Part shown: piece after piece, positions 1-64,000 of the stretch | How the letters are laid out: every line of letters starts with the position of its first letter | How positions within the stretch are numbered: position 1 is the stretch's first letter | Sequence record: MZ501103 | Length of the DNA: 64,000 bases | Reading direction: 5' to 3' (one strand) | Origin: Escherichia phage SelmaRatti | The notes under the pieces: generated by a model | What the model saw: only the letters and a program-made list of their open reading frames with translations | What the model was told of the DNA's origin: nothing | Databases searched by the model: none | Position numbers and translations under genes: made by a program

Positions 1-655
1 ATAGCCCAATCTTATAGCGAGCACATGATATTTCTAGGAAGTTAGTGAAAGTTGTAGCCACACAATGGTGAACTTCATCAACTATAACAGTACCGAATAC
101 TTTAGAAAGATTATTCGCATGTTTATTCACTGTTTGAATATTACTGACCACAATTGGTGGATCAATATTGTATTTTCCAGAACCTATGATACCTGGTTCA
201 AACCCAAACCATTTACGAACTTCTGCCGCCCACATTTCACGAATAGATGTGTTGGTACAAATTACCAAAGTTTTCTGGCCAAATTTATACGCAAGTGCAA
301 GGGCTAAGATAGTTTTACCAAATCCAGGCTTACCATTAATAATACAGGTATCATCACACTCTTCATATATTGGAAGCTGGTCTTCTTCACGCAGTTTGAA
401 CTTAGGTTTTGGTATATCTACCGGAGCTAATGTGCGTTTATCTACTAATTCGTATTTTACTCCTTTAGCATCTAATAAATCTAGACGCGTGATAGGAATC
501 CACTTAATCTCTTTGGCAACAACACCACTATTCTTATACATAATAGGGTATTTACTAGTCATTGTCTCAATGTGATAAGTGGTTTGCTTACTACAATAAT
601 CCCAAAGTTCATCATCGGGCTTGAAATAGGCTTTATTAGATATAACAACCTTCAT
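1..655 (-). CDS. DExH-box SF2 helicase, N-terminal part (gene continues beyond window start; T5 D10-like)
   Basis: Reverse-strand translation from ATG (rc of 653-655) gives MKVVISNKAYF...GKPGFGKT (Walker A)...VDEVHH (DExH); open to window edge; ATGA overlap with stop of upstream ORF. Confidence 0.6.
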   Translation of the reverse strand, partial: MKVVISNKAYFKPDDELWDYCSKQTTYHIETMTSKYPIMYKNSGVVAKEIKWIPITRLDLLDAKGVKYELVDKRTLAPVDIPKPKFKLREEDQLPIYEECDDTCIINGKPGFGKTILALALAYKFGQKTLVICTNTSIREMWAAEVRKWFGFEPGIIGSGKYNIDPPIVVSNIQTVNKHANNLSKVFGTVIVDEVHHCVATTFTNFLEISCARYKIGL

Positions 656-1149
656 AATTTTATTCTAAGTCTAGGAATTTCAGGCTCCTCTTGATGGACT
701 TGGTAAATAACCGGGCTATTATTTACTAGAATATAGCTTATATACGCTGGAACATAGGATAATACAAATGGATAAGGTACTTTAGCCACATAGCATTGGT
801 ATTTTCCGTTATAAATTCTAGCCGAATGCAAAACTTTAGAGGTGGCAACATCATAGAACGTAGTTTTCTTCCAGTTAATAAGATTTCCATCAGAATCTAT
901 AAATTGGCTACGCTTTGACCCAACTAATTGAGACAACATTGATATTCTACCTCTAATAGGATAGAGCTTGTACGGTAATTCCTTCCGTTTCTCAAATAGA
1001 ATAAGTCTACGTTGAGAAAAAGTGCCAGGCAACTTCCTGTTATCTAACACATATTTATTATATCTTGTTGTAATTACGGAATAATCACCTTCTTGCTCAA
1101 TTGATACAAACGCCCGTAAAGCATATACGGGCAATTTGAAATCAAGCAC
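652..1149 (-). CDS. hypothetical protein (165 aa)
   Basis: ORF in same orientation as flanking replication genes, start overlaps polymerase stop. Confidence 0.45.
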   Translation of the reverse strand: MLDFKLPVYALRAFVSIEQEGDYSVITTRYNKYVLDNRKLPGTFSQRRLILFEKRKELPYKLYPIRGRISMLSQLVGSKRSQFIDSDGNLINWKKTTFYDVATSKVLHSARIYNGKYQCYVAKVPYPFVLSYVPAYISYILVNNSPVIYQVHQEEPEIPRLRIKL

Positions 1150-4100
1150 CTAAAATCCTTTTCACATTATCCAGATCTTTACATACAGCAATAAACTTAT
1201 CATCCTTGTACTTGCTGTGGTCTGGATGCTCTTTATCCATTGCAGCTAACTTCTTATACTCGAAATCTGCATCGAGTAATACACCCTTAACATAACGAGT
1301 ATACTCATCATCATCAATACAAGCGATTGATGGATGCTGCTTCTTCATCTTACCACAAGAGTAGTCACGAGAACCTCCAGCTTCAGAATCAGAATCAATA
1401 CCAATCGGACAACCAGGAATACTGATACCACGGTCTTTCTGAATATTACGAATCAGGATTTCATTGTATTGGTCGATCAAATCCTCACGAACAATAGCAA
1501 CTACGGAGTCGTGAACTAGCATAACAATCTTCATCTCTTGTTCTAGGCCAAGAGAAATGATCTCATTATCTGCATCTACAGCACCTAAAAGGAGACTATC
1601 AGAAGAAGCAGACTGAATGATTGCGTTAAATCCAGAACGGATTTCTTCACCTTGAACACCACGGTCTTCGGAGTGGATATTATGCAGACGACGTTTACGA
1701 CCAAAGTGACTGTAGATAAATCCATGATTCTTGATCTGATCATGGCACTTATCAATCCAACGCTTAAGCTGCGAGAACTGACCGAAGTAAGTTTCAATGT
1801 ACTCTTTAGCATCTGCAACAGTACACTCTACAAACGGTTCGCCTGTCTTAGCAGCCTGCTCCAGAAGAGCTTCGTTAACAGAATGAGCTACTTTAGATGG
1901 GCCAGAACCATACAAAATACCAAAGGTAATTGCTTTAGCTGCTTGACGCAGAGCTGGGAATAGCTTTTTAACATCACGAGGTTCGCATTGGAGCTTAAAT
2001 ACCATGTGTGCGATGTTAGAGTGGAAGTCAGGGTATTTATCAGGTTCATTTCTCATGTTGATAAATACTTGTTGCATATTTCTATCACCAGATAGAACAG
2101 CAGCATAATAAACTTCCGCAGTTGTTAAGTCCCATGCAATTACACGGTATCCAGGTGGTGCAACTACACAACCCTTGATAATAGATTCATCACGAGGTAA
2201 CTGTTGAAGGTTCAGTTTACCAGAAGAACTCAGACGACCAGAGGTAGTCATGTGTTCATGGAAGCCAGTACGAATGCAACCATCAGCATCAATACTCAGT
2301 AGAATCTTCTCAACATAAGTAGAGATCAGCTTAGTCAGCTTACGAATCTCTAGCAGAGTTTTAGCAATTGGATGCTGCGTAGCCAGTTCATTTAGAGCTT
2401 CTGCATCTGTAGAGTCTGCTCCAGTATCCGTCAATTTACCTGTTGGAGTTAAGCCAACATAATCAAACAGAAGAACACGTAGCTGCTTAACAGAGTTAGG
2501 ATTAAACGCTTCATTCTGGTCTTTCTCTAGCTGAACGACTTCTGGATAAGTATACAGTTTCTCACGAGCCTTATTCAGGTTATGGGTTAACTGGTACTGT
2601 GCTTCTTTCAAGCGATCAATAGAAATTGGTACACCACGATCCTCAACACGCTGGAGAAATACACAACCAGGCATTAGAACATCATAATACAGACTACAAA
2701 GTTTTTCATTCTTCTCAATTTTTGGTAAGAAGAAATTGTGCAAACGTATGGTGGCATCTGTATCTTTACAGTTGTGAACTACACCAACTTTAGTTACAAA
2801 GTTATGATTATCTTTTACATCTATGCACCAACTGGTAGAGTAACCTCTTCTAGAAGCTGGAACTATCCAATCCTCAATCCCATACACTTCTGCGTAGTAG
2901 TACTTAGATGTTGAAAAATCCCAAGTTCCTATTCCTACTAAATGCTTGAATCTTTCTGGCACCTTGTAAGCCATAGAGCTATGCATATATGGAGCAATCA
3001 AAGGGAATAGTTCTTCATTATCTAATACAAAGAACTGATTATTTTCTCCATCGTTATGGTAGTGTGCTGTAACGCCTAGATTTTTACACCATTCTATGAA
3101 ATTTTGCTGCTCTTCTCTACAATCAGCAACTGTTCTAGACCAAATGCGTGCATTTCCTTGTGGCAGGGTACCAGCATCTTGATACCAAATAGCTAGTGCT
3201 TTTTCATCTAACCCTTCTAGATTTTTCTTAGTAATTTTTAACTTATACTTTGTAGTATTATCTCGCACCTCTAAGGTAGAGAATAAGTCAGAATACTCAG
3301 AGGTATATGGGAAACTATACGTATATGCTTTTTTATCTCCCTTTGTAGAAACACTAAGAGTTGGTGTTTCTACTTGAGAAGCTGCCTTAAAATCTAGATA
3401 CTCTTTATGCGCTTCTGACTGTGTCAGTTGTAGACCAGCGCCCCATTTATTTCTAGATACCAGAGCACCATCCCCAAATAGGGATGCCATTAATACTTGC
3501 TTACTATCAGATGGTAAAGCAATTTCTTCAGTTTGGATTTTATCCTGTCCTGGAATAATATCTTGTACTTCTATGTATCCATTCTGAGTTAATACCCTAT
3601 GGTCTGGTGTAAATACTGGACCATTAATAGTACCACTAGAGTTTCTTTTCTGAGATTTAACTACTAACTTCTTCCATTTTTTGGATTTATGTTCATTTTT
3701 ATACCATCCAGTAATAGGTTTGTTCTCAAATTGCCCAGTTGATTCGTTGAATGATACTACAGCTTCTGTAGATTTGGTACGAACAAGTTCCCCAATAGTC
3801 TTCCAATTCCCTGAAGCCATCTTAACTTGGGAATCGTGAGTAAGACATGCATAAGGCCACATAATATCAAACGGAATTAAATCATAGGTGAAATCTTCTT
3901 TCTTGATTTTATGTGCTTTGCAGTAATCATCTTTGAACTTATCTAGTTCGAAGTCATAGTCACCCATATCTGTATACTTCATTGCTAGAGATTTCAAGCC
4001 ATGAGTACCACGACGTTCATCTAGAACATAGTGCTGCAACATGGTATCATGGAGCCTGCGTTCTTTATGTGCTTTATCAAAGGTAAGTCCCAGATGGTAC

Positions 4101-4786
4101 TTATAAAAGTGCATATCAAACTTCAAGTTGTGAAAAACAATAGTGTGGTTTTCACTATCCAGAATTTTCTGGAGGTAATATACTGCAACCTCTGTGAGAC
4201 AATCAGAATCTATATATACACCCTGATACTCTTGGTGAGAAATAGAAACACCAAGCAAATAACCATCTCGACAGTATAGTGCTGAGGTTTCGGAGTCGAA
4301 TGCGATAGGTCCGATAACCATATTATACACCATCTTGATATATTCTTCCGCCTCGTCAGGGTCAGTAATAGGACGGTAATCACCAGCTTTTGCAATCTTC
4401 TCACGACCATTGATAATATCGTGGATATTCTCTACTGTTGCATCAAAAACTGGTTTCATTTCAGGCTTAAAGTGTAACTGGGCTGGGCTGATACTCGCAA
4501 TCCAGTTAGCATATCCATTATACTCTACACGTTTACCAGTATAGTCACCAATGCCTTTCTTACCTGCGAAGTACAGGAAAGGTTCAGCACCTACTAGTAT
4601 AACAAAATCATAATCATTCGGATCAAATGGGTTTTCCGGAGTCCCGATAGTAATATGCTTTTTGAGCAAACGACCGGATAACTTCTCGTTACACATATGG
4701 AATACATCAACTTCCTCGCCGTATAGCTGGAAATGTTTATCATAACGAGTGTTATTTAGAGCTTTATCAACTACTGCGATTTTCAA
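1142..4786 (-). CDS. family A DNA polymerase (T5-type) containing an in-frame intein
   Basis: Exo motif FDSETSAL, pol motif B RQAAKAITFGILYG, motif C VHDSV; 1214 aa, of which 359 aa are an intein, leaving 855 aa. Confidence 0.9.
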   Translation of the reverse strand: MKIAVVDKALNNTRYDKHFQLYGEEVDVFHMCNEKLSGRLLKKHITIGTPENPFDPNDYDFVILVGAEPFLYFAGKKGIGDYTGKRVEYNGYANWIASISPAQLHFKPEMKPVFDATVENIHDIINGREKIAKAGDYRPITDPDEAEEYIKMVYNMVIGPIAFDSETSALYCRDGYLLGVSISHQEYQGVYIDSDCLTEVAVYYLQKILDSENHTIVFHNLKFDMHFYKYHLGLTFDKAHKERRLHDTMLQHYVLDERRGTHGLKSLAMKYTDMGDYDFELDKFKDDYCKAHKIKKEDFTYDLIPFDIMWPYACLTHDSQVKMASGNWKTIGELVRTKSTEAVVSFNESTGQFENKPITGWYKNEHKSKKWKKLVVKSQKRNSSGTINGPVFTPDHRVLTQNGYIEVQDIIPGQDKIQTEEIALPSDSKQVLMASLFGDGALVSRNKWGAGLQLTQSEAHKEYLDFKAASQVETPTLSVSTKGDKKAYTYSFPYTSEYSDLFSTLEVRDNTTKYKLKITKKNLEGLDEKALAIWYQDAGTLPQGNARIWSRTVADCREEQQNFIEWCKNLGVTAHYHNDGENNQFFVLDNEELFPLIAPYMHSSMAYKVPERFKHLVGIGTWDFSTSKYYYAEVYGIEDWIVPASRRGYSTSWCIDVKDNHNFVTKVGVVHNCKDTDATIRLHNFFLPKIEKNEKLCSLYYDVLMPGCVFLQRVEDRGVPISIDRLKEAQYQLTHNLNKAREKLYTYPEVVQLEKDQNEAFNPNSVKQLRVLLFDYVGLTPTGKLTDTGADSTDAEALNELATQHPIAKTLLEIRKLTKLISTYVEKILLSIDADGCIRTGFHEHMTTSGRLSSSGKLNLQQLPRDESIIKGCVVAPPGYRVIAWDLTTAEVYYAAVLSGDRNMQQVFINMRNEPDKYPDFHSNIAHMVFKLQCEPRDVKKLFPALRQAAKAITFGILYGSGPSKVAHSVNEALLEQAAKTGEPFVECTVADAKEYIETYFGQFSQLKRWIDKCHDQIKNHGFIYSHFGRKRRLHNIHSEDRGVQGEEIRSGFNAIIQSASSDSLLLGAVDADNEIISLGLEQEMKIVMLVHDSVVAIVREDLIDQYNEILIRNIQKDRGISIPGCPIGIDSDSEAGGSRDYSCGKMKKQHPSIACIDDDEYTRYVKGVLLDADFEYKKLAAMDKEHPDHSKYKDDKFIAVCKDLDNVKRILGA
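2771..3847 (-). mobile_element. intein inside DNA polymerase (aa 314-672), with endonuclease-like insert
   Basis: Begins with Cys (…IMWPYA|CLTHDSQ), ends VVHN followed by Cys (HN|CKDTD); internal LFGDGAL motif; codons checked at both junctions. Confidence 0.75.
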
Positions 4787-4848
4787 ATTTAATCTCCTCT
4801 TGGTAAGTAAGTATAACTTCAGTGTTTCTTCTCTAACTTACCAATATA

Positions 4849-5739
4849 TTATACCAAATCTTTAAGCGATTCAGCAACTAAAATTTCAATACGTTTTGCT
4901 AACATATCAATCTCTTCTTTATTTAAGTCACCAGGGTCTTTACCTTCAGGCAGAAGAAAGTTAGCAATTACAGGTGTTAAACGCGTTTTTGTACGAATTA
5001 GCTTGGCCAATGCTTGTGCAGCTTTAGTACCAGAAGCATCATTATCTAGTAAGATAACAACAACTTTAACACCAGCAATAATATACGGACTGAACTTATC
5101 TGCAATGTTATCCGAAGTAAACTGATGTGTACCAAAGCAGCAAGAAGCATAGTCTATACCATTATCCTCTAGGTTCAGCATATCAAAGATACCTTCAACT
5201 AAAATAAGAACTGGAGTATTATATCGTACAGGAAAAATTGGCGGTGAAACTTGTTTTGGTTTTACTAAGTATTTAGGAGGGGCAGAACTGTTTATAGAAC
5301 GACCCAAAAATAGGATATTGCGTCCAACAGCATCTGTGATTGGGAATACAATTCTGCCTTCCCAGTTCTCTTGATGTTGGAAAGCAAAATACTTCTTCAA
5401 GGTCTTAGAACTGATACCTCGGAAATCACCTTCAAAAAGAAAGGCAGATTCTGGGATTGCAAGATTCGTAGATCCATTTCTAATCTCTGAAATCTTTTTA
5501 CGTACCTGCGATAGTCTTGGAGACTGTCGGTACTGAGTCTCATTAAAATAATGGTAAATGCTCGGTATACCTTTACCGAAGCCACAACTCAAGCAGTGCA
5601 TGACCCCTGACTCGGGGTCAATACGTAGACTTGGGTGTTTATCGTCATGATCTGGATTGAGGCAGCATATAAGAATATCCCCGCCTGTATCCTTATACTC
5701 AATTCCTTTTAGATCAAGTAACTCTGTTATTCTACTCAT
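4849..5739 (-). CDS. DNA primase (DnaG-like, zinc-binding + TOPRIM)
   Basis: CLNPDHDDKHPSLRIDPESGVMHCLSCGFGKG zinc motif; TOPRIM-like LVEGIFDMLNLED and VILLDNDASG. Confidence 0.8.
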   Translation of the reverse strand: MSRITELLDLKGIEYKDTGGDILICCLNPDHDDKHPSLRIDPESGVMHCLSCGFGKGIPSIYHYFNETQYRQSPRLSQVRKKISEIRNGSTNLAIPESAFLFEGDFRGISSKTLKKYFAFQHQENWEGRIVFPITDAVGRNILFLGRSINSSAPPKYLVKPKQVSPPIFPVRYNTPVLILVEGIFDMLNLEDNGIDYASCCFGTHQFTSDNIADKFSPYIIAGVKVVVILLDNDASGTKAAQALAKLIRTKTRLTPVIANFLLPEGKDPGDLNKEEIDMLAKRIEILVAESLKDLV

Positions 5740-7259
5740 ATATCACTGGCCTGTTCACCTGTTGAATTTTCAGCTTTGTCTTTCTTAGCACGTTTAGGTT
5801 GAGCCGACTTATCCTTCTCAATAGGGATAACGAACTCAGCTTCCATTTGAGATATATCTTCCATTGCTAGGTTGGTAGTGTTATCCATCCGCAAGGTTTC
5901 CCAGTTCATTTTAGGCATAAACTTCACGCTATCAGAAGAACGAGTCTTAACGAAGTCAAACATAATAGCACCTTGACCATTATCAGCTTTTGCAGCATTA
6001 AGATTAGCAGCCATGTCTGCGGAATCAAGAATCCCCTTTGACATACGTGTTCTACCGTCTTGATCGATCTGGTAAGGAGCTACACCAGCCACGTTATGTT
6101 TCTGGCAAATAGATTTGAAAGACGAGCTAACAACCATCTGTTCTTTCCAGTCATACATATCAATGGTTTTAGAATCTGGAAGTCGGGTTTGGTTAATATA
6201 GTCCAGTAAAGCTACTGTAACTTTATCCCCATATCTAGCAACTAATTTATTTAATTCTACGTCAACTGTTGTAATAGACAGCTCAGGATCATAAACAATA
6301 ATCATAGGAGTATGTAGCTCATACCCTTCTATTAGCTTACTTTCCATATCGTAGAAATCACTCATCTTAGCCATTGTGTACTGTTTAACGAAGTTATCGA
6401 AAAGCTCTTCACCACCGTTAAACATCCTGGCTCTAGTTCTGGCTAATCTCAACAGAGCTGCACCTTCTAGAGTATTATTACGCATTGCTAGTGCTGATAC
6501 ACCAGCTAACATGGCTAGATTACGTCTAAATACTTCATGTTCTTTCATCTCAATTGAGAAGTATGGAGCAATATCTCCATTCAAATATTGCTGAACCTGT
6601 ATGTTTGAACAGATAATGGATTTACCGGTACCACGCCAACCACCAAGCAGTAACGTTTCTGTGCGAGCTAAACCAATTTGAGCGTCGAACTCATTACAAA
6701 TACCAAGAGCGATTAAGTTCAGTTTGGTATCTTCTTCTCTCTGGAAAATACGCATGTTATCTGCGTTGAATACTTTTCCAGTATTCGTTACTTTCTCTTC
6801 TAATTTTAAGTGAAGGGAGGCAACTCGGTTAAGAATTTCTCCCTGATCCAGCATTGTTAAATCTTGAAGCACGTCTGTTTCTAGAAGCTTCAGGAATAAA
6901 TCCTGTGTATACTCGGCTTCTAGGACTTCAAGTGCCTGTTCCATGCTAACTTCTGGAATTTGAGTGTTAGCTAAGACGACTAGAGCTTGAGAAAGGCGGG
7001 CGTTCCTATTAGCCTCAAGCATCAGTGCGTCAATGGACGGCATTGTGTTATATTTTTTATAATAATTCTGGACGGCTTGGTAAATTGAGGAGAAAGCGTC
7101 ATTAAAATGATCTTTATGCAGTTTTGAGAATGTTTCCAATGCTATTTGCTTCTGTTCGGAAGCTAGAAGCATCTTCAACACTACAGCTTGCACGTTAAAC
7201 AAGGTCATTCTCCTTTGCACGCTTTCGTGCCTTCTAAATGCAAAAAGGGGAAGGAGCAT
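5736..7259 (-). CDS. replicative helicase (DnaB-like)
   Basis: Walker A GGWRGTGKS; length 507 aa; adjacent to primase; C-terminal tail ...NSTGEQASDI. Confidence 0.8.
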   Translation of the reverse strand: MLLPLFAFRRHESVQRRMTLFNVQAVVLKMLLASEQKQIALETFSKLHKDHFNDAFSSIYQAVQNYYKKYNTMPSIDALMLEANRNARLSQALVVLANTQIPEVSMEQALEVLEAEYTQDLFLKLLETDVLQDLTMLDQGEILNRVASLHLKLEEKVTNTGKVFNADNMRIFQREEDTKLNLIALGICNEFDAQIGLARTETLLLGGWRGTGKSIICSNIQVQQYLNGDIAPYFSIEMKEHEVFRRNLAMLAGVSALAMRNNTLEGAALLRLARTRARMFNGGEELFDNFVKQYTMAKMSDFYDMESKLIEGYELHTPMIIVYDPELSITTVDVELNKLVARYGDKVTVALLDYINQTRLPDSKTIDMYDWKEQMVVSSSFKSICQKHNVAGVAPYQIDQDGRTRMSKGILDSADMAANLNAAKADNGQGAIMFDFVKTRSSDSVKFMPKMNWETLRMDNTTNLAMEDISQMEAEFVIPIEKDKSAQPKRAKKDKAENSTGEQASDI

Positions 7260-7290
7260 AGCCCCCTCCCCTTAGGTTTAATTTACCAGA

Positions 7291-8058
7291 TTATTCAGCA
7301 GCCGCAGCTTTTGCATCCAGTTTAGCACGCTTAGCGGCACCATCATAGTCCTTAGCAACCAGACCACGACGAGACAGCATAGATTTAACACCGCGCTCAG
7401 ACTTACCAGTTTTCTCAGCGATCTCAGCAACAGTCATGTTAACCAGATCCAGACCTTCTAACAGATCTTCACGAGTTTTAGCACTTGAAGTTTCCTGTAC
7501 CGGCATAGCAGCGATACGACCTTCACGAAGCAAGCTCAGAGCTTTACCACGGATCTGCTTGATATTACGACCGAAGTGAGCAGCGATAGCTTCAATAGTA
7601 GCACCAGCAACAACCTGATTAACAAAATCAGTTTCTTCATCCGGAGTGAAGGAACGAACTGCAGCAGCTTTTTCGGTTGGCTTAACAGAAGCGGTCATTT
7701 CCAGACTCAGGATCTTACCCTGTACCTGCTTAGCACCGAACTGACCACCAGCTACAGCAGCAGCGATTTCAGCATAGGTATACTGACCATCATGAGCGTT
7801 CAGGAAATCAACCAGTTCAGCTTCCTGCTCAGGAGTCCACGGGGATTTCTGTACTTCGTTAGCTTTCTGTACTTCGAAACCTTCTTTACGCAGCTTAGAG
7901 CCAACAGAGCGAGCGGTAACGTCTTTGCCAGTTTCAGTAGCCAGTTCAGCAGCGATAGCGGCTACTTGTTCTTGAGAGATTACAGAAACACCCAGAGCAG
8001 TGGCTTTTGCTTTCAGAGACTCGGTTACACCTTCTACGTTCCAGTTCAGTTTAGACAT
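7291..8058 (-). CDS. putative abundant DNA-binding protein (D5-like), internal repeats
   Basis: Ala/Lys-rich with repeated helix-like segments, GC-rich codon choice unlike neighbours; function inferred only. Confidence 0.4.
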   Translation of the reverse strand: MSKLNWNVEGVTESLKAKATALGVSVISQEQVAAIAAELATETGKDVTARSVGSKLRKEGFEVQKANEVQKSPWTPEQEAELVDFLNAHDGQYTYAEIAAAVAGGQFGAKQVQGKILSLEMTASVKPTEKAAAVRSFTPDEETDFVNQVVAGATIEAIAAHFGRNIKQIRGKALSLLREGRIAAMPVQETSSAKTREDLLEGLDLVNMTVAEIAEKTGKSERGVKSMLSRRGLVAKDYDGAAKRAKLDAKAAAAE

Positions 8059-8833
8059 TATTATTTTTCTCCAATAGTTCTTTAATCGACAGGATTTCTA
8101 TCCCATTCGTTTCGGCTTTCTTATAAGATGAGGAAGAACGCTTAGATTCATCCTCACAGATTAGGTATTTAACGTCTTTGGTAACTGATTTTTTAACAGT
8201 ATACCCTAGACTTTCTAAATAGTTTGTTGCATCCGTTCTATTTGCAAAATCTTGCAAAGATCCGGTAATACATACCGCGATTCCATTTGGCTGGGCAACT
8301 AATTCATCTGTAGTGATAATATTAGCTTTAGTGCCCTTAATACCAGTTGAAAATTTCCACGGTAGTTCAATAACATCCTTGCCTTGTGGGGAATTTAGCC
8401 AGGCTCTATAGTTTTCTCCAGCCTTGCCGTCAGCCTTCACATCGTGGAAGCTAGTGCAATTTTGGGATAATTTCTTTGCTGCAACCTCTCCAATTAGAGG
8501 GATTCCTAAAGAACCGAGAACTGAACCAAAGTCAATGTCTCCGCGAACTTTAGTATTTAATTCGCTAATTAACTTAGCGGCAACCTTGCTACCCACGGCT
8601 CTAACCAAATCTTCTTCGGTTAGGTAAAATAGTTCTGAAATCTTCGTCAGCTCCAGCTTCTCAATAGTTTTTGGGCCAAAGCCCTTTAACTTCATTTTTG
8701 AACAGAAGTTCTCAATTAACTTACTTGATTGCGCTGGACAGTTGGACTTATTCCGACAGAATAATTGTCCGTTGACAAGATCTAGCTTAGAACCACAAGA
8801 GGGACATTGTGTTGGAATTTCGATTTTCATCAA
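8051..8833 (-). CDS. NAD-dependent DNA ligase, C-terminal portion (Zn finger-HhH-BRCT; subunit B)
   Basis: CPSCGSKL...CRNKSNCPAQ zinc finger, HhH GFGPKTIEKL, BRCT-like C-terminus. Confidence 0.8.
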   Translation of the reverse strand: MMKIEIPTQCPSCGSKLDLVNGQLFCRNKSNCPAQSSKLIENFCSKMKLKGFGPKTIEKLELTKISELFYLTEEDLVRAVGSKVAAKLISELNTKVRGDIDFGSVLGSLGIPLIGEVAAKKLSQNCTSFHDVKADGKAGENYRAWLNSPQGKDVIELPWKFSTGIKGTKANIITTDELVAQPNGIAVCITGSLQDFANRTDATNYLESLGYTVKKSVTKDVKYLICEDESKRSSSSYKKAETNGIEILSIKELLEKNNNV

Positions 8834-8860
8834 ATTTCTTCCTTATCAATTTATATAAAT

Positions 8861-8889
8861 ATTATAGCAAGTATTTAAGCATTTAGCAA
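8861..8889 (-). promoter_or_regulatory. sigma70-type early promoter for ligase subunit B operon
   Basis: rc reads TTGCTA-17-TATAAT then ataaattga box. Confidence 0.55.
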
Positions 8890-9032
8890 CTACAATTTTA
8901 ACTAACTTTGCTTACCCTCGCCATAACTTTCTATCCCTCAACTGAATGATAATAGTATATACCTAAGCGGCGAAAATGTCAATAACCACTTTATAATTCC
9001 GATATGGTAGATGGGTAGCAAAGGGTTATGTA

Positions 9033-10004
9033 TTAATCGTATACTCGCTCTACTATACACGGGATTACACCACCAGCACGAATCACTCGAATTTGGCAAC
9101 CGATCTCTAGATCAAGAGAGTTAATATAATCAACGTTATTAAGAGTCGCTTTAACAATTGTAGCATCATCAATAATTACCGGTTCGAAATAACCAACTGG
9201 AGTTACTTTACCAGAAGCCCCTACCTGCCATTCAACTTTAGTAAGAGTTGTAATCTCGCCTTCTTCATCCTCTTTAATAGCGAATGCTCCGCGAGGGAAT
9301 TTATTAGTCCAGCCTTCTCGGAAGAATTTGTTGTTGTCATTAATACGAACAACTTTACCATCTGTCGGAATCCATTTAAAGAAGGAACGCACATTAACAA
9401 CTGTTAAGAAGTTCTCATTCTCTAGCCAAAGCATATCTTTTAAATACGTTTCTGTAATACCTACAGATTCAGCAGAACACTGGATACCATATGCAACGAA
9501 GATTAAACCACCTTCTCCGATACGTTGTACGAAATCATCACTATCTTTTAGGTTAATAGCACCAGAGGCAAAGTTACGTTTATTTTCTACTTCTTTTGTA
9601 ATTAGAACTTCACCAGTGATTTGAGTAGGTACTTTTTGGGAAATCTTTTTAGGGATGTTCAGCAATCTTACGTTGCTTGTGACATCATTCCCTAGAATAC
9701 CATTACCACGAGTTAGTGCTTGAACAAATTCGCCATTAATATATAACAAAGAAATCGCACAACCATCTAACTTATCAGTTTCTACCTGACCTAATGGGTT
9801 AAACGGAGGTTTATCCCCACGATTATAATAAACTTTCTGTAAAGAATACATACGATACAGATGTGGGATATCACCCTTAGGCCCGATCTCTTCTTCTAAC
9901 GGGAATCTTTTAATAAGACGATCATATTCTTCGTCAGAGATTAAAGACATTCCCTGGTAATACGCTTCTTGACAACGTTTAATAAAGTCTTTTATATTAG
10001 TCAT
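9033..10004 (-). CDS. NAD-dependent DNA ligase, N-terminal adenylation/OB portion (subunit A)
   Basis: Adenylation motif TDKLDGCAISL (KxDG) and LigA-like flanking sequence; separate ORF from the C-terminal part. Confidence 0.8.
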   Translation of the reverse strand: MTNIKDFIKRCQEAYYQGMSLISDEEYDRLIKRFPLEEEIGPKGDIPHLYRMYSLQKVYYNRGDKPPFNPLGQVETDKLDGCAISLLYINGEFVQALTRGNGILGNDVTSNVRLLNIPKKISQKVPTQITGEVLITKEVENKRNFASGAINLKDSDDFVQRIGEGGLIFVAYGIQCSAESVGITETYLKDMLWLENENFLTVVNVRSFFKWIPTDGKVVRINDNNKFFREGWTNKFPRGAFAIKEDEEGEITTLTKVEWQVGASGKVTPVGYFEPVIIDDATIVKATLNNVDYINSLDLEIGCQIRVIRAGGVIPCIVERVYD

Positions 10005-10277
10005 TTATTCTGCCTCATAGTACGTGGGTTGTCTAGTGGATCCGTGCCATGTAAAATTTTTGCAGAGATGCAAATACGTGGTTTTTACTAGCCTACCTGA
10101 CAATGGAGAGTATATTTCAGCTATTAATACTTCTTTTTCGTAATGAAGTGAAATCAGCTTATACCCACTTCTAGTTTTAGTATACTTTTCTCCATTAATC
10201 TTCTCCTCCCACATAAGTATAAGAGGCTGTCCGATATATGGGAAAGGTTTAAGTGTACTTATATTTATCTTTTTCAC
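10005..10277 (-). CDS. hypothetical protein (90 aa)
   Basis: ORF abutting ligase subunit A start; own upstream promoter. Confidence 0.4.
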   Translation of the reverse strand: MKKINISTLKPFPYIGQPLILMWEEKINGEKYTKTRSGYKLISLHYEKEVLIAEIYSPLSGRLVKTTYLHLCKNFTWHGSTRQPTYYEAE

Positions 10278-10307
10278 TTTGCAACCCTCTCATTAATTTA
10301 TATAAAT

Positions 10308-10336
10308 ATTATATAACAAAACTGAGTTGAAAGCAA
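10308..10336 (-). promoter_or_regulatory. sigma70-type early promoter
   Basis: rc reads TTGCTT-17-TATAAT then ataaattaatgag. Confidence 0.55.
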
Positions 10337-10342
10337 ATACAT

Positions 10343-10654
10343 TTATTCTTTTTCCGCCAGGCGTTTAGCTTCTTTTTCTACTTCTAATAAAACCTCACTA
10401 TTAGATAATATTTTAGTAAATGCCTTAAATAAATGAGATGTTGTTTCTAGAGTGTATGGCATACTGAATCCACTTTTTGTTGGAAACCATTCACCTTCTA
10501 TATCTTGGAGCCAGTACCTAATTCCTAAGTATAGATTCCCCCTAAACTCAGATACAGTTAGCCTAACCTGTTGGCCATCTTCTCTCTCCCAGATAACTAT
10601 GGACTGATCATCTACATGTCCAACATAATCCTGATTTACATTATCTCCTGACAT
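10343..10654 (-). CDS. hypothetical protein (103 aa)
   Basis: ORF in operon context. Confidence 0.4.
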   Translation of the reverse strand: MSGDNVNQDYVGHVDDQSIVIWEREDGQQVRLTVSEFRGNLYLGIRYWLQDIEGEWFPTKSGFSMPYTLETTSHLFKAFTKILSNSEVLLEVEKEAKRLAEKE

Positions 10655-11301
10655 TTTATTGCTCCCTGACTTAGGAGATATTCCTCTGCCTCCTCTGGTT
10701 GAATACTGAAAAACTCAGTAGAACCGTCAAATATTGACTCTGTAAATATCTGCATACTAGAAAAGAATTGATGGGCTTTATTTTCTAGGGTATATGCAGA
10801 GCCTTCATAAGAGTATACCCCATGTATACTCAGATCCACCAAATTAGAATCTTTTTTGATCTCTTGAAGTCTTCTATCTGGGTTTTTAGATGTTCCTATT
10901 TTTGTTCCTAGCTGCGGGCTATAAAATAGATACAAATAGCTTGTAGCCGCACAGATAGGGCAAGATCTTCTAGCATTTTTAATCTTATCCACGCTGCTAG
11001 CCCATCTATGCCCTTCTACACACTCGAACTCTGCTTGACTACGGGAATTAATATAGGGAGATACAAGTTTTATACCCCTACTAGCTAGCTGTTGGTTTAT
11101 TTGCTCTACAGTAAGCTTAGCTTTATTACTACAATGTGGGCAACCACTACCCTTTCTTATATTATTTAGGTAAGCTTTCCATTGGTGGCCATTTAAGCAT
11201 TTAAACATGGCTGGTGTTCTTATGTTAACCCATTCACTTACTATACTAAAGCCTCGTGACTCTAACTCTTTATTTATTTGTTTTGCTGTTAACTTTTTCA
11301 C
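10636..11301 (-). CDS. zinc-ribbon repeat + T5orf172/GIY-YIG-like domain protein (homing-endonuclease-like)
   Basis: Two repeats C..GH.W...CP.C (FKCLNGHQW...CPHC; FECVEGHRW...CPIC) and C-terminal YLYLFYSPQLGTKIGTSKNPDRRL. Confidence 0.6.
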   Translation of the reverse strand: MKKLTAKQINKELESRGFSIVSEWVNIRTPAMFKCLNGHQWKAYLNNIRKGSGCPHCSNKAKLTVEQINQQLASRGIKLVSPYINSRSQAEFECVEGHRWASSVDKIKNARRSCPICAATSYLYLFYSPQLGTKIGTSKNPDRRLQEIKKDSNLVDLSIHGVYSYEGSAYTLENKAHQFFSSMQIFTESIFDGSTEFFSIQPEEAEEYLLSQGAIKCQEIM

Positions 11302-11348
11302 TATACTTTATATACAACAAAGGAGAGCCGAAGCTCTCCTTTTCTTTA

Positions 11349-11639
11349 TTATTTTTTACCTACTGGCGTAGCTCTATCAAGTTCACTAGACAATGAAGTG
11401 ATACGTTTTACCTTATTTACCGGGATGAATCGGAAGCTATCATTAGTACGGCTAAATACTAGAATCTCGTCGTCTTTTGGTTGGCGAATACGCTCCTGGG
11501 CGAATCGTTTACTGAGATACTTATCAGAAAAGTCCATAGTACCTTGAAGATACGTAGTACCTTTTTGACGTAATTTCTCATAATGAAGGTAGAACTCGTT
11601 ATGAGCTTCACATGCGGAGATGATTTCTTGTTTATTCAT
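11349..11639 (-). CDS. hypothetical protein (96 aa)
   Basis: ORF, operon context. Confidence 0.4.
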   Translation of the reverse strand: MNKQEIISACEAHNEFYLHYEKLRQKGTTYLQGTMDFSDKYLSKRFAQERIRQPKDDEILVFSRTNDSFRFIPVNKVKRITSLSSELDRATPVGKK

Positions 11640-11654
11640 GCAAAAATCCCCTTA

Positions 11655-12065
11655 TTACTTAGTGATAGCTCGGATTGCTTCTGCCAGATGAGCAGCCGCT
11701 TTACCAGTCAGTTTGTCGATAATTGCATCATCCAGAAAATCTGGTGCTAGGCCAGCATCAGAGAATGCTGAACGAAGATCGGCATGAGCTTGGGCTTTAG
11801 AAGTGCGAGAACCACCAGAAGCTTTTTCTCCAGTAGATGCGCTAGATTTAGAAGCAGAGCCAGCAGCTTTCTTGATGTACAAACCTGCTTTAGTCAGCTT
11901 CATACGAAAACCGTTCGGAGTTACACCATTTTCCTGGGCAATTTCGCTAACAATTTCCATGCTAACACCCGGACGTTCATCCTCTGGGAATTGCTCCATA
12001 CGAGCAACGTATTCGGAAGACATTTTTTCGAACAGTTCATCAGTCCACTGAGTTGGAGTAGTCAT
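11655..12065 (-). CDS. hypothetical protein (136 aa)
   Basis: ORF, Ser/Ala-rich linker; upstream promoter. Confidence 0.45.
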   Translation of the reverse strand: MTTPTQWTDELFEKMSSEYVARMEQFPEDERPGVSMEIVSEIAQENGVTPNGFRMKLTKAGLYIKKAAGSASKSSASTGEKASGGSRTSKAQAHADLRSAFSDAGLAPDFLDDAIIDKLTGKAAAHLAEAIRAITK

Positions 12066-12122
12066 ATTTTATATTTCCTTAATTAAGAATTAAACAGAAT
12101 AGTTCTTTCAAACTATGAGAAT

Positions 12123-12151
12123 ATTATATCAAGAATTATAGGATTAAGCAA
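12123..12151 (-). promoter_or_regulatory. sigma70-type early promoter
   Basis: rc reads TTGCTT-17-TATAAT. Confidence 0.55.
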
Positions 12152-12171
12152 CTGAAATTTTTCGGTAATTG

Positions 12172-12426
12172 CTACACATCTAGTTCAACAATCTCCCAAT
12201 CGTCGGCCAGAGCCTCGTCTAGGGTAAGGTTTACTTGACGGATAAGTGGGGATTCCATACCGTTCTCCCACACATGTTCAGTCACTGTACCCTGCTCTAC
12301 GTTAAATTCTAAAACCACTGTAAAGTGTTTATTATTTTCCCAGCTATCCCGCTGGAGATATTTTACATCCCCATCTTTCAGTAAATCTGTTAGCTTACTC
12401 ACGGCGTTTTCCTTTTTCTTTATCAA
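12172..12426 (-). CDS. hypothetical protein (84 aa)
   Basis: ORF, overlaps upstream gene stop. Confidence 0.4.
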   Translation of the reverse strand: MIKKKENAVSKLTDLLKDGDVKYLQRDSWENNKHFTVVLEFNVEQGTVTEHVWENGMESPLIRQVNLTLDEALADDWEIVELDV

Positions 12427-13099
12427 GTTTCAGGGCAGCCTTGACAGCTTCGTTAATCAACGTAATAATTTCTTCACGAGTCCATTTATATCCTAGAGAT
12501 TTTACGTCAACCCCTAGCTTTTCCAGATGTTTAACAGAGGCCAACTCGTAATTCATATAGTGGACGTTCTGTTGTTTGCCTTCCGATAGAAGCCATACAC
12601 GGTAACAACCAACAGGATTATCCATTGCTTTTTTGATTTCACCGATACACTGGTATCCAGGAACCCAAACAAGCTCACCAACTGCAAATTCTTCTGCTAC
12701 AGCATCATCAGGAATAATTGGAGGATTCAATGGATCTACAATATCGTTCAAACGAAGTAGAGCACCGTATCGTTCCAGAACAGATTTAACCATTGCTACA
12801 GAGCGATAATTACGATCGGCAATTTCTTCGAAAGAATCACCAGATAAATACTGCTCAATAACGTTAGCTAACTCGATGCCTTCAATGAGTGTGCCACGTT
12901 TCTTTTTCTTCATTTCGGCAACTTGAATCTGGCGATCTTGCCACTCCTCAATCATCCTTTCCATAGTTGGATTGGACGATACGCCGAGCATTTCACATGC
13001 TGCTTTCTTAGTACCACCGTTCTCCAGATGCTCTATAACCTTTTTAAAGACTTCATCTGGGATTTCATGGATATGTTTCTTTCTACGAGAACCAGCCAT
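12395..13099 (-). CDS. putative HTH DNA-binding protein (234 aa)
   Basis: N-terminal KKAACEMLGVSSNPTMERMI helix-turn-helix-like segment. Confidence 0.45.
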   Translation of the reverse strand: MAGSRRKKHIHEIPDEVFKKVIEHLENGGTKKAACEMLGVSSNPTMERMIEEWQDRQIQVAEMKKKKRGTLIEGIELANVIEQYLSGDSFEEIADRNYRSVAMVKSVLERYGALLRLNDIVDPLNPPIIPDDAVAEEFAVGELVWVPGYQCIGEIKKAMDNPVGCYRVWLLSEGKQQNVHYMNYELASVKHLEKLGVDVKSLGYKWTREEIITLINEAVKAALKLDKEKGKRRE

Positions 13100-13130
13100 A
13101 TTTAAACTCCTCTCTCAAATTTATGAATCT

Positions 13131-13159
13131 ATTATACAGAAATTTTTTGAACTATGCAA
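13131..13159 (-). promoter_or_regulatory. sigma70-type early promoter
   Basis: rc reads TTGCAT-17-TATAAT then cataaatttgag. Confidence 0.55.
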
Positions 13160-13167
13160 ATAAATTT

Positions 13168-13410
13168 TTATGATTCCTTGAGCAAAGAAGCAAGTTCAGC
13201 ATAGACTTTATCTAATTCAAAGCCGATGCGAAGAGACACGTTTGTTTTCCGTTGTTTAAGTAACCACTCGGATATGTTAGGGATGCCAGCTAGTCTAGCA
13301 GGAACCACCCTACATAGCTTTTCCGAAGTGTCGTAAACAGGAAATTTATGTTCTTTTACTGGAAACTTCCTTGTTTCCCATTTTTTATTCTTCACTGTCA
13401 TTTCTAGCAC
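13168..13410 (-). CDS. hypothetical protein (80 aa)
   Basis: ORF. Confidence 0.35.
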   Translation of the reverse strand: MLEMTVKNKKWETRKFPVKEHKFPVYDTSEKLCRVVPARLAGIPNISEWLLKQRKTNVSLRIGFELDKVYAELASLLKES

Positions 13411-16174
13411 CTAGCTCCGCCATTGCTTCATCATGCATATGTTTCTCCTCATCAGTCATAAACTTATACGGGATTGGCATACACTCGATTTTACAATAAG
13501 TCCTGTACCAGTCTACAATATTCTCCGTGTTCATATCCTTGCCAATACCCATCATACCAAGATACATTCTTGCATATTTTGGGTTAGCACTCTGACCTGT
13601 TTTAAGGAAGAAATCTTTCTTCTTACCTTTCAGAGCTTCTATGAATGGTTTGATAGTGACATTTGAACACTTCTTAATATCTTCCCAGAACATCTCGTGC
13701 ATCTTATGGAAGAATGCAGCTCGATCATTAGGTTTATCCTTGATATATTGTTCAACATGCTCAACTGTTACATCTTTAATAGACTCAAGATGATAGTAGC
13801 GAACAAGAAGTAGTTTAGCTTCATACGCATCTGCATGGCGTGGAGCACAATAATCAGGAGTTGAATACAAAATAGCTTTGATTCGCTCTTCCGTATATTC
13901 CTTCCCAGCACCTTCGATAGTTCCCCAGCTTTCACTGAAAATATCAATAGTTGCACCCTGATCAAGCAAGTAATAGCGTAGAGTACTAGTATAGTTTCTA
14001 GATTCCAGCTCCCTGCGACGTGCATATAGTTGCTGTGCTAACTCCAGCCAACCCTCATCAATGTTATATTGCTCAGAACCTGCGGAGAATCCACTCGTAG
14101 ATTTATCAATAAAATAATAGATATTCTGAGCACCACGGTCGCGCCTGATTGCTTGAAAACGCATGTTTGGCGCTTGGTTACTGGTTCTAGTGATAACGAA
14201 TACGTTATCAAAATAGTTGAAGTCAACACCACTAGTTACGGATGGACTACATAATAAGCAATCAATTTGTTGATCAATCAGCTCATTAGTTGTGTAATCC
14301 AGAATACGTCTAATATCCACATCAGACGTAGAATTTGAGTGGATTTCCTTAACTAACGCACCCGTATTACGACGTAATGCCATACCCTTCTCATTCAGCT
14401 CATCAGGGCCACAATCAGATACCAGAATAGATTTCTCACCCATCTCTAGAGAAGTCTGAAGTGCAACCCAAATACTGGATTCATCAGGAAACTCATAAGC
14501 ATGAGCTTTTGACAGCATTTTACGGTGATGATTATAAAATGCAACCGGTTTATCAAACTCGATCAAAGAACCATATGCTTCAATTGTTTCTGCACTAATA
14601 TCACCATCTGATAATATAATGATTTTTGCAGTTGCAAGAATATCCCGAAGAACCTGAATACATTCACGACGTTGTTTAACAACCGGGGCGAATAATAGGT
14701 CGTTCATTACTGCATCACATTCATCGATAAAGATTGCATCAATTTGACCAATAAAACTCTTGAACTTATGCAAAGAGTGAATAGTTGTGGACATACGGTC
14801 AATAGCACCACGCTTAAAATTAAGCATATCTACAGACTTATCATATTGTCCTGCACTAAATTTCTTAGCATTGGAAGATACTAGCGCTCTAGTATTTGTA
14901 ACTGCTAAAAAGTTGCCAGGAAGAACACCTGCGTCCAGCCATTTAGTTACTGCCGTAGTTTTACCAGTACCAAGACTTGCCTTAACAAAGGTTATGTGGC
15001 CTTTTGGAGGCACAATGTTAATCTTCAGGTATGGAACTTCTGGTGGAGAATCCACTTCTAATTTCTTGAGTGGAACACCCTTCAGATTTAATGGAATCTC
15101 ACGTTTAGAATTATTAACAAACGCTTTGAGAGCCTGCTTACGACCGTTATTAAAGTAATCTTGAATATTACGACTGTTATCTTTAGTTGCAATATATTCA
15201 GATAAAGCGGGTTTAATCTCACGTTCTAGCCATGCGAAATCAACACCATCCTCTAATGCTCTATGGTATAGTTTAGGGATAATACGCAAGTACACCCCAT
15301 CCTCAGCTTCTTCCAATTCGCTGATAGTTTCTTCTACTTTATCAGACGCGATCTTTTTGCCTTTAATTTGGTCAAGTAAGGAATAGAATTCCTCTTTGAA
15401 CTCCCCTCTAGTTGTTTCATAGTCAACCAGATTATTAGGCAAATTTACCTTCGAACCTTTAACATACACCAGACGTGGCTTACTATCCGCTTTAAACGGA
15501 TCAACAATACCATCACTAAATAAAGGATCGGCAAAATAATGGAGCTGGACAGATGAATAATAAGCTAAGTCGGCAATGTCAAAACCGAATTTTTGCTTAC
15601 TACTATCATTGATAGACGTAAATAAGAACTTTAACTGACCTTGAGTTACCTTGACGTTAGATTCTAGCATTAAGTGCATTCGGATACCTGGTTTTAGGCC
15701 AGCCGAAGACGATGCATGAGCAATAAACCCTGCATCAAGAGGAAACATGTCCTCACTAATACTATTCAACATCTTAATAATGTGACGGGCCATGCCTACA
15801 AGATTAAACTTGTCGTACCCACCGGTATCTAGGATACCATCCACGTCCATAGCAATAATATTGCTAGGGTTAGACACATTAAAGTTACCTTTCTTACGTC
15901 GCACATTATTTTTAGGTGCAAGACATCGACCTCGTACCGCAACGATATGAGGGTCAGACGTTAAACGTCTCATAAGTGGTAACATTTCGGCAAGGCTTTG
16001 CGGGTCGTGCTCTTCTATTACATCAAATTTGAAGGGCATAGAGGCTGGTTTACCTTCTGGATGCTCTTTCGAGAATCGCTTGGCAAAGGTATAATCTTCC
16101 GCTTTGATTTCTCGCCAAATACCTGTTGCTAAATCACGAGAAAATCCGGCGTGACCTTGAAGAATAGAAAACAC
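13385..16174 (-). CDS. large SF2 helicase-like ATPase (putative replication-origin binding protein)
   Basis: Walker A SLGTGKTT, Walker B FIDECD; 929 aa; RBS aggag before start. Confidence 0.65.
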   Translation of the reverse strand: MFSILQGHAGFSRDLATGIWREIKAEDYTFAKRFSKEHPEGKPASMPFKFDVIEEHDPQSLAEMLPLMRRLTSDPHIVAVRGRCLAPKNNVRRKKGNFNVSNPSNIIAMDVDGILDTGGYDKFNLVGMARHIIKMLNSISEDMFPLDAGFIAHASSSAGLKPGIRMHLMLESNVKVTQGQLKFLFTSINDSSKQKFGFDIADLAYYSSVQLHYFADPLFSDGIVDPFKADSKPRLVYVKGSKVNLPNNLVDYETTRGEFKEEFYSLLDQIKGKKIASDKVEETISELEEAEDGVYLRIIPKLYHRALEDGVDFAWLEREIKPALSEYIATKDNSRNIQDYFNNGRKQALKAFVNNSKREIPLNLKGVPLKKLEVDSPPEVPYLKINIVPPKGHITFVKASLGTGKTTAVTKWLDAGVLPGNFLAVTNTRALVSSNAKKFSAGQYDKSVDMLNFKRGAIDRMSTTIHSLHKFKSFIGQIDAIFIDECDAVMNDLLFAPVVKQRRECIQVLRDILATAKIIILSDGDISAETIEAYGSLIEFDKPVAFYNHHRKMLSKAHAYEFPDESSIWVALQTSLEMGEKSILVSDCGPDELNEKGMALRRNTGALVKEIHSNSTSDVDIRRILDYTTNELIDQQIDCLLCSPSVTSGVDFNYFDNVFVITRTSNQAPNMRFQAIRRDRGAQNIYYFIDKSTSGFSAGSEQYNIDEGWLELAQQLYARRRELESRNYTSTLRYYLLDQGATIDIFSESWGTIEGAGKEYTEERIKAILYSTPDYCAPRHADAYEAKLLLVRYYHLESIKDVTVEHVEQYIKDKPNDRAAFFHKMHEMFWEDIKKCSNVTIKPFIEALKGKKKDFFLKTGQSANPKYARMYLGMMGIGKDMNTENIVDWYRTYCKIECMPIPYKFMTDEEKHMHDEAMAELGARNDSEE

Positions 16175-16672
16175 AACAATACTCCTGTGTTGGTTAATCG
16201 AAAATCTTTTCTTTAGGACTATTCAGAAAGAATAGAACAACTATTACTACTATTTACGTAAACATCAATTATCATCAAGCAATATGAATAAGTTATCATA
16301 TCTCAGTGCTGTGCTCTCTTCGCTCATATACAGAATAGAACCTAGGTCATTGGCCGCTAAGCCGATTCTATTTGTCCTCACTATCCTATTGGTAGGTGAC
16401 TACTGTACGTGCCGCCATTCGCTGCTCTTTTCGTTCGCACCCCCATATAAAGCTCTGCCTATATAACGAGCTAAATATGCACGGTTTGGATTTACCTTTC
16501 CGAATTCAGGGTACACAGATCACTTAATTGAAGATTAACTAATGCAATATAAACACTAGTAACAGTTAAAACAACCCTTAATGGGGCAGCCTAACTGTTC
16601 CGTATCGCGGATTGTAAACAAGAAAAATTAGCAAAATCAATTTTTACTAATGTCTCTCAATTCAATATAAAT

Positions 16673-16701
16673 ATTATATCAAGATTTTGAGCACCGTGCA
16701 A
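16673..16701 (-). promoter_or_regulatory. sigma70-type promoter upstream of long leader of the 929-aa helicase gene
   Basis: rc reads TTGCAC-17-TATAAT. Confidence 0.45.
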
Positions 16702-16792
16702 GTAAATTTTTCCCAAAGGTGCTATCAGTGTCTTTGAGTACAGAGAAAACCGAGCCAAAATGACTCGGTAATCAGAGTTCAGCTAGTAAAAA

Positions 16793-17185
16793 TCATTCAT
16801 CATTTAGGCCTGGAACATAAATCCCAATACGGTTTAATTGTTCTTTAGCTTCTTTGAGAATATCTGGAGTGTACTCCCAAATATCATCTTTCACCTGTAA
16901 AAGATGGGGCGAACAACCGTCATCAGGCACACGACATATGGCAAAACCACGTGGATGGAACAAAGAGAAATTTAGGGAAACAATTAAACCCATAGAGGAC
17001 AATTCATTCCAGTCCATCTCCCATTCCCCGGCATATCCAGACAGGAAAACGCCAGTGCAGGGATCATCTATTTGCTGCTCTGGAAAAGTGAAGGAGGCTT
17101 GCTTTACCCCCAACCAACGTTGTAGCAGCTTCTCAGCACGCTTCACCAAACTAGGATCAATCTGGCGCCAATATACTTGTTCCAT
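16793..17185 (-). CDS. hypothetical protein, paralog of adjacent ORF
   Basis: Shares ...W.EL..MGL...LN..LF.P......Y.PGL with the 17195-17623 product. Confidence 0.45.
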   Translation of the reverse strand: MEQVYWRQIDPSLVKRAEKLLQRWLGVKQASFTFPEQQIDDPCTGVFLSGYAGEWEMDWNELSSMGLIVSLNFSLFHPRGFAICRVPDDGCSPHLLQVKDDIWEYTPDILKEAKEQLNRIGIYVPGLNDE

Positions 17186-17194
17186 TCTGCCTCC

Positions 17195-17623
17195 TTAAGC
17201 AGTTAAACCTGGGATCATATACCCGAAACGGCGAAGTTTCTGAATCCCCTCATTCACTTCTTCCGGTGAGTAAGACCAACCATAACGTTCATTAACCTGA
17301 AAACCAGGAGATTCACTAGTTTTATAGTTAACAACTAGGCGATGCTTAGCAGGCATAAACAGCTTATAGTTTAACGCAAAAACTAAGCCCATTTCGTCTA
17401 ACTCTTTCCAGCCCACAATCTCTTCAAGACCATCCTCTACCTGCACAATTAAACCAATACAGGGGGCCTCATCAATATCATCCTTAAAAGCAAAGGAGAT
17501 TTCGTTATTCTCACACCATATTTTCAAAGAGTTAATAGCCTCATTATACAGGCTAGCTGGGAGAGTACGCCAAAAGTTAACCAAAATTGGGTTAGCTTCT
17601 TTAGAGAATACATTATTGAACAT
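17195..17623 (-). CDS. hypothetical protein, paralog of adjacent ORF
   Basis: Tandem paralog, see previous. Confidence 0.45.
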   Translation of the reverse strand: MFNNVFSKEANPILVNFWRTLPASLYNEAINSLKIWCENNEISFAFKDDIDEAPCIGLIVQVEDGLEEIVGWKELDEMGLVFALNYKLFMPAKHRLVVNYKTSESPGFQVNERYGWSYSPEEVNEGIQKLRRFGYMIPGLTA

Positions 17624-17625
17624 AT

Positions 17626-18075
17626 TTACACCTTAAATTGTTGTAAGGATTTACACATTTCAATATCTGGGCTAAATTCTAGCATATAGCTAACAGCTTT
17701 TAAATCTTGAAGATTTATCCCAGTCCTACCGTTGACTATAACCGTTGGATACTGATACATCATAGCACCAGCACGCTCAATAAGGTCATCAACGTTAGTA
17801 GTCAAATTTACTACTTGACCAGGATATTTCTTATACCATTCCCCAATACGCAAGTGTGCAAGGTTAGGTTCAACAGTTTCTAGCTCTTCACGTCGCTTGT
17901 TGTAAAACATATGGGTTTTATGATAAAAGTTACCACGAAAGGCATGAATATTACATACCTCTTCTAAGTCATAATCATCCCACAATGCTTTACCACTAGC
18001 AGTATCAGTACGGAAGGCTCGTACACCACTTTCAACACTCAAACCTACACCACTGATAATAATTAATCTACGCAT
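17626..18075 (-). CDS. Sir2-like NAD-binding N-terminal domain protein (truncated, 149 aa)
   Basis: ISGVGLSVESGVRAFR...NVDDLIERAG resembles CobB/Sir2 GAGIS.ESGI..FR...QNID.LHERAG; no zinc ribbon, no catalytic His. Confidence 0.5.
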   Translation of the reverse strand: MRRLIIISGVGLSVESGVRAFRTDTASGKALWDDYDLEEVCNIHAFRGNFYHKTHMFYNKRREELETVEPNLAHLRIGEWYKKYPGQVVNLTTNVDDLIERAGAMMYQYPTVIVNGRTGINLQDLKAVSYMLEFSPDIEMCKSLQQFKV

Positions 18076-18289
18076 TTTTCACCTGTTCTCTAAAGTTTTG
18101 CCCAATACTGTCTAACAGCTCAGCTAATTCTTTATTGCCTTTCTCCATTAAGGTATTAGCAATAACTTCTAGCATAGTAGCGCAGGATTCAACACCATCC
18201 TTATAGCCAGTTTCCCAGTGCTGCATTAATGCGTTTTCCAAAGCGGTGTTTAAATCACTGCCTGGTAGCATCGGCTTCGAGAATGCCAT
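18068..18289 (-). CDS. hypothetical protein (73 aa)
   Basis: ORF. Confidence 0.35.
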   Translation of the reverse strand: MAFSKPMLPGSDLNTALENALMQHWETGYKDGVESCATMLEVIANTLMEKGNKELAELLDSIGQNFREQVKNA

Positions 18290-18461
18290 AAAGTTTCTCC
18301 TCTAGTTCCATAACACGATTTTCATAAGAGGCACGCAACTTTTCAATTGCCAGTGCACGCACTGTAACCTCATTAGAATTAATAGCTAATTGGGCCAGAT
18401 CTTCTGTTTCCATACGTCCGTTGTAAATTAAGCGATATTTAAGATGTTTTACGTTTTTCAT
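18255..18461 (-). CDS. hypothetical protein (68 aa)
   Basis: ORF. Confidence 0.35.
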   Translation of the reverse strand: MKNVKHLKYRLIYNGRMETEDLAQLAINSNEVTVRALAIEKLRASYENRVMELEEKLYGILEADATRQ

Positions 18462-18853
18462 ACTTTTAGCTCCGCCCCAATATCCTCATAGAAGTAATCG
18501 TAGTAAACTTGCTTAATATGATGCTTAATAACAGAGGAGAAATCCTCTGTGCCATTAGAGGTAACATTAAATACTTGTAAGTGGTTCCAATACACAAATT
18601 CTAGAGTCTCTTTTAAGTCTTCAGGTTCTTCGTATATAGGATTATAGACAGTAATATCTAATTCTTGCTCTACAAAGTCGCCTAGTAATGTAGGATACCC
18701 AATACCTTCTAGTAATGAGTAATCACCCGTAGCAGCAAAAATAGCTTCCTGAATAGTATCTACCCCTAAGTGATAATGTCCTAACTTAGATACAACAATA
18801 AATGGTTTTAGTTCCATATACCCTCCTCTCAAATTTATAAATCTATTATACAT
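18458..18853 (-). CDS. hypothetical protein (131 aa)
   Basis: ORF with upstream promoter. Confidence 0.4.
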   Translation of the reverse strand: MYNRFINLRGGYMELKPFIVVSKLGHYHLGVDTIQEAIFAATGDYSLLEGIGYPTLLGDFVEQELDITVYNPIYEEPEDLKETLEFVYWNHLQVFNVTSNGTEDFSSVIKHHIKQVYYDYFYEDIGAELKV

Positions 18854-18873
18854 ATATTTTTAGCTGAAAGCAA
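18845..18873 (-). promoter_or_regulatory. sigma70-type early promoter
   Basis: rc reads TTGCTT-17-TATAAT then tttataaatttgag. Confidence 0.55.
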
Positions 18874-18908
18874 ATAAAATAAAAGCCAGGTCGACTAGCA
18901 ACCTGGCT
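18871..18908 (-). terminator. rho-independent terminator after nrdD
   Basis: Stem gccaggt/acctggc followed on the minus strand by a U-run. Confidence 0.5.
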
Positions 18909-18915
18909 GATTAGC

Positions 18916-20742
18916 TTATTTAAGATTTAAGTGTTTTACTCTACCAAGCACTTCTTTTTGTTTCCCAGAATTGAAAGGCCTACTGCCCGGGGATCCCAGG
19001 TACCCGCAAACCCTACGTGTAACCTCTATTTCTTCAGATCCACAACCCGGACATACAAACCCACGTTCAGAAGCAACAGATTCACCCATATATCCGCAGT
19101 TGAAACACTCATCAATTGGTATATTAACACCAATATAATGGCTACATTCTAGCCCCTTATCCACCACATACTCAAGAGCTTTGTGGAACTTTTTCATTTG
19201 AGGTAGTTCCACAAATGATATATTACCACCATTAGCTATTTTGGTAAAATGAGCTTCGTACTCAAATTTAGTATCTGGGGCTACTTTCTCTCTTACGTCC
19301 AAATGGTGACTATTAGTAAGATAGCCTTTATCTGTTAACCAAGAATACTCTGGGAACCTACGTTCTAGTAATTTATTAAAACGATTACATAGAGACTCAC
19401 TAGGAGTAGCATACAAGCTAAACCCAAGATTAGTCTCATTAGCTTTAACTTCGCAACGATTTTTTAGGTGAGTGAGAACTTCCTCTGTAAATTCAATACA
19501 ATCCCTATGGGTTTGTGGTAGACCAAACATTATTTGGCACATCTCATAGACCCCAATGTATCCAAGAGATACAGAAGATCTACCCTCAAAAATAGGCCAT
19601 ACATACTCTTCCCCATCTAAACGCACACCAAAACCCCCGTGCATATAAAGAATAGGGGCTTGTTTAGCCTTCACTTTCTTAAGTCTATTTAAGAAAAAAT
19701 CATGAGCTTCAAAAGCCTCATCCACATATTTGTCCAGAATATCCCAGAAATCTTCAAAAACCCCATCTGCCTCAGCAGCAACCATAGGTAGATTAATAGA
19801 CACTACACCTAAATTATTGCGCCCTGCAATTTCTCCGGAGGGGATAGCAGATAAAAAGCTACGACAACCCATAGGTGCTTTAAAATCACCAGTAACAGCT
19901 ACAACTTTCTCGTAACTTAAATAGTCCGGGTACATACGGGTAGCAGAACACTCAAGTGCTAGCTGTTTTATATCGTAGTTAGGGTCGCCTGGATTTTTAT
20001 TTAACCCTTCTTTAACTGAGAATACTAGTTTAGGGAAGATAGGGGTTGACTCAGCAGCACCTAAACCTTTAATACGGTTTTGGAGGATGGCTTTCTGAAT
20101 CATCCTTTCCTCCCACCCCTGTCCTAGCCCAAAGCCAAGCGTAACAAAAGGAGTCTGTCCATTAGAGTTAAATAATGAATTAGTTTCATACTCTAGGGCT
20201 TGGAATGCGTCATAACACTCTTTTTCAGTAAGTTCAGTAGCATATACAGCAGCTTTCCTTTCATCCTTGAGCCAACGTAGACCACGACCCAGATGTTTAT
20301 TGTAAGACTTTCTGACATACGGGGCTAGAACCTCATCGATACGATCAATAGAGGTGCCACCATACTGAGCACCAGATACTTGGGCAATAATCTGAGCAGT
20401 GATTGCACATGCAGTAGTTATGGATTTAGGAGTTTCAATATTTGCATTACCAATTTTAGTACCATTCTTCAGCATGCTACCAAGGTCTACTAAGCAACAG
20501 TTAGTGTACCCCTGTGCTCTGTAATCCATATCATGAATGTGTATCTTACCTAGATTATGGGCGTCTAACAGGTGTTTAGGTAACTCTTGCGATACTAAAT
20601 ACTTGTTAACTTCCCCAGCTAATAAGTCTCTTTGAGTATGGAACATCTCACTAGGTTTATTAGCATTATTATGCTGTAAATCCTTATCCGCAGTTAGAGT
20701 GAGCAGACCTTTGCAATTCTCAATTAATTCATTCTCTGTCAT
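18916..20742 (-). CDS. nrdD: anaerobic ribonucleoside-triphosphate reductase
   Basis: C-terminal Cys cluster CFNCGY...CPGCG and glycyl-radical motif RRVCGYLG; 608 aa. Confidence 0.85.
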   Translation of the reverse strand: MTENELIENCKGLLTLTADKDLQHNNANKPSEMFHTQRDLLAGEVNKYLVSQELPKHLLDAHNLGKIHIHDMDYRAQGYTNCCLVDLGSMLKNGTKIGNANIETPKSITTACAITAQIIAQVSGAQYGGTSIDRIDEVLAPYVRKSYNKHLGRGLRWLKDERKAAVYATELTEKECYDAFQALEYETNSLFNSNGQTPFVTLGFGLGQGWEERMIQKAILQNRIKGLGAAESTPIFPKLVFSVKEGLNKNPGDPNYDIKQLALECSATRMYPDYLSYEKVVAVTGDFKAPMGCRSFLSAIPSGEIAGRNNLGVVSINLPMVAAEADGVFEDFWDILDKYVDEAFEAHDFFLNRLKKVKAKQAPILYMHGGFGVRLDGEEYVWPIFEGRSSVSLGYIGVYEMCQIMFGLPQTHRDCIEFTEEVLTHLKNRCEVKANETNLGFSLYATPSESLCNRFNKLLERRFPEYSWLTDKGYLTNSHHLDVREKVAPDTKFEYEAHFTKIANGGNISFVELPQMKKFHKALEYVVDKGLECSHYIGVNIPIDECFNCGYMGESVASERGFVCPGCGSEEIEVTRRVCGYLGSPGSRPFNSGKQKEVLGRVKHLNLK

Positions 20743-21634
20743 TGATTATTTCCTCGATAAACTTTATAGCTACTTTTGGTTCAATATTGAAGAATTCCGT
20801 AGCACCGTCAAAATCTTTGTACTGGCAATTCTGCTCTTTAAAGTAGTTATGGGCTAATTTTTCTATTAGAACTGCACCACTATATTCTCCAATTTCAAAT
20901 ACTTTAATTATTTCCAAATCAGTAAGGTGGCTACTAGACCTAATATGTAGAAGTCTACGCTCTGGATTGTTAGATCTACCTATTTTAACTCCGTGTGATG
21001 GGCTATGCATAACATATATCTTAGTACTTTCTAAATCTCTATAACTACAGTAAGGACAACCATTCCCTCTTAATACAGATCCTGGAGTAGCTTCCCACCT
21101 ATGCCCTGCACCACAAAGAAAGGCGGTCTTAGTATTCGCATTACTATACTCACCCACTATTCTGATATTTCTGGCAGCAAGACGATCATTTATAGTATTA
21201 ACACTAAGTTTCTGTTTATTAGCAGCACAAGATGGGCAGCCACTACCTCTATTAATTATACTATTAAGTGTAGTAGCCCACTCATGACCACAAACACACC
21301 TAAATTTAGTATTTATATCAGCACTATTTTTATAGCCGTTCAACAATGTAATACCTCTGTCCTGTAATATAGTATTAATTTTATCAATATCTAGTTTACG
21401 GCTACTAATAGAGCAAGTATGACACTTGGTCTTTCCATTCCTAATGGCGTCAAATTTAGCTGTCCATTGATGACCGTATTCGCACTGATACGTATGCCTA
21501 TACCTAGAATTTTGATATGGCTTATCCACCATAGTAAAACCACGCTCGGCTAGGCATTTATCTACTTCTTCTTGAGTTAATTTTTTCGGCATTCCACTTC
21601 TCCACAGAATTTTTACACCTATTATACTAAACAT
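20729..21634 (-). CDS. zinc-ribbon repeat + T5orf172/GIY-YIG-like domain protein (homing-endonuclease-like)
   Basis: Three C..GH.W...C..C repeats and C-terminal IYVMHSPSHGVKIGRSNNPERRL. Confidence 0.6.
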   Translation of the reverse strand: MFSIIGVKILWRSGMPKKLTQEEVDKCLAERGFTMVDKPYQNSRYRHTYQCEYGHQWTAKFDAIRNGKTKCHTCSISSRKLDIDKINTILQDRGITLLNGYKNSADINTKFRCVCGHEWATTLNSIINRGSGCPSCAANKQKLSVNTINDRLAARNIRIVGEYSNANTKTAFLCGAGHRWEATPGSVLRGNGCPYCSYRDLESTKIYVMHSPSHGVKIGRSNNPERRLLHIRSSSHLTDLEIIKVFEIGEYSGAVLIEKLAHNYFKEQNCQYKDFDGATEFFNIEPKVAIKFIEEIINDRE

Positions 21635-21649
21635 TATCCACTATGTCAA
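21621..21649 (-). promoter_or_regulatory. sigma70-type promoter of divergent pair (minus arm)
   Basis: rc reads TTGACA-17-TATAAT. Confidence 0.55.
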
Positions 21650-21786
21650 TTAAAATTTTCTTTCGCCATCTAATACTGTAATATTTCGCGTATAAATAAA
21701 TGATTATCTAGTATCATATTTCTACCTTTATAAGCAAGTAAATTTTTTATTTAAAAGCAATATCATAGGTTTATTTAAAATTATAC

Positions 21787-21815
21787 TTGCTTTTTGCTGT
21801 AAACCTTGTTATAAT
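21787..21815 (+). promoter_or_regulatory. sigma70-type promoter of divergent pair (plus arm, phoH)
   Basis: TTGCTT-17-TATAAT. Confidence 0.55.
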
Positions 21816-21891
21816 ATATTTGTAAGTTGATAAACAAGATCTCTTTGTTGATCCTCTGTTAGAAGCGAAGTACACTATAGGAGTGTTATTT

Positions 21892-22644
21892 ATGGGAAAA
21901 GCACGTCAAAAAAGAGAGAACCGCAATGGTTCAAGAAAGCGTGGCAACAAATATGAGAATAACGTAATTCAGGCTGATTTTTCTAATGATTACGCTAACC
22001 CAGTTGCTAAATCCCTAGTAGGTAAAAACCGAGAGCAAAAATCATATATCAATATGATCAAGAACAACACAGTGACTGTGGGTATTGGTGAGCCAGGTAC
22101 TGGTAAAACCTTTATCCCGTCTGTTCTTGCAGCTCAGGAACTCGTAGACATTCACTCAGATATTGAGCAAGTGATTCTAGTCCGTCCTAATGAACCTCTA
22201 GGTAAGTCTCTTGGTATGCTTCCTGGTGATCTAGCAGAAAAGCTAGAGCCTTGGTTAGAGCCAATAGCTGATGGTATGAAATGGGCCATCGGTGATCATG
22301 CCTATAATGGGTATGTCGAACGTCAGAAAATTAAATTTTTGGCTGTAGAACATGCTCGTGGCAGAACTTTCAACAACTCCTATGTAATTGTCGATGAAGC
22401 TCAGAATATTTCCGTTGAGGCAATGATTTGTCTCCTAACTCGTGTAGGACAAGACTGCCGTTTAATTATCTGTGGAGATATAGCTCAGAAAGACATTAAA
22501 GGTGACTCAGGTCTAGCACTCCTTATGGAAGTCTATGAAAAATACGAAAATGCCCCATTCTCAATGATCGAATTGATTGATAACGTTCGTTCTGTTGAGT
22601 CTAAAGCATTCTATGATATTTTTAAAGACATGGGGAAGGTGTAA
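21892..22644 (+). CDS. phoH: PhoH-like ATPase
   Basis: Walker A GEPGTGKTF, Walker B VIVDEAQN; ATG 21892 chosen for RBS spacing. Confidence 0.8.
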   Translation: MGKARQKRENRNGSRKRGNKYENNVIQADFSNDYANPVAKSLVGKNREQKSYINMIKNNTVTVGIGEPGTGKTFIPSVLAAQELVDIHSDIEQVILVRPNEPLGKSLGMLPGDLAEKLEPWLEPIADGMKWAIGDHAYNGYVERQKIKFLAVEHARGRTFNNSYVIVDEAQNISVEAMICLLTRVGQDCRLIICGDIAQKDIKGDSGLALLMEVYEKYENAPFSMIELIDNVRSVESKAFYDIFKDMGKV

Positions 22645-22645
22645 T

Positions 22646-22843
22646 ATGGGAGACGTTGTACATCTACACCGAAAAACTAAAATACATCGTACTTCACTGA
22701 GTGCTGCTAATATGATTACACGTAAGGAAGGGGAAGAAAGTCCTAAGACTACCCTAGCGTGGAAAATTGTAACCTCAAATCCAAATCGGCCCTTCAATTA
22801 TAATGAACTAAGTACCTCAATAGATATTCTGCTGAGAACTTAA
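22646..22843 (+). CDS. hypothetical small protein (65 aa)
   Basis: RBS gggaagg then ATG; the longer 22577 ORF overlaps phoH. Confidence 0.35.
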   Translation: MGDVVHLHRKTKIHRTSLSAANMITRKEGEESPKTTLAWKIVTSNPNRPFNYNELSTSIDILLRT

Positions 22844-22872
22844 GTGGCCAAAAACTAGACTGACAACACAGA

Positions 22873-22906
22873 AGGCCTGGGTATGAAAATGCTCGGGCCT
22901 TTTCTA
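22873..22906 (+). terminator. hairpin terminator upstream of nrdA
   Basis: GC-rich imperfect stem then ttttct; shares cgggccttttctat with the 44216 terminator. Confidence 0.4.
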
Positions 22907-22987
22907 TCAGAAAATTTTATTTGCCAAATGACTGAGAATAAAGTAAACTATTTCCTAAATCCTGATAACTATAAAAAGGAAAGCCAA

Positions 22988-25900
22988 ATGAGCCATCGCA
23001 TTGAAAAAGTAATTAAACGTGACGGTACTGTAGAAGACTTTGCTCCTGAAAAACTCAATGGTTGGGCAGAGTATGGTTGCAAAACAGTTGATGTAAGTTG
23101 GTCAGCCATTACTATGGCTGCTCAAAAAACCCTACCTAAAGGGGTTGTAGATTCCGACACTCTTATGGACGCATTAATTAAAGCTGCTGAAAGTCTTATC
23201 AAAGATAACCCAGCATACGATGTGCCAGCAAAGGAATTACGTCTTGCGCAAATGCGTAAGCGCCTTTATGACTCTTTCGAACCACCTTCTCTACGCTTCT
23301 TCCATGACCACATGGTTAGCGTAGGTACATGGGAAGACATGAGTGCATGGATTACCGATGAGCAATTTGAAGCTCTGAATCAGGTTATCGACCATGATCG
23401 TGACCGTCTTTTTACTAGTGGTGGGCTGAAGCAGTTCTTTGATAAGTATTCACGTCGTAACATAGCCACTGGTGAAATTTACGAAACCCCTCAATTCGCC
23501 TATATGGGTATGGCAATGGCGATGTTATCTCAACCTAACTGGACAATTCTAGATGCAATCGATCTCTACAATGCAATGTCGCTCCACAAGATCAACGTTC
23601 CTACGCCGCCATTGGTTGGCTTGCGCTCTAGTGACCGTGGATTTGCTAGTTGCTGCCTCGTGGATTCCACTGACACATTGGATTCAATCGACACAGCAGA
23701 GCACATCGTCTTCAAAATGGTCGCAGCCAGAGCGGGAATCGGGTATCATCTTGAAAGCAGATCAATTGCTGATCCGGTGCGAAATGGGGCATTCCCGCAT
23801 TCCGGAAAACTGCCATATTATCGACACATTGACCGCTCAGTAAAGGCCAATACTCAGCAAACTCGTGGTGGTTCTGCTACAGTGTCTTATCCATACTTCG
23901 ACCCTGAAATCATTCAATTGATGCAGGTTAAGCAACAACGTGCTACAGATGAGAATAAAATCGATAAGATGGATTATTCTCTGAGCTTTAACAATCTTTT
24001 GTTAAAACGTTATCTTAAAAACGAAGATATTACGCTAATGTCATACTTCTATGCTCCAGAAGTTCATGAAGCGTTTTATAGTGATGACGAGGCTAAATTT
24101 GAAGAAATCTACGTGGCAGCGGAGAAACGTGTGGCATCTCTTACAAAAATCGACCACGAAGGAAAAACAGTTCCAGCAGCTCCTAAAGTCTCTGCAAAAG
24201 AAATCCTAGATACTTGGCTACGTATCCGAATGGAAACAGGACGTATGTACGCTCACCACATCGGGGAATCTAATCGTCACGGTAACTTTCTTGATCCAAT
24301 CCGTATGACTAACCTTTGTGTAGCTCCAGAAACAAAAATTTTAACCAAAAATGGTAACATAGAGATTATTGATTTAGTTGGTAAAGAAGTAGAGATTTGG
24401 AACGGGCAAGAATGGTCAACAGTTATCCCTGCTAAAACTGGGGAAGCTCAGGAGTTGATGAAAATCACATTCTCTGATGGATCTACTATTGAATCTACTC
24501 TTTATCATAAGTTCTACCACCAGCCCAAATATGTAAGAGAGGATCGTAGTACCTCCTTCAAACAGGGTCTAGAAGAGGTACGAGCAGTAGACTTGCAAGT
24601 AGGTATGAAAATGCCTAAATTTAGTAATCCTATTGTAGATCATGGAAATATGGTACTAAAATCTCCTTATACTAACGGTTTCTTCACTGGAGATGGAACT
24701 TATGGAAGACATGGAGAACCTAAGCTGTACTTCTATGAAAAAGGAGGCAAACTACCATTAGTGGATAAAATTGACGCAAAGATTCAGGGAAGTGGATTAC
24801 TGGACAGCACAGGTAGACTGAGTTATATTGTTAAGTCTGATTTAATGCCGAAGTATTTTGTACCTGGCCCAGAATACACTATTGATAGCCGTATCAAATG
24901 GTTAGAGGGATATTTAGATGCAGATGGCTGCATACAGAAAAATGGCACAACCCCTAGTATTGTGGTTGCTTCGGCAGAGCCTGATTTTCTAAGTAAAGTG
25001 AAGGATTTGTTACTAGAATTGGGGATTACTAGCAAGATTATTTTAGGACGCCAAGAAGGTGACTACGAGTTACCAGATGGTACTGGTAGTAGTAGTAAAC
25101 TATACCACTGCAAGGAGACTAGTAGGCTTATTGTGGGGAGTAGTGGCTTCTGGAAACTTAAAGATTTAGGACTCTCTTTGGATAAAGAGAAACTCTTAAA
25201 CCTAACACGCCCCAATAGAGACGCAACCCGTTTTGTAACTGTAACTAACGTTGAGTTTACTGGTCGTATTAGTGATACCTATTGCTTTACAGAACCTAAA
25301 TTAAACTTGGGTGTATTTAATGGCATTTTAGCTGGTAACTGTGTAGAGATTACTCAGCCTACACGCCCGTTCCACCACATCACAGAGCTGTATAAGACAA
25401 AAGAGCAGCTTGATCAAATGAAGCCGGAGGATATTGGTGAAGTATCTCTGTGTAACTTAGGTGGTGTTGTACTTGGACGCATGGAATCTCTGGCTGAGTG
25501 GGAAAAAACTTGCTACATCCTTCTGAAATTCGTTGATACAATTATTGAAATTCAGGATTATCCGTTCCCAACTATGGAATATACGGCTAAGAAACGTCGT
25601 AATGTTGGTATTGGCCTGATGAACGCAGCAGGTGCAATGGCAGCAGAAGGTCTGGCTTATGAAGGTATTGAAGCCCGTAACTGGATTCACCGTGAGGCTG
25701 AAAAACTGTCTTACTTCCTGCATAAAGCCTCTGTACGCCTAGCTAAAGAACAGGGCGCATGTGAGTGGTTTGATCGTACTAAACCATCTAAAGGAATTCT
25801 GGTAATCGACACTTACAAGAAAACTGTTGATGAACTGGTATCCGTAGGTCTAGAAATGGATTGGGAATCTCTGCGTGCAGATATTCTGAAATACGGTATG

Positions 25901-26344
25901 CGTAACTCTGTTCTGACTGCGCAGATGCCTGGAGAAAGCTCTTCTGTACTATTGGGTGTTACCAACTCAATTGAGCCACCTCGTAAGATTGTATCTATCA
26001 AGGGTAGTGCAGTGAATAAAGTAATTGCAATTGCTCCAGGTGCAACCGATTGGGATACTCTCATGAGCTATAAACTGGCCTATGATATTGATCGCACTGA
26101 GTGGATCAAGTGGAACGCCGTTTACCAAAAATTCTTGAGTCAGTCATCAAGTTTCCAGATGTATTATGATTACTCTAAATTCGAGAATGAAATCATCCCT
26201 GGCCCAGTAGTAGTTCGTGACTTTATGACTGCGGTTAAGTATGGTATAAAAACCTGGTATTATGCTAACTTTAACACTGCGAATGGTGGAGGAGCTGGTG
26301 AAGAGGCGGCAACAGGTTGTGCATCAGGCGGTTGTCAGTTATAA
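22988..26344 (+). CDS. nrdA: ribonucleotide reductase large subunit (class Ia) with in-frame intein
   Basis: MSHRIEKVIKRDG matches NrdA N-terminus; C-terminal CxxC tail; RBS aaaaggaaag; upstream part of the 22883 ORF is a terminator/leader. Confidence 0.9.
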   Translation: MSHRIEKVIKRDGTVEDFAPEKLNGWAEYGCKTVDVSWSAITMAAQKTLPKGVVDSDTLMDALIKAAESLIKDNPAYDVPAKELRLAQMRKRLYDSFEPPSLRFFHDHMVSVGTWEDMSAWITDEQFEALNQVIDHDRDRLFTSGGLKQFFDKYSRRNIATGEIYETPQFAYMGMAMAMLSQPNWTILDAIDLYNAMSLHKINVPTPPLVGLRSSDRGFASCCLVDSTDTLDSIDTAEHIVFKMVAARAGIGYHLESRSIADPVRNGAFPHSGKLPYYRHIDRSVKANTQQTRGGSATVSYPYFDPEIIQLMQVKQQRATDENKIDKMDYSLSFNNLLLKRYLKNEDITLMSYFYAPEVHEAFYSDDEAKFEEIYVAAEKRVASLTKIDHEGKTVPAAPKVSAKEILDTWLRIRMETGRMYAHHIGESNRHGNFLDPIRMTNLCVAPETKILTKNGNIEIIDLVGKEVEIWNGQEWSTVIPAKTGEAQELMKITFSDGSTIESTLYHKFYHQPKYVREDRSTSFKQGLEEVRAVDLQVGMKMPKFSNPIVDHGNMVLKSPYTNGFFTGDGTYGRHGEPKLYFYEKGGKLPLVDKIDAKIQGSGLLDSTGRLSYIVKSDLMPKYFVPGPEYTIDSRIKWLEGYLDADGCIQKNGTTPSIVVASAEPDFLSKVKDLLLELGITSKIILGRQEGDYELPDGTGSSSKLYHCKETSRLIVGSSGFWKLKDLGLSLDKEKLLNLTRPNRDATRFVTVTNVEFTGRISDTYCFTEPKLNLGVFNGILAGNCVEITQPTRPFHHITELYKTKEQLDQMKPEDIGEVSLCNLGGVVLGRMESLAEWEKTCYILLKFVDTIIEIQDYPFPTMEYTAKKRRNVGIGLMNAAGAMAAEGLAYEGIEARNWIHREAEKLSYFLHKASVRLAKEQGACEWFDRTKPSKGILVIDTYKKTVDELVSVGLEMDWESLRADILKYGMRNSVLTAQMPGESSSVLLGVTNSIEPPRKIVSIKGSAVNKVIAIAPGATDWDTLMSYKLAYDIDRTEWIKWNAVYQKFLSQSSSFQMYYDYSKFENEIIPGPVVVRDFMTAVKYGIKTWYYANFNTANGGGAGEEAATGCASGGCQL
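24317..25339 (+). mobile_element. LAGLIDADG intein in NrdA (341 aa) at the catalytic Cys
   Basis: Exteins join to MTNL|CVEITQP (conserved NLCxEI); intein starts CVAPETKIL, ends ...GILAGN|C; LEGYLDADGCIQ motif. Confidence 0.8.
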
Positions 26345-26352
26345 TAAAAACA

Positions 26353-26380
26353 AGGAGATCTTCGGGTCTCCTTTTTCTTT
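26353..26380 (+). terminator. rho-independent terminator after nrdA
   Basis: aggagatc-ttcg-ggtctcct then tttttcttt. Confidence 0.6.
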
Positions 26381-26390
26381 GAAATTTTAC

Positions 26391-26419
26391 TTGCTAATCG
26401 CTACCAGATTTGCTATAAT
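26391..26419 (+). promoter_or_regulatory. sigma70-type early promoter (nrdB)
   Basis: TTGCTA-17-TATAAT. Confidence 0.55.
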
Positions 26420-26450
26420 ATTCCTGAAATAGTGAGAAAGAGGAAAATCA

Positions 26451-27596
26451 ATGACTACTTTACTAAACCTGAATTGGGATCATACTAATGCTGACCTTTT
26501 CCTGGGAGATTCTCTCGGTATCGCAGATTATGTACGTGTAGCACATCCAGAACTAGAACGTCTGGCGTTATTAGCTCGCTCTCAATTTTGGACTGAAACT
26601 GAAATCAGTCTGGAAGCAGATAAGAAACAATGGCCTAATCTCCCACGAGAAATTCAGGAAATTACCCTCCTGAACTTAGCATGGCAGACTCAAACAGATT
26701 CTTTCATTAGTCGCGCGCCTGAAGCAGCTATTATGCCGCTTGTAAGTCGTCCAGAATTGGAAGGCATGCTCAAACAGTGGAGCTATTTTGAAGACCTGCA
26801 TAGTCGTGCTTATAGCAATATTATTCGTAATGTTCTGACTGATCCAGCAGAATTTATTGATTCTGTAACCAAAAACCAAGAAGCATTCGCACGCATCGCT
26901 GATTCTGTTGAACTATTCGATGAACTGTACCAGTTAGGTCAGTATTTCATCGCAGTACGCGATCATCGTGGTGACAATACATATCCAGAAACTGAGTTCC
27001 CTGAAGTTAAACGTGAAACTCAGGCTAAGCTATTAGACGCTTACTTTGCGATCTATGGTCTGGAAGCAATGCAGTTTTACGCATCCTTTGCATGTACCTT
27101 TGCATTAGCAGAGAACGATATTCTGCAAGGTATTGCTAAAAATCTGCAATTAATCGCTAAAGATGAAGCTCTGCACACTCAGATGTCCAAAGCAATCATC
27201 CAGATTATGTTCCAGCAGTTTGACAAAGATCTGGTGGATGAAGCAGTGGCTAAAGCACCAGCACAGCTCCTGAAAACTCTGAAAACTGAAATTGAATGGG
27301 GTCACTTCATTTTCAAAGGTCGTAGTCTTATTGGCTTGAATGCAGAACTTCTAGAAGAATATCTGTACTTTGTGGGGCGTAATGCATTTATGCACATCGG
27401 TGTAGAATGGCCTAGTCATTTACCAGCAATCACTAAGAACCCCATTCCGTGGATCATGAACTGGCTGGATACCACTTCTTTACAGCCTGCTCCACAAGAA
27501 ATCCAGATCGGTGCAGCATATCGTGTAGGTCAAGTCACCGAAACCTCTACTGATACTCTGAAAGATCTGGGTAATGAATTTGGAGATTTCTTATGA
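26451..27596 (+). CDS. nrdB: ribonucleotide reductase small subunit
   Basis: 381 aa directly after nrdA with own promoter; di-iron ligand-like E/H pattern. Confidence 0.85.
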   Translation: MTTLLNLNWDHTNADLFLGDSLGIADYVRVAHPELERLALLARSQFWTETEISLEADKKQWPNLPREIQEITLLNLAWQTQTDSFISRAPEAAIMPLVSRPELEGMLKQWSYFEDLHSRAYSNIIRNVLTDPAEFIDSVTKNQEAFARIADSVELFDELYQLGQYFIAVRDHRGDNTYPETEFPEVKRETQAKLLDAYFAIYGLEAMQFYASFACTFALAENDILQGIAKNLQLIAKDEALHTQMSKAIIQIMFQQFDKDLVDEAVAKAPAQLLKTLKTEIEWGHFIFKGRSLIGLNAELLEEYLYFVGRNAFMHIGVEWPSHLPAITKNPIPWIMNWLDTTSLQPAPQEIQIGAAYRVGQVTETSTDTLKDLGNEFGDFL

Positions 27597-28126
27597 TTAC
27601 AGCAATGTATGCAGTTGGGCCGAATGGAGAGTTCGGCCTCCGAGGTAAACTTCCCTGGGGTTCCTTCAAAGAAGAACTAGATGCTTTCTATTCTCAACTG
27701 GACGTGTTGAATCCAGATAACATCATCATTGGTGCGGGTACTTATTTAGCACTTCCAGAAGTTGTTCGGCAACGTATGATTGGAGAATCTGACCTCTTTA
27801 TTCGTGCGGATCGTCCTCTGCCTGATGATATTAAACATGGTATTTACACTCCAATTTCTAAGATTGGGGATACATTACCTACATTCTTAAAAGATCAACA
27901 GACAGTGGTTTTAGGTGGCGCAACATTACTGTACGAAATGTATATTCATGGACATATTGAAAGTGCTTTTGTATCAACAATCTTTAGTAATCAAAAACTA
28001 GAGGCAGATGTACATCTGGATAATATGATTCTAGATTACAACTATGAATCTACTCGTTTAGTTTACGCAACCGGCGCAAACAGTGATAACAGCCTGCGAT
28101 TTGTACAGGAATTGGTTACTTATTAA
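27593..28126 (+). CDS. dihydrofolate reductase
   Basis: 177 aa, overlapping start with nrdB stop, directly upstream of thyA. Confidence 0.65.
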   Translation: MITAMYAVGPNGEFGLRGKLPWGSFKEELDAFYSQLDVLNPDNIIIGAGTYLALPEVVRQRMIGESDLFIRADRPLPDDIKHGIYTPISKIGDTLPTFLKDQQTVVLGGATLLYEMYIHGHIESAFVSTIFSNQKLEADVHLDNMILDYNYESTRLVYATGANSDNSLRFVQELVTY

Positions 28127-28959
28127 TGAAACAGTATATTGATTTAATTAATAAAGTTTTATCTGAGGGAACTCACGTGTCTGACCGGACAGGTGTAGGT
28201 ACTATCTCTTCCCTAAATAATATTGTCTCTTTTGACCTTACTAAAGGGTTTCCAGCAGTAACAACAAAAGCACTAGCGTGGAAATCCGTGGTAGGGGAGT
28301 TGTTGTGGTTCCTCTCAGGATCCACTAACTTGTATGATCTAGAAGAGTATACTCATGGGACTAGAGGAGAGAAGCGTACTATCTGGCATCCTAATTATGA
28401 AAAACAAGGGGTCGAAAAAGGCTACACTGAAGGTTATCTGGGATATATTTATGGGAAAACCTGGAGAGACTTCTTCGGCACAGACCAGATTATGAAACTA
28501 ATCGAGGATATCAAATCCGATACTTTTCATAATAGAAAAATGGTAGTCTCAGCATGGAATCCTGCAAAACTTGACGACGTTGTGCTTTCCCCCTGCCACG
28601 TAATGTTCTCCGTAAACCAAAGAGATGGACACCTACACTTAACATGGTACCAGGTTAGTTGTGATGTATTTCTGGGATTACCATTTAATATAGCTAGCTA
28701 TGCCTTACTCTGTCATATTTTAGCTGCACTCACAGGAAAGAAACCTGGGTCAGTAACGGGACATCTTGTGGACACTCATATTTACTTAAATCACCTAGAC
28801 CAAGTAAAGGAGCAAGTAACTAGAGAACCCCTGGAGCTACCTAGACTAGTGCTACCAAACTTCTCTTCCTTAGAAGATCTTCTGGCCCTAACACCCAAAG
28901 ACTTTATCCTGGAAGAATATAAACATCACCCTAAATTAACTGGTAAAATGGCAGCATGA
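28126..28959 (+). CDS. thyA: thymidylate synthase
   Basis: Active-site VLSPCHVMF (PCH motif); 277 aa. Confidence 0.85.
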   Translation: MKQYIDLINKVLSEGTHVSDRTGVGTISSLNNIVSFDLTKGFPAVTTKALAWKSVVGELLWFLSGSTNLYDLEEYTHGTRGEKRTIWHPNYEKQGVEKGYTEGYLGYIYGKTWRDFFGTDQIMKLIEDIKSDTFHNRKMVVSAWNPAKLDDVVLSPCHVMFSVNQRDGHLHLTWYQVSCDVFLGLPFNIASYALLCHILAALTGKKPGSVTGHLVDTHIYLNHLDQVKEQVTREPLELPRLVLPNFSSLEDLLALTPKDFILEEYKHHPKLTGKMAA

Positions 28960-29729
28960 TTTACATCTATAGTATAACTCAGTTATCTACTGGAAGACAG
29001 TACGTTGGATCGACTAAGGATATTGAGGCTAGAAAGCGTAAACATTTTTACTCACTAAGTAAGGGGAACCACCATAACGCTTTTCTACAGAGAGCTTATG
29101 ATAAAACCGGAAAGCAAGACTTTGTATTTGACATCTTAGATACTACTGAAGAAGTAGATCAGCAGTTCCTACTAGAAGAAGAGTGGGCTAAGGAGCTGGG
29201 AGCAGAGTTCAACATAGGTAGTTACGGTGGTGGGGATAATCTCACAAATAATCCTCGAAGAGAGGAGATTATTAAGAGAATTGGTGAGAGTGTTAGAAAG
29301 CATATAGCGTCCTTATCTGAAGAAGAAAGAAAAGCCCGGTGGAGTAGACCAGGTGAGCTAAACTATAACTGGAAGGGAGGAGTATCTACTCGCTCAAAAA
29401 CATGTATTGATTGTGGTTCCCTACTAGCCCTTAATAACACTAATGGGGAGTACTGTAATAGTTGCAGGGATCGAACAGGTGAGAATAACCCCTTTTATGG
29501 GAAGAAGCATACTGAAGAGGCTCTGAGCAAGATGTCTCAGGCTTCTAAGCAGTACCAAGAAAGTATTAGAGAGGGAAAGACACCCCTTCCTACCCACTTT
29601 AAGGCAGTACGTGTGGATGGTGTGGAATACGTTAGTATGAGTGCAGCAGCTATAGCATTGGGGTGTTCCACAGCGACTATAGGTAATAGAGTTCGTTCAC
29701 CTAAGTTCCCGACGTATGAGTTTGTATAA
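28956..29729 (+). CDS. GIY-YIG homing endonuclease
   Basis: N-terminal IYIYSITQLSTGRQYVGSTKDIEARKRKH; C-terminal zinc-finger-like CIDCGS...CNSCRD. Confidence 0.75.
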   Translation: MIYIYSITQLSTGRQYVGSTKDIEARKRKHFYSLSKGNHHNAFLQRAYDKTGKQDFVFDILDTTEEVDQQFLLEEEWAKELGAEFNIGSYGGGDNLTNNPRREEIIKRIGESVRKHIASLSEEERKARWSRPGELNYNWKGGVSTRSKTCIDCGSLLALNNTNGEYCNSCRDRTGENNPFYGKKHTEEALSKMSQASKQYQESIREGKTPLPTHFKAVRVDGVEYVSMSAAAIALGCSTATIGNRVRSPKFPTYEFV

Positions 29730-29734
29730 TTTAA

Positions 29735-29760
29735 ATAGCCCTTCGGGGCTATTATATTTA
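29735..29760 (+). terminator. hairpin terminator after GIY-YIG gene
   Basis: atagccc-ttcg-gggctat then AT-rich tail. Confidence 0.45.
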
Positions 29761-29831
29761 AATTTCATTTGCTTATTTAGTGAAATTTAAATATAATATA
29801 CTCAATTAATAAACAAAGGATAAATACGAAT

Positions 29832-30341
29832 ATGATTAATCCAAAAGTAGCTAATGCCTATATTAAGTACAAAGAAGGGACAGCTTCAAAAGAGCAGCTA
29901 AAGTTGCTGCTAGATGTAATAGCCCAAACGTTCCATTATATGGAACTACATGCACTAAATAGTGATGAGGACTGCCAGCTAGTCATTCGTTATGATGGAG
30001 TAGGTCAGGAAGAGGAATGGCCGGACTATCTAGCAGAGGAGATAGATAGTATAGAGTGTGATGAATCTTTAACTGCTGAGGAAACAGCACAGAAGGTTCA
30101 AAGAGTACTAGATGAATATTATAAAACCAAACCTAAGAGGGGTGCAACCTGTTCCATAGAAACTCTCACACCTTGTGAAGATGATATTCAAGAGGTAACT
30201 GAGTGGTTCTCAGAGTTTAAAGAATATACCCACTACTTTAGTGAGCCAGCTTTTCTCTCACTATTAGCACTACCTAGAATGTATAAACCAGCAGATAGTG
30301 AACCATCACATTGGCCTGAAGATACCTACGAAGGGGAATAA
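29832..30341 (+). CDS. hypothetical acidic protein (169 aa)
   Basis: ORF with RBS. Confidence 0.45.
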   Translation: MINPKVANAYIKYKEGTASKEQLKLLLDVIAQTFHYMELHALNSDEDCQLVIRYDGVGQEEEWPDYLAEEIDSIECDESLTAEETAQKVQRVLDEYYKTKPKRGATCSIETLTPCEDDIQEVTEWFSEFKEYTHYFSEPAFLSLLALPRMYKPADSEPSHWPEDTYEGE

Positions 30342-30343
30342 TA

Positions 30344-30820
30344 ATGTCGGTTTTCCACGTTTACACAGATGGGGCTTGTAAGGGTAATCCGGGTTTAGGT
30401 GCTTGGGGTTTCGTAGTTTATGATCCTAATGACGAACGTTTAGGTTCTAAGTCGGGTTTCAGCCCAAAAACTACAAATAATGAAATGGAACTCACAGCTA
30501 TTGTTGAAGTTCTGCGCTGGGCCACTAAGAATGATAAACGCCCAGTTATAATTTACACTGACTCTGCATACTGTAAAAATGGTATGGAGAGTTGGGTATT
30601 TGCCTGGCAAAAGAAAGGATGGAAAAAAGCAGATGGTGAGGCCCCTCTTAATCTAGAACTATGGAAAGAGGCATTTTCTTTACTACAGAAATATATAAAC
30701 TTCCATGACACTACGCCTACTTTTATAAAAGTCAAAGGTCACTCAGGGGACCCTAGAAATGATGAAGTAGATGCTCTATGTAACACAGTTATTACTGAGC
30801 AAGAACTTGCTGAGATGTAA
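30344..30820 (+). CDS. ribonuclease H
   Basis: VYTDGACKGNPG start typical of RNase HI; 158 aa. Confidence 0.8.
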   Translation: MSVFHVYTDGACKGNPGLGAWGFVVYDPNDERLGSKSGFSPKTTNNEMELTAIVEVLRWATKNDKRPVIIYTDSAYCKNGMESWVFAWQKKGWKKADGEAPLNLELWKEAFSLLQKYINFHDTTPTFIKVKGHSGDPRNDEVDALCNTVITEQELAEM

Positions 30821-30896
30821 TAAATAAATTAAAAATCTTCTTGCTTAAAGCCCTCTAATTTAGTATAATATTCGTATTGAAAGTGAGGAGGGCTTT

Positions 30897-31175
30897 ATGC
30901 GAATTTATAACTCAAATTCATTAGGATTTAAACCGTTGAGAAAACGTGCACAATCACCTCGTCAAATAAGAAAGGCTAATATTGGTGAGCCAGAAACACG
31001 TCTCCCACCTCCTCCAGAACAACGTTTAGTTTATCTGGATGAAGAATTAGCTGAACGCGAAAGAAAAGCTCAAGAAGAGATTGAGCGTAAGAAAATGTGT
31101 ACTGCTCCAGCGTATAATAAAGGAGCGTATCAATATGTTTCCGATGCAGAACAAGCCAAGATGGTTGGTAGATAA
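30897..31175 (+). CDS. hypothetical protein (92 aa)
   Basis: ORF. Confidence 0.4.
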   Translation: MRIYNSNSLGFKPLRKRAQSPRQIRKANIGEPETRLPPPPEQRLVYLDEELAERERKAQEEIERKKMCTAPAYNKGAYQYVSDAEQAKMVGR

Positions 31176-31191
31176 TTTTTAAAAAATTCAG

Positions 31192-31220
31192 TTGCTAAAC
31201 GCTTCAAATTCTCGTATAGT
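31192..31220 (+). promoter_or_regulatory. sigma70-type early promoter
   Basis: TTGCTA-17-TATAGT then cataaattga. Confidence 0.5.
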
Positions 31221-31258
31221 ATACTTCATAAATTGATAAACAAAAAGGAAAACAAATA

Positions 31259-31774
31259 ATGGCTAAGCAGAAAAACGCAAAAACTCAAGCAGCTACTACA
31301 GTTAAAACTTTCCCGCAGACTGAGGCTAACCGCAAAGCTCGTCTGGAACGCCACCTGCGCAAGCACCCTACTGATGCTCAAGCTGCACAGGCACTGAATC
31401 GTCCGGCTCCTATTCGTCAAAAGCCGAAGGCTAAGAATGCTACTCGTTCTGTAGCCCGCCTTGTGACCTATGTACAGGGTTATGGTCACAAATCTGTTCC
31501 AGTAACACTGAGTTTCAATGCTGGAGCTGAATTGTTCTCTCGTAATGGCATGGCCATGAAAGATTATGAGAAAGCAGTTAACCAGAAGCGTAAACCAACG
31601 GCAGATGTACTGCGTGATGCTCGTGGACAGTTTGGTTCTGTTAAGCCAAATATCTTCGGTGTAGAGTATAGCAAAGATAACGTTCGTGCTCTGTGCTACG
31701 GTGTAGGGATTAAATTCACGGGCGATTCTGCTCGTAAATCTGCTAAACCAGCTCGTAAACGTAAAGCGAAGTAA
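31259..31774 (+). CDS. hypothetical basic protein (171 aa)
   Basis: Strong promoter and RBS, Lys/Arg-rich, followed by hairpin terminator. Confidence 0.5.
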   Translation: MAKQKNAKTQAATTVKTFPQTEANRKARLERHLRKHPTDAQAAQALNRPAPIRQKPKAKNATRSVARLVTYVQGYGHKSVPVTLSFNAGAELFSRNGMAMKDYEKAVNQKRKPTADVLRDARGQFGSVKPNIFGVEYSKDNVRALCYGVGIKFTGDSARKSAKPARKRKAK

Positions 31775-31779
31775 TAGAT

Positions 31780-31806
31780 AAGAGGGGCTTTCGCCCCTCT
31801 TAGTTT
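31780..31806 (+). terminator. rho-independent terminator
   Basis: agaggggc-tttc-gcccctct then tagttt. Confidence 0.55.
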
Positions 31807-31815
31807 GGAGAAACT

Positions 31816-32037
31816 ATGCGTAATTTTGTAGTAAAGAATGATTTTAACCGTGCTAGCACTCATAAGTCTGCTAGAGATTACACACGACTTTCTAGTCATG
31901 AGATAATGGATTTAGCAGTGGATGAGTTAGACTTAGATGACCTCTCTATGGAAGAGAACTGGGATGTCAGTGAAGATATGCTTCCTGGTTTTAAAGACCC
32001 CAAGAAGTGGGAGTCTATTAAAGAGACAACTCTTTAA
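31816..32037 (+). CDS. hypothetical protein (73 aa)
   Basis: ORF. Confidence 0.4.
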   Translation: MRNFVVKNDFNRASTHKSARDYTRLSSHEIMDLAVDELDLDDLSMEENWDVSEDMLPGFKDPKKWESIKETTL

Positions 32038-32065
32038 TAGTTTTCTACACAATAAAGGATAAGTT

Positions 32066-32767
32066 ATGAAAGTAAAACCATTTGGTATGCTAGATATTGA
32101 ATCTCTAGGAACTCCAGGAGATTGTGGTACTACTCATATTGTAATGCCTTCTTTCGCTTTTGTGGCTATGCACGGAATTGATAAAGATCCTGGTCTAGTG
32201 TTTGTTACTTTAGATGTACAAGATCAGCTTAATTCTGGAGCTAAAGTTACGGCATCTACTCTAGCATTCTGGATGGATCAAGCTAAACATAGCCCGTCTG
32301 CTGTCCACATTATGGAAGCTATGAAGGAACGTAATCCAAAACTGATTGCCTTCCAAAATGGTAAACATTATTGCACTAATAAATTAGGCTCAAACTATGC
32401 TGCCTTCTCTATGGCTAAAAACATTATGGAATCGGCTCTAGGAGAGAATGCTCTATACTACGGCAATGGCCCGGAGTTTGATATGACTATCTACTCTGCA
32501 AATACGTTCCACGCGGGAACTCACGAAGAGGTAGTTCCGTGGAAATTCTGGAACTTAGGTAATGTTCGATCTATACGCAATCTTTGGATGCAGGCTGGCT
32601 ATAGTTATAAAGATCTAGAAGCCGAAGGTATTAGCTGGGCAATAGCTAAAATGGAGAAGATGGACACCATTCGTTATGGGATCTATCCGGTTAAGCATGA
32701 TCCAGCATTCGATGCCTTAGTTGAGAGCTATTGTATTGCAGCTATGATCGAAAAAATGAAAATTTGA
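32066..32767 (+). CDS. DEDDh-type 3'-5' exonuclease-like protein
   Basis: N-terminal MLDIESLG (Exo I D-x-E) and C-terminal HDPAFDAL (Exo III H-x4-D). Confidence 0.45.
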   Translation: MKVKPFGMLDIESLGTPGDCGTTHIVMPSFAFVAMHGIDKDPGLVFVTLDVQDQLNSGAKVTASTLAFWMDQAKHSPSAVHIMEAMKERNPKLIAFQNGKHYCTNKLGSNYAAFSMAKNIMESALGENALYYGNGPEFDMTIYSANTFHAGTHEEVVPWKFWNLGNVRSIRNLWMQAGYSYKDLEAEGISWAIAKMEKMDTIRYGIYPVKHDPAFDALVESYCIAAMIEKMKI

Positions 32768-32768
32768 T

Positions 32769-32797
32769 TTGCTTCCGGCTCCAAAATTCTGTATAAT
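32769..32797 (+). promoter_or_regulatory. sigma70-type early promoter
   Basis: TTGCTT-17-TATAAT then cataaatttgag. Confidence 0.55.
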
Positions 32798-32854
32798 ATA
32801 TTCATAAATTTGAGAAAACAATAAAAAAAAGAAAACAATAAAAGGAAAACAAAT

Positions 32855-33037
32855 ATGCCAGTATCTAAAAATGTTCGTAAAAATGGTAAGAAAGCTACTC
32901 GTAACCTGGGTATCCGTCGTATGGCTGAACGTCAATCAGGTGTCCAGAAAATCTTTGATCTGCTAAATCGTGCTAATCCTAAAATTGATAACAGTAACGA
33001 TACTGTTCTGCGCACTCTGCTGGCAATTGGTCTGTAA
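32855..33037 (+). CDS. hypothetical protein (60 aa)
   Basis: ORF behind promoter 32769-32797. Confidence 0.4.
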   Translation: MPVSKNVRKNGKKATRNLGIRRMAERQSGVQKIFDLLNRANPKIDNSNDTVLRTLLAIGL

Positions 33038-33090
33038 TAAACCAAGTTTAAACAAATTCAAATCTCAAATTTCATATAAGGAAGCAAATA

Positions 33091-33729
33091 ATGACTACTA
33101 GTATTTCTAAAACTCGCGCTCTGGCAACTATCAAATCTCTGGAAGCTAAAATCCGTAAAGCTACTGAACAACAGCTTCTGATCGCTGTTGGTGAAGGTAA
33201 GGATAAAAATAAGGTTGTAGTTGGCGCTGCAATCGAAGTAGACGATCTGTCTGCTCGTATTAAGACTGATTTCCAGTCTCTGCTGGATATGATGTCCCAG
33301 CGTGATCGTATCAAAGCTGCTCTGATTAAAAGCAATGCTGAAACAATCGTTGAGATTGGCTCTCGTAAGATGACTGTTGCGGAAGCAATTGAAGCTAAGC
33401 GTTCTATGGAACTTAAAGCCCAACTGCTGGATAACATGCGTAAGCAGTTCCATGCCGCTACGGTTAAGTTTAATACGCAGAAAGCACAGTTTGATGCTAA
33501 ATATGAGCGTTTGCAGGATAGCATGGCTACCCGCGATAAGAAAACTTCCGAAGATGAAGTTAAAATGCAGCTCAACCTGCTGGAACTCAAGAATACTCCA
33601 TTCTTGATTGACCCGCTGGAACTGGAAAAGCTGATTAAGCAGCACGACGAGGAATACCAGGACTTTGCAACAAATGTTGACTTTGTTCTGTCCGAGTCTA
33701 ACGCCTCTACCTTTATTGAAGTAGAGTAA
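33091..33729 (+). CDS. hypothetical coiled-coil protein (212 aa)
   Basis: RBS aaggaag; overlapping minus-strand ORFs have implausible composition. Confidence 0.5.
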   Translation: MTTSISKTRALATIKSLEAKIRKATEQQLLIAVGEGKDKNKVVVGAAIEVDDLSARIKTDFQSLLDMMSQRDRIKAALIKSNAETIVEIGSRKMTVAEAIEAKRSMELKAQLLDNMRKQFHAATVKFNTQKAQFDAKYERLQDSMATRDKKTSEDEVKMQLNLLELKNTPFLIDPLELEKLIKQHDEEYQDFATNVDFVLSESNASTFIEVE

Positions 33730-34112
33730 TAATTTAAAAGCTAGTAAATCGGTAGACGAAAGCCCAAGCATCTTACCTCGCAGCAGCGGTTGAAATACGA
33801 GGTTAAATAAGACCGCTGACCATACTATAAAGTATAATCTATTGGAGATTATGTTTATTACATCAGACACTTAATCTGACACGTAAAAACAAAGCGTCGT
33901 TGATATTACCGACACAACTTCAAAGATCAACATTTAAGTATGAAAGCTGAAAAGTTTAAAGAACTCAAACTTCTAAACTTCTAAAGCTAAAAGATGCAAA
34001 GTATTCGTTGATGATTCAAACCCTAGATCAAAGGTACATGGCTCGTAAGATATGGCCTGTGGCGCCTCTAGGCTGTTTATCGGTTTACTAGTTTCACAAT
34101 TTAAAAATGTAT

Positions 34113-34141
34113 TTGCTAATCTACTAAATTATATGTATAAT
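34113..34141 (+). promoter_or_regulatory. sigma70-type early promoter (HNH gene)
   Basis: TTGCTA-17-TATAAT. Confidence 0.55.
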
Positions 34142-34171
34142 ATATTTTTAAATTGATGAAACGAGGCTATT

Positions 34172-34993
34172 ATGGGTAAATTACAAAAACAAATACTACC
34201 ATATATAGATTATATTCGAGAAATTATAAAATATAATCCTTATACCGGTAAATTATTTTATAAGCCTAATAAATACAAGAATAAAACTTGGCACACCCTA
34301 TATGCTGGGAGAGAAATATGTAGTAAGAACTCTAATGGGTACATCAGAGTTAGCTTGCTCTTAGGTAATAAACCCACAATTATTTATGGGCACCGAATAG
34401 CGTGGTTGCTCCATTATGGTGAAGAGCCACCTGATATGATCGACCATATAAATACCATACCGTGGGATAACAGAATTCTTAATCTAAGAGAGACAAATTT
34501 TAAGTTAAATAGGATTAATACTGATAAAACCGTAGGTGTAGAACTCCTCTCCGAGGGTTTTGTGTATAGCATTACATTAGGTGGAAAGTTTTTCGTATCT
34601 CCTGGCTTCACCACTTTCGAACAAGCTAAAGGGGAAAGAGAAAAACTAGTAAATGGTTTATGTAATGCAGAAATTGGGAAGCAGACCAATATTCTAATAG
34701 ACGATGTTAGAGATCTACCTGAAATGTCCATTATTTGTCGTACAGTTATAGGTGCGCTGGAACTATCAGATATGTTTAGTTTCACAGGATCCTATTTATT
34801 TATGGACTCAGATTTAGGGGATCCAGAGGTACAAGGAAAAGATTTATTAGATCATATACTATTTTTAGGTCAAAGACCACTAAAAGTGGTTCTAGTAACA
34901 TCTAATCCTGTTGACGCAGAGTACATGAGAGGAACCCTTACGTCTTATGGATACCGAGAAAATCCCAATAGATTAGAATATGATCTATTTTAA
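34172..34993 (+). CDS. HNH homing endonuclease (AP2/HNH_3-like)
   Basis: GYIRVSL...HRIAWLLHYGEEPPDMIDHINTIPWDNRILNLRETN. Confidence 0.7.
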   Translation: MGKLQKQILPYIDYIREIIKYNPYTGKLFYKPNKYKNKTWHTLYAGREICSKNSNGYIRVSLLLGNKPTIIYGHRIAWLLHYGEEPPDMIDHINTIPWDNRILNLRETNFKLNRINTDKTVGVELLSEGFVYSITLGGKFFVSPGFTTFEQAKGEREKLVNGLCNAEIGKQTNILIDDVRDLPEMSIICRTVIGALELSDMFSFTGSYLFMDSDLGDPEVQGKDLLDHILFLGQRPLKVVLVTSNPVDAEYMRGTLTSYGYRENPNRLEYDLF

Positions 34994-35005
34994 GGAGTAA
35001 AAAGA

Positions 35006-35455
35006 ATGAAGGCAGCTTTGCTTTTAGTAGCTGCCCTTACCTTCAGCTTTAGTAGTCAGGCATCGCACGATGCAAAAGAAATAGATTGCATTGCTAAAAA
35101 TATCTATTTCGAAAGTCGTGGTGAGGGCATAAAGGGAATGACGGCGATTGCACATGTTACTAAAAACCGTGTAAACTCCGGTAAATTCCCAGATTCCTAC
35201 TGTAAAGTATTATATCAGTCTAACCAGTTCTCTTGGGTATCTAAGAGACCAAAAGTTGATAAAACTGATGAGGCTTGGCAAACCGCCAAGAATTTAGCTA
35301 GAGTGATATACTACGTTGATTTACCACAAGATCCTACACATGGAGCACTATACTTCCATAGTGGTAAAGATAAACCTTACTGGACAAAGAAGTTTAAGAA
35401 AACAACTAAGATTAAGGGACATACGTTTTATAAACCTGTTGTCACTAAAACTTAA
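35006..35455 (+). CDS. SleB-like cell wall hydrolase with signal peptide
   Basis: Signal peptide then CIAKNIYFESRGEG...AIAHVTKNR...GALYFH. Confidence 0.55.
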   Translation: MKAALLLVAALTFSFSSQASHDAKEIDCIAKNIYFESRGEGIKGMTAIAHVTKNRVNSGKFPDSYCKVLYQSNQFSWVSKRPKVDKTDEAWQTAKNLARVIYYVDLPQDPTHGALYFHSGKDKPYWTKKFKKTTKIKGHTFYKPVVTKT

Positions 35456-35466
35456 AAATTTATTAA

Positions 35467-36156
35467 ATGAAAAAATTAACACAGGAAGAAGTAGAGAGTT
35501 ACCTAGTTAGTAGAGGCTTATTCACTAATGATAAGTATACTAATACTAGGACTAAAATGCAGTTCTGTTGCACCTATGGACATGTTTTTAATGCTACCCT
35601 AAATAATATTAGGAACGGAAGAGGTTGTCCCTACTGCTATGGAAATGTTAGGTACACTCAAGAACAAGTATCTGAATATTTGCGTAGTTTAGGATATTAC
35701 ACCATTACCAAATATATAAATAATAACTCTAAGCTACAACTTACTTGTAGTAAGGGGCATGTATGGATTACCACTTTTAGTGCCATAAAAAATATGGGTA
35801 ATAGATGCCCTGAGTGCTCCAATATATGGAGCGATGGTGGGATACTTTATATAATAACTAGTTCATTAGGTACAAAAATAGGAATTACTAATTCTCCTGC
35901 TCGTAGGTTAAGGGATTTGATTACTGCATCCGGGGATCCCACAGCTAAGTATTATGGTCATTATACATATGGTAGCTCTTCTAAATCAGAAACCCTTGCT
36001 TTAGAGAAGAAGGCACATATGTATTTTAAAAGTCATAATTGTGGTTATAGTGGATTTGCTGGATCTACTGAATACTTTAATATTTCCACCGAAGAGGCAG
36101 AAGAATTCCTCTTGAAAGAGGGGGCCACAATAGTACAGAAAGAGGGTGGTTTATGA
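35467..36156 (+). CDS. zinc-ribbon repeat + T5orf172/GIY-YIG-like domain protein (homing-endonuclease-like)
   Basis: FCCTYGHVF...CPYC, LTCSKGHVW...CPEC, then LYIITSSLGTKIGITNSPARRL. Confidence 0.6.
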   Translation: MKKLTQEEVESYLVSRGLFTNDKYTNTRTKMQFCCTYGHVFNATLNNIRNGRGCPYCYGNVRYTQEQVSEYLRSLGYYTITKYINNNSKLQLTCSKGHVWITTFSAIKNMGNRCPECSNIWSDGGILYIITSSLGTKIGITNSPARRLRDLITASGDPTAKYYGHYTYGSSSKSETLALEKKAHMYFKSHNCGYSGFAGSTEYFNISTEEAEEFLLKEGATIVQKEGGL

Positions 36157-36323
36157 AGAACTTGATCGTCATTGGTGTTAATACTCGCGGTATTCGTACT
36201 ACGAAAACTGTTAAAACTTCCAACGTTGCTGAGATCACTACGAACCCTAAGAAGTTTGATTTCGCTAAAGTCTCGGCAGTTATGACAGAACAATCTTTTA
36301 ACCAAGCACTGGGAATTAAATAA
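36153..36323 (+). CDS. small hypothetical protein (56 aa)
   Basis: ATG overlaps previous stop; stop overlaps next start (TAATG). Confidence 0.3.
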   Translation: MKNLIVIGVNTRGIRTTKTVKTSNVAEITTNPKKFDFAKVSAVMTEQSFNQALGIK

Positions 36324-36766
36324 TGGAAGAGAATATTCTAGATGTTTTGCGTAGGGCTTTGCAGGGATCTAAGGTTGATGGTTCTGATAAAGAAGTAGCT
36401 AAAAGCTACCAGACCATAATCGGAGATCTTCAGCGTGTTGATAAAGACTTCATTACTTCTGAACAGTTTGTATCTTATCTAAAAGCTCAACTGAAAAGCA
36501 TTAATCAGACGAAAGCTAAACTTCACGGTCAAGACCTTGATAATTATAGCTTGCAGTCTGCTCAGTATGAATATATACTGAACAAATGGTTACAGCAGTA
36601 TTTGCCACCTCAGTTATCTGATTCTGAGATTCGCAAATACTTTGCAGAATTAGTTAAGTTGAACCCTGGGATTACAAAAGGTATGCTGATGAAAGCGATT
36701 AAGGAAGAATTTCCTGGGCGTTATGATGGTGGTACTGCTGCTCAGATTGCTGGCGAATTTAATTAA
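36323..36766 (+). CDS. GatB/YqeY-domain protein
   Basis: QQYLPPQLSDSEI and C-terminal G..DGG.A.QIA match the YqeY pattern. Confidence 0.55.
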   Translation: MEENILDVLRRALQGSKVDGSDKEVAKSYQTIIGDLQRVDKDFITSEQFVSYLKAQLKSINQTKAKLHGQDLDNYSLQSAQYEYILNKWLQQYLPPQLSDSEIRKYFAELVKLNPGITKGMLMKAIKEEFPGRYDGGTAAQIAGEFN

Positions 36767-36789
36767 AAATTTACTTGCTAAATGCTTAT

Positions 36790-36818
36790 AAATTCTGTAT
36801 AATATATTCATAAATTAG
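36790..36818 (+). promoter_or_regulatory. sigma70-type early promoter driving the tRNA/ncRNA region
   Basis: TTGCTA-17-TATAAT then cataaattagag. Confidence 0.55.
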
Positions 36819-37455
36819 AGAGTAATTCTTCTCTAATTTATTAAATAGTGGGGTGTGGAAATCACTTATGTAGTAACACTGCCGTCCTAGTATAATTGGT
36901 ATTATCAAGCCGTAACTGGTGGAAGATGTAGGTTCGAATCCTACGGTCGGTAAGAACTGGATAACTGATGCTTTTAACGTAAAAGCTTCCGAGGTTAGTT
37001 GCGCACTGCCTAAACCACGCGGTAGTTGGTTCCAGACTAACCAACCAGTCTGCTGAATAGTTTTATTACGATTTAACTATGTCCAGGCTAAAGAAGAACT
37101 TTAGAAGGTATTTCTAGGGTAGTGAAGTTCTTTCTCCATATCGGAGTAGTTTTTCAGGCTATCCACAAAGTGGGAAATGCTGACATGAGAGATGTCACTA
37201 ATGGTGCACAATAGCACAGGTAATTCGCGATAACTCCTGTTGAGTAGCAGCAAAAGGCGGGAAGTCATGACCCCAAGCCTAACCGAGTCCTCAATATACC
37301 GCAGGACATAACCACTAAGTCACCCTGACTTAAACTGGAAAATAATAGACGTTACCGTATTTTGTCTTGAAATACTTAATGAGTGAGACTTATGACTCTC
37401 CCGGTATCGTCTGTATTTTTAAGAGTTTTTACGAGAGTTCTTAAAAATACTTAAA

Positions 37456-37530
37456 CGGGGTGTAGTCTAAGGGAGAGGCAGGAGTCTTCTAAATTCCTTT
37501 ATGCAGGTTCGAATCCTGTCACCTCGGCCA
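37456..37530 (+). tRNA. tRNA-Arg (anticodon TCT)
   Basis: Hand-folded cloverleaf: acceptor cggggtg/cacctcg, anticodon loop cttctaa, T-arm gcagg-ttcgaat-cctgt, encoded CCA. Confidence 0.7.
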
Positions 37531-37564
37531 ATTTTATTAACTGTAACTAAAACAAAGGAAATAT

Positions 37565-38512
37565 ATGTTTAATACTAAAAATATGAAAGAACTAACTTCT
37601 GAGCAGAAAGTAATTCGTACTATTAAACGTTGGGGGATTGGTGCTGTAGTTGGTTTAGCAGGTTTAATCCTAGCTTTTAATTCATATACTATTGTTTCTG
37701 ATGGTACGGTTAAAACTCAAACATTCCTGGGTAAAGTAGACCCTAATCCAGTATTACCTGGTTTCCATATTGTAAACCCGTTTGCATCTTTCGATACTTT
37801 CAGTACAAAAGATATTGCTGTAAAATTAGATAAACTTCAGGTTCCTAGTCAGGATAAGTTTAAATCCACTGTTGACCTGACTGTTATGTTACAATTTGAT
37901 GGTTCTAAGGCACCGATCAACCGTATTAATGCAGGTACTCAGGATCAGGCTCTAGATAAGTACGTAACTGAAAAATTACTGTCCACTATTCGTGAGTTCG
38001 GTAAGTCTGTACCTAAAGCACAAGATTTATTTGATGCTAAAATTCAGGCTCAATTGCAAACTGCAATTCAACAGGAAGTTGAAGAGTATGCACGCCCATA
38101 TGGTTACACAGTTAAGCAGGTATTCCTTCAGGATATTACTTTGCCACCGGTAATCATGGAACAGGTACAGAATACCAAAGTTCGTGAAGAACAGGTTAAT
38201 GCTGCTAAAGCTGAATTAGCTCGTGTTGAACAGGAAGCACAGCAAAAAGTTAAACAAGCAGAAGCAGATCGTGAAGCTCGCAACAACCAAGCTATCGCTA
38301 ATGAACGTGACGCAGATGCTAAACTGTACGCAGCTAAGAAAGAAGCTGAAGCTAACGCCGCACTGCAACGTACCATTACTCCTGAGATGATTCGTTGGAA
38401 ACAACTGGAAGTTGAGATGATTCGTGCTCAGAAATATCAAGGTGGTGTGCCGCAGACTGTGGTTGGCACTGGTTACGATGGCCAGATGATTATGGATATG
38501 CGTAATAAGTAA
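37565..38512 (+). CDS. SPFH/band-7 membrane protein
   Basis: N-terminal TM helix, band-7-like core, C-terminal coiled coil. Confidence 0.55.
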   Translation: MFNTKNMKELTSEQKVIRTIKRWGIGAVVGLAGLILAFNSYTIVSDGTVKTQTFLGKVDPNPVLPGFHIVNPFASFDTFSTKDIAVKLDKLQVPSQDKFKSTVDLTVMLQFDGSKAPINRINAGTQDQALDKYVTEKLLSTIREFGKSVPKAQDLFDAKIQAQLQTAIQQEVEEYARPYGYTVKQVFLQDITLPPVIMEQVQNTKVREEQVNAAKAELARVEQEAQQKVKQAEADREARNNQAIANERDADAKLYAAKKEAEANAALQRTITPEMIRWKQLEVEMIRAQKYQGGVPQTVVGTGYDGQMIMDMRNK

Positions 38513-38588
38513 TATCCACGCGTAATATTCGAAGTAAGCCCTGTGTTTCCTGGAGAGCGCAGGCAATTAAATGAATTTATATAAAATT

Positions 38589-38621
38589 TTGCTTGTTTTT
38601 GCGCGTAAAATTTTATATAAT
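38589..38621 (+). promoter_or_regulatory. sigma70-type early promoter
   Basis: TTGCTT then TATATAAT; exact -10 register ambiguous. Confidence 0.45.
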
Positions 38622-38651
38622 ATTTACTCAAATTTGGAAGAATACGTTAAC

Positions 38652-39023
38652 ATGAATACTAATAAGAAAGGAAATATAGGGCTAGGAAGTGCGATTGCTC
38701 ACTTTACTAGTAAAGGTTTGATTGTTTCACTACCTTTAAATGACAGTCAAGATTACGATCTAATCGTAGATATGGGGGGTACTCTAAATAAAGTTCAGGT
38801 GAAATATACCTCCCAAAAGGCACCCTCTGGTAGTTATATTCTAGCTATGAGAAGTACAAGTGGCACTTCTAGAGTAGCGTATAAGACTCTTAATGAAACT
38901 AATATTGATTTAGTGTTTGTGTATACTGATCAGTATCAGTTGTTAATTCCAATTAAGAAATTAACTAATAAAAATCAAACTACCCTTACTAAAGAATTAG
39001 TACAAGAATTCCGAGTTATATAA
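38652..39023 (+). CDS. hypothetical protein, possible PD-(D/E)xK nuclease fold
   Basis: ATG 38652 chosen because the longer ORF starts inside the promoter; DYDLIVD...KVQVK motif. Confidence 0.4.
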   Translation: MNTNKKGNIGLGSAIAHFTSKGLIVSLPLNDSQDYDLIVDMGGTLNKVQVKYTSQKAPSGSYILAMRSTSGTSRVAYKTLNETNIDLVFVYTDQYQLLIPIKKLTNKNQTTLTKELVQEFRVI

Positions 39024-39025
39024 AA

Positions 39026-39115
39026 GGAAGAATACGTTAAAAGGTAAACGAGCTGATTGCTAATCAGTAGCTCTGAAATATAGCCTTGTGGGTTCGATTC
39101 CCACTTCTTCCGCCA
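39026..39115 (+). tRNA. tRNA-Ser (anticodon GCT), type II
   Basis: Acceptor ggaagaa/ttcttcc, anticodon loop ttgctaa, long variable arm, T-arm gtggg-ttcgatt-cccac, encoded CCA. Confidence 0.7.
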
Positions 39116-39121
39116 AACATA

Positions 39122-39196
39122 GGGTCGGTAGCTTAAAGTTAAAGCGGTGGCCTCATAAGCTAACGAGTAGGAGTTAGATTCTCCTCCGACCCACCA
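39122..39196 (+). tRNA. tRNA with anticodon CAT (Met or Ile2)
   Basis: Acceptor gggtcgg/ccgaccc perfect, anticodon loop ctcataa, T-arm aggag-ttagatt-ctcct, encoded CCA. Confidence 0.6.
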
Positions 39197-39211
39197 AATT
39201 AAGGAAATAAG

Positions 39212-39379
39212 ATGTATAGACATCCACCTCCGCCAACACGTCGTTCTAGAGAAGTTATCCTCATGGAATTGACTAAAAACTTCAAGGCAACTCTTGAAGA
39301 TAGAGATTTAGGCACAGATGAAGATGTTGATTTCATCTGTAAACTATTAAAAATGAAACTGGAGAAACAACATGGCTAA
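39212..39379 (+). CDS. small hypothetical protein (55 aa)
   Basis: RBS aagga; stop overlaps next ORF start. Confidence 0.3.
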   Translation: MYRHPPPPTRRSREVILMELTKNFKATLEDRDLGTDEDVDFICKLLKMKLEKQHG

Positions 39380-39578
39380 TCCTGAAATTACCGCACAACG
39401 TTTCATGCTTAAAGGCATGATTGCTGAGGCAGGTATGACTCAAGAAGTTGTAGATTTTCAAAAGCAATTCCTCAATATTCTCACTCAAGCCAAAGAGCTA
39501 GGAGAGAAAGAACATGGAGCAGCAATTATGGCTATATCTCTTATTAGTCTAGACTTGGCTGAAGAATCAGGAGTTTAA
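39372..39578 (+). CDS. hypothetical protein (68 aa)
   Basis: ORF. Confidence 0.4.
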   Translation: MANPEITAQRFMLKGMIAEAGMTQEVVDFQKQFLNILTQAKELGEKEHGAAIMAISLISLDLAEESGV

Positions 39579-39608
39579 CTCCTCCAAGCAGAAATTTTAA
39601 AAATGTAC

Positions 39609-39638
39609 TTGCCTTTTGCTTTAAATTTCTGATATAAT
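39609..39638 (+). promoter_or_regulatory. sigma70-type early promoter
   Basis: TTGCCT-18-TATAAT. Confidence 0.5.
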
Positions 39639-39649
39639 AGTTATATAAA

Positions 39650-39943
39650 TTGATGAGAGGAATCAGAATGTCAAAACGTGTTACAGCAACTGGTATTGAA
39701 AGTGTAATCTGCAAATCCTGGGAAGACAGGGAAGGTGAGATTGAATGGCTTTATTTCTATGATGTAGAACTTCTACCGGAAGTTAAAGCTAAATGTATTG
39801 AAGCTGGTATGGCTCCTGATGCTACTGCTGATGTTGAGATTATCATGAATAAGCTAGAGGGTCTGGTAATCACTGTTAGTGATGAGGGCGAAGAAGTCTT
39901 CGAACTTCCGTTCTCCTTAACTGTCACTCCTAAGTTCGACTAA
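39650..39943 (+). CDS. hypothetical protein (97 aa)
   Basis: Promoter 39609-39638, RBS gagagg. Confidence 0.45.
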   Translation: MMRGIRMSKRVTATGIESVICKSWEDREGEIEWLYFYDVELLPEVKAKCIEAGMAPDATADVEIIMNKLEGLVITVSDEGEEVFELPFSLTVTPKFD

Positions 39944-39979
39944 CTAATACAGCACTGAGCAAGTTCTTCAAAATTTTAC

Positions 39980-40008
39980 TTGCTCAGTGCCATAAAACTT
40001 GATATAAT
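39980..40008 (+). promoter_or_regulatory. sigma70-type early promoter upstream of tRNA-Tyr
   Basis: TTGCTC-17-TATAAT; -35 lies inside an 11-bp inverted repeat. Confidence 0.5.
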
Positions 40009-40071
40009 AGTTATCTAATTTGGAAACATATTTAAAAGTGTTTAAACTAGTATTTGAATACTTTTAAATGT

Positions 40072-40155
40072 GCATCGTTGGCAGAATGGCTATTGCAGCG
40101 GTCTGTAAATCCGTGCCCTTCGGGGTTGGTGGTTCAAATCCATCACGATGCACCA
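40072..40155 (+). tRNA. tRNA-Tyr (anticodon GTA), long variable arm
   Basis: Acceptor gcatcgt/acgatgc perfect, anticodon loop ctgtaaa, variable hairpin gccc-ttcg-gggt, encoded CCA. Confidence 0.7.
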
Positions 40156-40172
40156 AATTAAAGGAGCTGCTG

Positions 40173-40445
40173 ATGCATCCTGAAAACTTCTTTATTTACT
40201 GCGAGGATAAGTAGCTGAAACGTAGAATTAACAAAGTCTATCATTATCGTGCTAGTCAACAGCCTTATATATACGCTTTTGACGGTGATCACATTCCACT
40301 AGAACAATTATCCTGTGATTACATGATATTGAAGAACTTTGACGAGACAAAGATCTCAAGCGTTCATAATCGACAGAATCCATTAACGTGGAAATATAAG
40401 AAGAAAAAGAAAGGCATCAAATTCTTAAAAAATGTAGTTGCTTAG
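40173..40445 (+). pseudogene. ORF with strong RBS interrupted by in-frame TAG at codon 14 (40212-40214); pseudogene or amber read-through
   Basis: aaggag then ATG 40173; 13 codons, TAG, then 76 further sense codons in frame. Confidence 0.3.
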
Positions 40446-40466
40446 TTTCCAAAAGTTCTGTATAAT
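40438..40466 (+). promoter_or_regulatory. sigma70-type early promoter upstream of tRNA-Cys
   Basis: TTGCTT-17-TATAAT then cataaattgaa. Confidence 0.55.
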
Positions 40467-40514
40467 AATTACATAAATTGAACTGGAGAAGCAACATGAC
40501 AGAACAAGGTAAAT

Positions 40515-40587
40515 CGACCGTTGGCTGAATTGCTTAGGTGAAGGATTGCAAATCCTTTTTATGTGAGTTCAAATCTCATGCGGTCGT
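40515..40587 (+). tRNA. tRNA-Cys (anticodon GCA)
   Basis: Acceptor cgaccgt/gcggtcg (one G-U), anticodon arm aagga-ttgcaaa-tcctt perfect, T-arm gtgag-ttcaaat-ctcat. Confidence 0.65.
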
Positions 40588-40596
40588 CTAAATTTT

Positions 40597-40680
40597 AGGG
40601 TCGTTAGCCAAGTGGTTTGGCGGCGGATTGTTAATCCGTGTCGAAAGACAACGTAGGTTCGATTCCTGCACCCGCTGCCA
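40597..40680 (+). tRNA. tRNA-like gene, candidate Asn (GTT); acceptor stem imperfect
   Basis: D-arm, anticodon arm gcgga-ttgttaa-tccgt, T-arm and CCA fold well, but acceptor pairs only 4/7 and an extra gtc-gaaa-gac hairpin sits in the variable region. Confidence 0.35.
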
Positions 40681-40700
40681 TCTTAATAGAGGATTTCGAA

Positions 40701-40865
40701 ATGAAAGTATTTCGATTAGTAGTAAGTGATCGACGTTCTAGCAAAGATCGTTCGAAGTATACCTTAGCCCACTATGGTAAAGATGAAAAAGAAGTAATGG
40801 TGGAGTTTGGGATTAATCATCGCTACTTAGAAGTTTACTCTATTAAGGAAGTTTATCCGTATTAA
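40701..40865 (+). CDS. small hypothetical protein (54 aa)
   Basis: RBS agagga then ATG 40701; the longer ORF would start inside the preceding tRNA. Confidence 0.35.
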   Translation: MKVFRLVVSDRRSSKDRSKYTLAHYGKDEKEVMVEFGINHRYLEVYSIKEVYPY

Positions 40866-40943
40866 GGGTCGTTAGCTCAATTGGTTAGTAGCACTTGCCT
40901 TTTAAGCAATAGGTTGAAGGTTCGAGTCCTTCACTACCCACCA
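40866..40943 (+). tRNA. tRNA-Lys (anticodon TTT)
   Basis: Acceptor gggtcgt/actaccc (one mismatch), anticodon loop cttttaa, T-arm gaagg-ttcgagt-ccttc, encoded CCA. Confidence 0.6.
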
Positions 40944-40950
40944 AATTTTT

Positions 40951-41024
40951 GCTCGGTTAGTTTAATGGGAGAACCCCGTCTTTACACGGCGGTTGCGATA
41001 GTTCGATTCTATCACCGAGTACCA
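40951..41024 (+). tRNA. tRNA-Val (anticodon TAC)
   Basis: Acceptor gctcggt/accgagt, D-arm gttt/gaac, anticodon arm ccgtc-tttacac-ggcgg, T-arm gatag-ttcgatt-ctatc, encoded CCA. Confidence 0.75.
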
Positions 41025-41043
41025 ATTAACTCAAAATAAGGAA

Positions 41044-41409
41044 TTGCAAATGCAATTATCAAGCAAGATTCAAGGTTATTTCGGTCATGTGACAATGGAG
41101 TTCGCTATCTCTAAAGGTTGGGATTTCGAGCAAGATCTAGCTGAGTTCTACAAAGATATTGATCTGAACGTACCGTATATGGGACTTTCTACTGGTCAGG
41201 AGATCACAGAAGCCGATGTATTCAAGGCAAGTCAAGGTGAGATAACACCTAGTTTTGCCACTTTTTGGAGTGGCTTCACAATTAAAGAAGAAGCTCCAGA
41301 TGATGATGTATTTATGCAAAGCATGCACTCTGGGAGTTCTGATATGTTATTTGTTAAAGATGTACGACATATCCAAGAAGTGGTAAAAACGTATTTGCAA
41401 AATGCTTAA
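41044..41409 (+). CDS. hypothetical protein (121 aa)
   Basis: ORF with RBS aaggaa. Confidence 0.45.
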   Translation: MQMQLSSKIQGYFGHVTMEFAISKGWDFEQDLAEFYKDIDLNVPYMGLSTGQEITEADVFKASQGEITPSFATFWSGFTIKEEAPDDDVFMQSMHSGSSDMLFVKDVRHIQEVVKTYLQNA

Positions 41410-41423
41410 TTTCTTGTTATAAT
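41395..41423 (+). promoter_or_regulatory. sigma70-type early promoter driving unannotated RNA region
   Basis: TTGCAA-17-TATAAT then tataaattgatg. Confidence 0.5.
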
Positions 41424-41756
41424 ATTTATATAAATTGATGCGAAAATAGCTGCCTAGATACCAGGTGTATGACGTCTACACTAGCAGAGCTACCGAAAAA
41501 GAGATCCTCAGGATAAACGTCGTAGCAAAATTAGTCTGGTATCCATCAATTTAGTTCACTAAGGTATTAGCTCGACCTAGGACTGGCTGCCAAAAAGCAC
41601 GACCCCTACGACTCGGGAGAAGTTCTAGATTAGTCCACTAGATTCAGCGGCAACTGAATAGTGTATCGGGTTTGTGAAGAGCGGCTATCCTCTACTGGCT
41701 AATGTATGAGGTTAGTACGCACACCGAGCTAATAGCCTTAGTAAACTAAAGAATTT

Positions 41757-41831
41757 GGGCGAATAGTGTCAGCGGGAGCACACCAGACTTGCAATCTGGG
41801 AGGGAGGGTTCGAGCCACTCTTTGTCCACCA
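41757..41831 (+). tRNA. tRNA-Ala (anticodon TGC)
   Basis: Acceptor gggcgaa/tttgtcc (G-U pairs incl. G3-U70), anticodon arm ccaga-cttgcaa-tctgg perfect, T-loop ttcgagc, encoded CCA. Confidence 0.6.
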
Positions 41832-41955
41832 AATTAAAAAGAATGCGCGCGATTGACGGAATAGGTATACGTGTAAGCCTTAGAAGTTGAATTTTGAGGG
41901 TTCGAATCCCATCGAGGCGTAACTGCCTGGTGTGATAGAGGCATCATCTTATTAT

Positions 41956-42046
41956 TGGAAGAGCAAATCGAATTGGCGACGAAAACCGCTGGGAAAGTGG
42001 CTGACTGGTAAAACGGCTTGAGAGTTCAAATCTCTCCTCTTCCGCC
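41956..42046 (+). tRNA. type II tRNA-like gene (Leu/Ser class?), anticodon arm not resolved
   Basis: Perfect acceptor ggaagag/ctcttcc, T-arm gagag-ttcaaat-ctctc, CCA, D-loop gaattggcgac; no canonical anticodon stem found by hand. Confidence 0.35.
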
Positions 42047-42059
42047 AAACAATTTATAA

Positions 42060-42154
42060 GGTAGGTCAATCCAACGGCTGGCGATGGACTCCGACTTGAA
42101 ATCGGTTGATCGTAGTGATACGGTGTAAGGGTTCGATCCCCTTACCTACCTCCA
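42060..42154 (+). tRNA. tRNA-Ser (anticodon TGA), type II
   Basis: Acceptor ggtaggt/acctacc perfect, anticodon loop cttgaaa, variable hairpin cgta-gtga-tacg, T-arm aaggg-ttcgatc-ccctt, CCA. Confidence 0.65.
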
Positions 42155-42628
42155 AATCTTGAAGTATGCCGGAATCGGTAGACGGGGCTTCCTAAAGGGC
42201 GTAAGGGGAACATCCACTCCTCATAAGATACCCGAAAACGAGGCTGAGATAAATGGTCTATCTCGTGAAGGTTCAAGTCCTTCTGCTTCTTGATACCTCT
42301 ATGGCTCAAAGTGTAACGGTGCTATTTGATGCTCTTAGTAAGACTTTCCCGACATGCGTTCGGGGGTAAGCTGCTAAGACTAGAGTAGAAGAGTTTCGGA
42401 GAGCCGCCACAATTGAAAATTCGTACTCGTCTTGAGCTGCGTGCAATAGGAGATAACTTGATTAGTATTCTAGAACATGCTAATTGAGGAAGGTTTCTCT
42501 AACCCTGCGAGTTTTCAATTGTGGCTATATCATAATTGGTTAATGATCCTGATTGTGAATCAGGCCTTCCAAGCCTCGCTGAGTAGGGTTCGATTCCCTC
42601 TAGCAGCTCCAACTTTAAGGAAACATTT

Positions 42629-42850
42629 ATGCACGTTTTTGAGTTTAGTGATAAAAGTAACAATAAACGAGTTATTGTTATTGGAGAAACATACCGAGCT
42701 TATGAACAAACTGACGGCTCTGTTATCTTGAATGATGAGAAAGCTGGTTTCAGTTTCTATCCTGACGAACCTTATGAAGAGTTTCGTACTAAGTTTCTTT
42801 TACCAGACTGGCTAGCAGTAGCCGAGCAACGAGAATCCAAAGATGGCTGA
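42629..42850 (+). CDS. hypothetical protein (73 aa)
   Basis: RBS aaggaaa; first ORF after tRNA cluster. Confidence 0.45.
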   Translation: MHVFEFSDKSNNKRVIVIGETYRAYEQTDGSVILNDEKAGFSFYPDEPYEEFRTKFLLPDWLAVAEQRESKDG

Positions 42851-43365
42851 TAATCTAAAATTAAGGTTGACAAACAAAAGAAATACGTTGAGGTTGAATT
42901 AGGCGAATAACGCTTAAAGCTAACTTTCGAGTTTCTTCAGCAGTTGGCTATGACAGTTATGACTGATAAGTCTCCTGTTATTGAAAAAGAAATCCCGTTG
43001 AAATAATGGGATCATCGCTCTTAAAGCATTGCCGGAGATGCAACGGTCTTGTAAACCGTGGAACGGGCGTGACAGCAGGAAGTAGACTGCAACTCCATGC
43101 TATCCAGGAGTATAAATGTAGAAGCTAAGACTTTAGATAGCCATTGTCTTAGCGTGAGCAATCACGTAGTTGCAACAGACCAGGGGGATCGCAACGTTAA
43201 AATCAAAGCTCCTGTACTTATTAAACTTAATGGGACTATCAATCCACAAGCCGGACTACGAGCGATTATCGGGTATTCACTTAATAAGCAAGCCTGCCTT
43301 CCAGTTTTTATCTTGCTTCTGGGTTAACAAAAAGCTGAGCCAAATTCTAACATCAGGGAGATCTA

Positions 43366-43734
43366 ATGAAAGCGTATCAAAACCTTAAATCTGGCGTAAT
43401 TAACATTGTTCATAACAATCAGATCATTCAACTATGTTCTAAAGATGGTGAACTTAAACAGAAAGTTCTAGTCGAAGATCTAGAAGGTATCACACCTCAC
43501 TTTGACCCTGAGGCCTTTCGCATTGTAGATGTGGAAGTGATTCCTCAAATCGAGGGAGGTCAGCACCTAAATGTCAATGTGTTAAGTCGTGATCAGCTTT
43601 TGGATGCACAGAAACATCCTGAAAAATACCCTCAATTAACTATCCGTGTTTCAGGGTATGCTGTACGTTTTAACTCACTGACGCGTGAACAGCAGAACGA
43701 CGTTATTAGTCGTACATTTACTCAGGCGATGTAA
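43366..43734 (+). CDS. autonomous glycyl-radical cofactor (GrcA/YfiD-like)
   Basis: [11 protein letters not shown]...[24 protein letters not shown]...RTF matches the GrcA/PFL glycyl-radical signature. Confidence 0.8.
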
Positions 43735-43815
43735 TGGGGCTTGGATACGGTTTCTACGAACTACGTAAGGTAGTCGAGCAAACTCCATTTATCTCCCAAG
43801 TTTTAGGAGAAATGT

Positions 43816-44061
43816 GTGGATCGAGCATTAAGACGTCATCACCGGCAACGTGTAAAGAACAACCGCAAGAAGTATTGGACAGTCTTCCCACATGAAGAAA
43901 GCCCTAAGCGGTTAGGTATTATCACTACTACTCCTTGCATCTGTTCTTGTTGGATGTGCGGGAATCCTCGCAAACACTTTAAGAATAGTAAAGCAGGGAT
44001 GAAAACCTCGGAGATTAGGAAAATGGTGGATGGTAAGCTTTGGCGTGATCATGTGAAATAG
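43816..44061 (+). CDS. hypothetical Cys-rich small protein (GTG start)
   Basis: RBS aggag 6 nt before GTG; CICSCWMCGNPRKHF. Confidence 0.35.
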   Translation: MDRALRRHHRQRVKNNRKKYWTVFPHEESPKRLGIITTTPCICSCWMCGNPRKHFKNSKAGMKTSEIRKMVDGKLWRDHVK

Positions 44062-44215
44062 TTTGCTCTTTTTCCTGATGATGATGTATCATGTATGGCA
44101 GTGAAGCCTTGAGCCTTGAGCTTTCGCTTTAATGCATTGTGAAATTTTTATAGATTCACAATGACATTAAGGCCACGCTCCACCGAAAGGTGATAATGGC
44201 AAGAGATTTGGATGA

Positions 44216-44246
44216 GGCTCGACAGGAAACTGTCGGGCCTTTTCTA
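44216..44246 (+). terminator. rho-independent terminator
   Basis: cgacag-gaaa-ctgtcg extended stem then ttttct. Confidence 0.5.
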
Positions 44247-44320
44247 TATACAGGTAAATAATTTATGTATAACAAAATTCATCCACATTAGGTTAATTTA
44301 AAAGACTTAATGGAGGTAAT

Positions 44321-44668
44321 ATGAGCCGTACTTATCGTAGACAATCTGGTGATCAGTGGTGGAAGTCTAAAGCTAATTACACCCAGGGATATACTTTCCT
44401 CAAAGCAAGTGGCTACTACATTCGTGTTATTTATGCTAAATCCTGGGATGAGGTAGAACAGGAAATGGAAGAAGCAACCATTAGTAATGAGAAAAAGGAT
44501 GGTTATAACTGGAATTCTGTTAGTAAGAATGTTAAGTGGCATTCTAATAAAATGGTTCGTCAAGGAAATCGTCAAGAACTCCACCGCGTGATGAAAGATC
44601 CAGAAAATTATGACTATAATCGCGATCATGACATGCGTAAGCGTGGATTATGGTGGTGCTATGATTGA
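44321..44668 (+). CDS. hypothetical protein (115 aa)
   Basis: RBS ggaggtaat; follows terminator. Confidence 0.4.
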   Translation: MSRTYRRQSGDQWWKSKANYTQGYTFLKASGYYIRVIYAKSWDEVEQEMEEATISNEKKDGYNWNSVSKNVKWHSNKMVRQGNRQELHRVMKDPENYDYNRDHDMRKRGLWWCYD

Positions 44669-45182
44669 GAACAAAATGGAAGAATGGAAAATCATCGAGA
44701 ATTTTCCATCTTATGAGGTTTCTAGCTTAGGTAGGGTTAGAAACTTAAAAACAGGAAAAATCCGAAAACCCGTAGTACATCACAGTGGATACTTACAACT
44801 AAACCTAGTAAAGAAAGATGGGTCTAAAAAGACTGTGTATATCCATAGGGTAGTGGCCTTTGCTTTCTGCAATCCTCCTAAAAACTGGAAAGAATTAACT
44901 GTCAATCATAAAGATGGAAATAAGGAAAATGTAGAGGCTACTAACCTAGAGTGGATTAGTATGTCAGATAATTTAAAACACACAAGACTTACTGGTTTAA
45001 ATCATATAGATGGTGAAATGAACGGTAGGGCTTTATTAACAGCAGAACAGGTTCTTTGGATACGGAATGTTTATATACCCAGGGACAAGGAATTTGGGCA
45101 GAAAGCCCTTGCAGAAAAATTCAATGTTAGCAAAGCCACTATAAGCCATATAATAACACGTAGGACTTGGACAGAAATTTAA
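44661..45182 (+). CDS. HNH homing endonuclease with NUMOD4-like N-terminus
   Basis: WKIIENFPSYEVSSLGRVRN then HRVVAFAF...VNHKDGNKENV.NLEW; start placed at ATGA overlap. Confidence 0.65.
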   Translation: MIENKMEEWKIIENFPSYEVSSLGRVRNLKTGKIRKPVVHHSGYLQLNLVKKDGSKKTVYIHRVVAFAFCNPPKNWKELTVNHKDGNKENVEATNLEWISMSDNLKHTRLTGLNHIDGEMNGRALLTAEQVLWIRNVYIPRDKEFGQKALAEKFNVSKATISHIITRRTWTEI

Positions 45183-45191
45183 ATAATTCAT

Positions 45192-45220
45192 TTGCTAAAC
45201 CTCTCTTTTCTTGCTATAAT
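45192..45220 (+). promoter_or_regulatory. sigma70-type early promoter
   Basis: TTGCTA-17-TATAAT. Confidence 0.55.
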
Positions 45221-45250
45221 ATGTTTATAAATTGATGAGAGAGGTTTGAA

Positions 45251-45532
45251 ATGAAAACTCGTCTAGATTGTGCTGTTCATGTTCTTGAACATGATGTTGT
45301 GGGAACCTGTATGTCTTACCACGAAGCAGGTCGCTTAATTAAAGAACGTGTGGCAGATGTGTGCGGATTGAAGATTACTGTTAAGGAAGCTGATGATCTT
45401 TTAGGTCAAGCACTAGAGAAAACCGAAATGTTTCTCTGCGATTCTTGTTCTTGGTGGTGTGAAGCTCACGAACGTTCTTTCAACGATTATGATGTATGTC
45501 GTGATTGTAGTGGGGAGGATGAAGATGAATAA
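45251..45532 (+). CDS. hypothetical Cys-rich protein ending ...CSGEDEDE
   Basis: Promoter 45192-45220, RBS gagagg. Confidence 0.45.
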   Translation: MKTRLDCAVHVLEHDVVGTCMSYHEAGRLIKERVADVCGLKITVKEADDLLGQALEKTEMFLCDSCSWWCEAHERSFNDYDVCRDCSGEDEDE

Positions 45533-45824
45533 GTTTATTATTGCACTGATGATCTCCGCAGTTAGTTTCGGTTCTCTGGCATCTACCAAAGTTTCTATGA
45601 AAAACGGGAATGTTAGGATACAACAGAACGGCATTATTACCGAGTATGGTAAAGTTCGTGATGTTAAAGAACGTAATGGTAAAGTAGAAATCTATACTAA
45701 TAAAAACTTCTCTACTCCAGCCGTTACTATTAGCAAACACGGTGAAATAACCACTCAACGTACTAATAGCTCCGGTTCTTTTACTTGTCGTTATGATTGC
45801 GACTTTGAAGGTGAAGATGAATAA
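45525..45824 (+). CDS. small secreted protein (signal peptide) ending ...CDFEGEDE
   Basis: RBS ggggagg; start overlaps previous stop in the motif gaagATGaaTAA. Confidence 0.45.
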   Translation: MNKFIIALMISAVSFGSLASTKVSMKNGNVRIQQNGIITEYGKVRDVKERNGKVEIYTNKNFSTPAVTISKHGEITTQRTNSSGSFTCRYDCDFEGEDE

Positions 45825-46212
45825 TTTAGACCCTAGAATTAAATTTGCTATTACAGAAATCCAAGATCAAATTGATGAGGACTTCACTGTTTGGTCAAGG
45901 TCTGGTAATGGAGAATATTGCCAGCTTTATAGCATGAAAATGGGTATCTCAATTGAGCTTAATATCAACTCTGAAGGTAGAGTAGAAGCCCAACCTATGT
46001 TTAGTATTCCAGGCTTCTCTGGATTTGTTGCAGGTATGAAATTGTGTCTACCAAATAACCATCTTCATCGAGTTATTTGTCAACTAGAGACTATTAAACA
46101 CTTCTTACCAGAAGATAACATTAATGACCACTACCATGAAGTAGTAGCAGCTCATATGATGAAAGAATGCAAACGTCGGAGAGAAGAACGTGAAAAAGCT
46201 AAACATCAATAG
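45817..46212 (+). CDS. hypothetical protein (131 aa)
   Basis: Same gaagATGaaTAA start/stop junction as previous gene. Confidence 0.45.
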   Translation: MNNLDPRIKFAITEIQDQIDEDFTVWSRSGNGEYCQLYSMKMGISIELNINSEGRVEAQPMFSIPGFSGFVAGMKLCLPNNHLHRVICQLETIKHFLPEDNINDHYHEVVAAHMMKECKRRREEREKAKHQ

Positions 46213-46486
46213 CACAGTGCAGATTCCAGCAACTAAGGATATTTTAACATTCCTACGTAGTGAAAACACTCAGTTTTGGCACGACTATATTCAGGAAAAT
46301 AAAAATAATCCAGATATAGTGGCTTTTGCCAAAAAACGTATTGGTGAATATAAAGATCCAGAGATTAAAGATGGGATGATTACCATGCAATTATGGATAG
46401 CTATGAAAACCTTTGGACCCACTATGAGTCTAGGATTTACTCCACTGTTTACTAATATTCTAATTAATGAAAAGGATCTGAAATGA
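46190..46486 (+). CDS. hypothetical protein (98 aa)
   Basis: ORF. Confidence 0.4.
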   Translation: MKKLNINSTVQIPATKDILTFLRSENTQFWHDYIQENKNNPDIVAFAKKRIGEYKDPEIKDGMITMQLWIAMKTFGPTMSLGFTPLFTNILINEKDLK

Positions 46487-46767
46487 TTATCTCTCCGTTT
46501 GCTCTTTGGTTCGTCATTGGCTCTGTGGTTGCTATTTACAGCTGTGTTGACGATGTGTTCTTCTCGAAAAACAAGGCTGTATTATTAGAGCATCTGTGGC
46601 GAACTTCCCCAGATACTTTAATCTTCTTTGGTGCGGAAAAGGGATACAAGATCGCCCTAGTGATATTTATTATAATTGACACATTATTAGGGCCAGTAGC
46701 TCTCTACGGATTCTATCGTAAAACCCGCAAGATGAAACAACTCAAAGCTAAATACTTTGGGAAGTAA
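46483..46767 (+). CDS. small membrane protein
   Basis: Two hydrophobic helices. Confidence 0.4.
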   Translation: MIISPFALWFVIGSVVAIYSCVDDVFFSKNKAVLLEHLWRTSPDTLIFFGAEKGYKIALVIFIIIDTLLGPVALYGFYRKTRKMKQLKAKYFGK

Positions 46768-46877
46768 AGAATTCGCGTAGGACCGAGTTGCGTCACCTGC
46801 AACTGTTACGGATAAGGGAGTCGTGCCCCTTAGTGCGGTAAGTGGTGAGTTGGTCGCTGACCTTAACTGGAGATGAT

Positions 46878-47222
46878 ATGACTATAGTATTAATTCTTGT
46901 TACCACTTGGTTTTTAATTGGTGCTGGGTATGCAGTAGATGTACTTAGACATTTGGACGAATATTCTGCTGAATGGTTCATCAAATACCTTCGTATCGAC
47001 AACAAGGAACATGAATTTAAAGATGAAAAGCAGAAAAAGGCAGTAGAGAAAATGACAGCCAAAGAATGTTTATTCTACATGCGTATTATAGGATTCTTTG
47101 GGTTATTAATTGCTGGCCCAATTGGTTCTACTATTGCTCCGTACAAAGAAACAGTTGCTGACATCAAATTATGGAGAAATGCAGGGGTACTACGCAAAGC
47201 TAGAGAAACTAATATTACATAA
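46878..47222 (+). CDS. small membrane protein
   Basis: RBS ggag then ATG 46878; hydrophobic N- and C-terminal helices. Confidence 0.4.
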   Translation: MTIVLILVTTWFLIGAGYAVDVLRHLDEYSAEWFIKYLRIDNKEHEFKDEKQKKAVEKMTAKECLFYMRIIGFFGLLIAGPIGSTIAPYKETVADIKLWRNAGVLRKARETNIT

Positions 47223-47316
47223 GATTGACACTAAGTCAACTTACTAGCAAAAGCAAATAATGACAAAGCCCAGCCTGCACTTTTGCGACTGGGCTATTTT
47301 TGTAATAAAATTTTAG

Positions 47317-47345
47317 TTGCATAGATGCCCAAACTTTTGTATAAT
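47317..47345 (+). promoter_or_regulatory. sigma70-type early promoter
   Basis: TTGCAT-17-TATAAT. Confidence 0.55.
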
Positions 47346-47376
47346 ATACTCATAGATTGAGGCAATAGGATTAAAT

Positions 47377-48075
47377 ATGAGAATCATTTCTAAATTCGCA
47401 GATGTGTATGATTTGCAGAACAGTTTGTTTGATCCCGATCGTGTTTGGGAGCGTAAAACTGAAGAGTTACTAGTTAAGGTAACTGATGATGCAGAAAAGA
47501 ACATTGTGCATACTCGCCAAGTATTTCGTGAGGGTTCACTATCTTTCCGTGGTGACTTCGAATACTTCGTAAACCCACTGTTTATTGCAGGTGAAGTTTA
47601 CTGGCTACACGAGCTGTACTGCTGGCACCCAGCATTTAGTTTCAAAACGTTCAACCTCGACACTATGTTCGATAAAATGGAAGAGATGGGATTGCATGCT
47701 CGCTCCTACTTAATGGATAAGAGTCGTGGAGATGTTCGTGAAACAATGCGTGATTTGCTCGTTGAAGCAAAACCTAAAGCAGAACGTATCTTGTCCGAAC
47801 TGCGTGTACCGATTGCATATGTGAAAGGTATTAAGAAGAACGATAACGATGATGTTCGTAACTTCGTGATTCAGACTAACATTCGTTTCCATCAGTCAGG
47901 TATTCCGTGGCAGGAAATTGAAAGTAACTTATACCGTTTACACCAGATGATCGAGCAATATATCTGGGGCGTGTTAGGAACCGGTGAACCAAATACTATT
48001 ACGATTTCCGATAAGGATCGCTTAGCTGCACATGGATTTGATACGATTACATCATTCAGGAATATGAAAAGATGA
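47377..48075 (+). CDS. hypothetical protein (232 aa)
   Basis: Promoter 47317-47345; RBS. Confidence 0.5.
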   Translation: MRIISKFADVYDLQNSLFDPDRVWERKTEELLVKVTDDAEKNIVHTRQVFREGSLSFRGDFEYFVNPLFIAGEVYWLHELYCWHPAFSFKTFNLDTMFDKMEEMGLHARSYLMDKSRGDVRETMRDLLVEAKPKAERILSELRVPIAYVKGIKKNDNDDVRNFVIQTNIRFHQSGIPWQEIESNLYRLHQMIEQYIWGVLGTGEPNTITISDKDRLAAHGFDTITSFRNMKR

Positions 48076-48515
48076 TAAAAAACTTTATTAGTTCCCTATG
48101 GCAAGGTAAGTGGTATATCCTGGGAGCAGGTCTAGCGATAGGCATCGGGTTCGGTGCTTATCACTTAGTAGATAAAGTGGAGACTCTAGCAGGAGATCTT
48201 GCGGTAGCTACTAAAAAGATTACGTCCCTAGAGACTTCCCTTAATAATATGAAAGCTGAGAGTAAACTTCGTGAAACTCGTATGAATCAGTATTTCACAA
48301 TGAATAATGTTTCCCAAGCAGATCTAGACAAGAAGATTAATCAGCTTGATAAGGCACTTAGTCGTCAAGATATTATAGCTGCAAAGCCTGGATTGGTTAC
48401 ATTAATTGCTAAAAAGCAGAGTAAAGAATTTGAGGAGAGATTAGCATGTCTTTCTGGAAGTGTGGAATACTGCTCGCAGCCGCAATCACAATCACAGGCT
48501 GTGCACAAGAAATAA
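48072..48515 (+). CDS. possible i-spanin-like protein (N-terminal TM + coiled coil)
   Basis: N-terminal TM helix then helical region; 3' end overlaps the lipoprotein ORF out of frame. Confidence 0.35.
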   Translation: MIKNFISSLWQGKWYILGAGLAIGIGFGAYHLVDKVETLAGDLAVATKKITSLETSLNNMKAESKLRETRMNQYFTMNNVSQADLDKKINQLDKALSRQDIIAAKPGLVTLIAKKQSKEFEERLACLSGSVEYCSQPQSQSQAVHKK

Positions 48516-48799
48516 AGCCAGAACCTACACATGAGCTACCAACAGCTCACGTAGATTGGCCTAAAGGACTTCAACCTTGTAGCTTTGACTTTAAGTTTGA
48601 AAAGAAATTAGCTACAAATGGGGAAGATGGCGTAGTAGTAGTCGTACCATATAAAGATTGGAATATGTTGGCAAAATGCCGTGAGGCAGAATATTCATAT
48701 ATTTCACGGCTGACAAGTATGGTTTGCTTCTATCGCCAAGATTTACAAGAAAAACGTTGCTTAGTTTACTATCCACCAATTAACAATAGGAAAGATTAA
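48446..48799 (+). CDS. possible o-spanin-like lipoprotein
   Basis: Lipobox LAAAITITG|C after signal peptide; overlaps upstream gene by 70 nt in another frame. Confidence 0.35.
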   Translation: MSFWKCGILLAAAITITGCAQEIKPEPTHELPTAHVDWPKGLQPCSFDFKFEKKLATNGEDGVVVVVPYKDWNMLAKCREAEYSYISRLTSMVCFYRQDLQEKRCLVYYPPINNRKD

Positions 48800-49551
48800 T
48801 GTCAGTATTAGTCGGTTTACATGGCGAGGCAGGTGCGGGAAAAGATACCGTTGCAAAATTAATTATCGATTGGTGTAATAACACGTATCCAACGTGTTTA
48901 TCCAGTCGTTACAGTTTTGCTAAGCCCGTTTATGAACTTGCATCCGTAATTCTCGGTGTAACTCCAGAGTTTCTAGGAGAGCGCAGGGGAAAAGAGGTTG
49001 ACCAATGGTTTACGGTCACACAATCTCAATTGGAGCGAGCCAGAGATGTGTGGTTTAAGTACGGTATCGATAAGTTTGAAGACTTCTCGTACGTTTGGCC
49101 TATTTTTGAGGAAAAATATCTTAATCCTCAACAACTTATCTCAGAGAATAAAGAAGACGGACTTTATAGTTTATTTATTTCTCCGAGAAAAATGTTACAG
49201 CTCGTAGGAACAGAGCTAGGAAGGCAGCTGGTGCATGAACGCATTTGGCTCATAATTCTGGAGCAATCCATCGCTAAAGACGACCCAGATGTCGCCGTAA
49301 TAACAGATGTGAGATTCCCCAATGAAGGAGAGTTACTAAGAGAAACAAACCATTTAGATATGGATTCTTTGATATTAAATGTAGTACCCGCTGAGCAGAA
49401 GTTCACTATTAAATCAGATCATCCATCTGAAAGTGGTATTCCTGCAAAATATATTACTCACGAATTAGTTAATAAATTCGATGGTATCAATAACCTTAAA
49501 CTAGAAGTTTATAACTTCTGTGACTTAGAGCTAAAACCACTAGTTGGATAA
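48799..49551 (+). CDS. deoxynucleoside monophosphate kinase
   Basis: P-loop GLHGEAGAGKDT at N-terminus; 250 aa. Confidence 0.65.
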   Translation: MSVLVGLHGEAGAGKDTVAKLIIDWCNNTYPTCLSSRYSFAKPVYELASVILGVTPEFLGERRGKEVDQWFTVTQSQLERARDVWFKYGIDKFEDFSYVWPIFEEKYLNPQQLISENKEDGLYSLFISPRKMLQLVGTELGRQLVHERIWLIILEQSIAKDDPDVAVITDVRFPNEGELLRETNHLDMDSLILNVVPAEQKFTIKSDHPSESGIPAKYITHELVNKFDGINNLKLEVYNFCDLELKPLVG

Positions 49552-49563
49552 TCAAGGATCGCT

Positions 49564-50160
49564 ATGACTAATAAAAAAGAAGAAAAGACTAACCTGTTTC
49601 ACTCCATTCGCCAATCTAATGAGTATACCTTTTTCTTTGATGAAGAATTAGGTCCGCCGGATGAATACCGTGATTTATCAATGGTACTTATGCAAGCAAA
49701 TGAGAACGACGAAATTAATCTGATGATTAATGGTCCAGGTGGTTATGTTGATACTGCTGCACAGTTATCTAACTTAATTGCTAATTGCCGTGGAACAGTT
49801 ATAGGGCATCTGGTTGGTCCTAGTGCTTCTGCTTACTGCACAATCTTCCTATCTTGCCACGGTTGGGTAGTACATCCGCATGCTACGCTAATGGGACACA
49901 CGTTCTCTGGGGGGTTCTGCGAGAAAGGTCAAGAAATCAAGAAAGCCTATGAATCTTACAACAAGTTCGTAGAAGATATGATGCTAGATGTCTACTATCC
50001 ATTCTTCTCAATAGATGAAATCGACGAGATGGTAAAAGACAACAAAAATATCTATCTAGATAGCAAGGAAATCCATAAGCGTATTGAAATCTTGGCAAAA
50101 TATCGATCTGAGCAATATAATAAAGCCCAGTTACCTCAATTCGAGGAGCATAAAGAATAG
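49564..50160 (+). CDS. ClpP-like serine protease family protein
   Basis: INGPGGYVDTAAQ...GHLVGPSASAYCTIF resembles the ClpP core. Confidence 0.45.
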   Translation: MTNKKEEKTNLFHSIRQSNEYTFFFDEELGPPDEYRDLSMVLMQANENDEINLMINGPGGYVDTAAQLSNLIANCRGTVIGHLVGPSASAYCTIFLSCHGWVVHPHATLMGHTFSGGFCEKGQEIKKAYESYNKFVEDMMLDVYYPFFSIDEIDEMVKDNKNIYLDSKEIHKRIEILAKYRSEQYNKAQLPQFEEHKE

Positions 50161-50225
50161 TAAGTAGTTTTAAGCCAGGGTTTAACGACCCTGGCTTTTC
50201 TTTTAAGAAAAATAAGGAAAAATAA

Positions 50226-50762
50226 ATGTTAACACAGAAGGAATTAAAAAGAAAGATAGAGTACAACCCAGAAACAGGAGAGTTCTTTAGGAAGCTGAAA
50301 AGTGGTAAAAAGTTAATAAATAATAGACCTAACAAAGATGGGTATATTTTAATAGGAGTTGCAGGGGGTGGAGTGCCACAACAACTAGCCCATCGATTAG
50401 CTTTCCTTTACATGACTGGAAAAATACCAAAAATCGTTGACCATATTAATAGAAATACAGGAGATAATCGTTGGTGTAATCTTAGAGACGCTACTCCACA
50501 ACAAAACAGCAGAAATAGAAAGTCTAATAATAAGTCAGGATACTTAGGTGTATTTTGGAGTAAGGTTGCACAAAAATGGCAAGTACAAGTAACTGGATCA
50601 AACGAAGAGCTAGTATACGGAGGGTTATTCGAATACTTGGAACTGGATAAAGCAGTCGAAAAAGCAAATGAGCTAAGATTACAGTACCATGGTTCTAGGG
50701 CAATGGTAGAGGTTTTCGATAATACACGACCGTTACCGCCTATTAAGGGATTAAATATGTGA
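50226..50762 (+). CDS. HNH homing endonuclease (AP2/HNH_3-like)
   Basis: GYILIGV...HRLAFLYMTGKIPKIVDHINRNTGDNRWCNLRDATPQQN. Confidence 0.7.
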   Translation: MLTQKELKRKIEYNPETGEFFRKLKSGKKLINNRPNKDGYILIGVAGGGVPQQLAHRLAFLYMTGKIPKIVDHINRNTGDNRWCNLRDATPQQNSRNRKSNNKSGYLGVFWSKVAQKWQVQVTGSNEELVYGGLFEYLELDKAVEKANELRLQYHGSRAMVEVFDNTRPLPPIKGLNM

Positions 50763-50838
50763 TCCAACCCCCGGATATAAAGTATACTTGACATTACGCA
50801 AAAAATTTTGTGCTCCAGAAGTGATCTTTAAAAACACA

Positions 50839-50867
50839 TTGTAATTTTCCTCCAAAATTAGTATAAT
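50839..50867 (+). promoter_or_regulatory. sigma70-type promoter of holin/endolysin operon
   Basis: TTGTAA-17-TATAAT. Confidence 0.5.
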
Positions 50868-50891
50868 GGTATTGGTTAGAGGAGGTTACAA

Positions 50892-51548
50892 TTGGAAAAG
50901 TTCTTACAATTATTAACGGTACTGCTCCAAGAAGCGAAAGATCCAGCATCGCTTCTTAAACGTCTGCTAACTATCTTAGTTGCTGTCATTATTTTCTTGT
51001 TTGTAAGTAACACTAGCGAGGTGATGTCATTTTTAAAGACTTTCTCCACGTCTTCGGTTTTACAGGATGTTCAAACCCAAAGGATAGATAACTTTCCTAA
51101 TGTAGCACGAGAAAAGAGCATGGTACTCTTTTCTCAAACGGGTGCGGATGCTGTTTTTGTCGTCAAGTATAAACCCGATGCCATTAATGATTATTCTAAC
51201 ATTATTGCATGGGAAAGCAATGCGCAATTAGATAGGGCTGACTTGGCCGATAAAGCGGTAAATAAAACGTCTGAGCTATATAGACGTCACTTGGAAGGCT
51301 TTAACTACGCATCGGATTTAAGTGTAAAAGTAAATAAATACATGGGGTTAAATATACCTGCGTTTAAGAACGTTACTTTTAATTACATATACACTTGTCC
51401 GTATTTCAATCTAAACAATATCTATGCTGGATATATTGGTATTGCTTGGAAAGATAATCCTGTAGATGCAGCCGATTCTGAACAGTTCAAGGAATATTTA
51501 GCAAAGCTCTGTTCCCCACAACAGAGATCTTTAGGTAGGTCAATATGA
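50892..51548 (+). CDS. putative holin (TTG start)
   Basis: N-terminal TM helix; stop overlaps endolysin start; RBS ggagg 6 nt before TTG. Confidence 0.45.
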   Translation: MEKFLQLLTVLLQEAKDPASLLKRLLTILVAVIIFLFVSNTSEVMSFLKTFSTSSVLQDVQTQRIDNFPNVAREKSMVLFSQTGADAVFVVKYKPDAINDYSNIIAWESNAQLDRADLADKAVNKTSELYRRHLEGFNYASDLSVKVNKYMGLNIPAFKNVTFNYIYTCPYFNLNNIYAGYIGIAWKDNPVDAADSEQFKEYLAKLCSPQQRSLGRSI

Positions 51549-51958
51549 GTTTTAAATTTGGTAAAAATAGCGAAAAACAATTAGCTACTGTTAAGCCAGA
51601 GCTACAAAAAGTAGCTCGTAGGGCTTTAGAATTATCTCCATATGATTTCACGATCGTACAGGGTATTCGTACAGTAGCACAAAGTGCCCAGAATATTGCT
51701 AATGGTACTTCATTTTTAAAAGATCCTAGTAAAAGCAAGCATATTACTGGGGATGCTCTTGATTTTGCTCCATATATTAATGGCAAAATTGATTGGAATG
51801 ACTTAGAAGCATTTTGGGCAGTTAAAAAGGCTTTTGAACAAGCTGGTAAAGAGCTAGGCATTAAACTTCGTTTTGGTGCTGATTGGAATGCTTCGGGAGA
51901 CTATCACGATGAAATAAAACGTGGTACCTATGATGGCGGTCATGTAGAACTAGTTTAA
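51545..51958 (+). CDS. endolysin, L-alanyl-D-glutamate peptidase (M15/VanY-like)
   Basis: SKHITGDALD...DGGHVEL zinc-peptidase pattern; 137 aa. Confidence 0.7.
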   Translation: MSFKFGKNSEKQLATVKPELQKVARRALELSPYDFTIVQGIRTVAQSAQNIANGTSFLKDPSKSKHITGDALDFAPYINGKIDWNDLEAFWAVKKAFEQAGKELGIKLRFGADWNASGDYHDEIKRGTYDGGHVELV

Positions 51959-52035
51959 TTAATAACTTAGGCGGGAATATTCCCGCCTTTTTAGGCAAAG
52001 GGGGCTTTAATAATTTTTGAAGATAGGAGAAAGCC

Positions 52036-52452
52036 ATGTTTGCAGAACTATTCACTATGATGCTGCTAGGTATCTGGAAAATAAGTCTAGTAGTATTCGT
52101 TTTAATGATAGTCTTTACTATCCTTGCATTAACTACCCGAAATAGCTTATTAATAAAGGTTATTCACGGACTAGAGTATATAATTATGGGTTCATTCGGC
52201 GTTTGTAAATGCAATTGCCATAGAGATACGAAATATTGTTGGTTATGGATGGAACTAGAGAATCCTATATCCATAGCTTTGGCTGTTTCATTCGGTATGA
52301 TTCTTATGGCCCTTACTCTAGCATTAATACCTTTGATGTTAGCTGGAGGAGTTACAGCGTATTTCACCCTTTTCTCCCCAATAACTATGTACTCAATTTA
52401 CCCAATAACTATGTATCTAGTTAGGAAAAGATTTATACATGTAGTAGATTAA
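52036..52452 (+). CDS. multi-pass membrane protein
   Basis: Three or more hydrophobic helices. Confidence 0.4.
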   Translation: MFAELFTMMLLGIWKISLVVFVLMIVFTILALTTRNSLLIKVIHGLEYIIMGSFGVCKCNCHRDTKYCWLWMELENPISIALAVSFGMILMALTLALIPLMLAGGVTAYFTLFSPITMYSIYPITMYLVRKRFIHVVD

Positions 52453-52465
52453 GATAAAAAAGTAG

Positions 52466-52494
52466 TTGACTTTTAGCCCTAGTTATTATATAAT
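52466..52494 (+). promoter_or_regulatory. sigma70-type early promoter
   Basis: TTGACT-17-TATAAT. Confidence 0.55.
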
Positions 52495-52527
52495 ATATAC
52501 ATAAATTAGTTAAGAGAGGTATATATT

Positions 52528-52956
52528 ATGTCTGATCGTTTCTACACTCAAATGGCTGAACATTTTCGTATACCACATTACGAGCTAAACATTGCACTCC
52601 GTGATCATGACTCTCCTGAGTACAAAAAGCTCGAAAAGAAAGCGGAAAAATCTATTGATACAAAGGTAGGTGCATCTATGTCTAAGGGCAAAAAGTTAAC
52701 TCGTCTTGATCTTAATAAAATTTTAACTGAACTTTTGGGTACTGATATTGAAGGTGCTAAATTACCGCTTCTTGTACTAGAGACTATGATTAAAAAGGTC
52801 AAAAATAAAGAGTATAAAAAGGTAGAAGTCCCAGAAGGAAGATTGAAGGCTCCTTATCAGGAAGCATTAACCGAGTGTTTGGGTGTAAATCTTGATCTGA
52901 GCACCGCAACCGTAAAAACTATGAAAAACTTCTTAGAGGCCATTAATAAATTGTGA
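52528..52956 (+). CDS. hypothetical protein (142 aa)
   Basis: Promoter 52466-52494, RBS agagagg. Confidence 0.45.
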   Translation: MSDRFYTQMAEHFRIPHYELNIALRDHDSPEYKKLEKKAEKSIDTKVGASMSKGKKLTRLDLNKILTELLGTDIEGAKLPLLVLETMIKKVKNKEYKKVEVPEGRLKAPYQEALTECLGVNLDLSTATVKTMKNFLEAINKL

Positions 52957-53459
52957 TTACTATGGAAAGATTATTAGAGGTACTAGAATATCATGAAGAT
53001 GGTACTCTAACCTGGAAACCTAGACCGGAAGGTACAAGAGGTTGGAATACTAGCCTTAACAATATGCCTGCTGGGTCTATTAATGCTGATGGCTATCTAA
53101 TGCTCTCTATTGATGGAGAACGAATACTTGCGCATAGAGCAATCTTCTTTATGCACAAAGGCTATTTACCTGATATAGTAGATCATGATGATACCAATAC
53201 GCTAAACAATCGTATTGGTAACTTAATAGAAGCTACAAAAGCTCAAAATGCTTTTAATAGGAAATCGGCTAATAAAAATAACCTATTGGGATTAAAAAAC
53301 ATATCTCAAAGAGGGAAGTCTTTTAGAGTAAAAATCTCTAGGGCAGGAATCAATTATATGAAAACGTGCAGTTCTTTGGAAGAAGCAATTGCATGGAGAG
53401 ATAAAAAACTAGAAGAACTCCACGGTGAGTTTGCCAGCAAAGGAAATAAAAATGTCTAA
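52953..53459 (+). CDS. HNH homing endonuclease (AP2/HNH_3-like)
   Basis: GYLMLSI...HRAIFFMHKGYLPDIVDHDDTNTLNNRIGNL. Confidence 0.7.
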   Translation: MITMERLLEVLEYHEDGTLTWKPRPEGTRGWNTSLNNMPAGSINADGYLMLSIDGERILAHRAIFFMHKGYLPDIVDHDDTNTLNNRIGNLIEATKAQNAFNRKSANKNNLLGLKNISQRGKSFRVKISRAGINYMKTCSSLEEAIAWRDKKLEELHGEFASKGNKNV

Positions 53460-53742
53460 ATTAGTCTATCTATTAAAAGGTTCCACTTGTAACCCATGTA
53501 AACTTTTCGAACCAGTATTTGATAAAGTAGTCAGCGACTATAATTTGGAAATCCATAAAGAGACTGATAATACAGAATTAATGCAGAAATTTGGTGTGCG
53601 CCAAGTTCCTGTAGTAGTTCTGGCAGATCGCTTACCTAATGGTCGAGTAGAAGCTAACCATATTTTGATTGGACGTCAGCTTCGTAAAGAAACTATGCAC
53701 GAAGCTATTAAAAATTTCCTGGATGATAACCCAGAGGATTAA
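53452..53742 (+). CDS. thioredoxin/glutaredoxin-like protein
   Basis: CNPC redox motif near N-terminus; ATG 53452 with RBS aaggaaa. Confidence 0.5.
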   Translation: MSKLVYLLKGSTCNPCKLFEPVFDKVVSDYNLEIHKETDNTELMQKFGVRQVPVVVLADRLPNGRVEANHILIGRQLRKETMHEAIKNFLDDNPED

Positions 53743-53747
53743 TAAAC

Positions 53748-53780
53748 AAAGCCTGATCAGCTAAGATCAGGCTTTTATTT
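53748..53780 (+). terminator. rho-independent terminator
   Basis: agcctgatc...gatcaggct then tttatttt. Confidence 0.6.
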
Positions 53781-53783
53781 TAC

Positions 53784-53812
53784 TTGCTTTTTACTAAAAA
53801 TTTTGGTATAAT
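53784..53812 (+). promoter_or_regulatory. sigma70-type early promoter
   Basis: TTGCTT-17-TATAAT. Confidence 0.55.
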
Positions 53813-53839
53813 ACTTATATAAATTGATAGGAGGATTAA

Positions 53840-54085
53840 ATGTTAGCAGAGCAAGCAAAACGTTTAGCTAGGATAAATAGAGTTGCACTCTTTAAGAGCC
53901 GAAAGAAAACGTATAGATGGGTTGAGCGGAGGATAGTATCTTCTGTAGAGGCTGGGGGTTCTTTTATACAATTTAATCGTGATGAAATTAGTTATGAAGC
54001 TATAAAAGCCCTCTATAAAGATGGTTATACTCTCCAATTATCTAATGAGTATGGCACAACTATTTTAACTGTTATTTGGGAATAA
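53840..54085 (+). CDS. hypothetical protein (81 aa)
   Basis: Promoter 53784-53812, RBS taggagg. Confidence 0.4.
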   Translation: MLAEQAKRLARINRVALFKSRKKTYRWVERRIVSSVEAGGSFIQFNRDEISYEAIKALYKDGYTLQLSNEYGTTILTVIWE

Positions 54086-54951
54086 TTATGAAAAAAGAAT
54101 TTAATGTGCATAAAACACTAGTAGTACCTGATGATGTTAATTTATTCTTTGTTGGTGATATTCATGGATGCAACGATTTACTAGAAGATGCACTACAATT
54201 AGCTGGCTATAACGGCAAGAAAGACTGCGTTGTATGCGTGGGGGATTTAATTGATCGAGGCACGCAGAACCTACAAGTTTTAGCCAAATTCCTGTATAAT
54301 CCACGCTTTATCAGTGTCCGTGGAAACCACGACCAGTTTATGATTGTGGGAGATTGGGCTAACTGGATGTATAATGGTGGTATGTGGGCTATGAATGAAC
54401 TAGATGCAGATACCATTAAAAATATTGCCGAAGATATGGCTGAAAAACTTCCAGTATTTCTGACTGTGCTGCATCGTGGCAAGAAATTTGGTGTTGTTCA
54501 TGGTGGTGTACCTTTTACATACAAAGAATGTGGTAACGAAGTAGAAACCCAAGTATGGGATAATCTTATTGCGCAAGTAGAAGCAGCTAAGGAAGACCCA
54601 CATGACCATCCGGGATACCATGTTGAACCATATTTATGGGATCGAGATGTAATCCAAGAAATAGGCTTCTACTTGTCCAAAAATGGTGAGGAACACCCAT
54701 ATTTCCAGCGTTATGCAGGATTTAAAGAAAAATACATGGTAGAAGTGCCAGAAGTTAAGGGGGTAGATTTTGTGTTCCACGGACACACTGGGGTTCCTTA
54801 CCCACTTCTTTATAAAAACCGTGTTTATCTTGATACTGGCGGTGTTTTCAACGGGCAGTTGACGGTTGCGCAAGTTAATGATGAAACTGGCAAAATCACA
54901 ACATTTACCACGCTTCGCGAAGATAGCTGTGGCATACAGAGGATTCTTTAA
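54076..54951 (+). CDS. Ser/Thr protein phosphatase (calcineurin-like metallophosphoesterase)
   Basis: GDIHG, GDLIDRG, GNHD motifs. Confidence 0.75.
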   Translation: MGIIMKKEFNVHKTLVVPDDVNLFFVGDIHGCNDLLEDALQLAGYNGKKDCVVCVGDLIDRGTQNLQVLAKFLYNPRFISVRGNHDQFMIVGDWANWMYNGGMWAMNELDADTIKNIAEDMAEKLPVFLTVLHRGKKFGVVHGGVPFTYKECGNEVETQVWDNLIAQVEAAKEDPHDHPGYHVEPYLWDRDVIQEIGFYLSKNGEEHPYFQRYAGFKEKYMVEVPEVKGVDFVFHGHTGVPYPLLYKNRVYLDTGGVFNGQLTVAQVNDETGKITTFTTLREDSCGIQRIL

Positions 54952-55472
54952 TGAAAGTCTGCTTTTGGAGCGATCTACACTTAGGACATGAAAATATTAC
55001 TAAATTCAGACCAATCTTCTCTACTATGGAAGAGCATGATGAATTTATTATGGATACTATTACATCCATGAAAGATAAGCGTACAGTATTTTATATTTTA
55101 GGGGATGCATTTGTATCTAGAAATGGTTTGGAGAAATTCGAAAAACTCTTTAGTAATGTTAGAACTACATTAGTTTTGGGGAACCACGACTTAGAACGAG
55201 AAGGGTTATCTTTCAAAGACTTAGTGGGAGTTGTAGATAACGTACAATCCCTAGTTAAGTATAAAAACTTTTGGCTTTCCCATGCTCCAGTACATCCAGA
55301 AGAGTTAAGGGGCAAGAAGAACTTACATGGGCATACTCACTTTGAGTTAATGGGGGACCACCGTTATATTAACGTTTGTGTAGAGTATGCAAAATCACCA
55401 GTACGCCTGGAAGACATCATGAATGGTAAGTACACTTCTCATGATAAAACTAGCTGGATGTTAAATGTCTAA
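54951..55472 (+). CDS. metallophosphoesterase family protein
   Basis: SDLHLGH...GDAFVSRNG...GNHD...GHTH motifs. Confidence 0.6.
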   Translation: MKVCFWSDLHLGHENITKFRPIFSTMEEHDEFIMDTITSMKDKRTVFYILGDAFVSRNGLEKFEKLFSNVRTTLVLGNHDLEREGLSFKDLVGVVDNVQSLVKYKNFWLSHAPVHPEELRGKKNLHGHTHFELMGDHRYINVCVEYAKSPVRLEDIMNGKYTSHDKTSWMLNV

Positions 55473-55580
55473 GTATATAGCTGAGGTTATTATTAAACGA
55501 ATTATACAGGCGATAGCAATACTTATAATCATTTGTATTGCTATTGGCACAGGATTAGGCATTTTAATTGAAAGTTTTAT

Positions 55581-55609
55581 TTGCTAAAATGCCTAAGTTT
55601 CTGTATAAT
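55581..55609 (+). promoter_or_regulatory. sigma70-type early promoter
   Basis: TTGCTA-17-TATAAT. Confidence 0.55.
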
Positions 55610-55639
55610 TACTTTATAAATTGATGAGAAGGAATCAAA

Positions 55640-56071
55640 ATGAACAAAGTTGATAAAGCTCTAGTTTTCGCAGCAGCAGATAAGTTTGAACAAGTTAAGG
55701 CAACTTTCCGAACCTTGTTCCAGTCTTACGTTCAGGATAAGTCTAATCCTATCTCTGAACGTTTGATGGTCTGGGAATGTCATGCATGCAATGCCTTATT
55801 AATTGCTGATTATCGTAGCGATATAGATAAAGATCTGTGCGAAATTCTTATCGCTGAGGAGGCAGAACGTTATCAGTTAATCTCTTTCCAAGATTTGGCA
55901 GAGCATATCATTCCCGATGATCTTTGGGATAAATACTATGGTGATCCTGAAGATGAAGGAATGACTCCAGAAGCATGCATTGAGCTGATCTGCAAAGATC
56001 ATCCTGAAATTGCAGAGAAATTTGAAAAAGTTTTTGCTTCTGAGTTCTCCGGCGTTGTTAACGATTGGTAA
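55640..56071 (+). CDS. hypothetical acidic protein (143 aa)
   Basis: Promoter 55581-55609. Confidence 0.45.
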   Translation: MNKVDKALVFAAADKFEQVKATFRTLFQSYVQDKSNPISERLMVWECHACNALLIADYRSDIDKDLCEILIAEEAERYQLISFQDLAEHIIPDDLWDKYYGDPEDEGMTPEACIELICKDHPEIAEKFEKVFASEFSGVVNDW

Positions 56072-56089
56072 GTAATTAAAAAATTCAGT

Positions 56090-56118
56090 TGCTTTAAGCC
56101 TTAAAATTCTGTATAATA
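56090..56118 (+). promoter_or_regulatory. sigma70-type early promoter
   Basis: TTGCTT-17-TATAAT. Confidence 0.55.
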
Positions 56119-56131
56119 AGTTCATAAATTA

Positions 56132-56425
56132 ATGAGAGAGGAAATTCTAATGGAAAACATGACTAAAGACTTCGACGCCTCTAACCTTACCAAGACTGAA
56201 ATGGCCAATGTATTAGCAATTCTTCTCGACATGCAAGGATTTGAGGGGCAACTGATGAAAATGTCCATCCCAGCAATGAAAAAGATGTATGATTCTCTTA
56301 ATAAGAACGCTATGGCCTTTAACTTAGCGAAACAAGAGGCACGATTTGCTAAAGAGCATCAAGCAGTGGCAGAACGCCGAGCAGCTAGCTTTGAGCGTGA
56401 AGTCAAGCAATTAAAGAAAAAATGA
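56132..56425 (+). CDS. hypothetical protein (97 aa)
   Basis: Promoter 56090-56118. Confidence 0.45.
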   Translation: MREEILMENMTKDFDASNLTKTEMANVLAILLDMQGFEGQLMKMSIPAMKKMYDSLNKNAMAFNLAKQEARFAKEHQAVAERRAASFEREVKQLKKK

Positions 56426-56958
56426 TAACACAAGAAAGATTAAAAGAGCTATTTGAATACCGCCAGGAAACGGGCGAGTTTATAAGGAAAGTCAGTAGAG
56501 GGCGAGGTAAAGCAGGTAGTATTGCTGGTAGTCCTGATAAGGATGGTTATATATTTATTGGAATAAATAGAAAAAGATATGCAGCCCATAGATTAGCCTT
56601 TTTGTATATGGAGGGGTATATTCCAAATCTAGTACACCACTTAAATAATATAAGAAAAGATAATAGATGGTGTAATTTAAAAGATTGTACGTCCCAAGAG
56701 AATAATCGTAGCAAAATCGCTCAATCTAATTCGGGGTACTTAGGAATTACTTGGAAAAAAGATAGACAACAATGGAGAGTCCAGGTCAGAAGCGCCGAAA
56801 GTATTACAGTACACGGAGGCTACTTTAGGTATCTAGATTTAGAGTTGGCAGTTCAAAGAGCTAATGAACTACGTTTAGAACTACATGGGGCTAACGCTGT
56901 TATAGAAACTTTTGATCATACAAAACCCTTACCTACTTTAGAGGAATTAAATAAATGA
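56422..56958 (+). CDS. HNH homing endonuclease (AP2/HNH_3-like), paralog of 50226-50762
   Basis: GYIFIGI...HRLAFLYMEGYIPNLVHHLNNIRKDNRWCNL; both ends align with the 50226 product. Confidence 0.7.
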   Translation: MITQERLKELFEYRQETGEFIRKVSRGRGKAGSIAGSPDKDGYIFIGINRKRYAAHRLAFLYMEGYIPNLVHHLNNIRKDNRWCNLKDCTSQENNRSKIAQSNSGYLGITWKKDRQQWRVQVRSAESITVHGGYFRYLDLELAVQRANELRLELHGANAVIETFDHTKPLPTLEELNK

Positions 56959-57236
56959 TTACAGAAATTTTAATTGGGTTACTAATTCTTACTACGCTAG
57001 TAGCGATTGGTGGAGTTATTGGGGTTGTAAACGCACGAAAAAACATGGAAAGTATGCTCATTACTAATGATGGATTACACCACCGTTTGCTAGAGCAAGA
57101 GCAAGATATTGAATTAGCACAAAGACGCTCAGATATTCTTAAAGAAAAATTAAATAATATAGAAGCAATAATTGGGAATAATAAATTACCCGCTAAAGTA
57201 ATGCGTACACAGATAATCACGGAGATTAAAAAATGA
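56955..57236 (+). CDS. small membrane protein
   Basis: N-terminal hydrophobic helix. Confidence 0.4.
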   Translation: MITEILIGLLILTTLVAIGGVIGVVNARKNMESMLITNDGLHHRLLEQEQDIELAQRRSDILKEKLNNIEAIIGNNKLPAKVMRTQIITEIKK

Positions 57237-57475
57237 TGTTTATTCTAGCATTTTATATAATCGTGGTAGGGGTTCTAGTTACTAAGTACCATACATGGGC
57301 ACCAAAGAATGTAGCTAAGGTAGCATTATTTGTTATTCCAGTTCCCCTTGTTATATTTTCTATGCTACTAGTGATGTTAATCGGTAAAGTGACGAAGACC
57401 GATGTTAAGCGCATTGCTGACGAATTGCAACAGTCCTGTGATATGATTGAGGATATTATTAAAGATGAAACTTAA
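57233..57475 (+). CDS. small membrane protein
   Basis: Two hydrophobic helices. Confidence 0.4.
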   Translation: MMFILAFYIIVVGVLVTKYHTWAPKNVAKVALFVIPVPLVIFSMLLVMLIGKVTKTDVKRIADELQQSCDMIEDIIKDET

Positions 57476-57791
57476 TTTCAATGAGTTAAATACTTTGCAT
57501 GAGCTGTTACAGTTTGTAAATAATAATATTAGTATTCCAGATGATACACTAGAAGTTCTCATGTTAATAGAGAAAAAGGTAGGGGTTGAAATTGAGGATT
57601 CTTGGAAACCACTTTCTACATTAACACCTCTCAAAATGAAGGTGGTTGTTAAAAATATTGAAACTGGAGAAGAACGTGAGATGGTTCGTACAGAACTAGC
57701 GAATAGTTACTCTCCAACGTCTGTAGTGATGCAACATGATGGTGTTTCCGAAGTTCTACAGACAGCTAATTACGTATGGCGTCTCCCATGA
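57465..57791 (+). CDS. hypothetical protein
   Basis: ATG 57465 overlaps previous stop. Confidence 0.4.
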   Translation: MKLNFNELNTLHELLQFVNNNISIPDDTLEVLMLIEKKVGVEIEDSWKPLSTLTPLKMKVVVKNIETGEEREMVRTELANSYSPTSVVMQHDGVSEVLQTANYVWRLP

Positions 57792-57890
57792 TTGATTTAG
57801 TACCAATTACTGCTGGGCTAATAGCATTATTAGTGCTAGCAGTTTTCATTATTGTGGAGCAGGCCAAAGTAATAAGGAGACTTAAAAACA

Positions 57891-58091
57891 ATGATAAAAC
57901 GTATTGTTTATCAGACACCAAAGATTGTAACTGAGTATTTTGTATTACTGCCTCAGATTGTATTTCTAACAGCATTATTTAATATACTTTTTCGACATCT
58001 AGGAATAACGGAAAATATATTCTATACTTCTGGGTTACTTCCTTTTATGTACGAAGGCATCATTATGGCAATTAACGGGGTTCGTAAATGA
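57891..58091 (+). CDS. small membrane protein
   Basis: ORF with hydrophobic core. Confidence 0.35.
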   Translation: MIKRIVYQTPKIVTEYFVLLPQIVFLTALFNILFRHLGITENIFYTSGLLPFMYEGIIMAINGVRK

Positions 58092-58549
58092 CAGCACTAC
58101 AACAACTACAGAATTACTGGTTTGATAACCAATTTAACGATCTCTTCATCCAGTTGTTTGTCGAAACGAACGGACGCTTCAACTACCGATTCTTTAATAA
58201 GTTTCACGAAACAAAATTCTCACATACAGAAATTAATGCAGCAATCCAAGACCTAACTGGTTCTAAAGTAATTCAGTATCGTGAAGTAGACTTCACACCA
58301 GATTGTTTTGGGTTTGAATTGTTTAAGAAAGCGTATAAATTTGGTAAGTTTGAGGATGCTCGTCAATGGGTTCATGATTTCTGGTACAACACCGATATTG
58401 TCCCTAGTCGCGTGCTGATTCTTAACTGGATTGCTAAGCAACATCCACCTAAAACGCAATCATCCTTCTTACCGACTGACACAGGAAACCTCTACCATGA
58501 CAGAAAAGAAAAATCCATTATTGGAGCAGATGAAGGAGTGGGAGAGTAA
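58088..58549 (+). CDS. hypothetical protein (153 aa)
   Basis: ORF, overlapping start. Confidence 0.45.
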   Translation: MTALQQLQNYWFDNQFNDLFIQLFVETNGRFNYRFFNKFHETKFSHTEINAAIQDLTGSKVIQYREVDFTPDCFGFELFKKAYKFGKFEDARQWVHDFWYNTDIVPSRVLILNWIAKQHPPKTQSSFLPTDTGNLYHDRKEKSIIGADEGVGE

Positions 58550-58868
58550 TATTGAAACTGGTCTAATAGACGGTGAAGATATTGTCAACTCCATGCTAGA
58601 AGTAACAGTAGATAATATTAATCCTATTTTGGCTGGAGAAACCTCAGATCTTATAGGACTCTCTAGCACATTTGATTCTTTGGCTAAATTAGCTTTAGAC
58701 GATGAAGAGATAACTAAAGAAGATCTCGCTACAGCTATGAATATGGCTATTAATGCTTACATCGGTAAACGTACTGATGAACTTGGTAAACAGATCAATA
58801 AGCGTGATGCTACGCTAGGTCTTATGGAAACGGCCACTATGTTAAGAAGTGGTAAACAACTTCATTAA
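58497..58868 (+). CDS. hypothetical protein
   Basis: Internal ATG 58497 preferred over the longer overlapping start. Confidence 0.4.
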   Translation: MTEKKNPLLEQMKEWESNIETGLIDGEDIVNSMLEVTVDNINPILAGETSDLIGLSSTFDSLAKLALDDEEITKEDLATAMNMAINAYIGKRTDELGKQINKRDATLGLMETATMLRSGKQLH

Positions 58869-58924
58869 TTTTAGGAGGCCAGAACAACTAAGTCCTGGCC
58901 TTTTATGTTTTCAAGGAACTTCAA

Positions 58925-59128
58925 ATGCAAGTATATGTCCTTACTAGAGATATAAATGAGTATAATCAGGATGGTGAGTATTTTGTAAAAGTATTCGCTG
59001 AAAAGCCAAGTAAACAACAATTATTAGATGCGGGGGTACCCGAAGACCAGGCTAAGTGTATACTACAAGATAAAGAGTTTACCGGGGATGCTTACGAATG
59101 TTTCTACCTTAACTGTGAGACTATTTAA
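58925..59128 (+). CDS. hypothetical protein (67 aa)
   Basis: ORF after a hairpin. Confidence 0.4.
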   Translation: MQVYVLTRDINEYNQDGEYFVKVFAEKPSKQQLLDAGVPEDQAKCILQDKEFTGDAYECFYLNCETI

Positions 59129-59129
59129 T

Positions 59130-59570
59130 ATGAGAGAGAAAGTAAATGAATTATTAATCGAGGAAGCTAACAACTTTCCAATAAATAGATTCATTAAATC
59201 GGATGGATCTATTAATAGAACTAAGATTAAGCAGCTACATCCCGACTTTCAACAAGAAGCACTAAACCTTATATTTATCAAGAAAGCTGTTGCAGTTCAT
59301 GGAGCTTTCTTTGGGTATGAACGTGTAAATTATAAGACAATGCAACAGCAAGTCGAGATCTACTGCCCGGACCATGATGGTTATTACTGGCAAACTGCTA
59401 GATCTCATTTAGAAGGGCACGGTTGTCGACTGTGTGCACACAAGGTTGTGCAGCGTGTCACGGATTATGGAACTTATACCGTGCCATCATGTTACCATAA
59501 ATTTGTAATTGACGATAATCATATAGTTTGGTATAATAAGTTTTCAAAGTTAAGAATGGAGATAAAATAA
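59130..59570 (+). CDS. hypothetical protein with Cys/His cluster
   Basis: ATG directly after previous stop; CPDHDGYYWQ...GHGCRLCAHK. Confidence 0.4.
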   Translation: MREKVNELLIEEANNFPINRFIKSDGSINRTKIKQLHPDFQQEALNLIFIKKAVAVHGAFFGYERVNYKTMQQQVEIYCPDHDGYYWQTARSHLEGHGCRLCAHKVVQRVTDYGTYTVPSCYHKFVIDDNHIVWYNKFSKLRMEIK

Positions 59571-59586
59571 TGGAAACACTTTTTTA

Positions 59587-59751
59587 ATGCTCGTAGGTTC
59601 GTTAGTAGTTATATTAGCACTTCTACTAATCTGCAATATTCTTAATAATAAGAATTTAGAGTTAAAGTGTGAGAACCAAATCCTTAATCGTGAACTTACA
59701 CAATATAATGTAGCAGCTCGCAAGCTGTTAGACAAACTGGAGAATAAATAA
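59587..59751 (+). CDS. small membrane-anchored protein (54 aa)
   Basis: Below the ORF-track cutoff; TAATG overlaps at both ends. Confidence 0.3.
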   Translation: MLVGSLVVILALLLICNILNNKNLELKCENQILNRELTQYNVAARKLLDKLENK

Positions 59752-60362
59752 TGTTTACACAACAAACCATTAAAGTAGTAGCAGATCATGAACTCGACAC
59801 ATGGGATTACAGCTTTAAAGATCTGACTGCTACAGTACAGTTTAAATCTATGCAACTGTCGTTTTTGCACACTGATCTTCAAGGTTGTAAAGAGTTTCAG
59901 GCTAAGCTCATCGATGCTCGTAAGATTTTTGGTACGGCTCGCATCCCGGCTGATAACCTGATTAATGCACTAATCGATGCAGGGTACAAACTCGTGAAGA
60001 CCGAGGTGAACCGCCCTAGTACTCCAGTGACTATTAGAGATCCGTGGCAGTCAGGGACAATCTCAATGCTGAATAACTCCGATAAAAGATTAATGTCGGA
60101 TATGCACAATGTTCATTGTGGTGGTGTGGTAAGCAATACGCAATCATATAAGTTTGGTGAAGATTGCGGCCCTTCTGTACAGCTGCAACATACCCAAGAG
60201 GCTTTTGAATCTGATATGCGAAGCGTAGCACCTGAGGATGCTGGAGTTTCTAGGAGTTCTGTTTGTACTATTCATTTTAATAATCTTAGGCCTGGGAATA
60301 TAAATGATACTATCCTTGAAGCGTTGGGGGCTGCTCTTAATGAAGATAAGAGAGGTAGTTAA
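59751..60362 (+). CDS. hypothetical protein (203 aa)
   Basis: ORF, coupled start. Confidence 0.45.
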   Translation: MFTQQTIKVVADHELDTWDYSFKDLTATVQFKSMQLSFLHTDLQGCKEFQAKLIDARKIFGTARIPADNLINALIDAGYKLVKTEVNRPSTPVTIRDPWQSGTISMLNNSDKRLMSDMHNVHCGGVVSNTQSYKFGEDCGPSVQLQHTQEAFESDMRSVAPEDAGVSRSSVCTIHFNNLRPGNINDTILEALGAALNEDKRGS

Positions 60363-60709
60363 TGATATTTGGTAAAACAAAAATAACTTCTGCTGGTGAC
60401 GATTTAATTACTCTTAGTCTCTACTATAAAGATGAAAATGTAGAATTAGAAACATTAGAGTATATTCTAATAACTACTAATAAGCCAAAAATAGGAGAGT
60501 TATTTGATATAATATCTATAGTCTCTGCTAGGGAAGATATTCCAAGTATAACACCAAAGAATATAGCTCACTTAGCACAACAATTAGGAATCCTATGGTA
60601 TAAAGTAGATCTTCCAGCTAAAGAAAGAACCAAAGGAACCTTTGCAGAAGTTGCAAGAAAACCTAAGCCAGAAAAGAAAGAAACAGGGGAGCAAGCGTCT
60701 GATATATGA
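60362..60709 (+). CDS. hypothetical protein with C-terminal tail ...TGEQASDI
   Basis: Last 8 residues identical to the helicase (5736-7259) C-terminus, encoded with different codons. Confidence 0.45.
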   Translation: MIFGKTKITSAGDDLITLSLYYKDENVELETLEYILITTNKPKIGELFDIISIVSAREDIPSITPKNIAHLAQQLGILWYKVDLPAKERTKGTFAEVARKPKPEKKETGEQASDI

Positions 60710-61419
60710 TTAAAGAAGCTGAAAAATTAAAACGTCTCATCCAGTTAGCGCGTGGTGCTACACAAAAGAGTCTTTCACAGCTAACTGATGAAGAAAAATA
60801 TGCAGTAATGTTTTTAGGAGATCATTATCCTGCTAAGTGGGATAAGGGTAAGATCAAATATGATCGTGATGCAAAACAAGTAGTTTGGTCAGGCTCATAT
60901 GTAGAGGTGAATAAAGCATTAAAGGCTTTAGATCCTGCAGCAAAAGGTTTCTCTTCTAATGCTATTCATATTCTAATTGATGAAGATCTCCCAAGATTTA
61001 AGGAAGCATCATTTAAAGAAGCATTAGCTAGCGAAGATCTTATTCCTTTCAAACATGGCAAATATGCACATCTTCCTCCACTAGAAAAAGAGAAACCAAC
61101 TCTAGTTAAAGATGAAGTTTATCGTGGGATTGGCACAATGCTAGCGAGTTTGACTGTAGCTCTCCATAAAGATCTAGAGTTAACGCCCTTAGAAAATGCT
61201 GTGCATTTCATGTGCCATAAATATGAGGATACATTTAAAGAACTATGTAAGTCGCTAGGAATGCCAAGTTACACGATATTAAACTACGCTCCTGAGTATA
61301 CTAGAGCAGCTCGCGGAACTATGGATTACGATGATACAGGATCAACTGCTTCCTATTTAGCAACTTATATCTACTTCGCATCCTTAGGTATCAAACTCAA
61401 ATCCAAGAAGGAGGAATAA
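60706..61419 (+). CDS. hypothetical protein (237 aa)
   Basis: Last plus-strand gene before the non-coding repeat locus. Confidence 0.45.
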   Translation: MIKEAEKLKRLIQLARGATQKSLSQLTDEEKYAVMFLGDHYPAKWDKGKIKYDRDAKQVVWSGSYVEVNKALKALDPAAKGFSSNAIHILIDEDLPRFKEASFKEALASEDLIPFKHGKYAHLPPLEKEKPTLVKDEVYRGIGTMLASLTVALHKDLELTPLENAVHFMCHKYEDTFKELCKSLGMPSYTILNYAPEYTRAARGTMDYDDTGSTASYLATYIYFASLGIKLKSKKEE

Positions 61420-61437
61420 AAGTTAACAAAATTTTCT

Positions 61438-61466
61438 TGACAACTCATTGCGGCACATGTTATAAT
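61438..61466 (+). promoter_or_regulatory. near-consensus sigma70 promoter with no ORF downstream
   Basis: TTGACA-17/18-TATAAT; terminator about 165 nt downstream. Confidence 0.5.
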
Positions 61467-61603
61467 AATCTCATAGATTAACAACTACTCTAGTTGATTA
61501 ACTCTAGGGGCGATGATTATTACACGAATGTCTCGTATAGCTTGCGGCTGAGCAACAGCGGTATGACGGCATGAGTACTCACGTAATTAATCACGCGCCC
61601 CCA

Positions 61604-61640
61604 GGAGAGACTCTCATGAAATTGGGGGTCTCTTTTTCTT
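61604..61640 (+). terminator. rho-independent terminator closing the ORF-less transcription unit
   Basis: agagac...gtctct stem then tttttcttt. Confidence 0.5.
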
Positions 61641-61893
61641 TATATTATTTAAATATTTAAATATTTTTAATGGCAATATCTGTGTTCAAGATGATACACC
61701 GGTTGCCGCTCATCTGCTAGGATGGCACAACACTTTCTAGTAGACTCCTAAGTTTCTAGGAAAACTCTCACTTTCTAGGGCAGTTTCTCTCCAACGTTAC
61801 ATATCCTAGGCCGGTTTTCCTATACAGGGCGGTTATGGGGAGGGCGGTTATTTCTAGAAGACATTTTTTGAAAACATTTTTCCAGAAATTACT

Positions 61894-62495
61894 GTCGGAT
61901 TTGCACCTTGTGTTTCTAGAAATTTATGGTCGGATTTGCACAATCGCCTAAGTTTTTAGGAACATATAATCTCCTGAAAATGGCAGCATTATTTCGGGCC
62001 GAAGGCCCATGATTGCCTGAGTTTTTAGGGCCACAGAAATTTTCACTTGTCAAGCTATTTTGCCCCATTTTGCTAATAAAATTTTACTTTTTCTGCACCT
62101 ATCTCAAATTAACCCAAATTATCTCAACTCTTCCCCAAAATCCCCGCAAATCGGGTGCCCCGCACCAAACATGCGCCCCTCTCACAGTTCCCTCAAATTT
62201 CTCTCGCTATCTCACCTTCACTACAAACCTATACAATCACACACCATCTCATCGAAGTCACAAAAATTTCATCGGATTCGCACAGCTCAACACATGTCGG
62301 ATTTGCACATACTCTAGCTAATTCCACAGGATTCGAACGCAGTTCGTGATTGCTGGAGTTTTTAGGGAGACAGATTCGTCACTCTCACGAATTTATAAAT
62401 TTTTTTCGGGTCGGATTTGCACACTACCAAAAATTGTCGGATTTGCACATACATGCCCGCACGTAACACCCGTGGAGCATTGTCGGATTTGCACA
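61894..62495. repeat. seven direct copies of a 13-bp iteron-like repeat GTCGGATTTGCACA
   Basis: Copies at 61894, 61929, 62272 (variant), 62296, 62410, 62436, 62483, all same orientation; interspersed with repeated TTTCTAG(G/A) and GTTTTTAGGG motifs. Confidence 0.7.
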
Positions 62496-62520
62496 AAAGC
62501 GCAGGGCAATTGCCCTGCTC

Positions 62521-62700
62521 GCCTGAATGCGAATGATAATGAGAATCAATCTCGTTTAAAAAGCTGAATGCGAATGATAATGATTCGCATTTAAGAAAGG
62601 GAATGAGAACTATTCAAGAAGTGAAATGATTCTCATTTAAAAAGTGGAGTGATTATCGGTTAGCTAGTGAAATGCGAATGATAATGATTCGCATTTAAAA
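62521..62700. repeat. three copies of GAATGCGAATGATAATGA, two extended to perfect palindromes
   Basis: Copies at 62525, 62566, 62671; AATGCGAATGATAATGATTCGCATT is an inverted repeat; related palindrome aatgagaa...ttctcatt at 62611-62637. Confidence 0.7.
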
Positions 62701-62728
62701 ATGGAAGTGAGAAACACTATTATTTAAG

Positions 62729-62810
62729 TTATCCACAGACTTATCAACAGCACGATTTGACTTGACAGAATCCTAGCCATTTTGAGGCGTTATTAACAGA
62801 CTTATCCACA
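62729..62810 (+). promoter_or_regulatory. two consensus DnaA boxes (TTATCCACA) plus degenerate copies
   Basis: TTATCCACA at 62729-62737 and 62802-62810; variants ttatcaaca and ttatcctac adjacent. Confidence 0.5.
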
Positions 62811-63078
62811 GCTTATCCTACTGTATAAATATACAGTATTCCTATGTAGTGAATAATTCTAATATAGGCCTAAAACGTCCTGAATCGCATTCTAACGCGT
62901 TTAATTTTGGTGGAGGTATTTTAATATGGGGAAATTTGAGGAAGGCCATAAAAGGTGGGGCCAGTAGTTGCGCCCCGTGATTATTAGTGGTAGATATATT
63001 TTTGCCAATAGCGGCGGATACTGTCGCCACCAGCGGAATCATTCACAGCCTCAACATTACCCGCGAAAATATATAATC

Positions 63079-63423
63079 TCATTGTGCCACCTTTCGAAAC
63101 GCTATTTCAATACTATCCGCAGTGGATTGAATATATGCGCCTTTCATTATCAGGCGCTCGGTGCATATCTTGCGAAAAATGTTGATAAAATCATCTTCAT
63201 TTTCTGCAATTAATGCCTCACCCATAACCTGAACGTCACAAGACCCAAAAGTTAAAAATTGAAACGCTAGTTCACGGGCGACAACGGCAGAAATTTTATA
63301 ATGCGCCTTACCCTCATAAATATTAACCACGCCTTTATAAACTGGTGAAAGCTGATTTAAATAGTTTGCTAATAATGCCGGACGGCAATTAGCAACAAAA
63401 CGATTGCCCTCATAAATAACCAT
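63079..63423 (-). CDS. hypothetical protein (114 aa), higher-GC block
   Basis: ORF with GC content and codon choice distinct from the rest of the window. Confidence 0.35.
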   Translation of the reverse strand: MVIYEGNRFVANCRPALLANYLNQLSPVYKGVVNIYEGKAHYKISAVVARELAFQFLTFGSCDVQVMGEALIAENEDDFINIFRKICTERLIMKGAYIQSTADSIEIAFRKVAQ

Positions 63424-63546
63424 TTTATAACCTCCCGATCAGATAGCCTGATAAAAGCATAAAGATACCCAACGAAAGAGGGTCATTCTTAAATAAGGTG
63501 GCGATAAAACCGCCAGCCATTGCAAGGAGAACAACAATAACGCTTT

Positions 63547-63759
63547 TCATAGTACCCCACGAAACGCAGCGTAAAAGGTGGCAAAATGTTTAACCGTTTC
63601 AGCGATCACGTTGCCGCGCTTATCAAATTTTTTCTCGGTAACACGAAAGGCATTTTTGTTACGTGCTACATATTCGATTTTACAATCTGGACGCTCGAAC
63701 GTGTTAACATCCACCAGCTTAAAGCCTTTCGAACGTGCAAGAGAAACGTTGCGTATCAT
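63547..63759 (-). CDS. hypothetical protein (70 aa)
   Basis: ORF, same higher-GC block. Confidence 0.3.
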   Translation of the reverse strand: MIRNVSLARSKGFKLVDVNTFERPDCKIEYVARNKNAFRVTEKKFDKRGNVIAETVKHFATFYAAFRGVL

Positions 63760-63761
63760 TT

Positions 63762-63944
63762 TTATTCTCCTTTACTAATCATGCAGCCCAGCAGATAAGA
63801 AAATACAGCAATGCCAGCGCCAATAGTAACCATTGGTTTTGTATTTACTAAACCGCAATAAGAATCTTGAATACCATAAGCGGTGGCGAAAAGAGTCAGA
63901 ATAGCGCCCAAGATACCCGCCAGAATAGCTCGAAAAATAACCAT
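63762..63944 (-). CDS. small hydrophobic protein (60 aa)
   Basis: Two predicted TM helices. Confidence 0.3.
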   Translation of the reverse strand: MVIFRAILAGILGAILTLFATAYGIQDSYCGLVNTKPMVTIGAGIAVFSYLLGCMISKGE

Positions 63945-64000
63945 TTTTATTTCCCCTAGTTAGTGGGTGATACTGTATATCCCCCGTTATTACTTACATT

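What the first reader, a model, noticed from the sequence alone, without database searches (positions are those of the whole stretch)
41424..41756. Second ORF-free structured segment (about 330 nt) between a promoter and tRNA-Ala
Downstream of promoter 41395-41423 there is no ORF but long-range complementarity, for example gtcgtag at 41519-41525 with ctacgac at 41605-41611. No canonical T-loop is present, so it is unlikely to be a simple tRNA array.
Basis: seen in the sequence. Interest (0 to 1): 0.55.

Follow-up and report, generated by a model that had tools for sequence, protein, structure and literature searches.

The report
T5 RNA2H-type pseudoknotted stable RNA gene
This ORF-free stretch is a real non-coding RNA locus, the counterpart of phage T5's long-annotated but functionless "RNA2H" stable RNA preceded by an enlarged leader hairpin, and comparison with relatives shows it folds into a conserved double-pseudoknot shape that matches no curated RNA family.

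Summary
The window comes from a T5-like phage (Demerecviridae). Segment 41424-41756 is ORF-free, holds no tRNA and matches no Rfam family. It lies between a T5 P13b-type early promoter and tRNA-Ala, the slot where the T5 record annotates "rna2H, stable RNA with unknown functions".

The segment has two parts.
- **Leader hairpin P0 (41431-41553).** Here it is enlarged by a 103-nt insert found in only 84 of about 506 related phage records.
- **RNA2H homologue (41554-41746).** It is closed by a 21-bp stem with a conserved bulged G.

Alignments and a covariance model across four clades (T5/Epseptimavirus, Sugarlandvirus, Pantoea phage AAS21, Pectobacterium phage My1) support a core of five helices plus two pseudoknots. 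On that structure 95% of cells are paired, against 29-40% in slid controls, and 28 of 51 pairs change on both sides.

The T5-annotated ends fall in the closing stem with a 2-bp stagger, as RNase III cuts would. This predicts a 173-nt mature RNA at 41565-41737.

Function is unknown. The RNA is dispensable in the laboratory and lies in the accessory tRNA island. I favour a trans-acting protein-binding RNA, with low confidence.

The parts
41395..41423 (+). Early promoter of T5 P13b type (TTGCAA, 17 nt, TG-n-TATAAT). The transcription start is predicted at A41430.
   Evidence: Consensus scan. It aligns with the T5 region annotated 'promoter P13b' and with the S114 'putative P13b-like' promoter. 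The start site is inferred from the spacing typical of T5 early promoters (my knowledge), not measured.
41431..41553 (+). Leader hairpin P0. The basal stem is 41431-41440 with 41544-41553. The apical 103 nt (41441-41543, 'module A') replace the 12-nt GNRA-capped tip seen in T5.
   Evidence: Alignments A1. MFE fold, z -2.35. Module A occurs in 84 records, all at least 95% identical. One compensatory pair, C41460/G41538 to U/A. My1 has an unrelated 13-bp hairpin at the same position.
41554..41746 (+). RNA2H homologue including the full closing stem P1. P1 is 41554-41574 with 41725-41746, with bulged G41735.
   Evidence: Covariance model R1 scores 212.8 bits on the + strand only. 84.7% identical to T5 rna2H over 204 nt, and 95.6% over its first 113 nt. 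11 of 21 P1 pairs change on both sides across clades.
41565..41737 (+). Predicted mature 173-nt stable RNA (5' UAUUAGCUCG ... CGAGCUAAUAGCC 3').
   Evidence: The ends of T5 misc_RNA rna2H (31808-31979) were transferred through alignment A2. They lie in P1 with a 2-bp stagger and a 3' overhang, as RNase III cuts would. This is an inference.
41580..41585 (+). Pseudoknot PK1, 5' strand (GGACUG). It pairs with the P3 loop at 41631-41636 (UAGUCC).
   Evidence: 6 pairs, 100% paired in 32 sequences, 4 with changes on both sides. Variants seen: GGACU/AGUCC, GAGCC/GGCUC, GAGUC/GACUC, GAACC/GGUUC.
41588..41591 (+). Pseudoknot PK2, 5' strand (UGCC). It pairs with the P4 loop at 41649-41652 (GGCA).
   Evidence: G-C becomes A-U in the Sugarlandvirus clade (ACCA/UGGU). 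My1 has UUGC/GCAA, shifted by one position. This is the weakest element.
41597..41664 (+). Central domain closed by P1b (41597-41600 GCAC with 41661-41664 GUGU). It contains P2 (41602-41619, a hairpin of variable length), P3 (41624-41642) and P4 (41643-41658).
   Evidence: P2: 4 of 5 pairs covary. P3: 2 of 4 pairs covary. P4: the stem sequence is replaced in every clade (UUCAG/CUGAA, AGAGA/UCUCU, ACGC/GCGU, GGG/CCC). P1b is invariant except for G-U to A-U.
41665..41673 (+). Joining strand AUCGGGUUU. Together with the preceding AGUGUA it is the longest conserved unpaired stretch in T5-like and Sugarland phages.
   Evidence: Alignment A2. AGUGUA is kept in all four clades and the rest diverges in AAS21 and My1.
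41674..41724 (+). P5, a long hairpin directly abutting the P1 3' strand. This phage has the 'alpha' form, with the conserved loop UGGCUAAU at 41696-41703. T5 has an unrelated 'beta' form.
   Evidence: The base pair at 41675/41723 takes the forms U-A, C-G and A-U. The alpha and beta forms and the three P2 forms occur in all combinations.
41738..41756 (+). 3' trailer between the predicted RNase III cut and the RNase P site of tRNA-Ala.
   Evidence: Position only. tRNA-Ala is at 41757-41831.

Best explanation
The segment is a non-coding RNA gene that opens an early tRNA transcription unit of a T5-like phage.

Biogenesis, as I read it:
- Transcription starts about 7 nt after the -10 box (about 41430).
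- The transcript runs through a 5' leader hairpin (P0, here enlarged by a 103-nt insert), then the RNA2H-family RNA, then tRNA-Ala.
- The RNA2H part closes on itself with a 21-bp stem. Host RNase III cuts both strands of that stem next to a conserved bulged G, and RNase P frees the tRNA downstream.
- This releases a 173-nt RNA (41565-41737) whose ends are protected by the remaining 10-bp stem.

Fold. A single strand after P1 pairs in turn with the loops of hairpins P3 and P4, giving two pseudoknots around a small three-way junction. Hairpins P2 and P5 are exchangeable decorations.

Status of each step. Shown here: identity with T5 rna2H, non-coding nature, strand, and a fold supported by covariation. 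Inferred: the start site, the RNase III cuts, and accumulation of the RNA in this phage.

Function is not known. My best guess, at roughly 0.3, is a trans-acting accessory RNA that works by binding a host or phage protein, as a decoy or scaffold, during early infection. It would help in some hosts and be dispensable in laboratory strains.
For: Identity and context:
- The window is a T5 relative (96.7% identical to phage TrudiRoth).
- The T5 record annotates misc_RNA rna2H, 'stable RNA with unknown functions', between promoter P13b and tRNA-Ala. The window aligns to it.

Non-coding nature and strand:
- There are no ORFs.
- The model scores 212.8 bits on the + strand and finds nothing on the other strand.
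- There are invariant G-U pairs, for example in PK1 and P1b.

Structure:
- On 41 sequences 95.5% of cells are paired, against 26-43% when partners are slid. 18 pairs change on both sides, a value reached by 0 of 500 shuffles.
- With AAS21 and My1 added, 95.1% are paired against 29-40%, and 28 of 51 pairs change on both sides.
- RNAalifold independently picks the PK1 helix.

Self-contained gene:
- The downstream neighbour varies. It is tRNA-Ala here, an HNH endonuclease in AAS21, an ORF in STyj5-1 and tRNA-Leu in My1.
- No upstream protein partner is conserved.

Processing: the annotated T5 ends map to P1 positions 12 and 183 (T5 numbering). That is a cut after base pair 11 on one strand and after the partner of base pair 10 on the other.

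Accessory role:
- The viable T5 mutant T5-123 lacks 29191-32442, which includes rna2H (PMC11464382).
- Phage FFH1 has lost the core naturally.
- The surrounding tRNA region acts as an anti-defence island in T5-like phages (10.1101/2023.03.15.532788).
Against: - I found no expression or end-mapping data for this phage. I could not read the experimental basis of the T5 annotation, and literature searches for RNA2H found nothing.
- Covariation rests on only four clades, so the number of independent events is modest.
- PK2 is short and needs a register shift in My1.
- RNAalifold also proposes an alternative helix (GCAACUG with CGG..UUUGY) that competes with P4 and PK2.
- Nothing identifies a binding partner, so the decoy idea rests only on context.
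- The leader insert has almost no comparative support for any function.
Confidence: 0.75

Rival explanations
1. It is a cis-acting leader rather than a gene product. On this view the structured 5' region exists to stabilise, fold or correctly process the downstream tRNA precursor, by providing an RNase III entry site and a 5' hairpin against RNase E. The excised piece would be a by-product.
For: It is the first element after a strong promoter, with a tRNA 3-19 nt downstream, in T5, the window, Sugarland and My1. A 5' hairpin P0 is present both in T5-like phages and in My1, with unrelated sequences.
Against: In AAS21, STyj5-1, phA11 and others an ORF, not a tRNA, follows it. A processing site needs only P1. 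It does not need a core with two covarying pseudoknots conserved across subfamilies. T5 annotators list it among the stable RNAs.
Confidence: 0.15
2. It is a tRNA-acceptor mimic. The RNase III cut leaves a 10-bp helix with the 3' tail G-C-C. The host CCA-adding enzyme could complete this to GCCA. P5 sits where a T arm would stack on the acceptor stem. The RNA would then engage, or act as a decoy for, enzymes or toxins that recognise tRNA 3' ends.
For: The bulged G followed by CC at the cut site, and the opposing AGG, are kept in all four clades while the rest of P1 changes. P5 abuts the P1 3' strand with no spacer, as a T arm does. The gene sits in a tRNA cluster whose known role includes countering tRNA-cleaving defences.
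Against: There is no T-loop, D-arm or anticodon-arm signature, and the tRNA and tmRNA models do not match. The first pair would be U-A. The same conservation is explained equally well by RNase III site requirements. The T5 record calls RNA1-3 'tRNA-like' but does not call rna2H that.
Confidence: 0.08
3. It is a ligand-sensing (riboswitch-like) or self-cleaving RNA of an undescribed class.
For: The compact pseudoknotted core has a conserved unpaired stretch (AGUGUA...). An alternative helix competes with P4 and PK2.
Against: There is no expression platform: no terminator and no sequestered ribosome-binding site follows it. The downstream gene varies. No ribozyme or riboswitch model matches, even at E<=10. 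The annotated ends lie in a duplex, which fits a protein nuclease rather than self-cleavage.
Confidence: 0.05
4. It is a DNA-level element, with the inverted repeats serving recombination, replication or homing-endonuclease recognition rather than an RNA.
For: Homing-endonuclease genes are often inserted right next to it. The P2, P5 and P0 variants are shuffled like recombination cassettes. One relative carries an inverted P0 loop.
Against: The G-U pairs and G-U intermediates would be C-A mismatches on the other strand. The model shows strong strand asymmetry. Pseudoknots have no meaning in duplex DNA. T5 reports an RNA product.
Confidence: 0.02

Closest known systems
Phage T5 rna2H ('RNA2H, stable RNA with unknown functions', AY543070 31808-31979)
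   Same: Same genomic slot (P13b promoter, then the RNA, then tRNA-Ala). 95.6% identity over the first 113 nt. Same closing stem, pseudoknot core, P3 and P4.
   Different: The window carries the alternative 'alpha' P5 hairpin in place of T5's 'beta' form. It also has a 103-nt enlargement of the leader hairpin that T5 lacks.
Phage T4 species 1 and species 2 RNAs (rnaC, rnaD)
   Same: These are small stable RNAs of unknown function, encoded inside a phage tRNA cluster and co-transcribed with tRNAs (annotation; established T4 literature, from my knowledge).
   Different: There is no homology. Model R1 finds nothing in the T4 tRNA region. They lie at the 3' end of the cluster, not directly behind a promoter.
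GOLLD and ROOL RNAs (large structured RNAs often found next to tRNAs in phages and prophages)
   Same: Orphan, elaborately structured, tRNA-adjacent RNAs of phages with no known function (my knowledge).
   Different: They are much larger (about 600-800 nt). Their Rfam models do not match the window at any threshold tried.
RNase III-excised stable RNAs (16S/23S rRNA precursors; Bacillus subtilis scRNA precursor, PMC1935012 listed)
   Same: The mature RNA is enclosed by a long stem formed by its flanks and is released by staggered cuts on both strands.
   Different: This is an analogy of biogenesis only. Cleavage here is inferred from the annotated ends and has not been tested.
tmRNA and bacterial Y-RNA-like YrlA (RNAs whose paired 5' and 3' ends mimic a tRNA acceptor arm)
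   Same: The ends pair into a closing helix with a hairpin abutting the 3' strand, and pseudoknots lie inside.
   Different: ARAGORN finds no tmRNA. The only weak YrlA match (18 bits against a 69-bit threshold) lies on real tRNAs at 40888-41002. There is no T-loop.

Membership tests
T5 RNA2H stable-RNA family | Sequence homology to T5 rna2H | tested here: met
   84.7% over 204 nt to NC_005859 rna2H. 95.6% over rna2H positions 1-113. The model built from the family scores 212.8 bits.
T5 RNA2H stable-RNA family | Position: first element after a P13b-type early promoter, upstream of tRNA-Ala or tRNA-Leu in the tRNA region | tested here: met
   The same arrangement is seen in Sugarland and My1.
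T5 RNA2H stable-RNA family | Shared secondary structure (P1 with bulged G, PK1, PK2, P1b, P2-P5) | tested here: met
   95% of cells paired and 28 of 51 pairs with compensatory change.
T5 RNA2H stable-RNA family | Accumulates as a discrete stable RNA with processed ends | not testable with these tools
   Only the T5 annotation is available. No transcript data were at hand.
tRNA / tRNA array | Cloverleaf with T-loop, recognised by ARAGORN or Rfam RF00005 | tested here: not met
   No call inside 41424-41756, not even at E<=10.
tmRNA | tRNA-like domain plus tag reading frame | tested here: not met
   ARAGORN reports none and there is no Rfam match.
Any curated Rfam family (GOLLD, ROOL, 6S, Y RNA-like, riboswitches, ribozymes) | Match to the family covariance model | tested here: not met
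   cmscan of the window at gathering and at E<=10, and of four homologous loci at E<=1. Only tRNAs were found.
T4 rnaC/rnaD | Homology to the T4 species 1/2 RNAs | tested here: not met
   Model R1 with filters off gives only hairpin-level hits of 11 bits or less in T4 68-75 kb.
RNase III substrate | About two turns of double-stranded RNA; cleavage leaving 2-nt 3' overhangs | tested here: inconclusive
   The stem has 21 bp with one bulge and one mismatch. The T5-annotated ends are staggered by 2 bp. Actual cleavage cannot be tested here.

The most novel reading that the evidence does not exclude
The RNA2H family is a new class of phage effector RNA. On this reading, an RNase III-released, double-pseudoknotted RNA has an exposed ...GCC 3' end and a compact core that bind and neutralise a host factor, for example a tRNA-directed immune nuclease or another defence protein. 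Its exchangeable P2 and P5 hairpins and the leader insert would be diversifying in an arms race.
Probability: 0.15. Interest if true: 0.8.

Novelty: new member of a known kind. Interest (0 to 1): 0.45.

Why it matters
T5's stable RNAs appear in its genome record with "unknown functions", and the record gives no structure for them. This analysis turns one of them into a defined family. It now has a fold backed by covariation with two pseudoknots, predicted processing sites, a searchable model, and members across at least three lineages of Demerecviridae. The family matches no Rfam model, and several genome records annotate it as small "hypothetical proteins".

The RNA sits in the accessory tRNA island that T5-like phages use against tRNA-cleaving defences. 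It is dispensable in laboratory hosts. That makes a role in host range or anti-defence directly testable by deletion and complementation. If no such role is found, it remains a well-behaved orphan RNA and a useful correction to annotation.

Tried and rejected
It is at chance level and not conserved.
- **Similarity or complementarity between the leader insert and the RNA2H part** (shared GCUGCC and AUUAGUC words). Local alignment scores are no better than shuffles.
- **Paralogues in the same genome.** Model R1 finds none elsewhere in the 64-kb window or in 15 kb of the T5 tRNA region. The insert has no other copy in the window.
- **Host or plasmid origin.** No blastn match in 5,426 E. coli genomes or in PLSDB plasmids.
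- **Pattern scans of public collections.** IMG/VR returned almost only known isolates. The metagenome scan added a few T5-like and Sugarland-like contigs, plus two hits (L094, L107; 24 bits) that lie inside a 346-aa ORF and lack P3 and P4, so they are spurious. Four matches in bacterial genomes did not match the model.
- **Vibrio phage pVp-1 (Ermolyevavirinae).** No homologue in 34-48 kb. This may reflect limited model sensitivity.
- **T4 rnaC/rnaD.** No relationship.
- **A conserved protein partner.** The upstream 119-aa ORF (phrog_7572, unknown function) is absent from T5 and unrelated to My1_055.
- **Locating more Demerecviridae tRNA regions through the neighbouring SPFH protein.** This failed because the protein is shared with T4-like phages.
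- **Literature.** Searches for RNA2H and T5 stable RNAs found nothing usable.

Full report
**What the window is.** The segment and its flanks match T5-like phages of the family Demerecviridae. The best match is Escherichia phage TrudiRoth at 96.7% over 481 nt, and 536 phage records hold a match. The region is the T5-type tRNA cluster. ARAGORN and Rfam find tRNA-Lys and tRNA-Val just upstream (40866-41024) and tRNA-Ala(UGC) at 41757-41831.

**Checking the observation.**
- No ORF of 30 aa or more overlaps 41410-41788 on either strand.
- A promoter with a TG-extended TATAAT lies at 41395-41423.
- Nothing in Rfam 15 matches 41424-41756, even at E<=10.
- The segment folds better than shuffles on the + strand (z -2.84).
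- It holds 14 perfect 7-mer complements against 3.8 expected.

It is the kind of match expected about four times by chance. It joins two variable parts and is lost in relatives. The significant helices are P0, an inner stem of the insert, and P1.

**What is already known.** The T5 record AY543070 annotates, between promoter P13b and tRNA-Ala, a misc_RNA "rna2H / RNA2H, stable RNA with unknown functions" at 31808-31979, 172 nt long. The window aligns to this slot. Other T5 stable RNAs also have counterparts in the window. I could not find or read a paper that describes RNA2H.

**Anatomy: two modules.** Alignment with relatives splits the segment.

*The leader hairpin P0.* In T5 this is a 27-nt hairpin, and most relatives have an 8-bp stem capped by GAAA. 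In the window its tip is replaced by 103 nt (41441-41543).
- This insert occurs in only 84 records, all at least 95% identical, against 506 records that hold the downstream RNA.
- It has one compensatory pair and a modest folding signal (z -2.35).
- Pectobacterium phage My1 has an unrelated 13-bp hairpin in the same place. A 5' hairpin is therefore a conserved feature, but this particular insert is not.

*The RNA2H homologue, 41554-41746.* Numbering 41554 as position 1, the elements are:
- P1: 1-11 with 183-193 and 12-21 with 172-181, with bulged G182.
- A single strand whose positions 27-32 pair with the P3 loop (78-83, PK1) and whose positions 35-38 pair with the P4 loop (96-99, PK2).
- An A-rich linker.
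- P1b: 44-47 with 108-111.
- Hairpins P2, P3 and P4.
- The conserved strand AGUGUAUCGGGUUUG.
- A long hairpin P5 (121-171) that abuts the P1 3' strand.

One search gives the window coordinates of each element.

**Comparative support.**
- On 41 distinct sequences from T5-like and Sugarland-like phages (alignment A2), the proposed structure has 95.5% of cells paired against 26-43% when partners are slid by 1-3 columns. 18 pairs change on both sides, a value reached by 0 of 500 shuffles.
- RNAalifold, which cannot draw pseudoknots, chose the PK1 helix by itself.
- A covariance model built from A2 (R1) found homologues that blastn had missed. One is in Pantoea phage AAS21, identical in Erwinia phage KEY (94.8 bits). 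The other is in Pectobacterium phage My1 of the subfamily Mccorquodalevirinae (53.4 bits).
- With these added (A4), 28 of 51 pairs change on both sides and 95.1% of cells are paired, against 29-40% in slid controls.

PK1 is the clearest case. It reads GGACU/AGUCC in T5-like phages, GAGCC/GGCUC in Sugarland, GAGUC/GACUC in KpGranit with a G-U intermediate in another contig, and GAACC/GGUUC in AAS21. It is 100% paired. The P4 stem sequence is replaced in every clade.

Some caveats apply.
- Only four clades contribute, so independent events are fewer than cell counts suggest.
- The A4 alignment is fitted to the model.
- PK2 is short and shifts register in My1.
- An alternative helix competing with P4 and PK2 is also compatible with the data.

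G-U pairs and the one-strand model score show that the + strand is the folded one.

**Mosaicism and loss.**
- P2 occurs in at least three forms and P5 in two unrelated forms. The alpha form, with loop UGGCUAAU, is in the window and in Sugarland. The beta form is in T5.
- These forms and the long or short P0 occur in all combinations on an otherwise nearly identical core.
- Homing-endonuclease genes are often inserted just downstream: an HNH gene in AAS21 and a T5orf172-domain gene after the tRNA-Leu that follows the RNA in My1. This offers a plausible route for such cassette exchange.
- Phage FFH1 has deleted the core.
- The viable T5 mutant T5-123 lacks 29191-32442, which includes rna2H in either T5 coordinate system (PMC11464382).

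**Biogenesis (inferred).** The annotated T5 ends map to P1 position 12 and to the nucleotide paired with position 10. One strand is cut after base pair 11 and the other two base pairs further on, next to the bulged G. This is the geometry of RNase III cleavage. It leaves a 10-bp terminal stem with a 3' tail G-C-C. The motif AGG / bulged G / CC at this site is kept in all four clades while the rest of P1 covaries. Transferred to the window, the mature RNA is 41565-41737. RNase P at 41757 would remove the 19-nt trailer with the tRNA.

**Function.**
- No protein partner is conserved next to the RNA.
- The downstream gene varies, which argues for a self-contained, trans-acting product rather than a cis-regulator.
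- No host, plasmid or T4 counterpart exists.
- The RNA lies in the accessory tRNA region that T5-like phages use against tRNA-cleaving defences, and it is dispensable in the laboratory.

I therefore favour an accessory protein-binding RNA, a decoy or scaffold, with low confidence. The rivals are a cis-acting processing leader, a tRNA-acceptor mimic completed by CCA addition, a ligand-sensing or catalytic RNA, and a DNA-level element. They are weighed in the rival-explanations section.

**Verdict.** It is not new in existence, because it is the counterpart of T5 rna2H. The fold, the family model, the wider distribution and the recognition of the variable leader insert come from this analysis. 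Function remains open and testable.

Noticed in passing
window 36817-37455, 42158-42295, 42303-42409, 42414-42519: Counterparts of four other T5 'stable RNAs with unknown functions' are present. RNAX lies upstream of tRNA-Arg. RNA1, RNAI and RNAIII lie between tRNA-Ser(UGA) and tRNA-His. T5 RNAIV, RNA2 and RNA3 have no blastn match in the window.
   Followed up: partly
window 41854-41912 and 41991-42044: Two sub-threshold tRNA-model matches (22.1 and 24.7 bits against a 29-bit threshold) lie between tRNA-Ala and tRNA-Ser, where T5 has tRNA-Leu and tRNA-Ser(GGA). They may be degenerate or unusual tRNA genes. ARAGORN does not call them.
   Followed up: no
window 40598-40674 and 36881-36952: Rfam finds tRNAs here (41.1 and 35.5 bits) that ARAGORN misses. 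The second lies inside the RNAX-homologous region.
   Followed up: no
L007 649-837 (Sugarland CPT_Sugarland_107, opposite strand); L114 5505-5627 (AAS21 gp103): Small 'hypothetical protein' genes annotated in public records overlap the RNA2H homologue. Given the compensatory substitution pattern they are probably spurious gene calls.
   Followed up: partly
L114 5630-6010; L126 28723-29262; L002 about 1362-1600: Mobile or extra genes are inserted downstream of the RNA2H gene in relatives. AAS21 has an HNH endonuclease between the RNA and tRNA-Ala. My1 has a T5orf172-domain protein after the tRNA-Leu that follows the RNA. phA11 has a small ORF between the RNA and tRNA-Ala.
   Followed up: partly
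L008 661-726 (phage FFH1): A natural deletion joins the P1 5' strand directly to the distal part of P5, removing the pseudoknot core.
   Followed up: yes
L095 / L100 (metagenome contigs), leader hairpin: The P0 tetraloop region reads GGATTTCTCC instead of GGAGAAATCC. This is an inversion of the hairpin tip.
   Followed up: no
window 34149, 39646, 45228, 55617: The 10-mer TAAATTGATG or its complement, which starts the transcript here, recurs at four other places. The one at 39646 lies directly after another promoter-like site at 39609-39638. This suggests a shared initial transcribed sequence among this phage's early promoters.
   Followed up: no
public records OR848495 (Listeria phage LM 4-14-1), MG065692 and MG065642 (Campylobacter phages C13, A148): Records named for unrelated hosts carry T5-like sequence nearly identical to this region. 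They are probably contaminated or mislabelled.
   Followed up: no
window 41757-41831: This particular tRNA-Ala sequence occurs in only 49 phage records, although the RNA upstream occurs in about 500. Relatives carry different tRNA genes or ORFs in the same position, so the junction is a recombination hot spot.
   Followed up: partly

What the first reader, a model, noticed from the sequence alone, without database searches (positions are those of the whole stretch)
41832..42620. tRNA-cluster segments with T-arm/acceptor signatures but unresolved cloverleafs
T-loops at about 41898 (gagggttcgaatccc), 42270 (gaaggttcaagtccttc) and 42588 (agggttcgattccct, ending ...tagcagctCCA) lack nearby complementary 5' acceptor strands. 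The last one has a perfect anticodon-like hairpin cctga-ttgtgaa-tcagg (anticodon GTG, His-like), and its 3' acceptor tagcagc is complementary to gctgcta 230 nt upstream (42371). These may be tRNAs with insertions, pseudo-tRNAs or tRNA-like ends of larger RNAs.
Basis: seen in the sequence. Interest (0 to 1): 0.55.

Follow-up and report, generated by a model that had tools for sequence, protein, structure and literature searches.

The report
Hybrid pseudo-tRNAs plus known tRNA-like RNA1
In the tRNA cluster of this T5-like phage, two of the three odd T-arm segments are scars of small deletions that fused pieces of neighbouring tRNA genes. The third is the tRNA-like 'RNA1' already annotated in phages T5 and BF23, which has a solid fold but no known function.

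Summary
The window is the early tRNA cluster of a T5-like phage (Demerecviridae). The three T-loops are real (motif found 9 times, 0.14 expected), but they are three different things.

1. 41847-41910 is the 5' two-thirds of tRNA-Leu(TAG). A 79-nt deletion between two GGGTTCGAATCCC repeats fused it to the tail of a neighbouring structured spacer element, so its 3' acceptor strand is gone.

2. 42161-42290 is the homologue of T5/BF23 'RNA1', annotated in GenBank as 'tRNA-like RNA with unknown functions'. Across 25 distinct sequences, 34 base pairs are 97% maintained and 16 show compensatory changes. The fold is a tRNA-Leu-like cloverleaf in which a 48-nt branched arm replaces the anticodon loop. 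It encodes no CCA and has no Rfam match.

3. 42521-42611 is the 5' half of tRNA-His fused at a 7-nt microhomology (CAGGCCT) to the 3' part of tRNA-Gly(TCC), after about 540 nt were lost.

Neither junction occurs in 50,697 phage records, IMG/VR or JGI metagenomes.

Verdict: ordinary and mostly already known. RNA1's function remains open.

The parts
41394..41423 (+). Sigma-70 promoter-like site, the counterpart of T5/BF23 promoter P13b. It is the likely start of the transcript that carries everything listed below.
   Evidence: Matches 10 of 12 consensus positions with TG before the -10 hexamer. Promoter P13b is annotated at the homologous place in AY692264 and AJ604530.
41757..41831 (+). Intact tRNA-Ala(TGC), given for context.
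   Evidence: ARAGORN; Rfam 43.6 bits.
41847..41910 (+). Truncated tRNA-Leu(TAG). It keeps the 5' acceptor strand GCGCGAT, the D arm, the anticodon arm (anticodon TAG at 41881-41883) and the T arm, and then stops. The 3' acceptor strand and CCA are deleted. It also carries a C-to-A change at 41875, found only here, in the anticodon stem.
   Evidence: Identical to the intact TrudiRoth tRNA-Leu (L041 1513-1589) up to the T-loop except at 41875. Rfam matches only model positions 8-63, 22.1 bits.
41898..41910 (+). Crossover repeat GGGTTCGAATCCC of deletion J1. Relatives have two copies 79 nt apart (MSP1 L002 1989-2001 and 2068-2080).
   Evidence: Every high-coverage hit listed among 50,697 phage records is split into 2 pieces that span about 79 extra nt. 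The junction is absent from IMG/VR.
41911..41956 (+). The 3' 45 nt of a conserved, unannotated structured spacer element. In relatives this element lies between tRNA-Leu and tRNA-Ser(GGA). Its 5' 60% is deleted here.
   Evidence: Alignments. The structure of the intact element is supported in relatives.
41957..42047 (+). tRNA-Ser(GGA) with G instead of the near-universal U at position 33 (41991). ARAGORN does not call it.
   Evidence: Homologous genes are called tRNA-Ser(gga) in L001 and L002. All 26 relatives have T at this position. Here Rfam gives only a partial 24.7-bit match.
42060..42154 (+). Intact tRNA-Ser(TGA).
   Evidence: ARAGORN.
42161..42290 (+). Homologue of T5/BF23 RNA1, a tRNA-Leu-like RNA.
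- Acceptor helix: 42161-42166 with 42284-42289.
- D stem: 42169-42171 with 42183-42185.
- Anticodon-like stem: 42187-42191 with 42240-42244. This stem encloses a 48-nt insert (42192-42239) made of two stacked helices and an invariant apical loop AACATCCACT (42209-42218).
- Long variable arm: 42246-42251 with 42259-42264, loop AATGGTC.
- T arm: 42267-42283.
- Discriminator T at 42290, followed by TGA. No CCA is encoded.
   Evidence: AJ604530 annotates the homologous stretch as 'RNA1, tRNA-like RNA with unknown functions', and AY692264 annotates it as RNA1. Found in 492 phage records. Covariation. The covariance model scores it 157.9 bits, and the best other matches are phage tRNA-Leu genes. No Rfam match up to E=10.
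42303..42409 (+). Homologue of T5 stable RNA I (107 nt).
   Evidence: Annotation. Alignment. Helix count.
42414..42519 (+). Homologue of T5 stable RNA III (106 nt). It is a three-way junction closed by a terminal stem of about 15 bp. Its 3' end abuts the 5' end of tRNA-His.
   Evidence: Annotation. Folding gives -32.3 kcal/mol, z = -3.1, with 0 of 200 shuffles folding as well. Alignment.
42521..42611 (+). Hybrid tRNA-His(GTG)/tRNA-Gly(TCC) gene. The His part (42521-42567) supplies the 5' acceptor strand, D arm and anticodon arm. The Gly part (42561-42611) supplies the anticodon loop and 3' side of the anticodon stem, the T arm, the 3' acceptor strand, discriminator T and CCA. It carries a C-to-A change at 42605, found only here.
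   Evidence: ARAGORN nt. Rfam gives 40.1 bits with a 16-nt insertion and two non-standard pairs, against 59.9 bits for the intact His of MSP1.
42561..42567 (+). Crossover microhomology CAGGCCT of deletion J2. About 540 nt are lost relative to MSP1 and rokbiter: the tRNA-His 3' half, tRNA-Arg, one ORF, two tRNA-Gln genes and the tRNA-Gly 5' half.
   Evidence: Every full-coverage hit listed among the phage records is 2 pieces spanning 557-682 nt for a 141-nt query. The junction is absent from IMG/VR and JGI metagenomes.

Best explanation
The stretch is part of the early, + strand tRNA operon of a T5-like phage. The three 'unresolved' T-arm segments have two different origins.

(A) Two are deletion scars found only in this genome. 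Short identical stretches shared by neighbouring tRNA-type genes served as crossover points.
- A 13-nt T-loop repeat was the crossover for a 79-nt deletion. The result is a tRNA-Leu(TAG) gene without its 3' acceptor strand.
- A 7-nt CAGGCCT match between anticodon stems was the crossover for a deletion of about 540 nt. The result is a His-5'/Gly-3' hybrid gene.
- The same genome carries at least two more such scars: an Asn/fMet hybrid at 40598-40674 and a truncated tRNA-Thr at 43017-43063.
- It also carries point changes found only here that would disable tRNAs.
Together these show a tRNA cluster that is being pruned. I infer that the hybrids are non-functional or poorly functional. They are probably still transcribed, and partly processed through their T arms.

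(B) The middle segment is the conserved tRNA-like RNA1 of T5/BF23. It derives from tRNA-Leu.
- Its acceptor helix is kept as pairing only, while its sequence is free to change.
- Its D arm, T arm and long variable arm are kept.
- Its anticodon loop is replaced by a 48-nt two-helix arm with an invariant 10-nt apical loop.
- It encodes no CCA.

Most likely mechanism for RNA1 (inferred). Host RNase P and 3'-processing enzymes excise it from the polycistronic transcript as they would a tRNA. It accumulates as a stable RNA with a tRNA-like shape that cannot decode. It then acts through its invariant loops on a partner that is still unknown.

Shown here: homology, synteny, the junction maps, the covariation-supported fold, and the affinity to tRNA-Leu. 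Inferred: transcription, processing, stability, loss of function of the hybrids, and any activity of RNA1.
For: Identity of the locus.
- 653 T5-like phage records match the region.
- T5 st0 and BF23 are annotated in the order P13b, RNA2H, Ala, Leu, Ser2, Ser1, ORF, RNA1, RNAI, RNAIII, His..., Gln, Gln, Gly.

Junctions.
- blastn maps and three-row alignments show the window switching from one parental gene to the other inside GGGTTCGAATCCC and inside CAGGCCT.
- The intact parental arrangement is seen in TrudiRoth, MSP1, rokbiter, T5 and BF23.
- No contiguous match to either junction was listed among 50,697 phage records. Exact junction strings are absent from IMG/VR and JGI metagenomes.
- 12 kb of the window corresponds to about 17 kb in the closest relatives.
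- Further hybrids are documented.

Disabling changes found only in this genome.
- U33G in tRNA-Ser(GGA), 0 of 26 relatives.
- A at 42605, 0 of 18 relatives.
- C-to-A at 41875.

RNA1.
- 34 pairs with 97.4% of cells paired, against 42-53% when the partners are slid. 16 pairs change on both sides. 0 of 500 shuffles reach the observed covariation score.
- RNAalifold recovers six of the seven helices on its own; only the D stem differs.
- The acceptor sequence is entirely different in Klebsiella phages yet still pairs.
- The covariance model's best matches after RNA1 itself are tRNA-Leu(TAG) and tRNA-Leu(TAA) at 35.1, 32.6 and 24.3 bits.
- The normal tRNA genes of the cluster mostly encode CCA; RNA1 does not.

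Precedents.
- A 10-nt 'recombination site for st0 deletion mutant' is annotated in T5.
- Viable T5 mutants with deletions in the tRNA region are used in PMC11464382, which cites Glukhov et al. 2018.
[quoted passage not shown] Its content is recalled from my own memory.
Against: - There are no expression data. Nothing here shows that RNA1 or the hybrids are made, cut by RNase P, stable or uncharged.
- ARAGORN and Rfam both accept the His/Gly hybrid as a tRNA (40.1 bits, above the 29-bit gathering score), so residual function cannot be excluded.
- 'Found only in this genome' rests on three collections. Only the top-ranked rows were inspected.
- RNA1's D stem is invariant, so covariation cannot test it. 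RNAalifold prefers a different local pairing there.
- Single-sequence folding of RNA1 is no better than shuffled sequence (z = -0.63).
- The covariation comes from related phage lineages, not from many independent events.
Confidence: 0.85

Rival explanations
1. The segments are functional tRNA genes interrupted by introns or insertions. The mature tRNAs would arise by splicing or would tolerate the extra sequence.
For: RNA1 has every tRNA arm plus a 48-nt insert exactly where the anticodon loop would be. The His/Gly hybrid passes ARAGORN and the Rfam tRNA threshold.
Against: - Removing RNA1's insert leaves no anticodon loop. Position 33 is not a conserved U (T5 has G there). The insert is too short for a group I intron and gave no Rfam hit of any kind.
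- The insert's loops are invariant while its stems covary, which points to a functional arm rather than a spacer.
- RNA1 encodes no CCA, unlike most tRNA genes of the cluster.
- The 'insertion' in the hybrid is simply the tRNA-Gly anticodon loop and 3' stem, left there by a deletion.
- The Leu fragment has no 3' acceptor strand at all.
Confidence: 0.04
2. One reading: the T arm at 42588 is the tRNA-like 3' end of an RNA of about 240 nt, whose 5' end (gctgcta, 42370) pairs with tagcagc (42601).
For: The two heptamers are perfectly complementary in this window.
Against: - All 18 relatives read TAGCCGC. The A that completes the match occurs only in this genome.
- The upstream heptamer varies on its own (GCTTCTG, GCTACTA) with no matching change downstream.
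- The upstream heptamer overlaps the 3' strand of an RNA I hairpin that is kept in relatives (97.6% paired, pair 46-80 compensatory).
- In relatives the two sites are separated by tRNA-His, tRNA-Arg, an ORF and two tRNA-Gln genes.
- By my own arithmetic, a given 7-mer is expected about 0.02 times in 300 nt, so one match among several T-loops examined is weak evidence.
Confidence: 0.01
3. The junctions are assembly or sequencing artefacts, for example collapse at repeated T-loops, and the real genome has the full parental gene set.
For: Each junction lies in a short repeat. None is seen in any other public sequence.
Against: - The repeats are only 7-13 nt, too short to collapse a modern assembly (inference).
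- At least four independent junctions, plus point changes found only here, occur in one 3-kb stretch.
- Natural relatives show comparable deletions of their own, for example TrudiRoth from the end of RNA I to tRNA-Thr.
- Viable T5 deletion mutants in this region are documented.
Confidence: 0.05
4. The His/Gly hybrid is a working tRNA, a His-decoding tRNA with a long variable region, kept by selection after the deletion.
For: The His 5' strand GTGGCTA pairs with the ancestral Gly 3' strand TAGCCGC at all 7 positions. The hybrid keeps intact D, anticodon and T arms plus CCA, and scores 40.1 bits.
Against: - This genome then acquired C70-to-A, which breaks the 3:70 pair.
- The T stem has a U-C mismatch.
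- The discriminator is U, as in tRNA-Gly, not the C73 of T5 tRNA-His. From my own knowledge of E. coli HisRS identity, C73 with G-1 is the main determinant.
- Its minimum-free-energy fold is not a cloverleaf.
- It scores 20 bits below intact His.
Confidence: 0.08

Closest known systems
RNA1 of phages T5 and BF23 (misc_RNA 'rna1' in GenBank AY692264 and AJ604530)
   Same: - Same position, between the small ORF after tRNA-Ser(TGA) and stable RNA I.
- 82% identical to the T5 and BF23 copies and 99-100% identical to many Epseptimavirus copies.
- Same tRNA-like fold.
   Different: Nothing essential. In this window the small ORF (T5p061 / trn 2.14) is missing, so RNA1 follows tRNA-Ser(TGA) directly. 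The covariation-supported structure and the tRNA-Leu affinity shown here go beyond the one-line database note.
Hybrid tRNA genes in phage T4 deletion mutants (McClain & Foss 1984, Cell 38:225; citation seen, content recalled from memory)
   Same: Deletions inside a phage tRNA cluster whose end points lie in homologous stretches of different tRNA genes. Each leaves one hybrid gene.
   Different: A different phage family. The T4 cases were selected in the laboratory, and some of those hybrids were functional. Here the hybrids sit in a genome of unknown history and look impaired.
T5 deletion mutants of the tRNA region (st0, with a 10-nt 'recombination site' annotated in AY692264; the T5 deletion collection of Glukhov et al. 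2018, used in PMC11464382)
   Same: The same dispensable region of the same phage family. The deletions are mediated by short direct repeats, and the phages stay viable with fewer tRNAs.
   Different: Those deletions are 3-8 kb and were selected in the laboratory. The ones here are 79 nt to about 2 kb, there are several of them, and their end points lie within tRNA genes.
Phage T4 stable RNAs 'species 1 and 2' (rnaC, rnaD) in the T4 tRNA cluster (recalled from memory, not tested)
   Same: Small stable RNAs of unknown function, co-transcribed and co-processed with phage tRNAs.
   Different: No sequence relationship was tested or is expected. They are an analogy only.
Bacterial and phage Y RNA-like tRNA mimics (YrlA, Rfam RF02553) and tmRNA
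   Same: RNAs that carry T-arm/acceptor-like modules but do not decode.
   Different: - YrlA: the termini are in the Ro-binding stem, not in the acceptor. There is no Rfam match at RNA1; the only weak YrlA hit (18.4 bits) lies over tRNA-Lys/Val.
- tmRNA: ARAGORN finds none. RNA1 has a D arm, no tag reading frame and no pseudoknots.

Membership tests
Canonical tRNA (Rfam RF00005; ARAGORN) | Acceptor stem of 7 base pairs formed by the 5' and 3' ends | tested here: not met
   - Leu fragment: 3' strand deleted; Rfam aligns model positions 8-63 only.
- His/Gly hybrid: 6 of 7 pairs, with a G3-A70 mismatch.
- RNA1: 6 pairs plus a U-U at 1:72, supported by covariation.
Canonical tRNA (Rfam RF00005; ARAGORN) | Anticodon arm with a 7-nt loop and U33 | tested here: not met
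   - RNA1: the loop is replaced by a 48-nt branched insert and there is no conserved U33.
- The Leu fragment and the His/Gly hybrid do keep normal anticodon loops (TAG, GTG), though the Leu stem has an A-G mismatch found only here.
- The neighbouring tRNA-Ser(GGA) has G33.
Canonical tRNA (Rfam RF00005; ARAGORN) | Reaches the curated detection threshold | tested here: inconclusive
   - 42521-42608: 40.1 bits against a gathering score of 29, and ARAGORN calls tRNA-His.
- 41854-41912: 22.1 bits, below threshold.
- RNA1: no match even at E up to 10.
Canonical tRNA (Rfam RF00005; ARAGORN) | Encoded 3' CCA, as in most genes of this cluster | tested here: inconclusive
   Present in the hybrid, inherited from tRNA-Gly. 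Absent after RNA1 (TGCTTC-T-TGA) and after the Leu fragment.
T5/BF23 RNA1 (tRNA-like RNA, GenBank misc_RNA) | Sequence homology to the annotated rna1 of T5 and BF23 | tested here: met
   82% identity over 139 nt to L003 and L004. BF23 feature 'rna1: RNA1' lies under the match.
T5/BF23 RNA1 (tRNA-like RNA, GenBank misc_RNA) | Position downstream of tRNA-Ser(TGA) and immediately upstream of RNA I, RNA III and tRNA-His | tested here: met
   Window order is Ser(TGA) 42060-42154, RNA1, RNA I 42303-42409, RNA III 42414-42519, His part from 42521.
T5/BF23 RNA1 (tRNA-like RNA, GenBank misc_RNA) | tRNA-like secondary structure | tested here: met
   7 helices, 34 pairs, 97.4% paired, 16 pairs with compensatory changes. 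RNAalifold agrees on all helices except the D stem.
T5/BF23 RNA1 (tRNA-like RNA, GenBank misc_RNA) | Exists as a discrete RNA in infected cells | not testable with these tools
   No expression data are available. The BF23 record calls RNA I and RNA III 'stable RNA' but calls RNA1 only 'tRNA-like RNA'.
Hybrid tRNA genes formed by deletion | 5' part collinear with one tRNA gene and 3' part with another, switching inside a shared short sequence | tested here: met
   - His to Gly at CAGGCCT.
- Leu to spacer element at GGGTTCGAATCCC.
- Asn to fMet inside the T arm (GTAGGTTCGA).

Hybrid tRNA genes formed by deletion | Relatives carry both parental genes intact, with the intervening DNA | tested here: met
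   MSP1, rokbiter, T5, BF23 and TrudiRoth.
Group I intron-containing tRNA | Intron of at least about 200 nt with a P3-P9 core, matching Rfam Intron_gpI | tested here: not met
   No such Rfam match up to E=5-10 anywhere in 36500-43600. The RNA1 insert is 48 nt.
tmRNA | tRNA-Ala-like domain plus a tag-peptide reading frame | tested here: not met
   ARAGORN in tRNA+tmRNA mode finds no tmRNA in the window.
YrlA / Y RNA-like tRNA mimic (RF02553) | Match to the family model; termini in a Ro-binding stem with the tRNA-like module distal | tested here: not met
   No match at 42160-42293. The only weak hit (18.4 bits against a gathering score of 69) lies over tRNA-Lys/Val. RNA1's termini are in the acceptor helix.

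The most novel reading that the evidence does not exclude
RNA1 is not a relic. It is an active tRNA-Leu mimic. It is kept intact in this heavily pruned cluster and conserved in about 490 Demerecviridae genomes across three subgroups. Its loops are invariant while its stems covary, and its acceptor helix has been resequenced but still pairs. On this reading it binds a host factor that recognises tRNA shape or tRNA-Leu, for example a tRNA-targeting defence nuclease, LeuRS or a processing or modification enzyme. It would act as a decoy or inhibitor, which would extend the recently shown anti-defence roles of T5 tRNA-Lys (against PARIS) and tRNA-Tyr (against retron Eco7) to a non-decoding tRNA-like RNA.
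Probability: 0.15. Interest if true: 0.7.

Novelty: already known. Interest (0 to 1): 0.25.

Why it matters
For annotation:
- The 91-nt 'tRNA-His' that ARAGORN and Rfam report here should not be counted as a working tRNA.
- The same applies to the Rfam-only hit at 40598-40674, which is an Asn/fMet hybrid.
- This phage's real tRNA repertoire is smaller than the software suggests.

For biology, the case shows how phage tRNA clusters shrink. Short stretches conserved among tRNA genes (T-loops, stems) act as built-in deletion hotspots and leave hybrid genes behind.

The one item of lasting interest is RNA1, together with RNA I, RNA III and the unannotated spacer element. These are well-conserved structured RNAs of T5-like phages that have no Rfam family and no known function. 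Other products of the same cluster were recently shown to defeat bacterial defence systems.

Tried and rejected
- Rfam at E up to 5-10 over 36500-43600 and over 41832-42625. Nothing matched RNA1, RNA I or RNA III. The weak snoRNA and plastid-UTR hits are chance matches lying over tRNAs.
- Single-sequence folding of the three segments. It was uninformative (z from -0.3 to -0.9), which is usual for tRNA-sized RNAs. Only RNA III stood out (z = -3.1).
- A search of the window for targets complementary or identical to the invariant RNA1 loop GAACATCCACTC. It gave 5 hits with up to 2 mismatches against 3.6 expected, so no candidate partner emerged.
- Small ORFs overlapping the segments. Four have no PHROG match. 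ORF 42477-42731 matches phrog_28521 only over residues 1-36, the stretch that overlies the RNA III end and the tRNA-His part (and its first bases beyond the junction). I take that family to consist of spurious ORF calls over these RNA genes, so coding was rejected.
- Literature searches for a description of T5 RNA1 or tRNA-like RNAs. No paper held in the library discusses them. Glukhov et al. 2018 is not held.
- The idea that the window's arrangement is ancestral and relatives gained insertions. Rejected, because relatives hold two complete genes where the window holds one hybrid.
- Homing endonucleases as the cause of the deletions. HNH genes do sit at or near the deleted intervals in T5 and MSP1. 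This is suggestive but was not tested, so it stays a conjecture.
- One helix of the spacer element could not be placed in a single alignment register across lineages. It was left out of the count.
Full report
WHAT THE LOCUS IS

A 2-kb query around the finding matches 653 phage records, almost all T5-like phages of Salmonella, Escherichia and Klebsiella (Demerecviridae), at 84-90% identity for the best-covering matches. Two records from the laboratory that mapped the T5 tRNA region give a detailed annotation: T5 st0 (AY692264) and the BF23 tRNA gene region (AJ604530).

In the direction of transcription, which is the window's + strand, the annotated order is:
- promoter P13b
- RNA 2H ('stable RNA with unknown functions')
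- tRNA-Ala, tRNA-Leu(TAG)
- an HNH endonuclease gene (in T5 only)
- tRNA-Ser2(GGA), tRNA-Ser1(TGA)
- a small ORF
- RNA1 ('tRNA-like RNA with unknown functions')
- RNA I and RNA III ('stable RNA with unknown functions')
- tRNA-His
- ORFs
- tRNA-Gln (two genes), tRNA-Gly(TCC)
- ORFs
- tRNA-Thr, and further genes.

The window has a promoter-like site at 41394-41423, matching 10 of 12 consensus positions with an extended -10. This is where P13b is annotated in the relatives.

CHECK OF THE OBSERVATION

The T-loop consensus GGTTCRANTCC occurs 9 times in the window, all on the + strand, against 0.14 expected. Three of the nine are the reported ones, at 41899, 42270 and 42587. The GTG anticodon hairpin (42548-42564), the 3' end TAGCAGC-T-CCA (42601-42611) and the complementary GCTGCTA (42370-42376) are all present.

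ARAGORN finds ten tRNAs. They include tRNA-Ala 41757-41831, tRNA-Ser(TGA) 42060-42154 and a 91-nt 'tRNA-His' at 42521-42611. It finds nothing at the other two T-loops and no tmRNA.

Rfam results:
- 42521-42608: 40.1 bits on the tRNA model.
- 41854-41912: a sub-threshold match that lacks the acceptor (model positions 8-63, 22.1 bits).
- 42160-42293: no match at all.

So the motifs are real. The statement that no 5' acceptor partner exists is true only for the first segment.

SEGMENT 1 (T-loop at 41898): a truncated tRNA-Leu(TAG)

From 41847 to 41910 the window is identical, apart from one base, to the intact tRNA-Leu of phage TrudiRoth (L041 1513-1589). The match covers the 5' acceptor strand GCGCGAT, the D arm, the anticodon arm with TAG, and the T stem and loop.

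After GGGTTCGAATCCC the window does not continue with the 3' acceptor strand (TTGTCGCGC-ACCA). It continues with ATCGAGGCGTAACTGCC.... In relatives that sequence follows a second copy of GGGTTCGAATCCC, 79 nt downstream (MSP1 L002 1989-2001 and 2068-2080). The window therefore carries a 79-nt deletion between two 13-nt direct repeats.

Every high-coverage hit listed among 50,697 phage records is split into two pieces that span about 79 extra bases. The junction string is absent from IMG/VR. The fragment also has a C-to-A change at 41875, found only in this genome, which opens the anticodon stem.

The second repeat belongs to a spacer element of about 105 nt that no record annotates. It is conserved in 248 records, including Klebsiella Sugarlandviruses (72-74% identity) and Pectobacterium phage DU_PP_V. 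On 11 distinct sequences from three lineages:
- a closing helix, a T-arm-like hairpin and a third hairpin are 99.4% paired;
- five pairs change on both sides;
- sliding the partners gives only 35-53% pairing.

Only the last 45 nt of this element survive in the window (41911-41956).

SEGMENT 2 (T-loop at 42270): the known RNA1

The stretch 42155-42300 has homologues in 492 phage records, at 77-100% identity. In BF23 the feature under the match is 'rna1: RNA1, tRNA-like RNA with unknown functions'.

I aligned 25 distinct sequences from Markadamsvirinae, Pectobacterium phage DU_PP_V and Klebsiella Sugarlandviruses. I then tested a cloverleaf read off the alignment.
- Seven helices and 34 pairs, with 97.4% of cells paired. 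Sliding the partners gives 42-53%.
- 16 pairs change on both sides.
- No shuffle out of 500 reaches the observed covariation score.
- RNAalifold independently recovers every helix except the D stem, which never varies and so cannot be tested.

The acceptor helix is the clearest case. It reads GAAGTA/TGCTTC here, GGAATA/TGTTCC in T5, GGAGTA/TACTCC in DU_PP_V, and ATGCCG/CGGGGT in the Klebsiella phages, whose core is otherwise 90-93% identical to the window.

The parts of the fold:
- Acceptor: 42161-42166 with 42284-42289.
- D stem of 3 bp with a loop GAATCGGTAGA, of the tRNA-Leu type.
- An 'anticodon' stem, 42187-42191 with 42240-42244. Instead of a 7-nt loop it encloses 48 nt: two stacked helices separated by A-rich internal loops, topped by an invariant loop AACATCCACT (42209-42218).
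- A 6-bp variable arm with an invariant loop.
- A normal T arm.
- Discriminator T followed by TGA. Most true tRNA genes of the cluster encode CCA instead.

A covariance model built from this alignment scores RNA1 at 137-158 bits. Its best other matches are the phage tRNA-Leu(TAG) and tRNA-Leu(TAA) genes, at 35.1, 32.6 and 24.3 bits. RNA1 is therefore a tRNA-Leu derivative that has lost its decoding loop.

SEGMENT 3 (T-loop at 42588): a His/Gly hybrid

From 42521 to 42567 the window is identical to tRNA-His of MSP1, rokbiter and T5: the 5' acceptor strand GTGGCTA, the D arm and the anticodon arm. From 42561 onwards it matches tRNA-Gly(TCC) at all but two positions in MSP1 (at all but 42605 in T5). 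That part comprises the anticodon loop CTTCCAA, the 3' side of the anticodon stem, the T arm, the 3' acceptor strand, discriminator T and CCA, followed by the downstream ORF. The two parents overlap in CAGGCCT.

About 540 nt present in MSP1 and rokbiter are missing. They held the tRNA-His 3' half, tRNA-Arg, an ORF, two tRNA-Gln genes and the tRNA-Gly 5' half. In T5, which also has an HNH gene there, about 1 kb is missing.

Every full-coverage hit listed among the phage records is two pieces spanning 557-682 nt for a 141-nt query. The junction string is absent from IMG/VR and from JGI metagenomes.

Rfam aligns the hybrid as a tRNA with a 16-nt insertion in the variable region and two non-standard pairs. 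It scores 40.1 bits, against 59.9 bits for the intact tRNA-His of MSP1. The discriminator is the U of tRNA-Gly, not the C of T5 tRNA-His. The minimum-free-energy fold is not a cloverleaf.

THE LONG-RANGE PAIRING

All 18 relatives examined read TAGCCGC in the tRNA-Gly 3' strand, which pairs with that gene's own 5' strand GCGGTTA. Only the window has TAGCAGC. The complementarity to GCTGCTA therefore exists only because of a substitution found in this genome alone. The same substitution breaks what would have been a G3-C70 pair in the hybrid.

The upstream heptamer lies in the RNA I homologue (42303-42409). It overlaps the 3' strand of a hairpin, CTTAGTA (42334-42340) with TGCTAAG (42372-42378). 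In 18 sequences that hairpin is 97.6% paired and has one compensatory pair.

The region between RNA1 and the hybrid is accounted for by the RNA I and RNA III homologues. RNA III folds into a three-way junction with a terminal stem of about 15 bp (z = -3.1). No larger RNA ending in a tRNA-like structure is needed.

THE WIDER PATTERN

Twelve kb of the window corresponds to about 17 kb in its closest relatives, which are about 92% identical. Complete relatives carry 23 tRNA genes in this cluster. The window has about a dozen.

Two more junctions fall inside tRNA genes.
- 40598-40674, reported by Rfam only, is the 5' part of tRNA-Asn(GTT) joined within the T arm to the 3' part of tRNA-fMet. It leaves a broken acceptor stem.
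- 43017-43063 is the 5' two-thirds of tRNA-Thr joined to sequence that lies about 0.9 kb downstream in rokbiter.

tRNA-Ser(GGA) has G at position 33, where all 26 relatives have T. This is why ARAGORN misses it.

TrudiRoth has an independent deletion running from the end of RNA I to tRNA-Thr. T5 itself is annotated with a 10-nt 'recombination site for st0 deletion mutant'. Viable T5 mutants lacking 3-8 kb of this region are used in PMC11464382, which cites Glukhov et al. 2018. [quoted passage not shown] I saw that citation; its content I recall from memory.

MECHANISM

Shown: the junction maps, the parental genes, the short repeats at the crossovers, the covariation-supported RNA1 fold, and its affinity to tRNA-Leu.

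Inferred:
- The whole stretch is transcribed from the P13b-like promoter.
- It is cut by host RNase P and by 3'-processing enzymes.
- The deletions arose by short-homology recombination or slippage between sequence blocks that all tRNA genes share.
- The hybrids are inactive or nearly so.
- RNA1 is excised like a tRNA, cannot decode or probably be charged, and works through its invariant loops on an unknown partner.

Homing endonuclease genes occupy or adjoin the deleted intervals in T5 and MSP1. Break repair after endonuclease cutting is therefore a possible trigger for the deletions. I did not test this.

COMPARISON AND VERDICT

RNA1 is a member of an already annotated, though functionally uncharacterised, T5-family RNA. 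The hybrids belong to a known kind of event. Canonical tRNA membership fails for RNA1 and for the Leu fragment, and is only formally met by the His/Gly hybrid. tmRNA, group I intron and YrlA were tested and not met.

The finding is explained and ordinary. The residual interest lies in the unknown function of RNA1 and its neighbours. None of them has an Rfam family, and no paper in the held library discusses them.

Noticed in passing
window 40598-40674: The Rfam-only 'tRNA' here (41.1 bits, not called by ARAGORN) is another deletion hybrid. The 5' part of tRNA-Asn(GTT) is joined within the T arm (GTAGGTTCGA) to the 3' part of tRNA-fMet. About 2 kb present in complete relatives is missing, and the acceptor stem is broken.
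   Followed up: yes
window 43017-43063: The 5' two-thirds of tRNA-Thr(TGT), up to just before the T arm, is joined to sequence that lies about 0.9 kb downstream in rokbiter. tRNA-Ile, a tRNA-Met and ORFs are lost.
   Followed up: partly
window 41957-42047 (base 41991): tRNA-Ser(GGA) carries G at position 33, where all 26 relatives have the near-universal U. ARAGORN therefore misses the gene. The BF23 record notes that this tRNA could not be converted into an amber suppressor.
   Followed up: yes
L002 2012-2126 (remnant in window 41911-41956): An unannotated element of about 105 nt lies between tRNA-Leu and tRNA-Ser(GGA) in 248 phage records of three Demerecviridae lineages. It has a closing helix, a T-arm-like hairpin and a third hairpin, supported by 5 compensatory pairs (99.4% paired). 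It may be an undescribed structured RNA.
   Followed up: partly
window 41430-41750: Homologue of T5 stable RNA 2H, with a long terminal stem (cactaaggtattagctcg ... cgagctaatagccttagt). It is preceded by a hairpin-rich insert of about 120 nt (41430-41545) where T5 has a short hairpin. No Rfam family matches.
   Followed up: no
L002 (MSP1) 3090-3215: MSP1 keeps the terminal-stem arms of RNA III (ccacaattga ... tcaattgtgg) but has an unrelated interior of similar length, as if a cassette had been swapped.
   Followed up: no
L041 (TrudiRoth) about 3100: TrudiRoth has its own deletion joining the end of RNA I directly to the region upstream of tRNA-Thr. RNA III, tRNA-His, the tRNA-Gln genes and tRNA-Gly are removed. 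This shows that the block is pruned repeatedly in nature.
   Followed up: no
window 42477-42731: This 84-aa ORF matches phrog_28521 (E = 4.5e-23) only over residues 1-36, the part that overlies the RNA III end and the tRNA-His part (and its first bases beyond the junction). The PHROG is probably built from spurious ORF calls on these RNA genes.
   Followed up: partly
window 36881-36952 and 40515-40588: A 35.5-bit Rfam-only tRNA hit without encoded CCA at 36881-36952. Separately, tRNA-Cys is followed by CTA instead of CCA. Most other tRNA genes of the cluster encode CCA followed by AAT or ATT.
   Followed up: no
L006, L007, L012 (Klebsiella Sugarlandvirus) 794-927: In Klebsiella phages RNA1 sits in a different neighbourhood, after tRNA-Ile/Met/Val and without RNA I or RNA III. 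Its core is 90-93% identical to the window, but its acceptor helix has a completely different sequence that still pairs. This suggests the module moves or is conserved as an independent unit.
   Followed up: partly

What the first reader, a model, noticed from the sequence alone, without database searches (positions are those of the whole stretch)
42851..43734. GrcA-like glycyl-radical spare-part protein preceded by a 515-nt untranslated region
The ORF matches the GrcA/YfiD signature closely (…[19 protein letters not shown]…), an auxiliary gene for repairing oxygen-damaged glycyl-radical enzymes; the phage also encodes NrdD. The long upstream region has no convincing ORF and contains local hairpins, suggesting a regulatory leader or ncRNA.
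Basis: partly seen in the sequence, partly recalled or inferred. Interest (0 to 1): 0.55.

Follow-up and report, generated by a model that had tools for sequence, protein, structure and literature searches.

The report
Phage GrcA gene behind composite leader
A T5-like phage carries an ordinary, already well-known GrcA "spare-part" gene, and the 515 bases in front of it are not one leader but a broken small gene, half a tRNA gene left by a deletion, and a roughly 230-base folded RNA with a pseudoknot that no database or annotation describes.

Summary
The window is a T5-like phage (Demerecviridae, closest to Epseptimavirus). The ORF at 43366-43734 is a true GrcA/YfiD homologue. It matches Pfam Gly_radical at 3.5e-18 and E. 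coli GrcA at 1.5e-29, keeps RVSGYAV with Gly97, and is 50/62 identical to the PflB C-terminus. Homologues occur in 1,583 phage records, many already annotated as GrcA, so the gene is known.

The 515-nt "leader" is composite:
- 42843-43007 is a small ORF (BF23 trn2.18) broken by a 1-nt deletion and a stop codon.
- 43017-43067 is the first 51 nt of tRNA-Thr, cut by a roughly 1-kb deletion that also removed the nearest upstream promoter.
- 43091-43323 is a structured RNA.
- 43326-43365 is the grcA-proximal ribosome-binding segment.

The RNA has a 6-bp pseudoknot, several hairpins and a long-range helix. All are supported by compensatory changes: 17 of 40 pairs vary on both sides, against 1-3 in shifted controls. 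Homologues lie in tRNA clusters of other Demerecviridae in front of unrelated genes. T5 and BF23 have grcA without it, and Rfam has no match.

It is therefore most likely an independent small RNA module, not a grcA-specific regulator. Its function is unknown.

The parts
41395..41423 (+). Nearest recognisable upstream promoter (TTGCAA-17-TATAAT with TG). It is homologous to the BF23-annotated promoter P13b and is the inferred start of the long tRNA/small-RNA/mRNA transcript that includes grcA.
   Evidence: 10/12 match; BF23 P13b aligns to 41385-41440 at 93%. That it drives grcA is inferred.
42629..42850 (+). Intact 73-aa ORF, the homologue of BF23 ORF trn2.17 and oselot_122. It marks the upstream boundary of the finding.
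   Evidence: 91% to BF23 trn2.17.
42843..43007 (+). Pseudogene of the 54-aa ORF trn2.18/oselot_123. It has a 1-nt deletion in a G run (42865-42866, GG instead of GGG) that leads to a stop at 42900-42902, plus an independent TAA (42908-42910) in the original frame.
   Evidence: Alignment; translations; 92% to BF23 trn2.18.
43017..43067 (+). The 5' 51 nt of tRNA-Thr(UGU): acceptor 5' strand, D arm, anticodon arm and start of the T stem. The 3' 24 nt are missing, so it is non-functional.
   Evidence: Alignments (same allele as the L036 tRNA-Thr up to 43067). ARAGORN and the Rfam tRNA model find no tRNA here.
43055..43067 (.). Deletion junction, with CGGG-type microhomology. Relative to oselot about 1,061 nt are missing: the tRNA-Thr 3' part, the P11-type promoter, two ORFs, tRNA-Ile, tRNA-Met, oselot_126 and 65 nt of spacer.
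   Evidence: No other phage record matched here spans this junction; every record listed and 22 matches in two or three pieces.
43091..43323 (+). Structured non-coding RNA of about 233 nt, made of two modules: a 5' pseudoknot domain (43091-43195) and a 3' domain closed by a long-range helix (43212-43323).
   Evidence: Covariation; homologues; CM hit at 43091-43154 with 93.7 bits; no Rfam family.
43099..43141 (+). Pseudoknot: 43099-43104 (GCTATC) pairs with 43136-43141 (GATAGC), which lies in the loop of hairpin H1.
   Evidence: helix 1: 6 pairs, 4 with changes on both sides, 98.3% of cells paired. Variants are GCTATC/GATAGC, GCCGTC/GACGGT and GACGGC/GCCGTC.
43124..43153 (+). Hairpin H1: 43124-43131 pairs with 43146-43153, with a 14-nt loop.
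   Evidence: helix 2: 8 pairs, 5 with changes on both sides. Stems are GCTAAGAC, GCTAGAAC, GCTAGGGC and GTACTGG.
43154..43195 (+). Hairpins H2 (43154-43157/43162-43165) and H3 (43169-43173/43191-43195).
   Evidence: helices 3 and 4: 100% paired. H2 is GTGA/TCAC in the window, GTCTGA/TCAGAC in KKP_3831 and GTTTGG/CCAGAC in DU_PP_V.
43216..43288 (+). Long-range helix PL (43216-43223 with 43281-43288). It encloses hairpin Hc (43231-43234/43242-43245), whose 7-nt loop CTATCAA (43235-43241) is conserved.
   Evidence: helices 5 and 6; on a plain MAFFT alignment of the sal2-type allele, the 14-bp version has 5 pairs changed on both sides and is 100% paired.
43300..43323 (+). Terminal hairpin: 43300-43304 pairs with 43319-43323. 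It sits at the position of the GC-rich UUCG hairpin or terminator in KKP_3831, DU_PP_V and My1.
   Evidence: helix 4 (U-G to C-G change in two sequences).
43326..43365 (+). grcA-proximal segment carrying the Shine-Dalgarno sequence GGGAG (43356-43360), 5 nt before the ATG. It is shared with Tequintavirus-type loci that lack the RNA.
   Evidence: matches to 43326-43365 or 43340-43365 only; sequence.
43366..43734 (+). grcA: a 122-aa autonomous glycyl-radical cofactor homologue with radical glycine Gly97 in RVSGYAV.
43816..44061 (+). 81-aa ORF that aligns at the DNA level to the first 211 nt of BF23 ORF trn2.22. It is the last cistron of the unit.
   Evidence: 98% over 211 nt.
44214..44241 (+). 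Intrinsic terminator-like hairpin followed by a T run, at the position of BF23 ter2. It is followed by a P10a-like promoter (44240-44300).
18916..20742 (-).
   Evidence: NRDD 9.7e-158; Gly_radical 2.2e-13.

Best explanation
grcA (43366-43734) encodes a PFL-type glycyl-radical spare-part protein. By homology it would be activated by the host PFL activase and would replace the oxygen-cleaved C-terminus of host pyruvate formate-lyase.

It is an internal cistron of a long early transcript of the phage tRNA region. The nearest recognisable promoter is at about 41.4 kb and the terminator at about 44.2 kb. It is not a gene with its own 515-nt 5' UTR.

The 515 nt are a mosaic:
- a dead copy of a 54-aa gene;
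- the 5' two-thirds of tRNA-Thr, left by a microhomology-flanked deletion of about 1 kb;
- a roughly 233-nt structured RNA (43091-43323) with a pseudoknot, four local hairpins and a long-range helix;
- the 40-nt ribosome-binding segment of grcA.

The structured RNA is a self-contained, modular, non-coding RNA of Demerecviridae tRNA clusters. It is probably released from the polycistronic precursor as a stable small RNA, like the "stable RNAs of unknown function" annotated in BF23. It happens to sit in front of grcA in the Epseptimavirus lineage.

Shown: homology, gene decay, the deletion, the RNA helices, and context variability. Inferred: transcription from the upstream promoter, processing to a stable RNA, trans rather than cis action, and PFL rescue.
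For: GrcA:
- Pfam Gly_radical 3.5e-18.
- E. coli GrcA 1.5e-29 and PflB C-terminus 2.6e-27, with RVSGYAV identical and 50/62 identities.
- 51% identity over the full length to the T4-type vs.6/GrcA gene, and 1,583 phage records with a match.
- YfiD and T4 Y06I are the validated spare parts for PFL (PMC8683613).

Composite leader:
- Frameshift plus stop codon in the trn2.18 homologue.
- tRNA-Thr truncated at position 51, with no tRNA called there.
- Relatives carry about 620-1,060 nt more at this point, with ORFs, tRNA-Ile and tRNA-Met.
- The BF23 P11 promoter lies in the missing part, and P13b, ter2 and P10a map to 41385-41440, 44214-44241 and 44240-44300.

Structured RNA:
- 95.6% of cells paired, against 31-39% in shifted controls.
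- 17 of 40 pairs changed on both sides, against 1-3 in shifted controls; 0 of 500 shuffles reach the observed values.
- A plain MAFFT alignment gives 5 double changes in a 14-bp helix that is 100% paired.
- G-U pairs lie on the + strand.

Not coding:
- The 76-aa ORF at 43097-43327 stops after 20 codons in KKP_3831 and after 6 in DU_PP_V.
- It loses its start in UTK0009 and differs from the sal2 type by indels that are not multiples of three.

Not grcA-specific:
- It lies upstream of unrelated proteins.
- In My1 it ends at a terminator followed by a BF23-P11-like promoter.
- It is absent from BF23 and T5-type loci.
- Its halves occur separately: the 5' module alone in Klebsiella phages and the 3' module alone in SB13 and AKFV33.
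Against: - There are no transcript data, so a discrete stable RNA has not been shown.
- In every context a protein gene follows within about 40-100 nt on the same strand, so a generic cis role (mRNA stabiliser or translation platform) is not excluded.
- The main covariation alignment (A5) was hand-fitted to the structure and rests on about 6 independent sequence types. The shuffle control ignores relatedness.
- Single-sequence folding energy is unremarkable (z = -0.09).
- In UTK0009 a 75-nt deletion removes the pseudoknot and H1, so the 5' module is dispensable for at least one isolate.
- Promoter assignments come from the BF23 record and consensus scans, not from this genome.
- The 1-nt deletion lies in a G run and could be a sequencing error, although the second lesion argues for real decay.
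Confidence: 0.7

Rival explanations
1. The conserved RNA is a cis-acting 5' leader that controls or stabilises expression of grcA, for example by sequestering the Shine-Dalgarno sequence, by protecting the 5' end from RNases, or as a ligand-sensing riboswitch.
For: - It lies directly upstream of grcA on the same strand in at least 148 records.
- A gene follows it in every context.
- CUCCUG (43208-43213) could pair either with the internal CAGGAG (43105-43110) or with the grcA SD region CAGGGAG (43354-43360) (sequence; MFE).
- K/D/M homologues end in a stable hairpin, which resembles an expression platform.
Against: - The downstream genes are unrelated: grcA, an 89-aa protein, My1_064 and a Klebsiella 90-aa protein.
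- My1 has a terminator and then a full promoter between the RNA and the next gene.
- grcA in T5 and BF23 and in other lineages lacks the RNA.
- No Rfam riboswitch or leader matches.
- The CUCCUG/CAGGAG pairing is not kept in the sal2, KKP_3831 and DU_PP_V sequences.
Confidence: 0.15
2. The region encodes a small protein. The 76-aa ORF at 43097-43327 is annotated as "hypothetical protein" in some relatives.
For: - An ATG ORF of 76 aa is present.
- Records such as 118970_sal2 (ORF56), LVR16A, S124 and Roth49 annotate a CDS starting at the homologous ATG.
Against: - The lengths are 76, 59 and 42 aa, with frame-breaking indels.
- Stop codons appear after 20 codons in KKP_3831 and 6 codons in DU_PP_V.
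- The start codon is deleted in UTK0009.
- There is no Pfam hit.
- The substitutions come in base-pair-preserving doublets rather than as synonymous changes.
- The SD-like AGGAAG lies 14 nt from the ATG.
Confidence: 0.04
3. The region is a functionless spacer or recombination scar, and the hairpins are chance features of an A+T-rich mosaic region.
For: - Folding z-scores are not significant.
- The region is mosaic, with breakpoints at about 43212/43218, 43326 and 43340.
- It is partly deleted in UTK0009.
- The first 215 nt really are decayed remnants.
Against: - Seventeen pairs have compensatory double changes and 95.6% of cells are paired across six helices, including a pseudoknot. Shifted registers give 31-39% paired and 1-3 double changes.
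- A plain MAFFT alignment gives independent confirmation.
- The element is conserved across two Demerecviridae subfamilies and the genus Sugarlandvirus.
- The mosaic breakpoints coincide with the structural domain boundaries.
Confidence: 0.05
4. The conserved structure acts at the DNA level, as a single-stranded DNA hairpin, a recombination or homing-endonuclease target, or a nick site, rather than as RNA.
For: - The tRNA region of T5-like phages is rich in homing endonucleases and rearrangements: HNH genes lie at 44610-45182 and in relatives.
- The element is mobile between contexts.
Against: - G-U (G-T) pairs occur on the + strand only; they would be A-C mismatches on the other strand.
- The element always lies on the transcribed strand of tRNA and ORF clusters.
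- The pseudoknot and multi-helix architecture is typical of RNA.
- In My1 it is followed by an RNA terminator.
Confidence: 0.05

Closest known systems
E. coli GrcA (YfiD) and phage T4 Y06I (vs.6), the autonomous glycyl radical cofactors
   Same: - It is a small stand-alone protein (122 aa against 127 aa).
- Its C-terminal glycyl-radical domain has an identical [13 protein letters not shown] motif.
- The match to 6owr has E 1.5e-29 and covers residues 50-121.
- It is 51% identical over its full length to T4-type vs.6/GrcA genes.
- The function of the known proteins is rescue of O2-cleaved PFL after activation by PFL-AE (PMC8683613).
   Different: - The N-terminal roughly 50 residues are not aligned to E. 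coli GrcA by HMMER.
- It is encoded inside a tRNA cluster of a T5-like siphovirus.
- No biochemical test exists for any T5-type GrcA.
E. coli pyruvate formate-lyase PflB, C-terminal glycyl-radical segment (residues 698-759)
   Same: 50 of 62 residues are identical, including the C-terminal ...RTFTQxM end and the equivalent of Gly734.
   Different: The phage protein lacks the roughly 700-residue catalytic barrel. It is a fragment-sized mimic, not an enzyme.
BF23/T5 tRNA-region "stable RNAs with unknown functions" (RNA I, RNA III, RNA IV, RNA 2H, RNA X) and "tRNA-like RNAs" (RNA1-3), as annotated in AJ604530
   Same: - It lies on the same strand, in the same tRNA/small-ORF cluster, and is non-coding.
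- It lies within about 0.6-1.5 kb of the homologues of RNA I, RNA III, RNA1 and RNA 2H that the window also carries.
- In Klebsiella phages its 5' module is fused to an RNA1-like RNA.
   Different: - It has no sequence or CM similarity to any BF23-annotated RNA or to anything else in the 14.5-kb BF23 tRNA region.
- Accumulation as a stable RNA has not been shown for this element.
- None of these RNAs, this one included, has an Rfam family.
Phage T4 tRNA-cluster small RNAs (species 1 and 2, rnaC/rnaD)
   Same: From my own knowledge, not tested here: they are small stable RNAs of unknown function, co-transcribed and processed with a phage tRNA cluster.
   Different: No sequence comparison was made. 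The phage family is different. A pseudoknot is not, to my knowledge, a described feature of those RNAs.
Riboswitches and structured 5' leaders (Rfam cis-regulatory families)
   Same: It is a conserved multi-helix fold with a pseudoknot immediately upstream of a coding gene.
   Different: - It matches no Rfam family at E <= 10.
- The downstream genes are not functionally related.
- It is separated from the next gene by a terminator and a promoter in My1.

Membership tests
GrcA/YfiD autonomous glycyl radical cofactor | Small stand-alone protein (about 14 kDa) consisting essentially of a glycyl-radical domain | tested here: met
   The ORF is 122 aa. Pfam Gly_radical covers residues 63-103 and is the only domain found.
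GrcA/YfiD autonomous glycyl radical cofactor | PFL-type radical motif RVSGYAV with the radical glycine aligned to GrcA Gly102 and PflB Gly734 | tested here: met
   R94-V100 reads RVSGYAV. Gly97 aligns to residue 102 of 6owr and residue 734 of PflB.
GrcA/YfiD autonomous glycyl radical cofactor | Significant full-sequence homology to characterised members (E. coli YfiD, T4 Y06I) | tested here: met
   E 1.5e-29 to E. coli GrcA. It is 51% identical over residues 1-122 to T4-type vs.6/GrcA genes, at E about 1e-27.
GrcA/YfiD autonomous glycyl radical cofactor | Glycyl radical installed by PFL activase, and restoration of activity to O2-cleaved PFL | not testable with these tools
   This is known only for YfiD and Y06I (PMC8683613). 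It would need EPR and an activity assay.
   BLASTP of GrcA against the window's NrdD gives a best E of 4.4 and no alignment of the radical region. The match to the PflB C-terminus is 81% identical.
Cis-regulatory leader or riboswitch of grcA | Conserved secondary structure | tested here: met
Cis-regulatory leader or riboswitch of grcA | Consistent association with the regulated gene or a functionally related gene set | tested here: not met
   The downstream genes are unrelated, and grcA occurs without the RNA in T5, BF23 and other lineages.
Cis-regulatory leader or riboswitch of grcA | An expression platform coupled to the downstream gene (terminator/antiterminator or SD sequestration) | tested here: inconclusive
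   The terminal hairpin 43300-43323 has no T run. A possible CUCCUG-SD pairing is not conserved. The My1 terminator is followed by a promoter.
Cis-regulatory leader or riboswitch of grcA | Match to a described RNA family | tested here: not met
   Rfam 15 gives no hit at E <= 10 in 42200-43800 apart from tRNA, and none in the homologous loci.
T5/BF23 tRNA-region stable small RNAs | Non-coding, located in the tRNA cluster on the tRNA strand | tested here: met
   The ORF is not conserved.
T5/BF23 tRNA-region stable small RNAs | Homology to one of the annotated RNAs (RNA I, III, IV, 2H, X, 1-3) | tested here: not met
   BLASTN with word size 7 and CM R1 find nothing in the BF23 region L007.
T5/BF23 tRNA-region stable small RNAs | Accumulates as a discrete stable RNA in infected cells | not testable with these tools
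   No transcript data were found in the literature searched.
tRNA (the 43017-43067 segment) | Complete cloverleaf with T arm and acceptor 3' strand | tested here: not met
   Only positions 1-51 are present. ARAGORN and the Rfam tRNA model give no call there.

The most novel reading that the evidence does not exclude
The roughly 233-nt pseudoknotted RNA (43091-43323) and its relatives form a previously undescribed family of phage-encoded functional RNAs specific to Demerecviridae tRNA clusters. It would act in trans, for example as a decoy or sponge in the tRNA-centred arms race with host defence nucleases, or as a ribosome- or RNase-binding platform that uses its invariant SD-AUG-UAG linker. 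It would not be a passive spacer or a grcA leader.
Probability: 0.25. Interest if true: 0.6.

Novelty: new member of a known kind. Interest (0 to 1): 0.4.

Why it matters
The GrcA gene adds nothing new, because it is annotated in hundreds of T5- and T4-like phages. It does support the view that phages of facultative anaerobes protect host fermentative metabolism.

The useful result is negative for the leader idea and positive for a new object:
- It is a covariation-supported, pseudoknot-containing RNA of about 230 nt. It is unannotated in the records inspected, except where a spurious ORF is called over it, and it is absent from Rfam.
- It is modular and mobile among tRNA clusters of T5-like phages.
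- T5 tRNA regions are now known to hold counter-defence tRNAs (PARIS and retron papers found). The small RNAs there have been "function unknown" since they were first described. A defined fold with testable pairings gives an entry point.

The window also shows ongoing erosion of the tRNA cluster: two deletions ending inside tRNA genes and one pseudogene. This is relevant to how dispensable this region is.

Tried and rejected
- Rfam gathering search on the whole window, and E <= 10 on 42200-43800: only tRNAs. The same holds for four homologous loci.
- Single-sequence folding of 42851-43365, 43055-43365 and 43091-43325: z = -1.39, +0.58 and -0.09, so thermodynamics alone give no signal.
- Promoter and terminator scans of 42400-44400: counts equal chance. 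The only site near grcA is a weak TTAACA-18-TAACAT (9/12), not accepted as a promoter.
- The 76-aa ORF and other small ORFs in the leader: no Pfam hit and not conserved, so rejected as genes.
- A split or intron-containing tRNA-Thr: no 3' half lies downstream and no group I intron or ribozyme family matches, so it is a plain deletion.
- IMG/VR pattern AGTATGGNNNNCTATCAAC: 78 loci, and apart from the DU_PP_V (L056) and My1 (L093) contigs presumed chance matches (not inspected individually), so not used.
- Pattern CAAAGATCCCCT...TTAAAACAGAA: only DU_PP_V and My1 in IMG/VR. The single metagenome hit lies in what reads as an uninterrupted coding stretch and was judged a chance match.
- Two core patterns against 185,579 bacterial and archaeal genomes: no match.
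- CM R1 of the 5' module: it recovers only the window and DU_PP_V, it misses My1 (so it is insensitive), and it finds nothing in BF23 or T5-type loci.
- The candidate outer helix CAGGAG (43105-43110) with CUCCUG (43208-43213) and the 5' hairpin ACUCC/GGAGU: not supported in the sal2, DU_PP_V and My1 sequences, so left out of the model.
- Literature searches for T5 small RNAs, transcriptomes and T5 GrcA: nothing on this RNA.
Full report
**Identity of the window**

The region 42600-43800 matches 870 phage records. The best are Salmonella and Escherichia T5-like phages of the family Demerecviridae, genus Epseptimavirus (SE19 94.9%, oselot 92.8%). Every record listed matches in two pieces, so relatives carry extra DNA inside the stretch. 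The finding lies in the tRNA gene cluster; ARAGORN finds ten tRNAs between 37.4 and 42.6 kb, all on the + strand.

**The ORF**

The ORF at 43366-43734 (ATG start, 122 aa) has a single Pfam domain, Gly_radical (E 3.5e-18).

- Against solved structures, the best match is E. coli GrcA (6owr, E 1.5e-29, residues 50-121).
- The next best is the C-terminus of pyruvate formate-lyase (E 2.6e-27, residues 61-122 against PflB 698-759).
- The motif [13 protein letters not shown] is identical. Gly97 aligns with GrcA Gly102 and PflB Gly734. I count 50 of 62 identities with PflB in that alignment.
- tblastn finds homologues in 1,583 phage records. These include T4-type phages, where the gene is vs.6 "autonomous glycyl radical cofactor GrcA" (51% identity over the full length). 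They also include T5-type phages already annotated "putative autonomous glycyl radical cofactor GrcA".
- The known biochemistry is that E. coli YfiD and T4 Y06I, after radical installation by the PFL activase, restore O2-cleaved PFL. These two remain the only validated spare parts (PMC8683613).

The gene assignment is therefore correct and not new.

NrdD is present (18916-20742, minus strand, Pfam NRDD 9.7e-158). However, BLASTP between GrcA and that NrdD finds nothing (best E 4.4), whereas the domain is a near copy of the PFL C-terminus.

**The 515 nt are not one leader**

Alignment with oselot, SE19, 118970_sal2, SB13 and UTK0009 and with the BF23 tRNA-region record annotated in detail by its depositors (AJ604530) resolves four pieces.

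1. 42843-43007 is the homologue of a 54-aa ORF (BF23 trn2.18, oselot_123).
   - In the window a G run has lost one base (42865-42866), giving a stop at 42900-42902.
   - The original frame also carries a G-to-T change that creates TAA at 42908-42910.
   - Two independent lesions make a pseudogene more likely than a sequencing error.
2. 43017-43067 is the first 51 nt of tRNA-Thr(UGU).
   - It is the same allele as in locus L036.
   - The T arm and the acceptor 3' strand are missing, and neither ARAGORN nor the Rfam tRNA model calls it.
3. At 43055-43067 the sequence jumps to a point 302 nt upstream of grcA in relatives.
   - Oselot has 1,061 nt here, carrying the rest of tRNA-Thr, two ORFs, tRNA-Ile, tRNA-Met and another ORF.
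   - The junction shares a short CGGG motif.
   - No other phage record matched here spans the junction.
4. 43064-43365 is a block found in front of grcA at 86-99% identity in at least 148 records, mainly Epseptimavirus.

**Transcription context (inferred)**

BF23's annotated promoter P11 sits between tRNA-Thr and the next ORF, which is inside the segment deleted from the window. Its relatives in the window are at 41409-41443, 39597-39660 and 45175-45241, and none lies between 42.6 and 43.4 kb.

- The nearest upstream promoter is the P13b homologue (41385-41440), where the scan finds TTGCAA-17-TATAAT with an extended TG.
- The only strong terminator downstream is at 44214-44241, the position of BF23 ter2. 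It is followed by a P10a homologue.
- No convincing terminator lies between them.

grcA is thus best read as an internal cistron of a roughly 2.8-kb early transcript. That transcript also carries homologues of BF23 RNA 2H, several tRNAs, RNA1, RNA I and RNA III, a chimeric tRNA, the 73-aa ORF, the remnants, the structured RNA, grcA and an 81-aa ORF. This is inference from homology to an annotated relative, not a measurement.

**A structured RNA at 43091-43323**

Rfam gives nothing here at E <= 10, and folding energies are ordinary (z = -1.39, +0.58 and -0.09). The evidence comes from comparison with other phages.

A 63-nt core (43092-43154) is also present outside the grcA context:
- in 73 Klebsiella phage records, those inspected being Sugarlandvirus;
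- in Salmonella phage KKP_3831 at a second locus;
- in Pectobacterium phage DU_PP_V.

It is also found in Yersinia phiR2-01 and Obesumbacterium Ob_P, where it lies upstream of a grcA-position ORF as in the window.

Homology to KKP_3831, DU_PP_V and, more distantly, Pectobacterium My1 runs through the whole 43091-43323 stretch.

The substitutions preserve base pairs. Helices in window coordinates, with their variants:

| Helix | Window coordinates | Variants |
|---|---|---|
| Pseudoknot | 43099-43104 with 43136-43141 | GCTATC/GATAGC; Klebsiella GCCGTC/GACGGT; My1 GACGGC/GCCGTC |
| H1 | 43124-43131 with 43146-43153 | GCTAAGAC, GCTAGAAC, GCTAGGGC, GTACTGG stems |
| H2 | 43154-43157 with 43162-43165 | GTGA/TCAC; GTCTGA/TCAGAC; GTTTGG/CCAGAC |
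| H3 | 43169-43173 with 43191-43195 | GTTGC/GCAAC; GTGC/GCAC; GTGG.../...CCAC |
| PL (long-range) | 43216-43223 with 43281-43288 | see covariation results below |
| Hc | 43231-43234 with 43242-43245, loop CTATCAA | stems GGA/TCC, GAGA/TCTC, GCGG/CCGC, GGAAG/CTTTC |
| Terminal hairpin | 43300-43304 with 43319-43323 | one-sided U-G to C-G change |

Covariation results:
- On a hand-curated ten-sequence alignment (A5; unalignable interior omitted, gaps written as N), 95.6% of 272 cells pair. Registers slid by 1-3 columns give 31-39%.
- In that alignment, 17 of 40 pairs change on both sides, against 1-3 when slid. No shuffle out of 500 reaches the observed values.
- Because that alignment was fitted by hand, I repeated the test on an untouched MAFFT alignment of six sal2-type 3' domains (A9). 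The long-range helix is 14 bp there, 100% paired, with five pairs changed on both sides (for example CTTATTTATCTAATC/GATTAGATAATAAG against CTTTTCTTCTTAATC/GATTAAGAGAAAAG).
- G-U pairs fall on the + strand, the strand of the tRNAs and ORFs.

**It is not coding**

The 76-aa ORF at 43097-43327, which some records annotate as a hypothetical protein from the same ATG, fails several tests.
- It is 59 aa in 118970_sal2 and 42 aa in Roth49.
- It stops after 20 codons in KKP_3831 and after 6 in DU_PP_V.
- It has no start in My1, and loses its start through a 75-nt deletion in UTK0009.
- It differs between the window and sal2 alleles by indels that are not multiples of three.
- It has no Pfam hit.

**It is not a grcA-specific leader**

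- Downstream genes differ among contexts. They are grcA in Epseptimavirus, an 89-aa protein in KKP_3831 and DU_PP_V, an unrelated 117-aa protein in My1, and, after a fused RNA1-like RNA, a different 90-aa protein in Klebsiella phages.
- In My1 the RNA ends in a GC-rich UUCG hairpin with a T run, which the scan recognises as a terminator. This is followed by a sequence nearly identical to BF23's annotated P11/P13b promoters before the next gene.
- T5 and BF23 have grcA 13 nt after tRNA-Met. Other lineages have 23-, 274- or 417-nt spacers that share only the last 26-40 nt or the 3' half of the block.
- BLASTN and a covariance model of the 5' module find no copy in the BF23 tRNA region or elsewhere in the window.
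- The element is modular. Klebsiella phages have only the pseudoknot and H1. SB13 and AKFV33 have only the 3' domain, from about 43212/43218. The grcA-proximal 40 nt (43326-43365, with GGGAG at 43356-43360) is a separate block. The mosaic breakpoints coincide with the domain boundaries of the fold.
- Exact core patterns occur nowhere in 185,579 bacterial and archaeal genomes. In IMG/VR they occur only in six contigs of T5-like size, those identified being T5-like phages.

**Most likely mechanism**

The evidence shows a folded, strand-specific, non-coding RNA module that moves among tRNA clusters of Demerecviridae.

I infer that it is cut out of the polycistronic early transcript and persists as a small RNA, like the stable RNAs annotated in BF23. 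Four of those (RNA 2H, RNA1, RNA I, RNA III) have homologues 0.6-1.5 kb upstream in this window. Its target or partner is unknown.

A generic cis role, such as protecting or organising the 5' end of whatever message follows, cannot be excluded, because a gene always follows it. I give that reading about 0.15.

The invariant linker AGGAGUAUAAAUGUAG (43107-43122: SD-like, then AUG, then UAG) is suggestive of ribosome binding. It is not kept in DU_PP_V or My1, and I did not pursue it.

**Verdict**

- The GrcA gene is already known.
- The "leader" is mostly genomic debris plus a new, unannotated member of the poorly understood class of small RNAs in phage tRNA clusters.
- Interest is moderate. There is nothing surprising about GrcA, but the RNA fold is concrete and testable in a region now known to matter for counter-defence (papers listed).

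Noticed in passing
window 42520-42611: The 91-nt "tRNA-His" called by ARAGORN and Rfam is a chimera. Its first 48 nt equal BF23 tRNA-His (100%). Its last 59 nt equal positions 18-76 of BF23 tRNA-Gly (93%). The two parts overlap by 15 nt. Relatives have tRNA-His, tRNA-Arg, ORFs, two tRNA-Gln and sometimes tRNA-Gly in between. This is a second deletion with both ends inside tRNA genes.
   Followed up: partly
window 41565-41677, 42158-42295, 42303-42409, 42414-42519: These are homologues of BF23 RNA 2H, RNA1 (tRNA-like), RNA I and RNA III, annotated in AJ604530 as stable RNAs with unknown functions. None has an Rfam family.
   Followed up: partly
L006 2001-2230; L049-L051 about 700-930: In Klebsiella Sugarlandvirus phages, only the pseudoknot-plus-H1 module of the RNA is present. 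It is joined directly to an RNA1-like tRNA-like RNA homologous to window 42158-42295. Some records annotate a 42-aa ORF over it.
   Followed up: partly
window 22883-26344: The aerobic ribonucleotide reductase large subunit is 1,153 aa and carries a LAGLIDADG_3 domain (aa 672-758) inside the barrel domain. This suggests an intein.
   Followed up: no
window 44610-45182: A NUMOD4 + HNH_3 endonuclease ORF (190 aa) lies just downstream of the grcA transcription unit. HNH endonuclease genes are also annotated near this region in relatives.
   Followed up: no
window 43107-43122: The linker AGGAGTATAAATGTAG has an SD-like motif, 5 nt, ATG, then TAG (a start-stop). It is invariant in the Epseptimavirus sequences examined and Roth49. 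DU_PP_V has TTGTAG without the GGAG, and other Klebsiella phages have ATGGCG instead.
   Followed up: no
L004 (Salmonella phage UTK0009) about 1472-1501, equivalent to window 43093-43167: A 75-nt deletion removes the pseudoknot, H1 and H2 of the RNA but keeps H3 and the 3' domain. The 5' module is therefore dispensable in at least one isolate.
   Followed up: partly
L048 1017-1286 and L001 2758-2952: The 89-aa protein downstream of the RNA in KKP_3831 and DU_PP_V ends in ...KNEAAYLMNDQGQTVKIIH. This resembles, by eye, the C-terminus I translated by hand from the 64-aa ORF upstream of the RNA in oselot (...ENEVAYVMNQNGKTVSVYH). It may be a shared small-protein family flanking the element.
   Followed up: no
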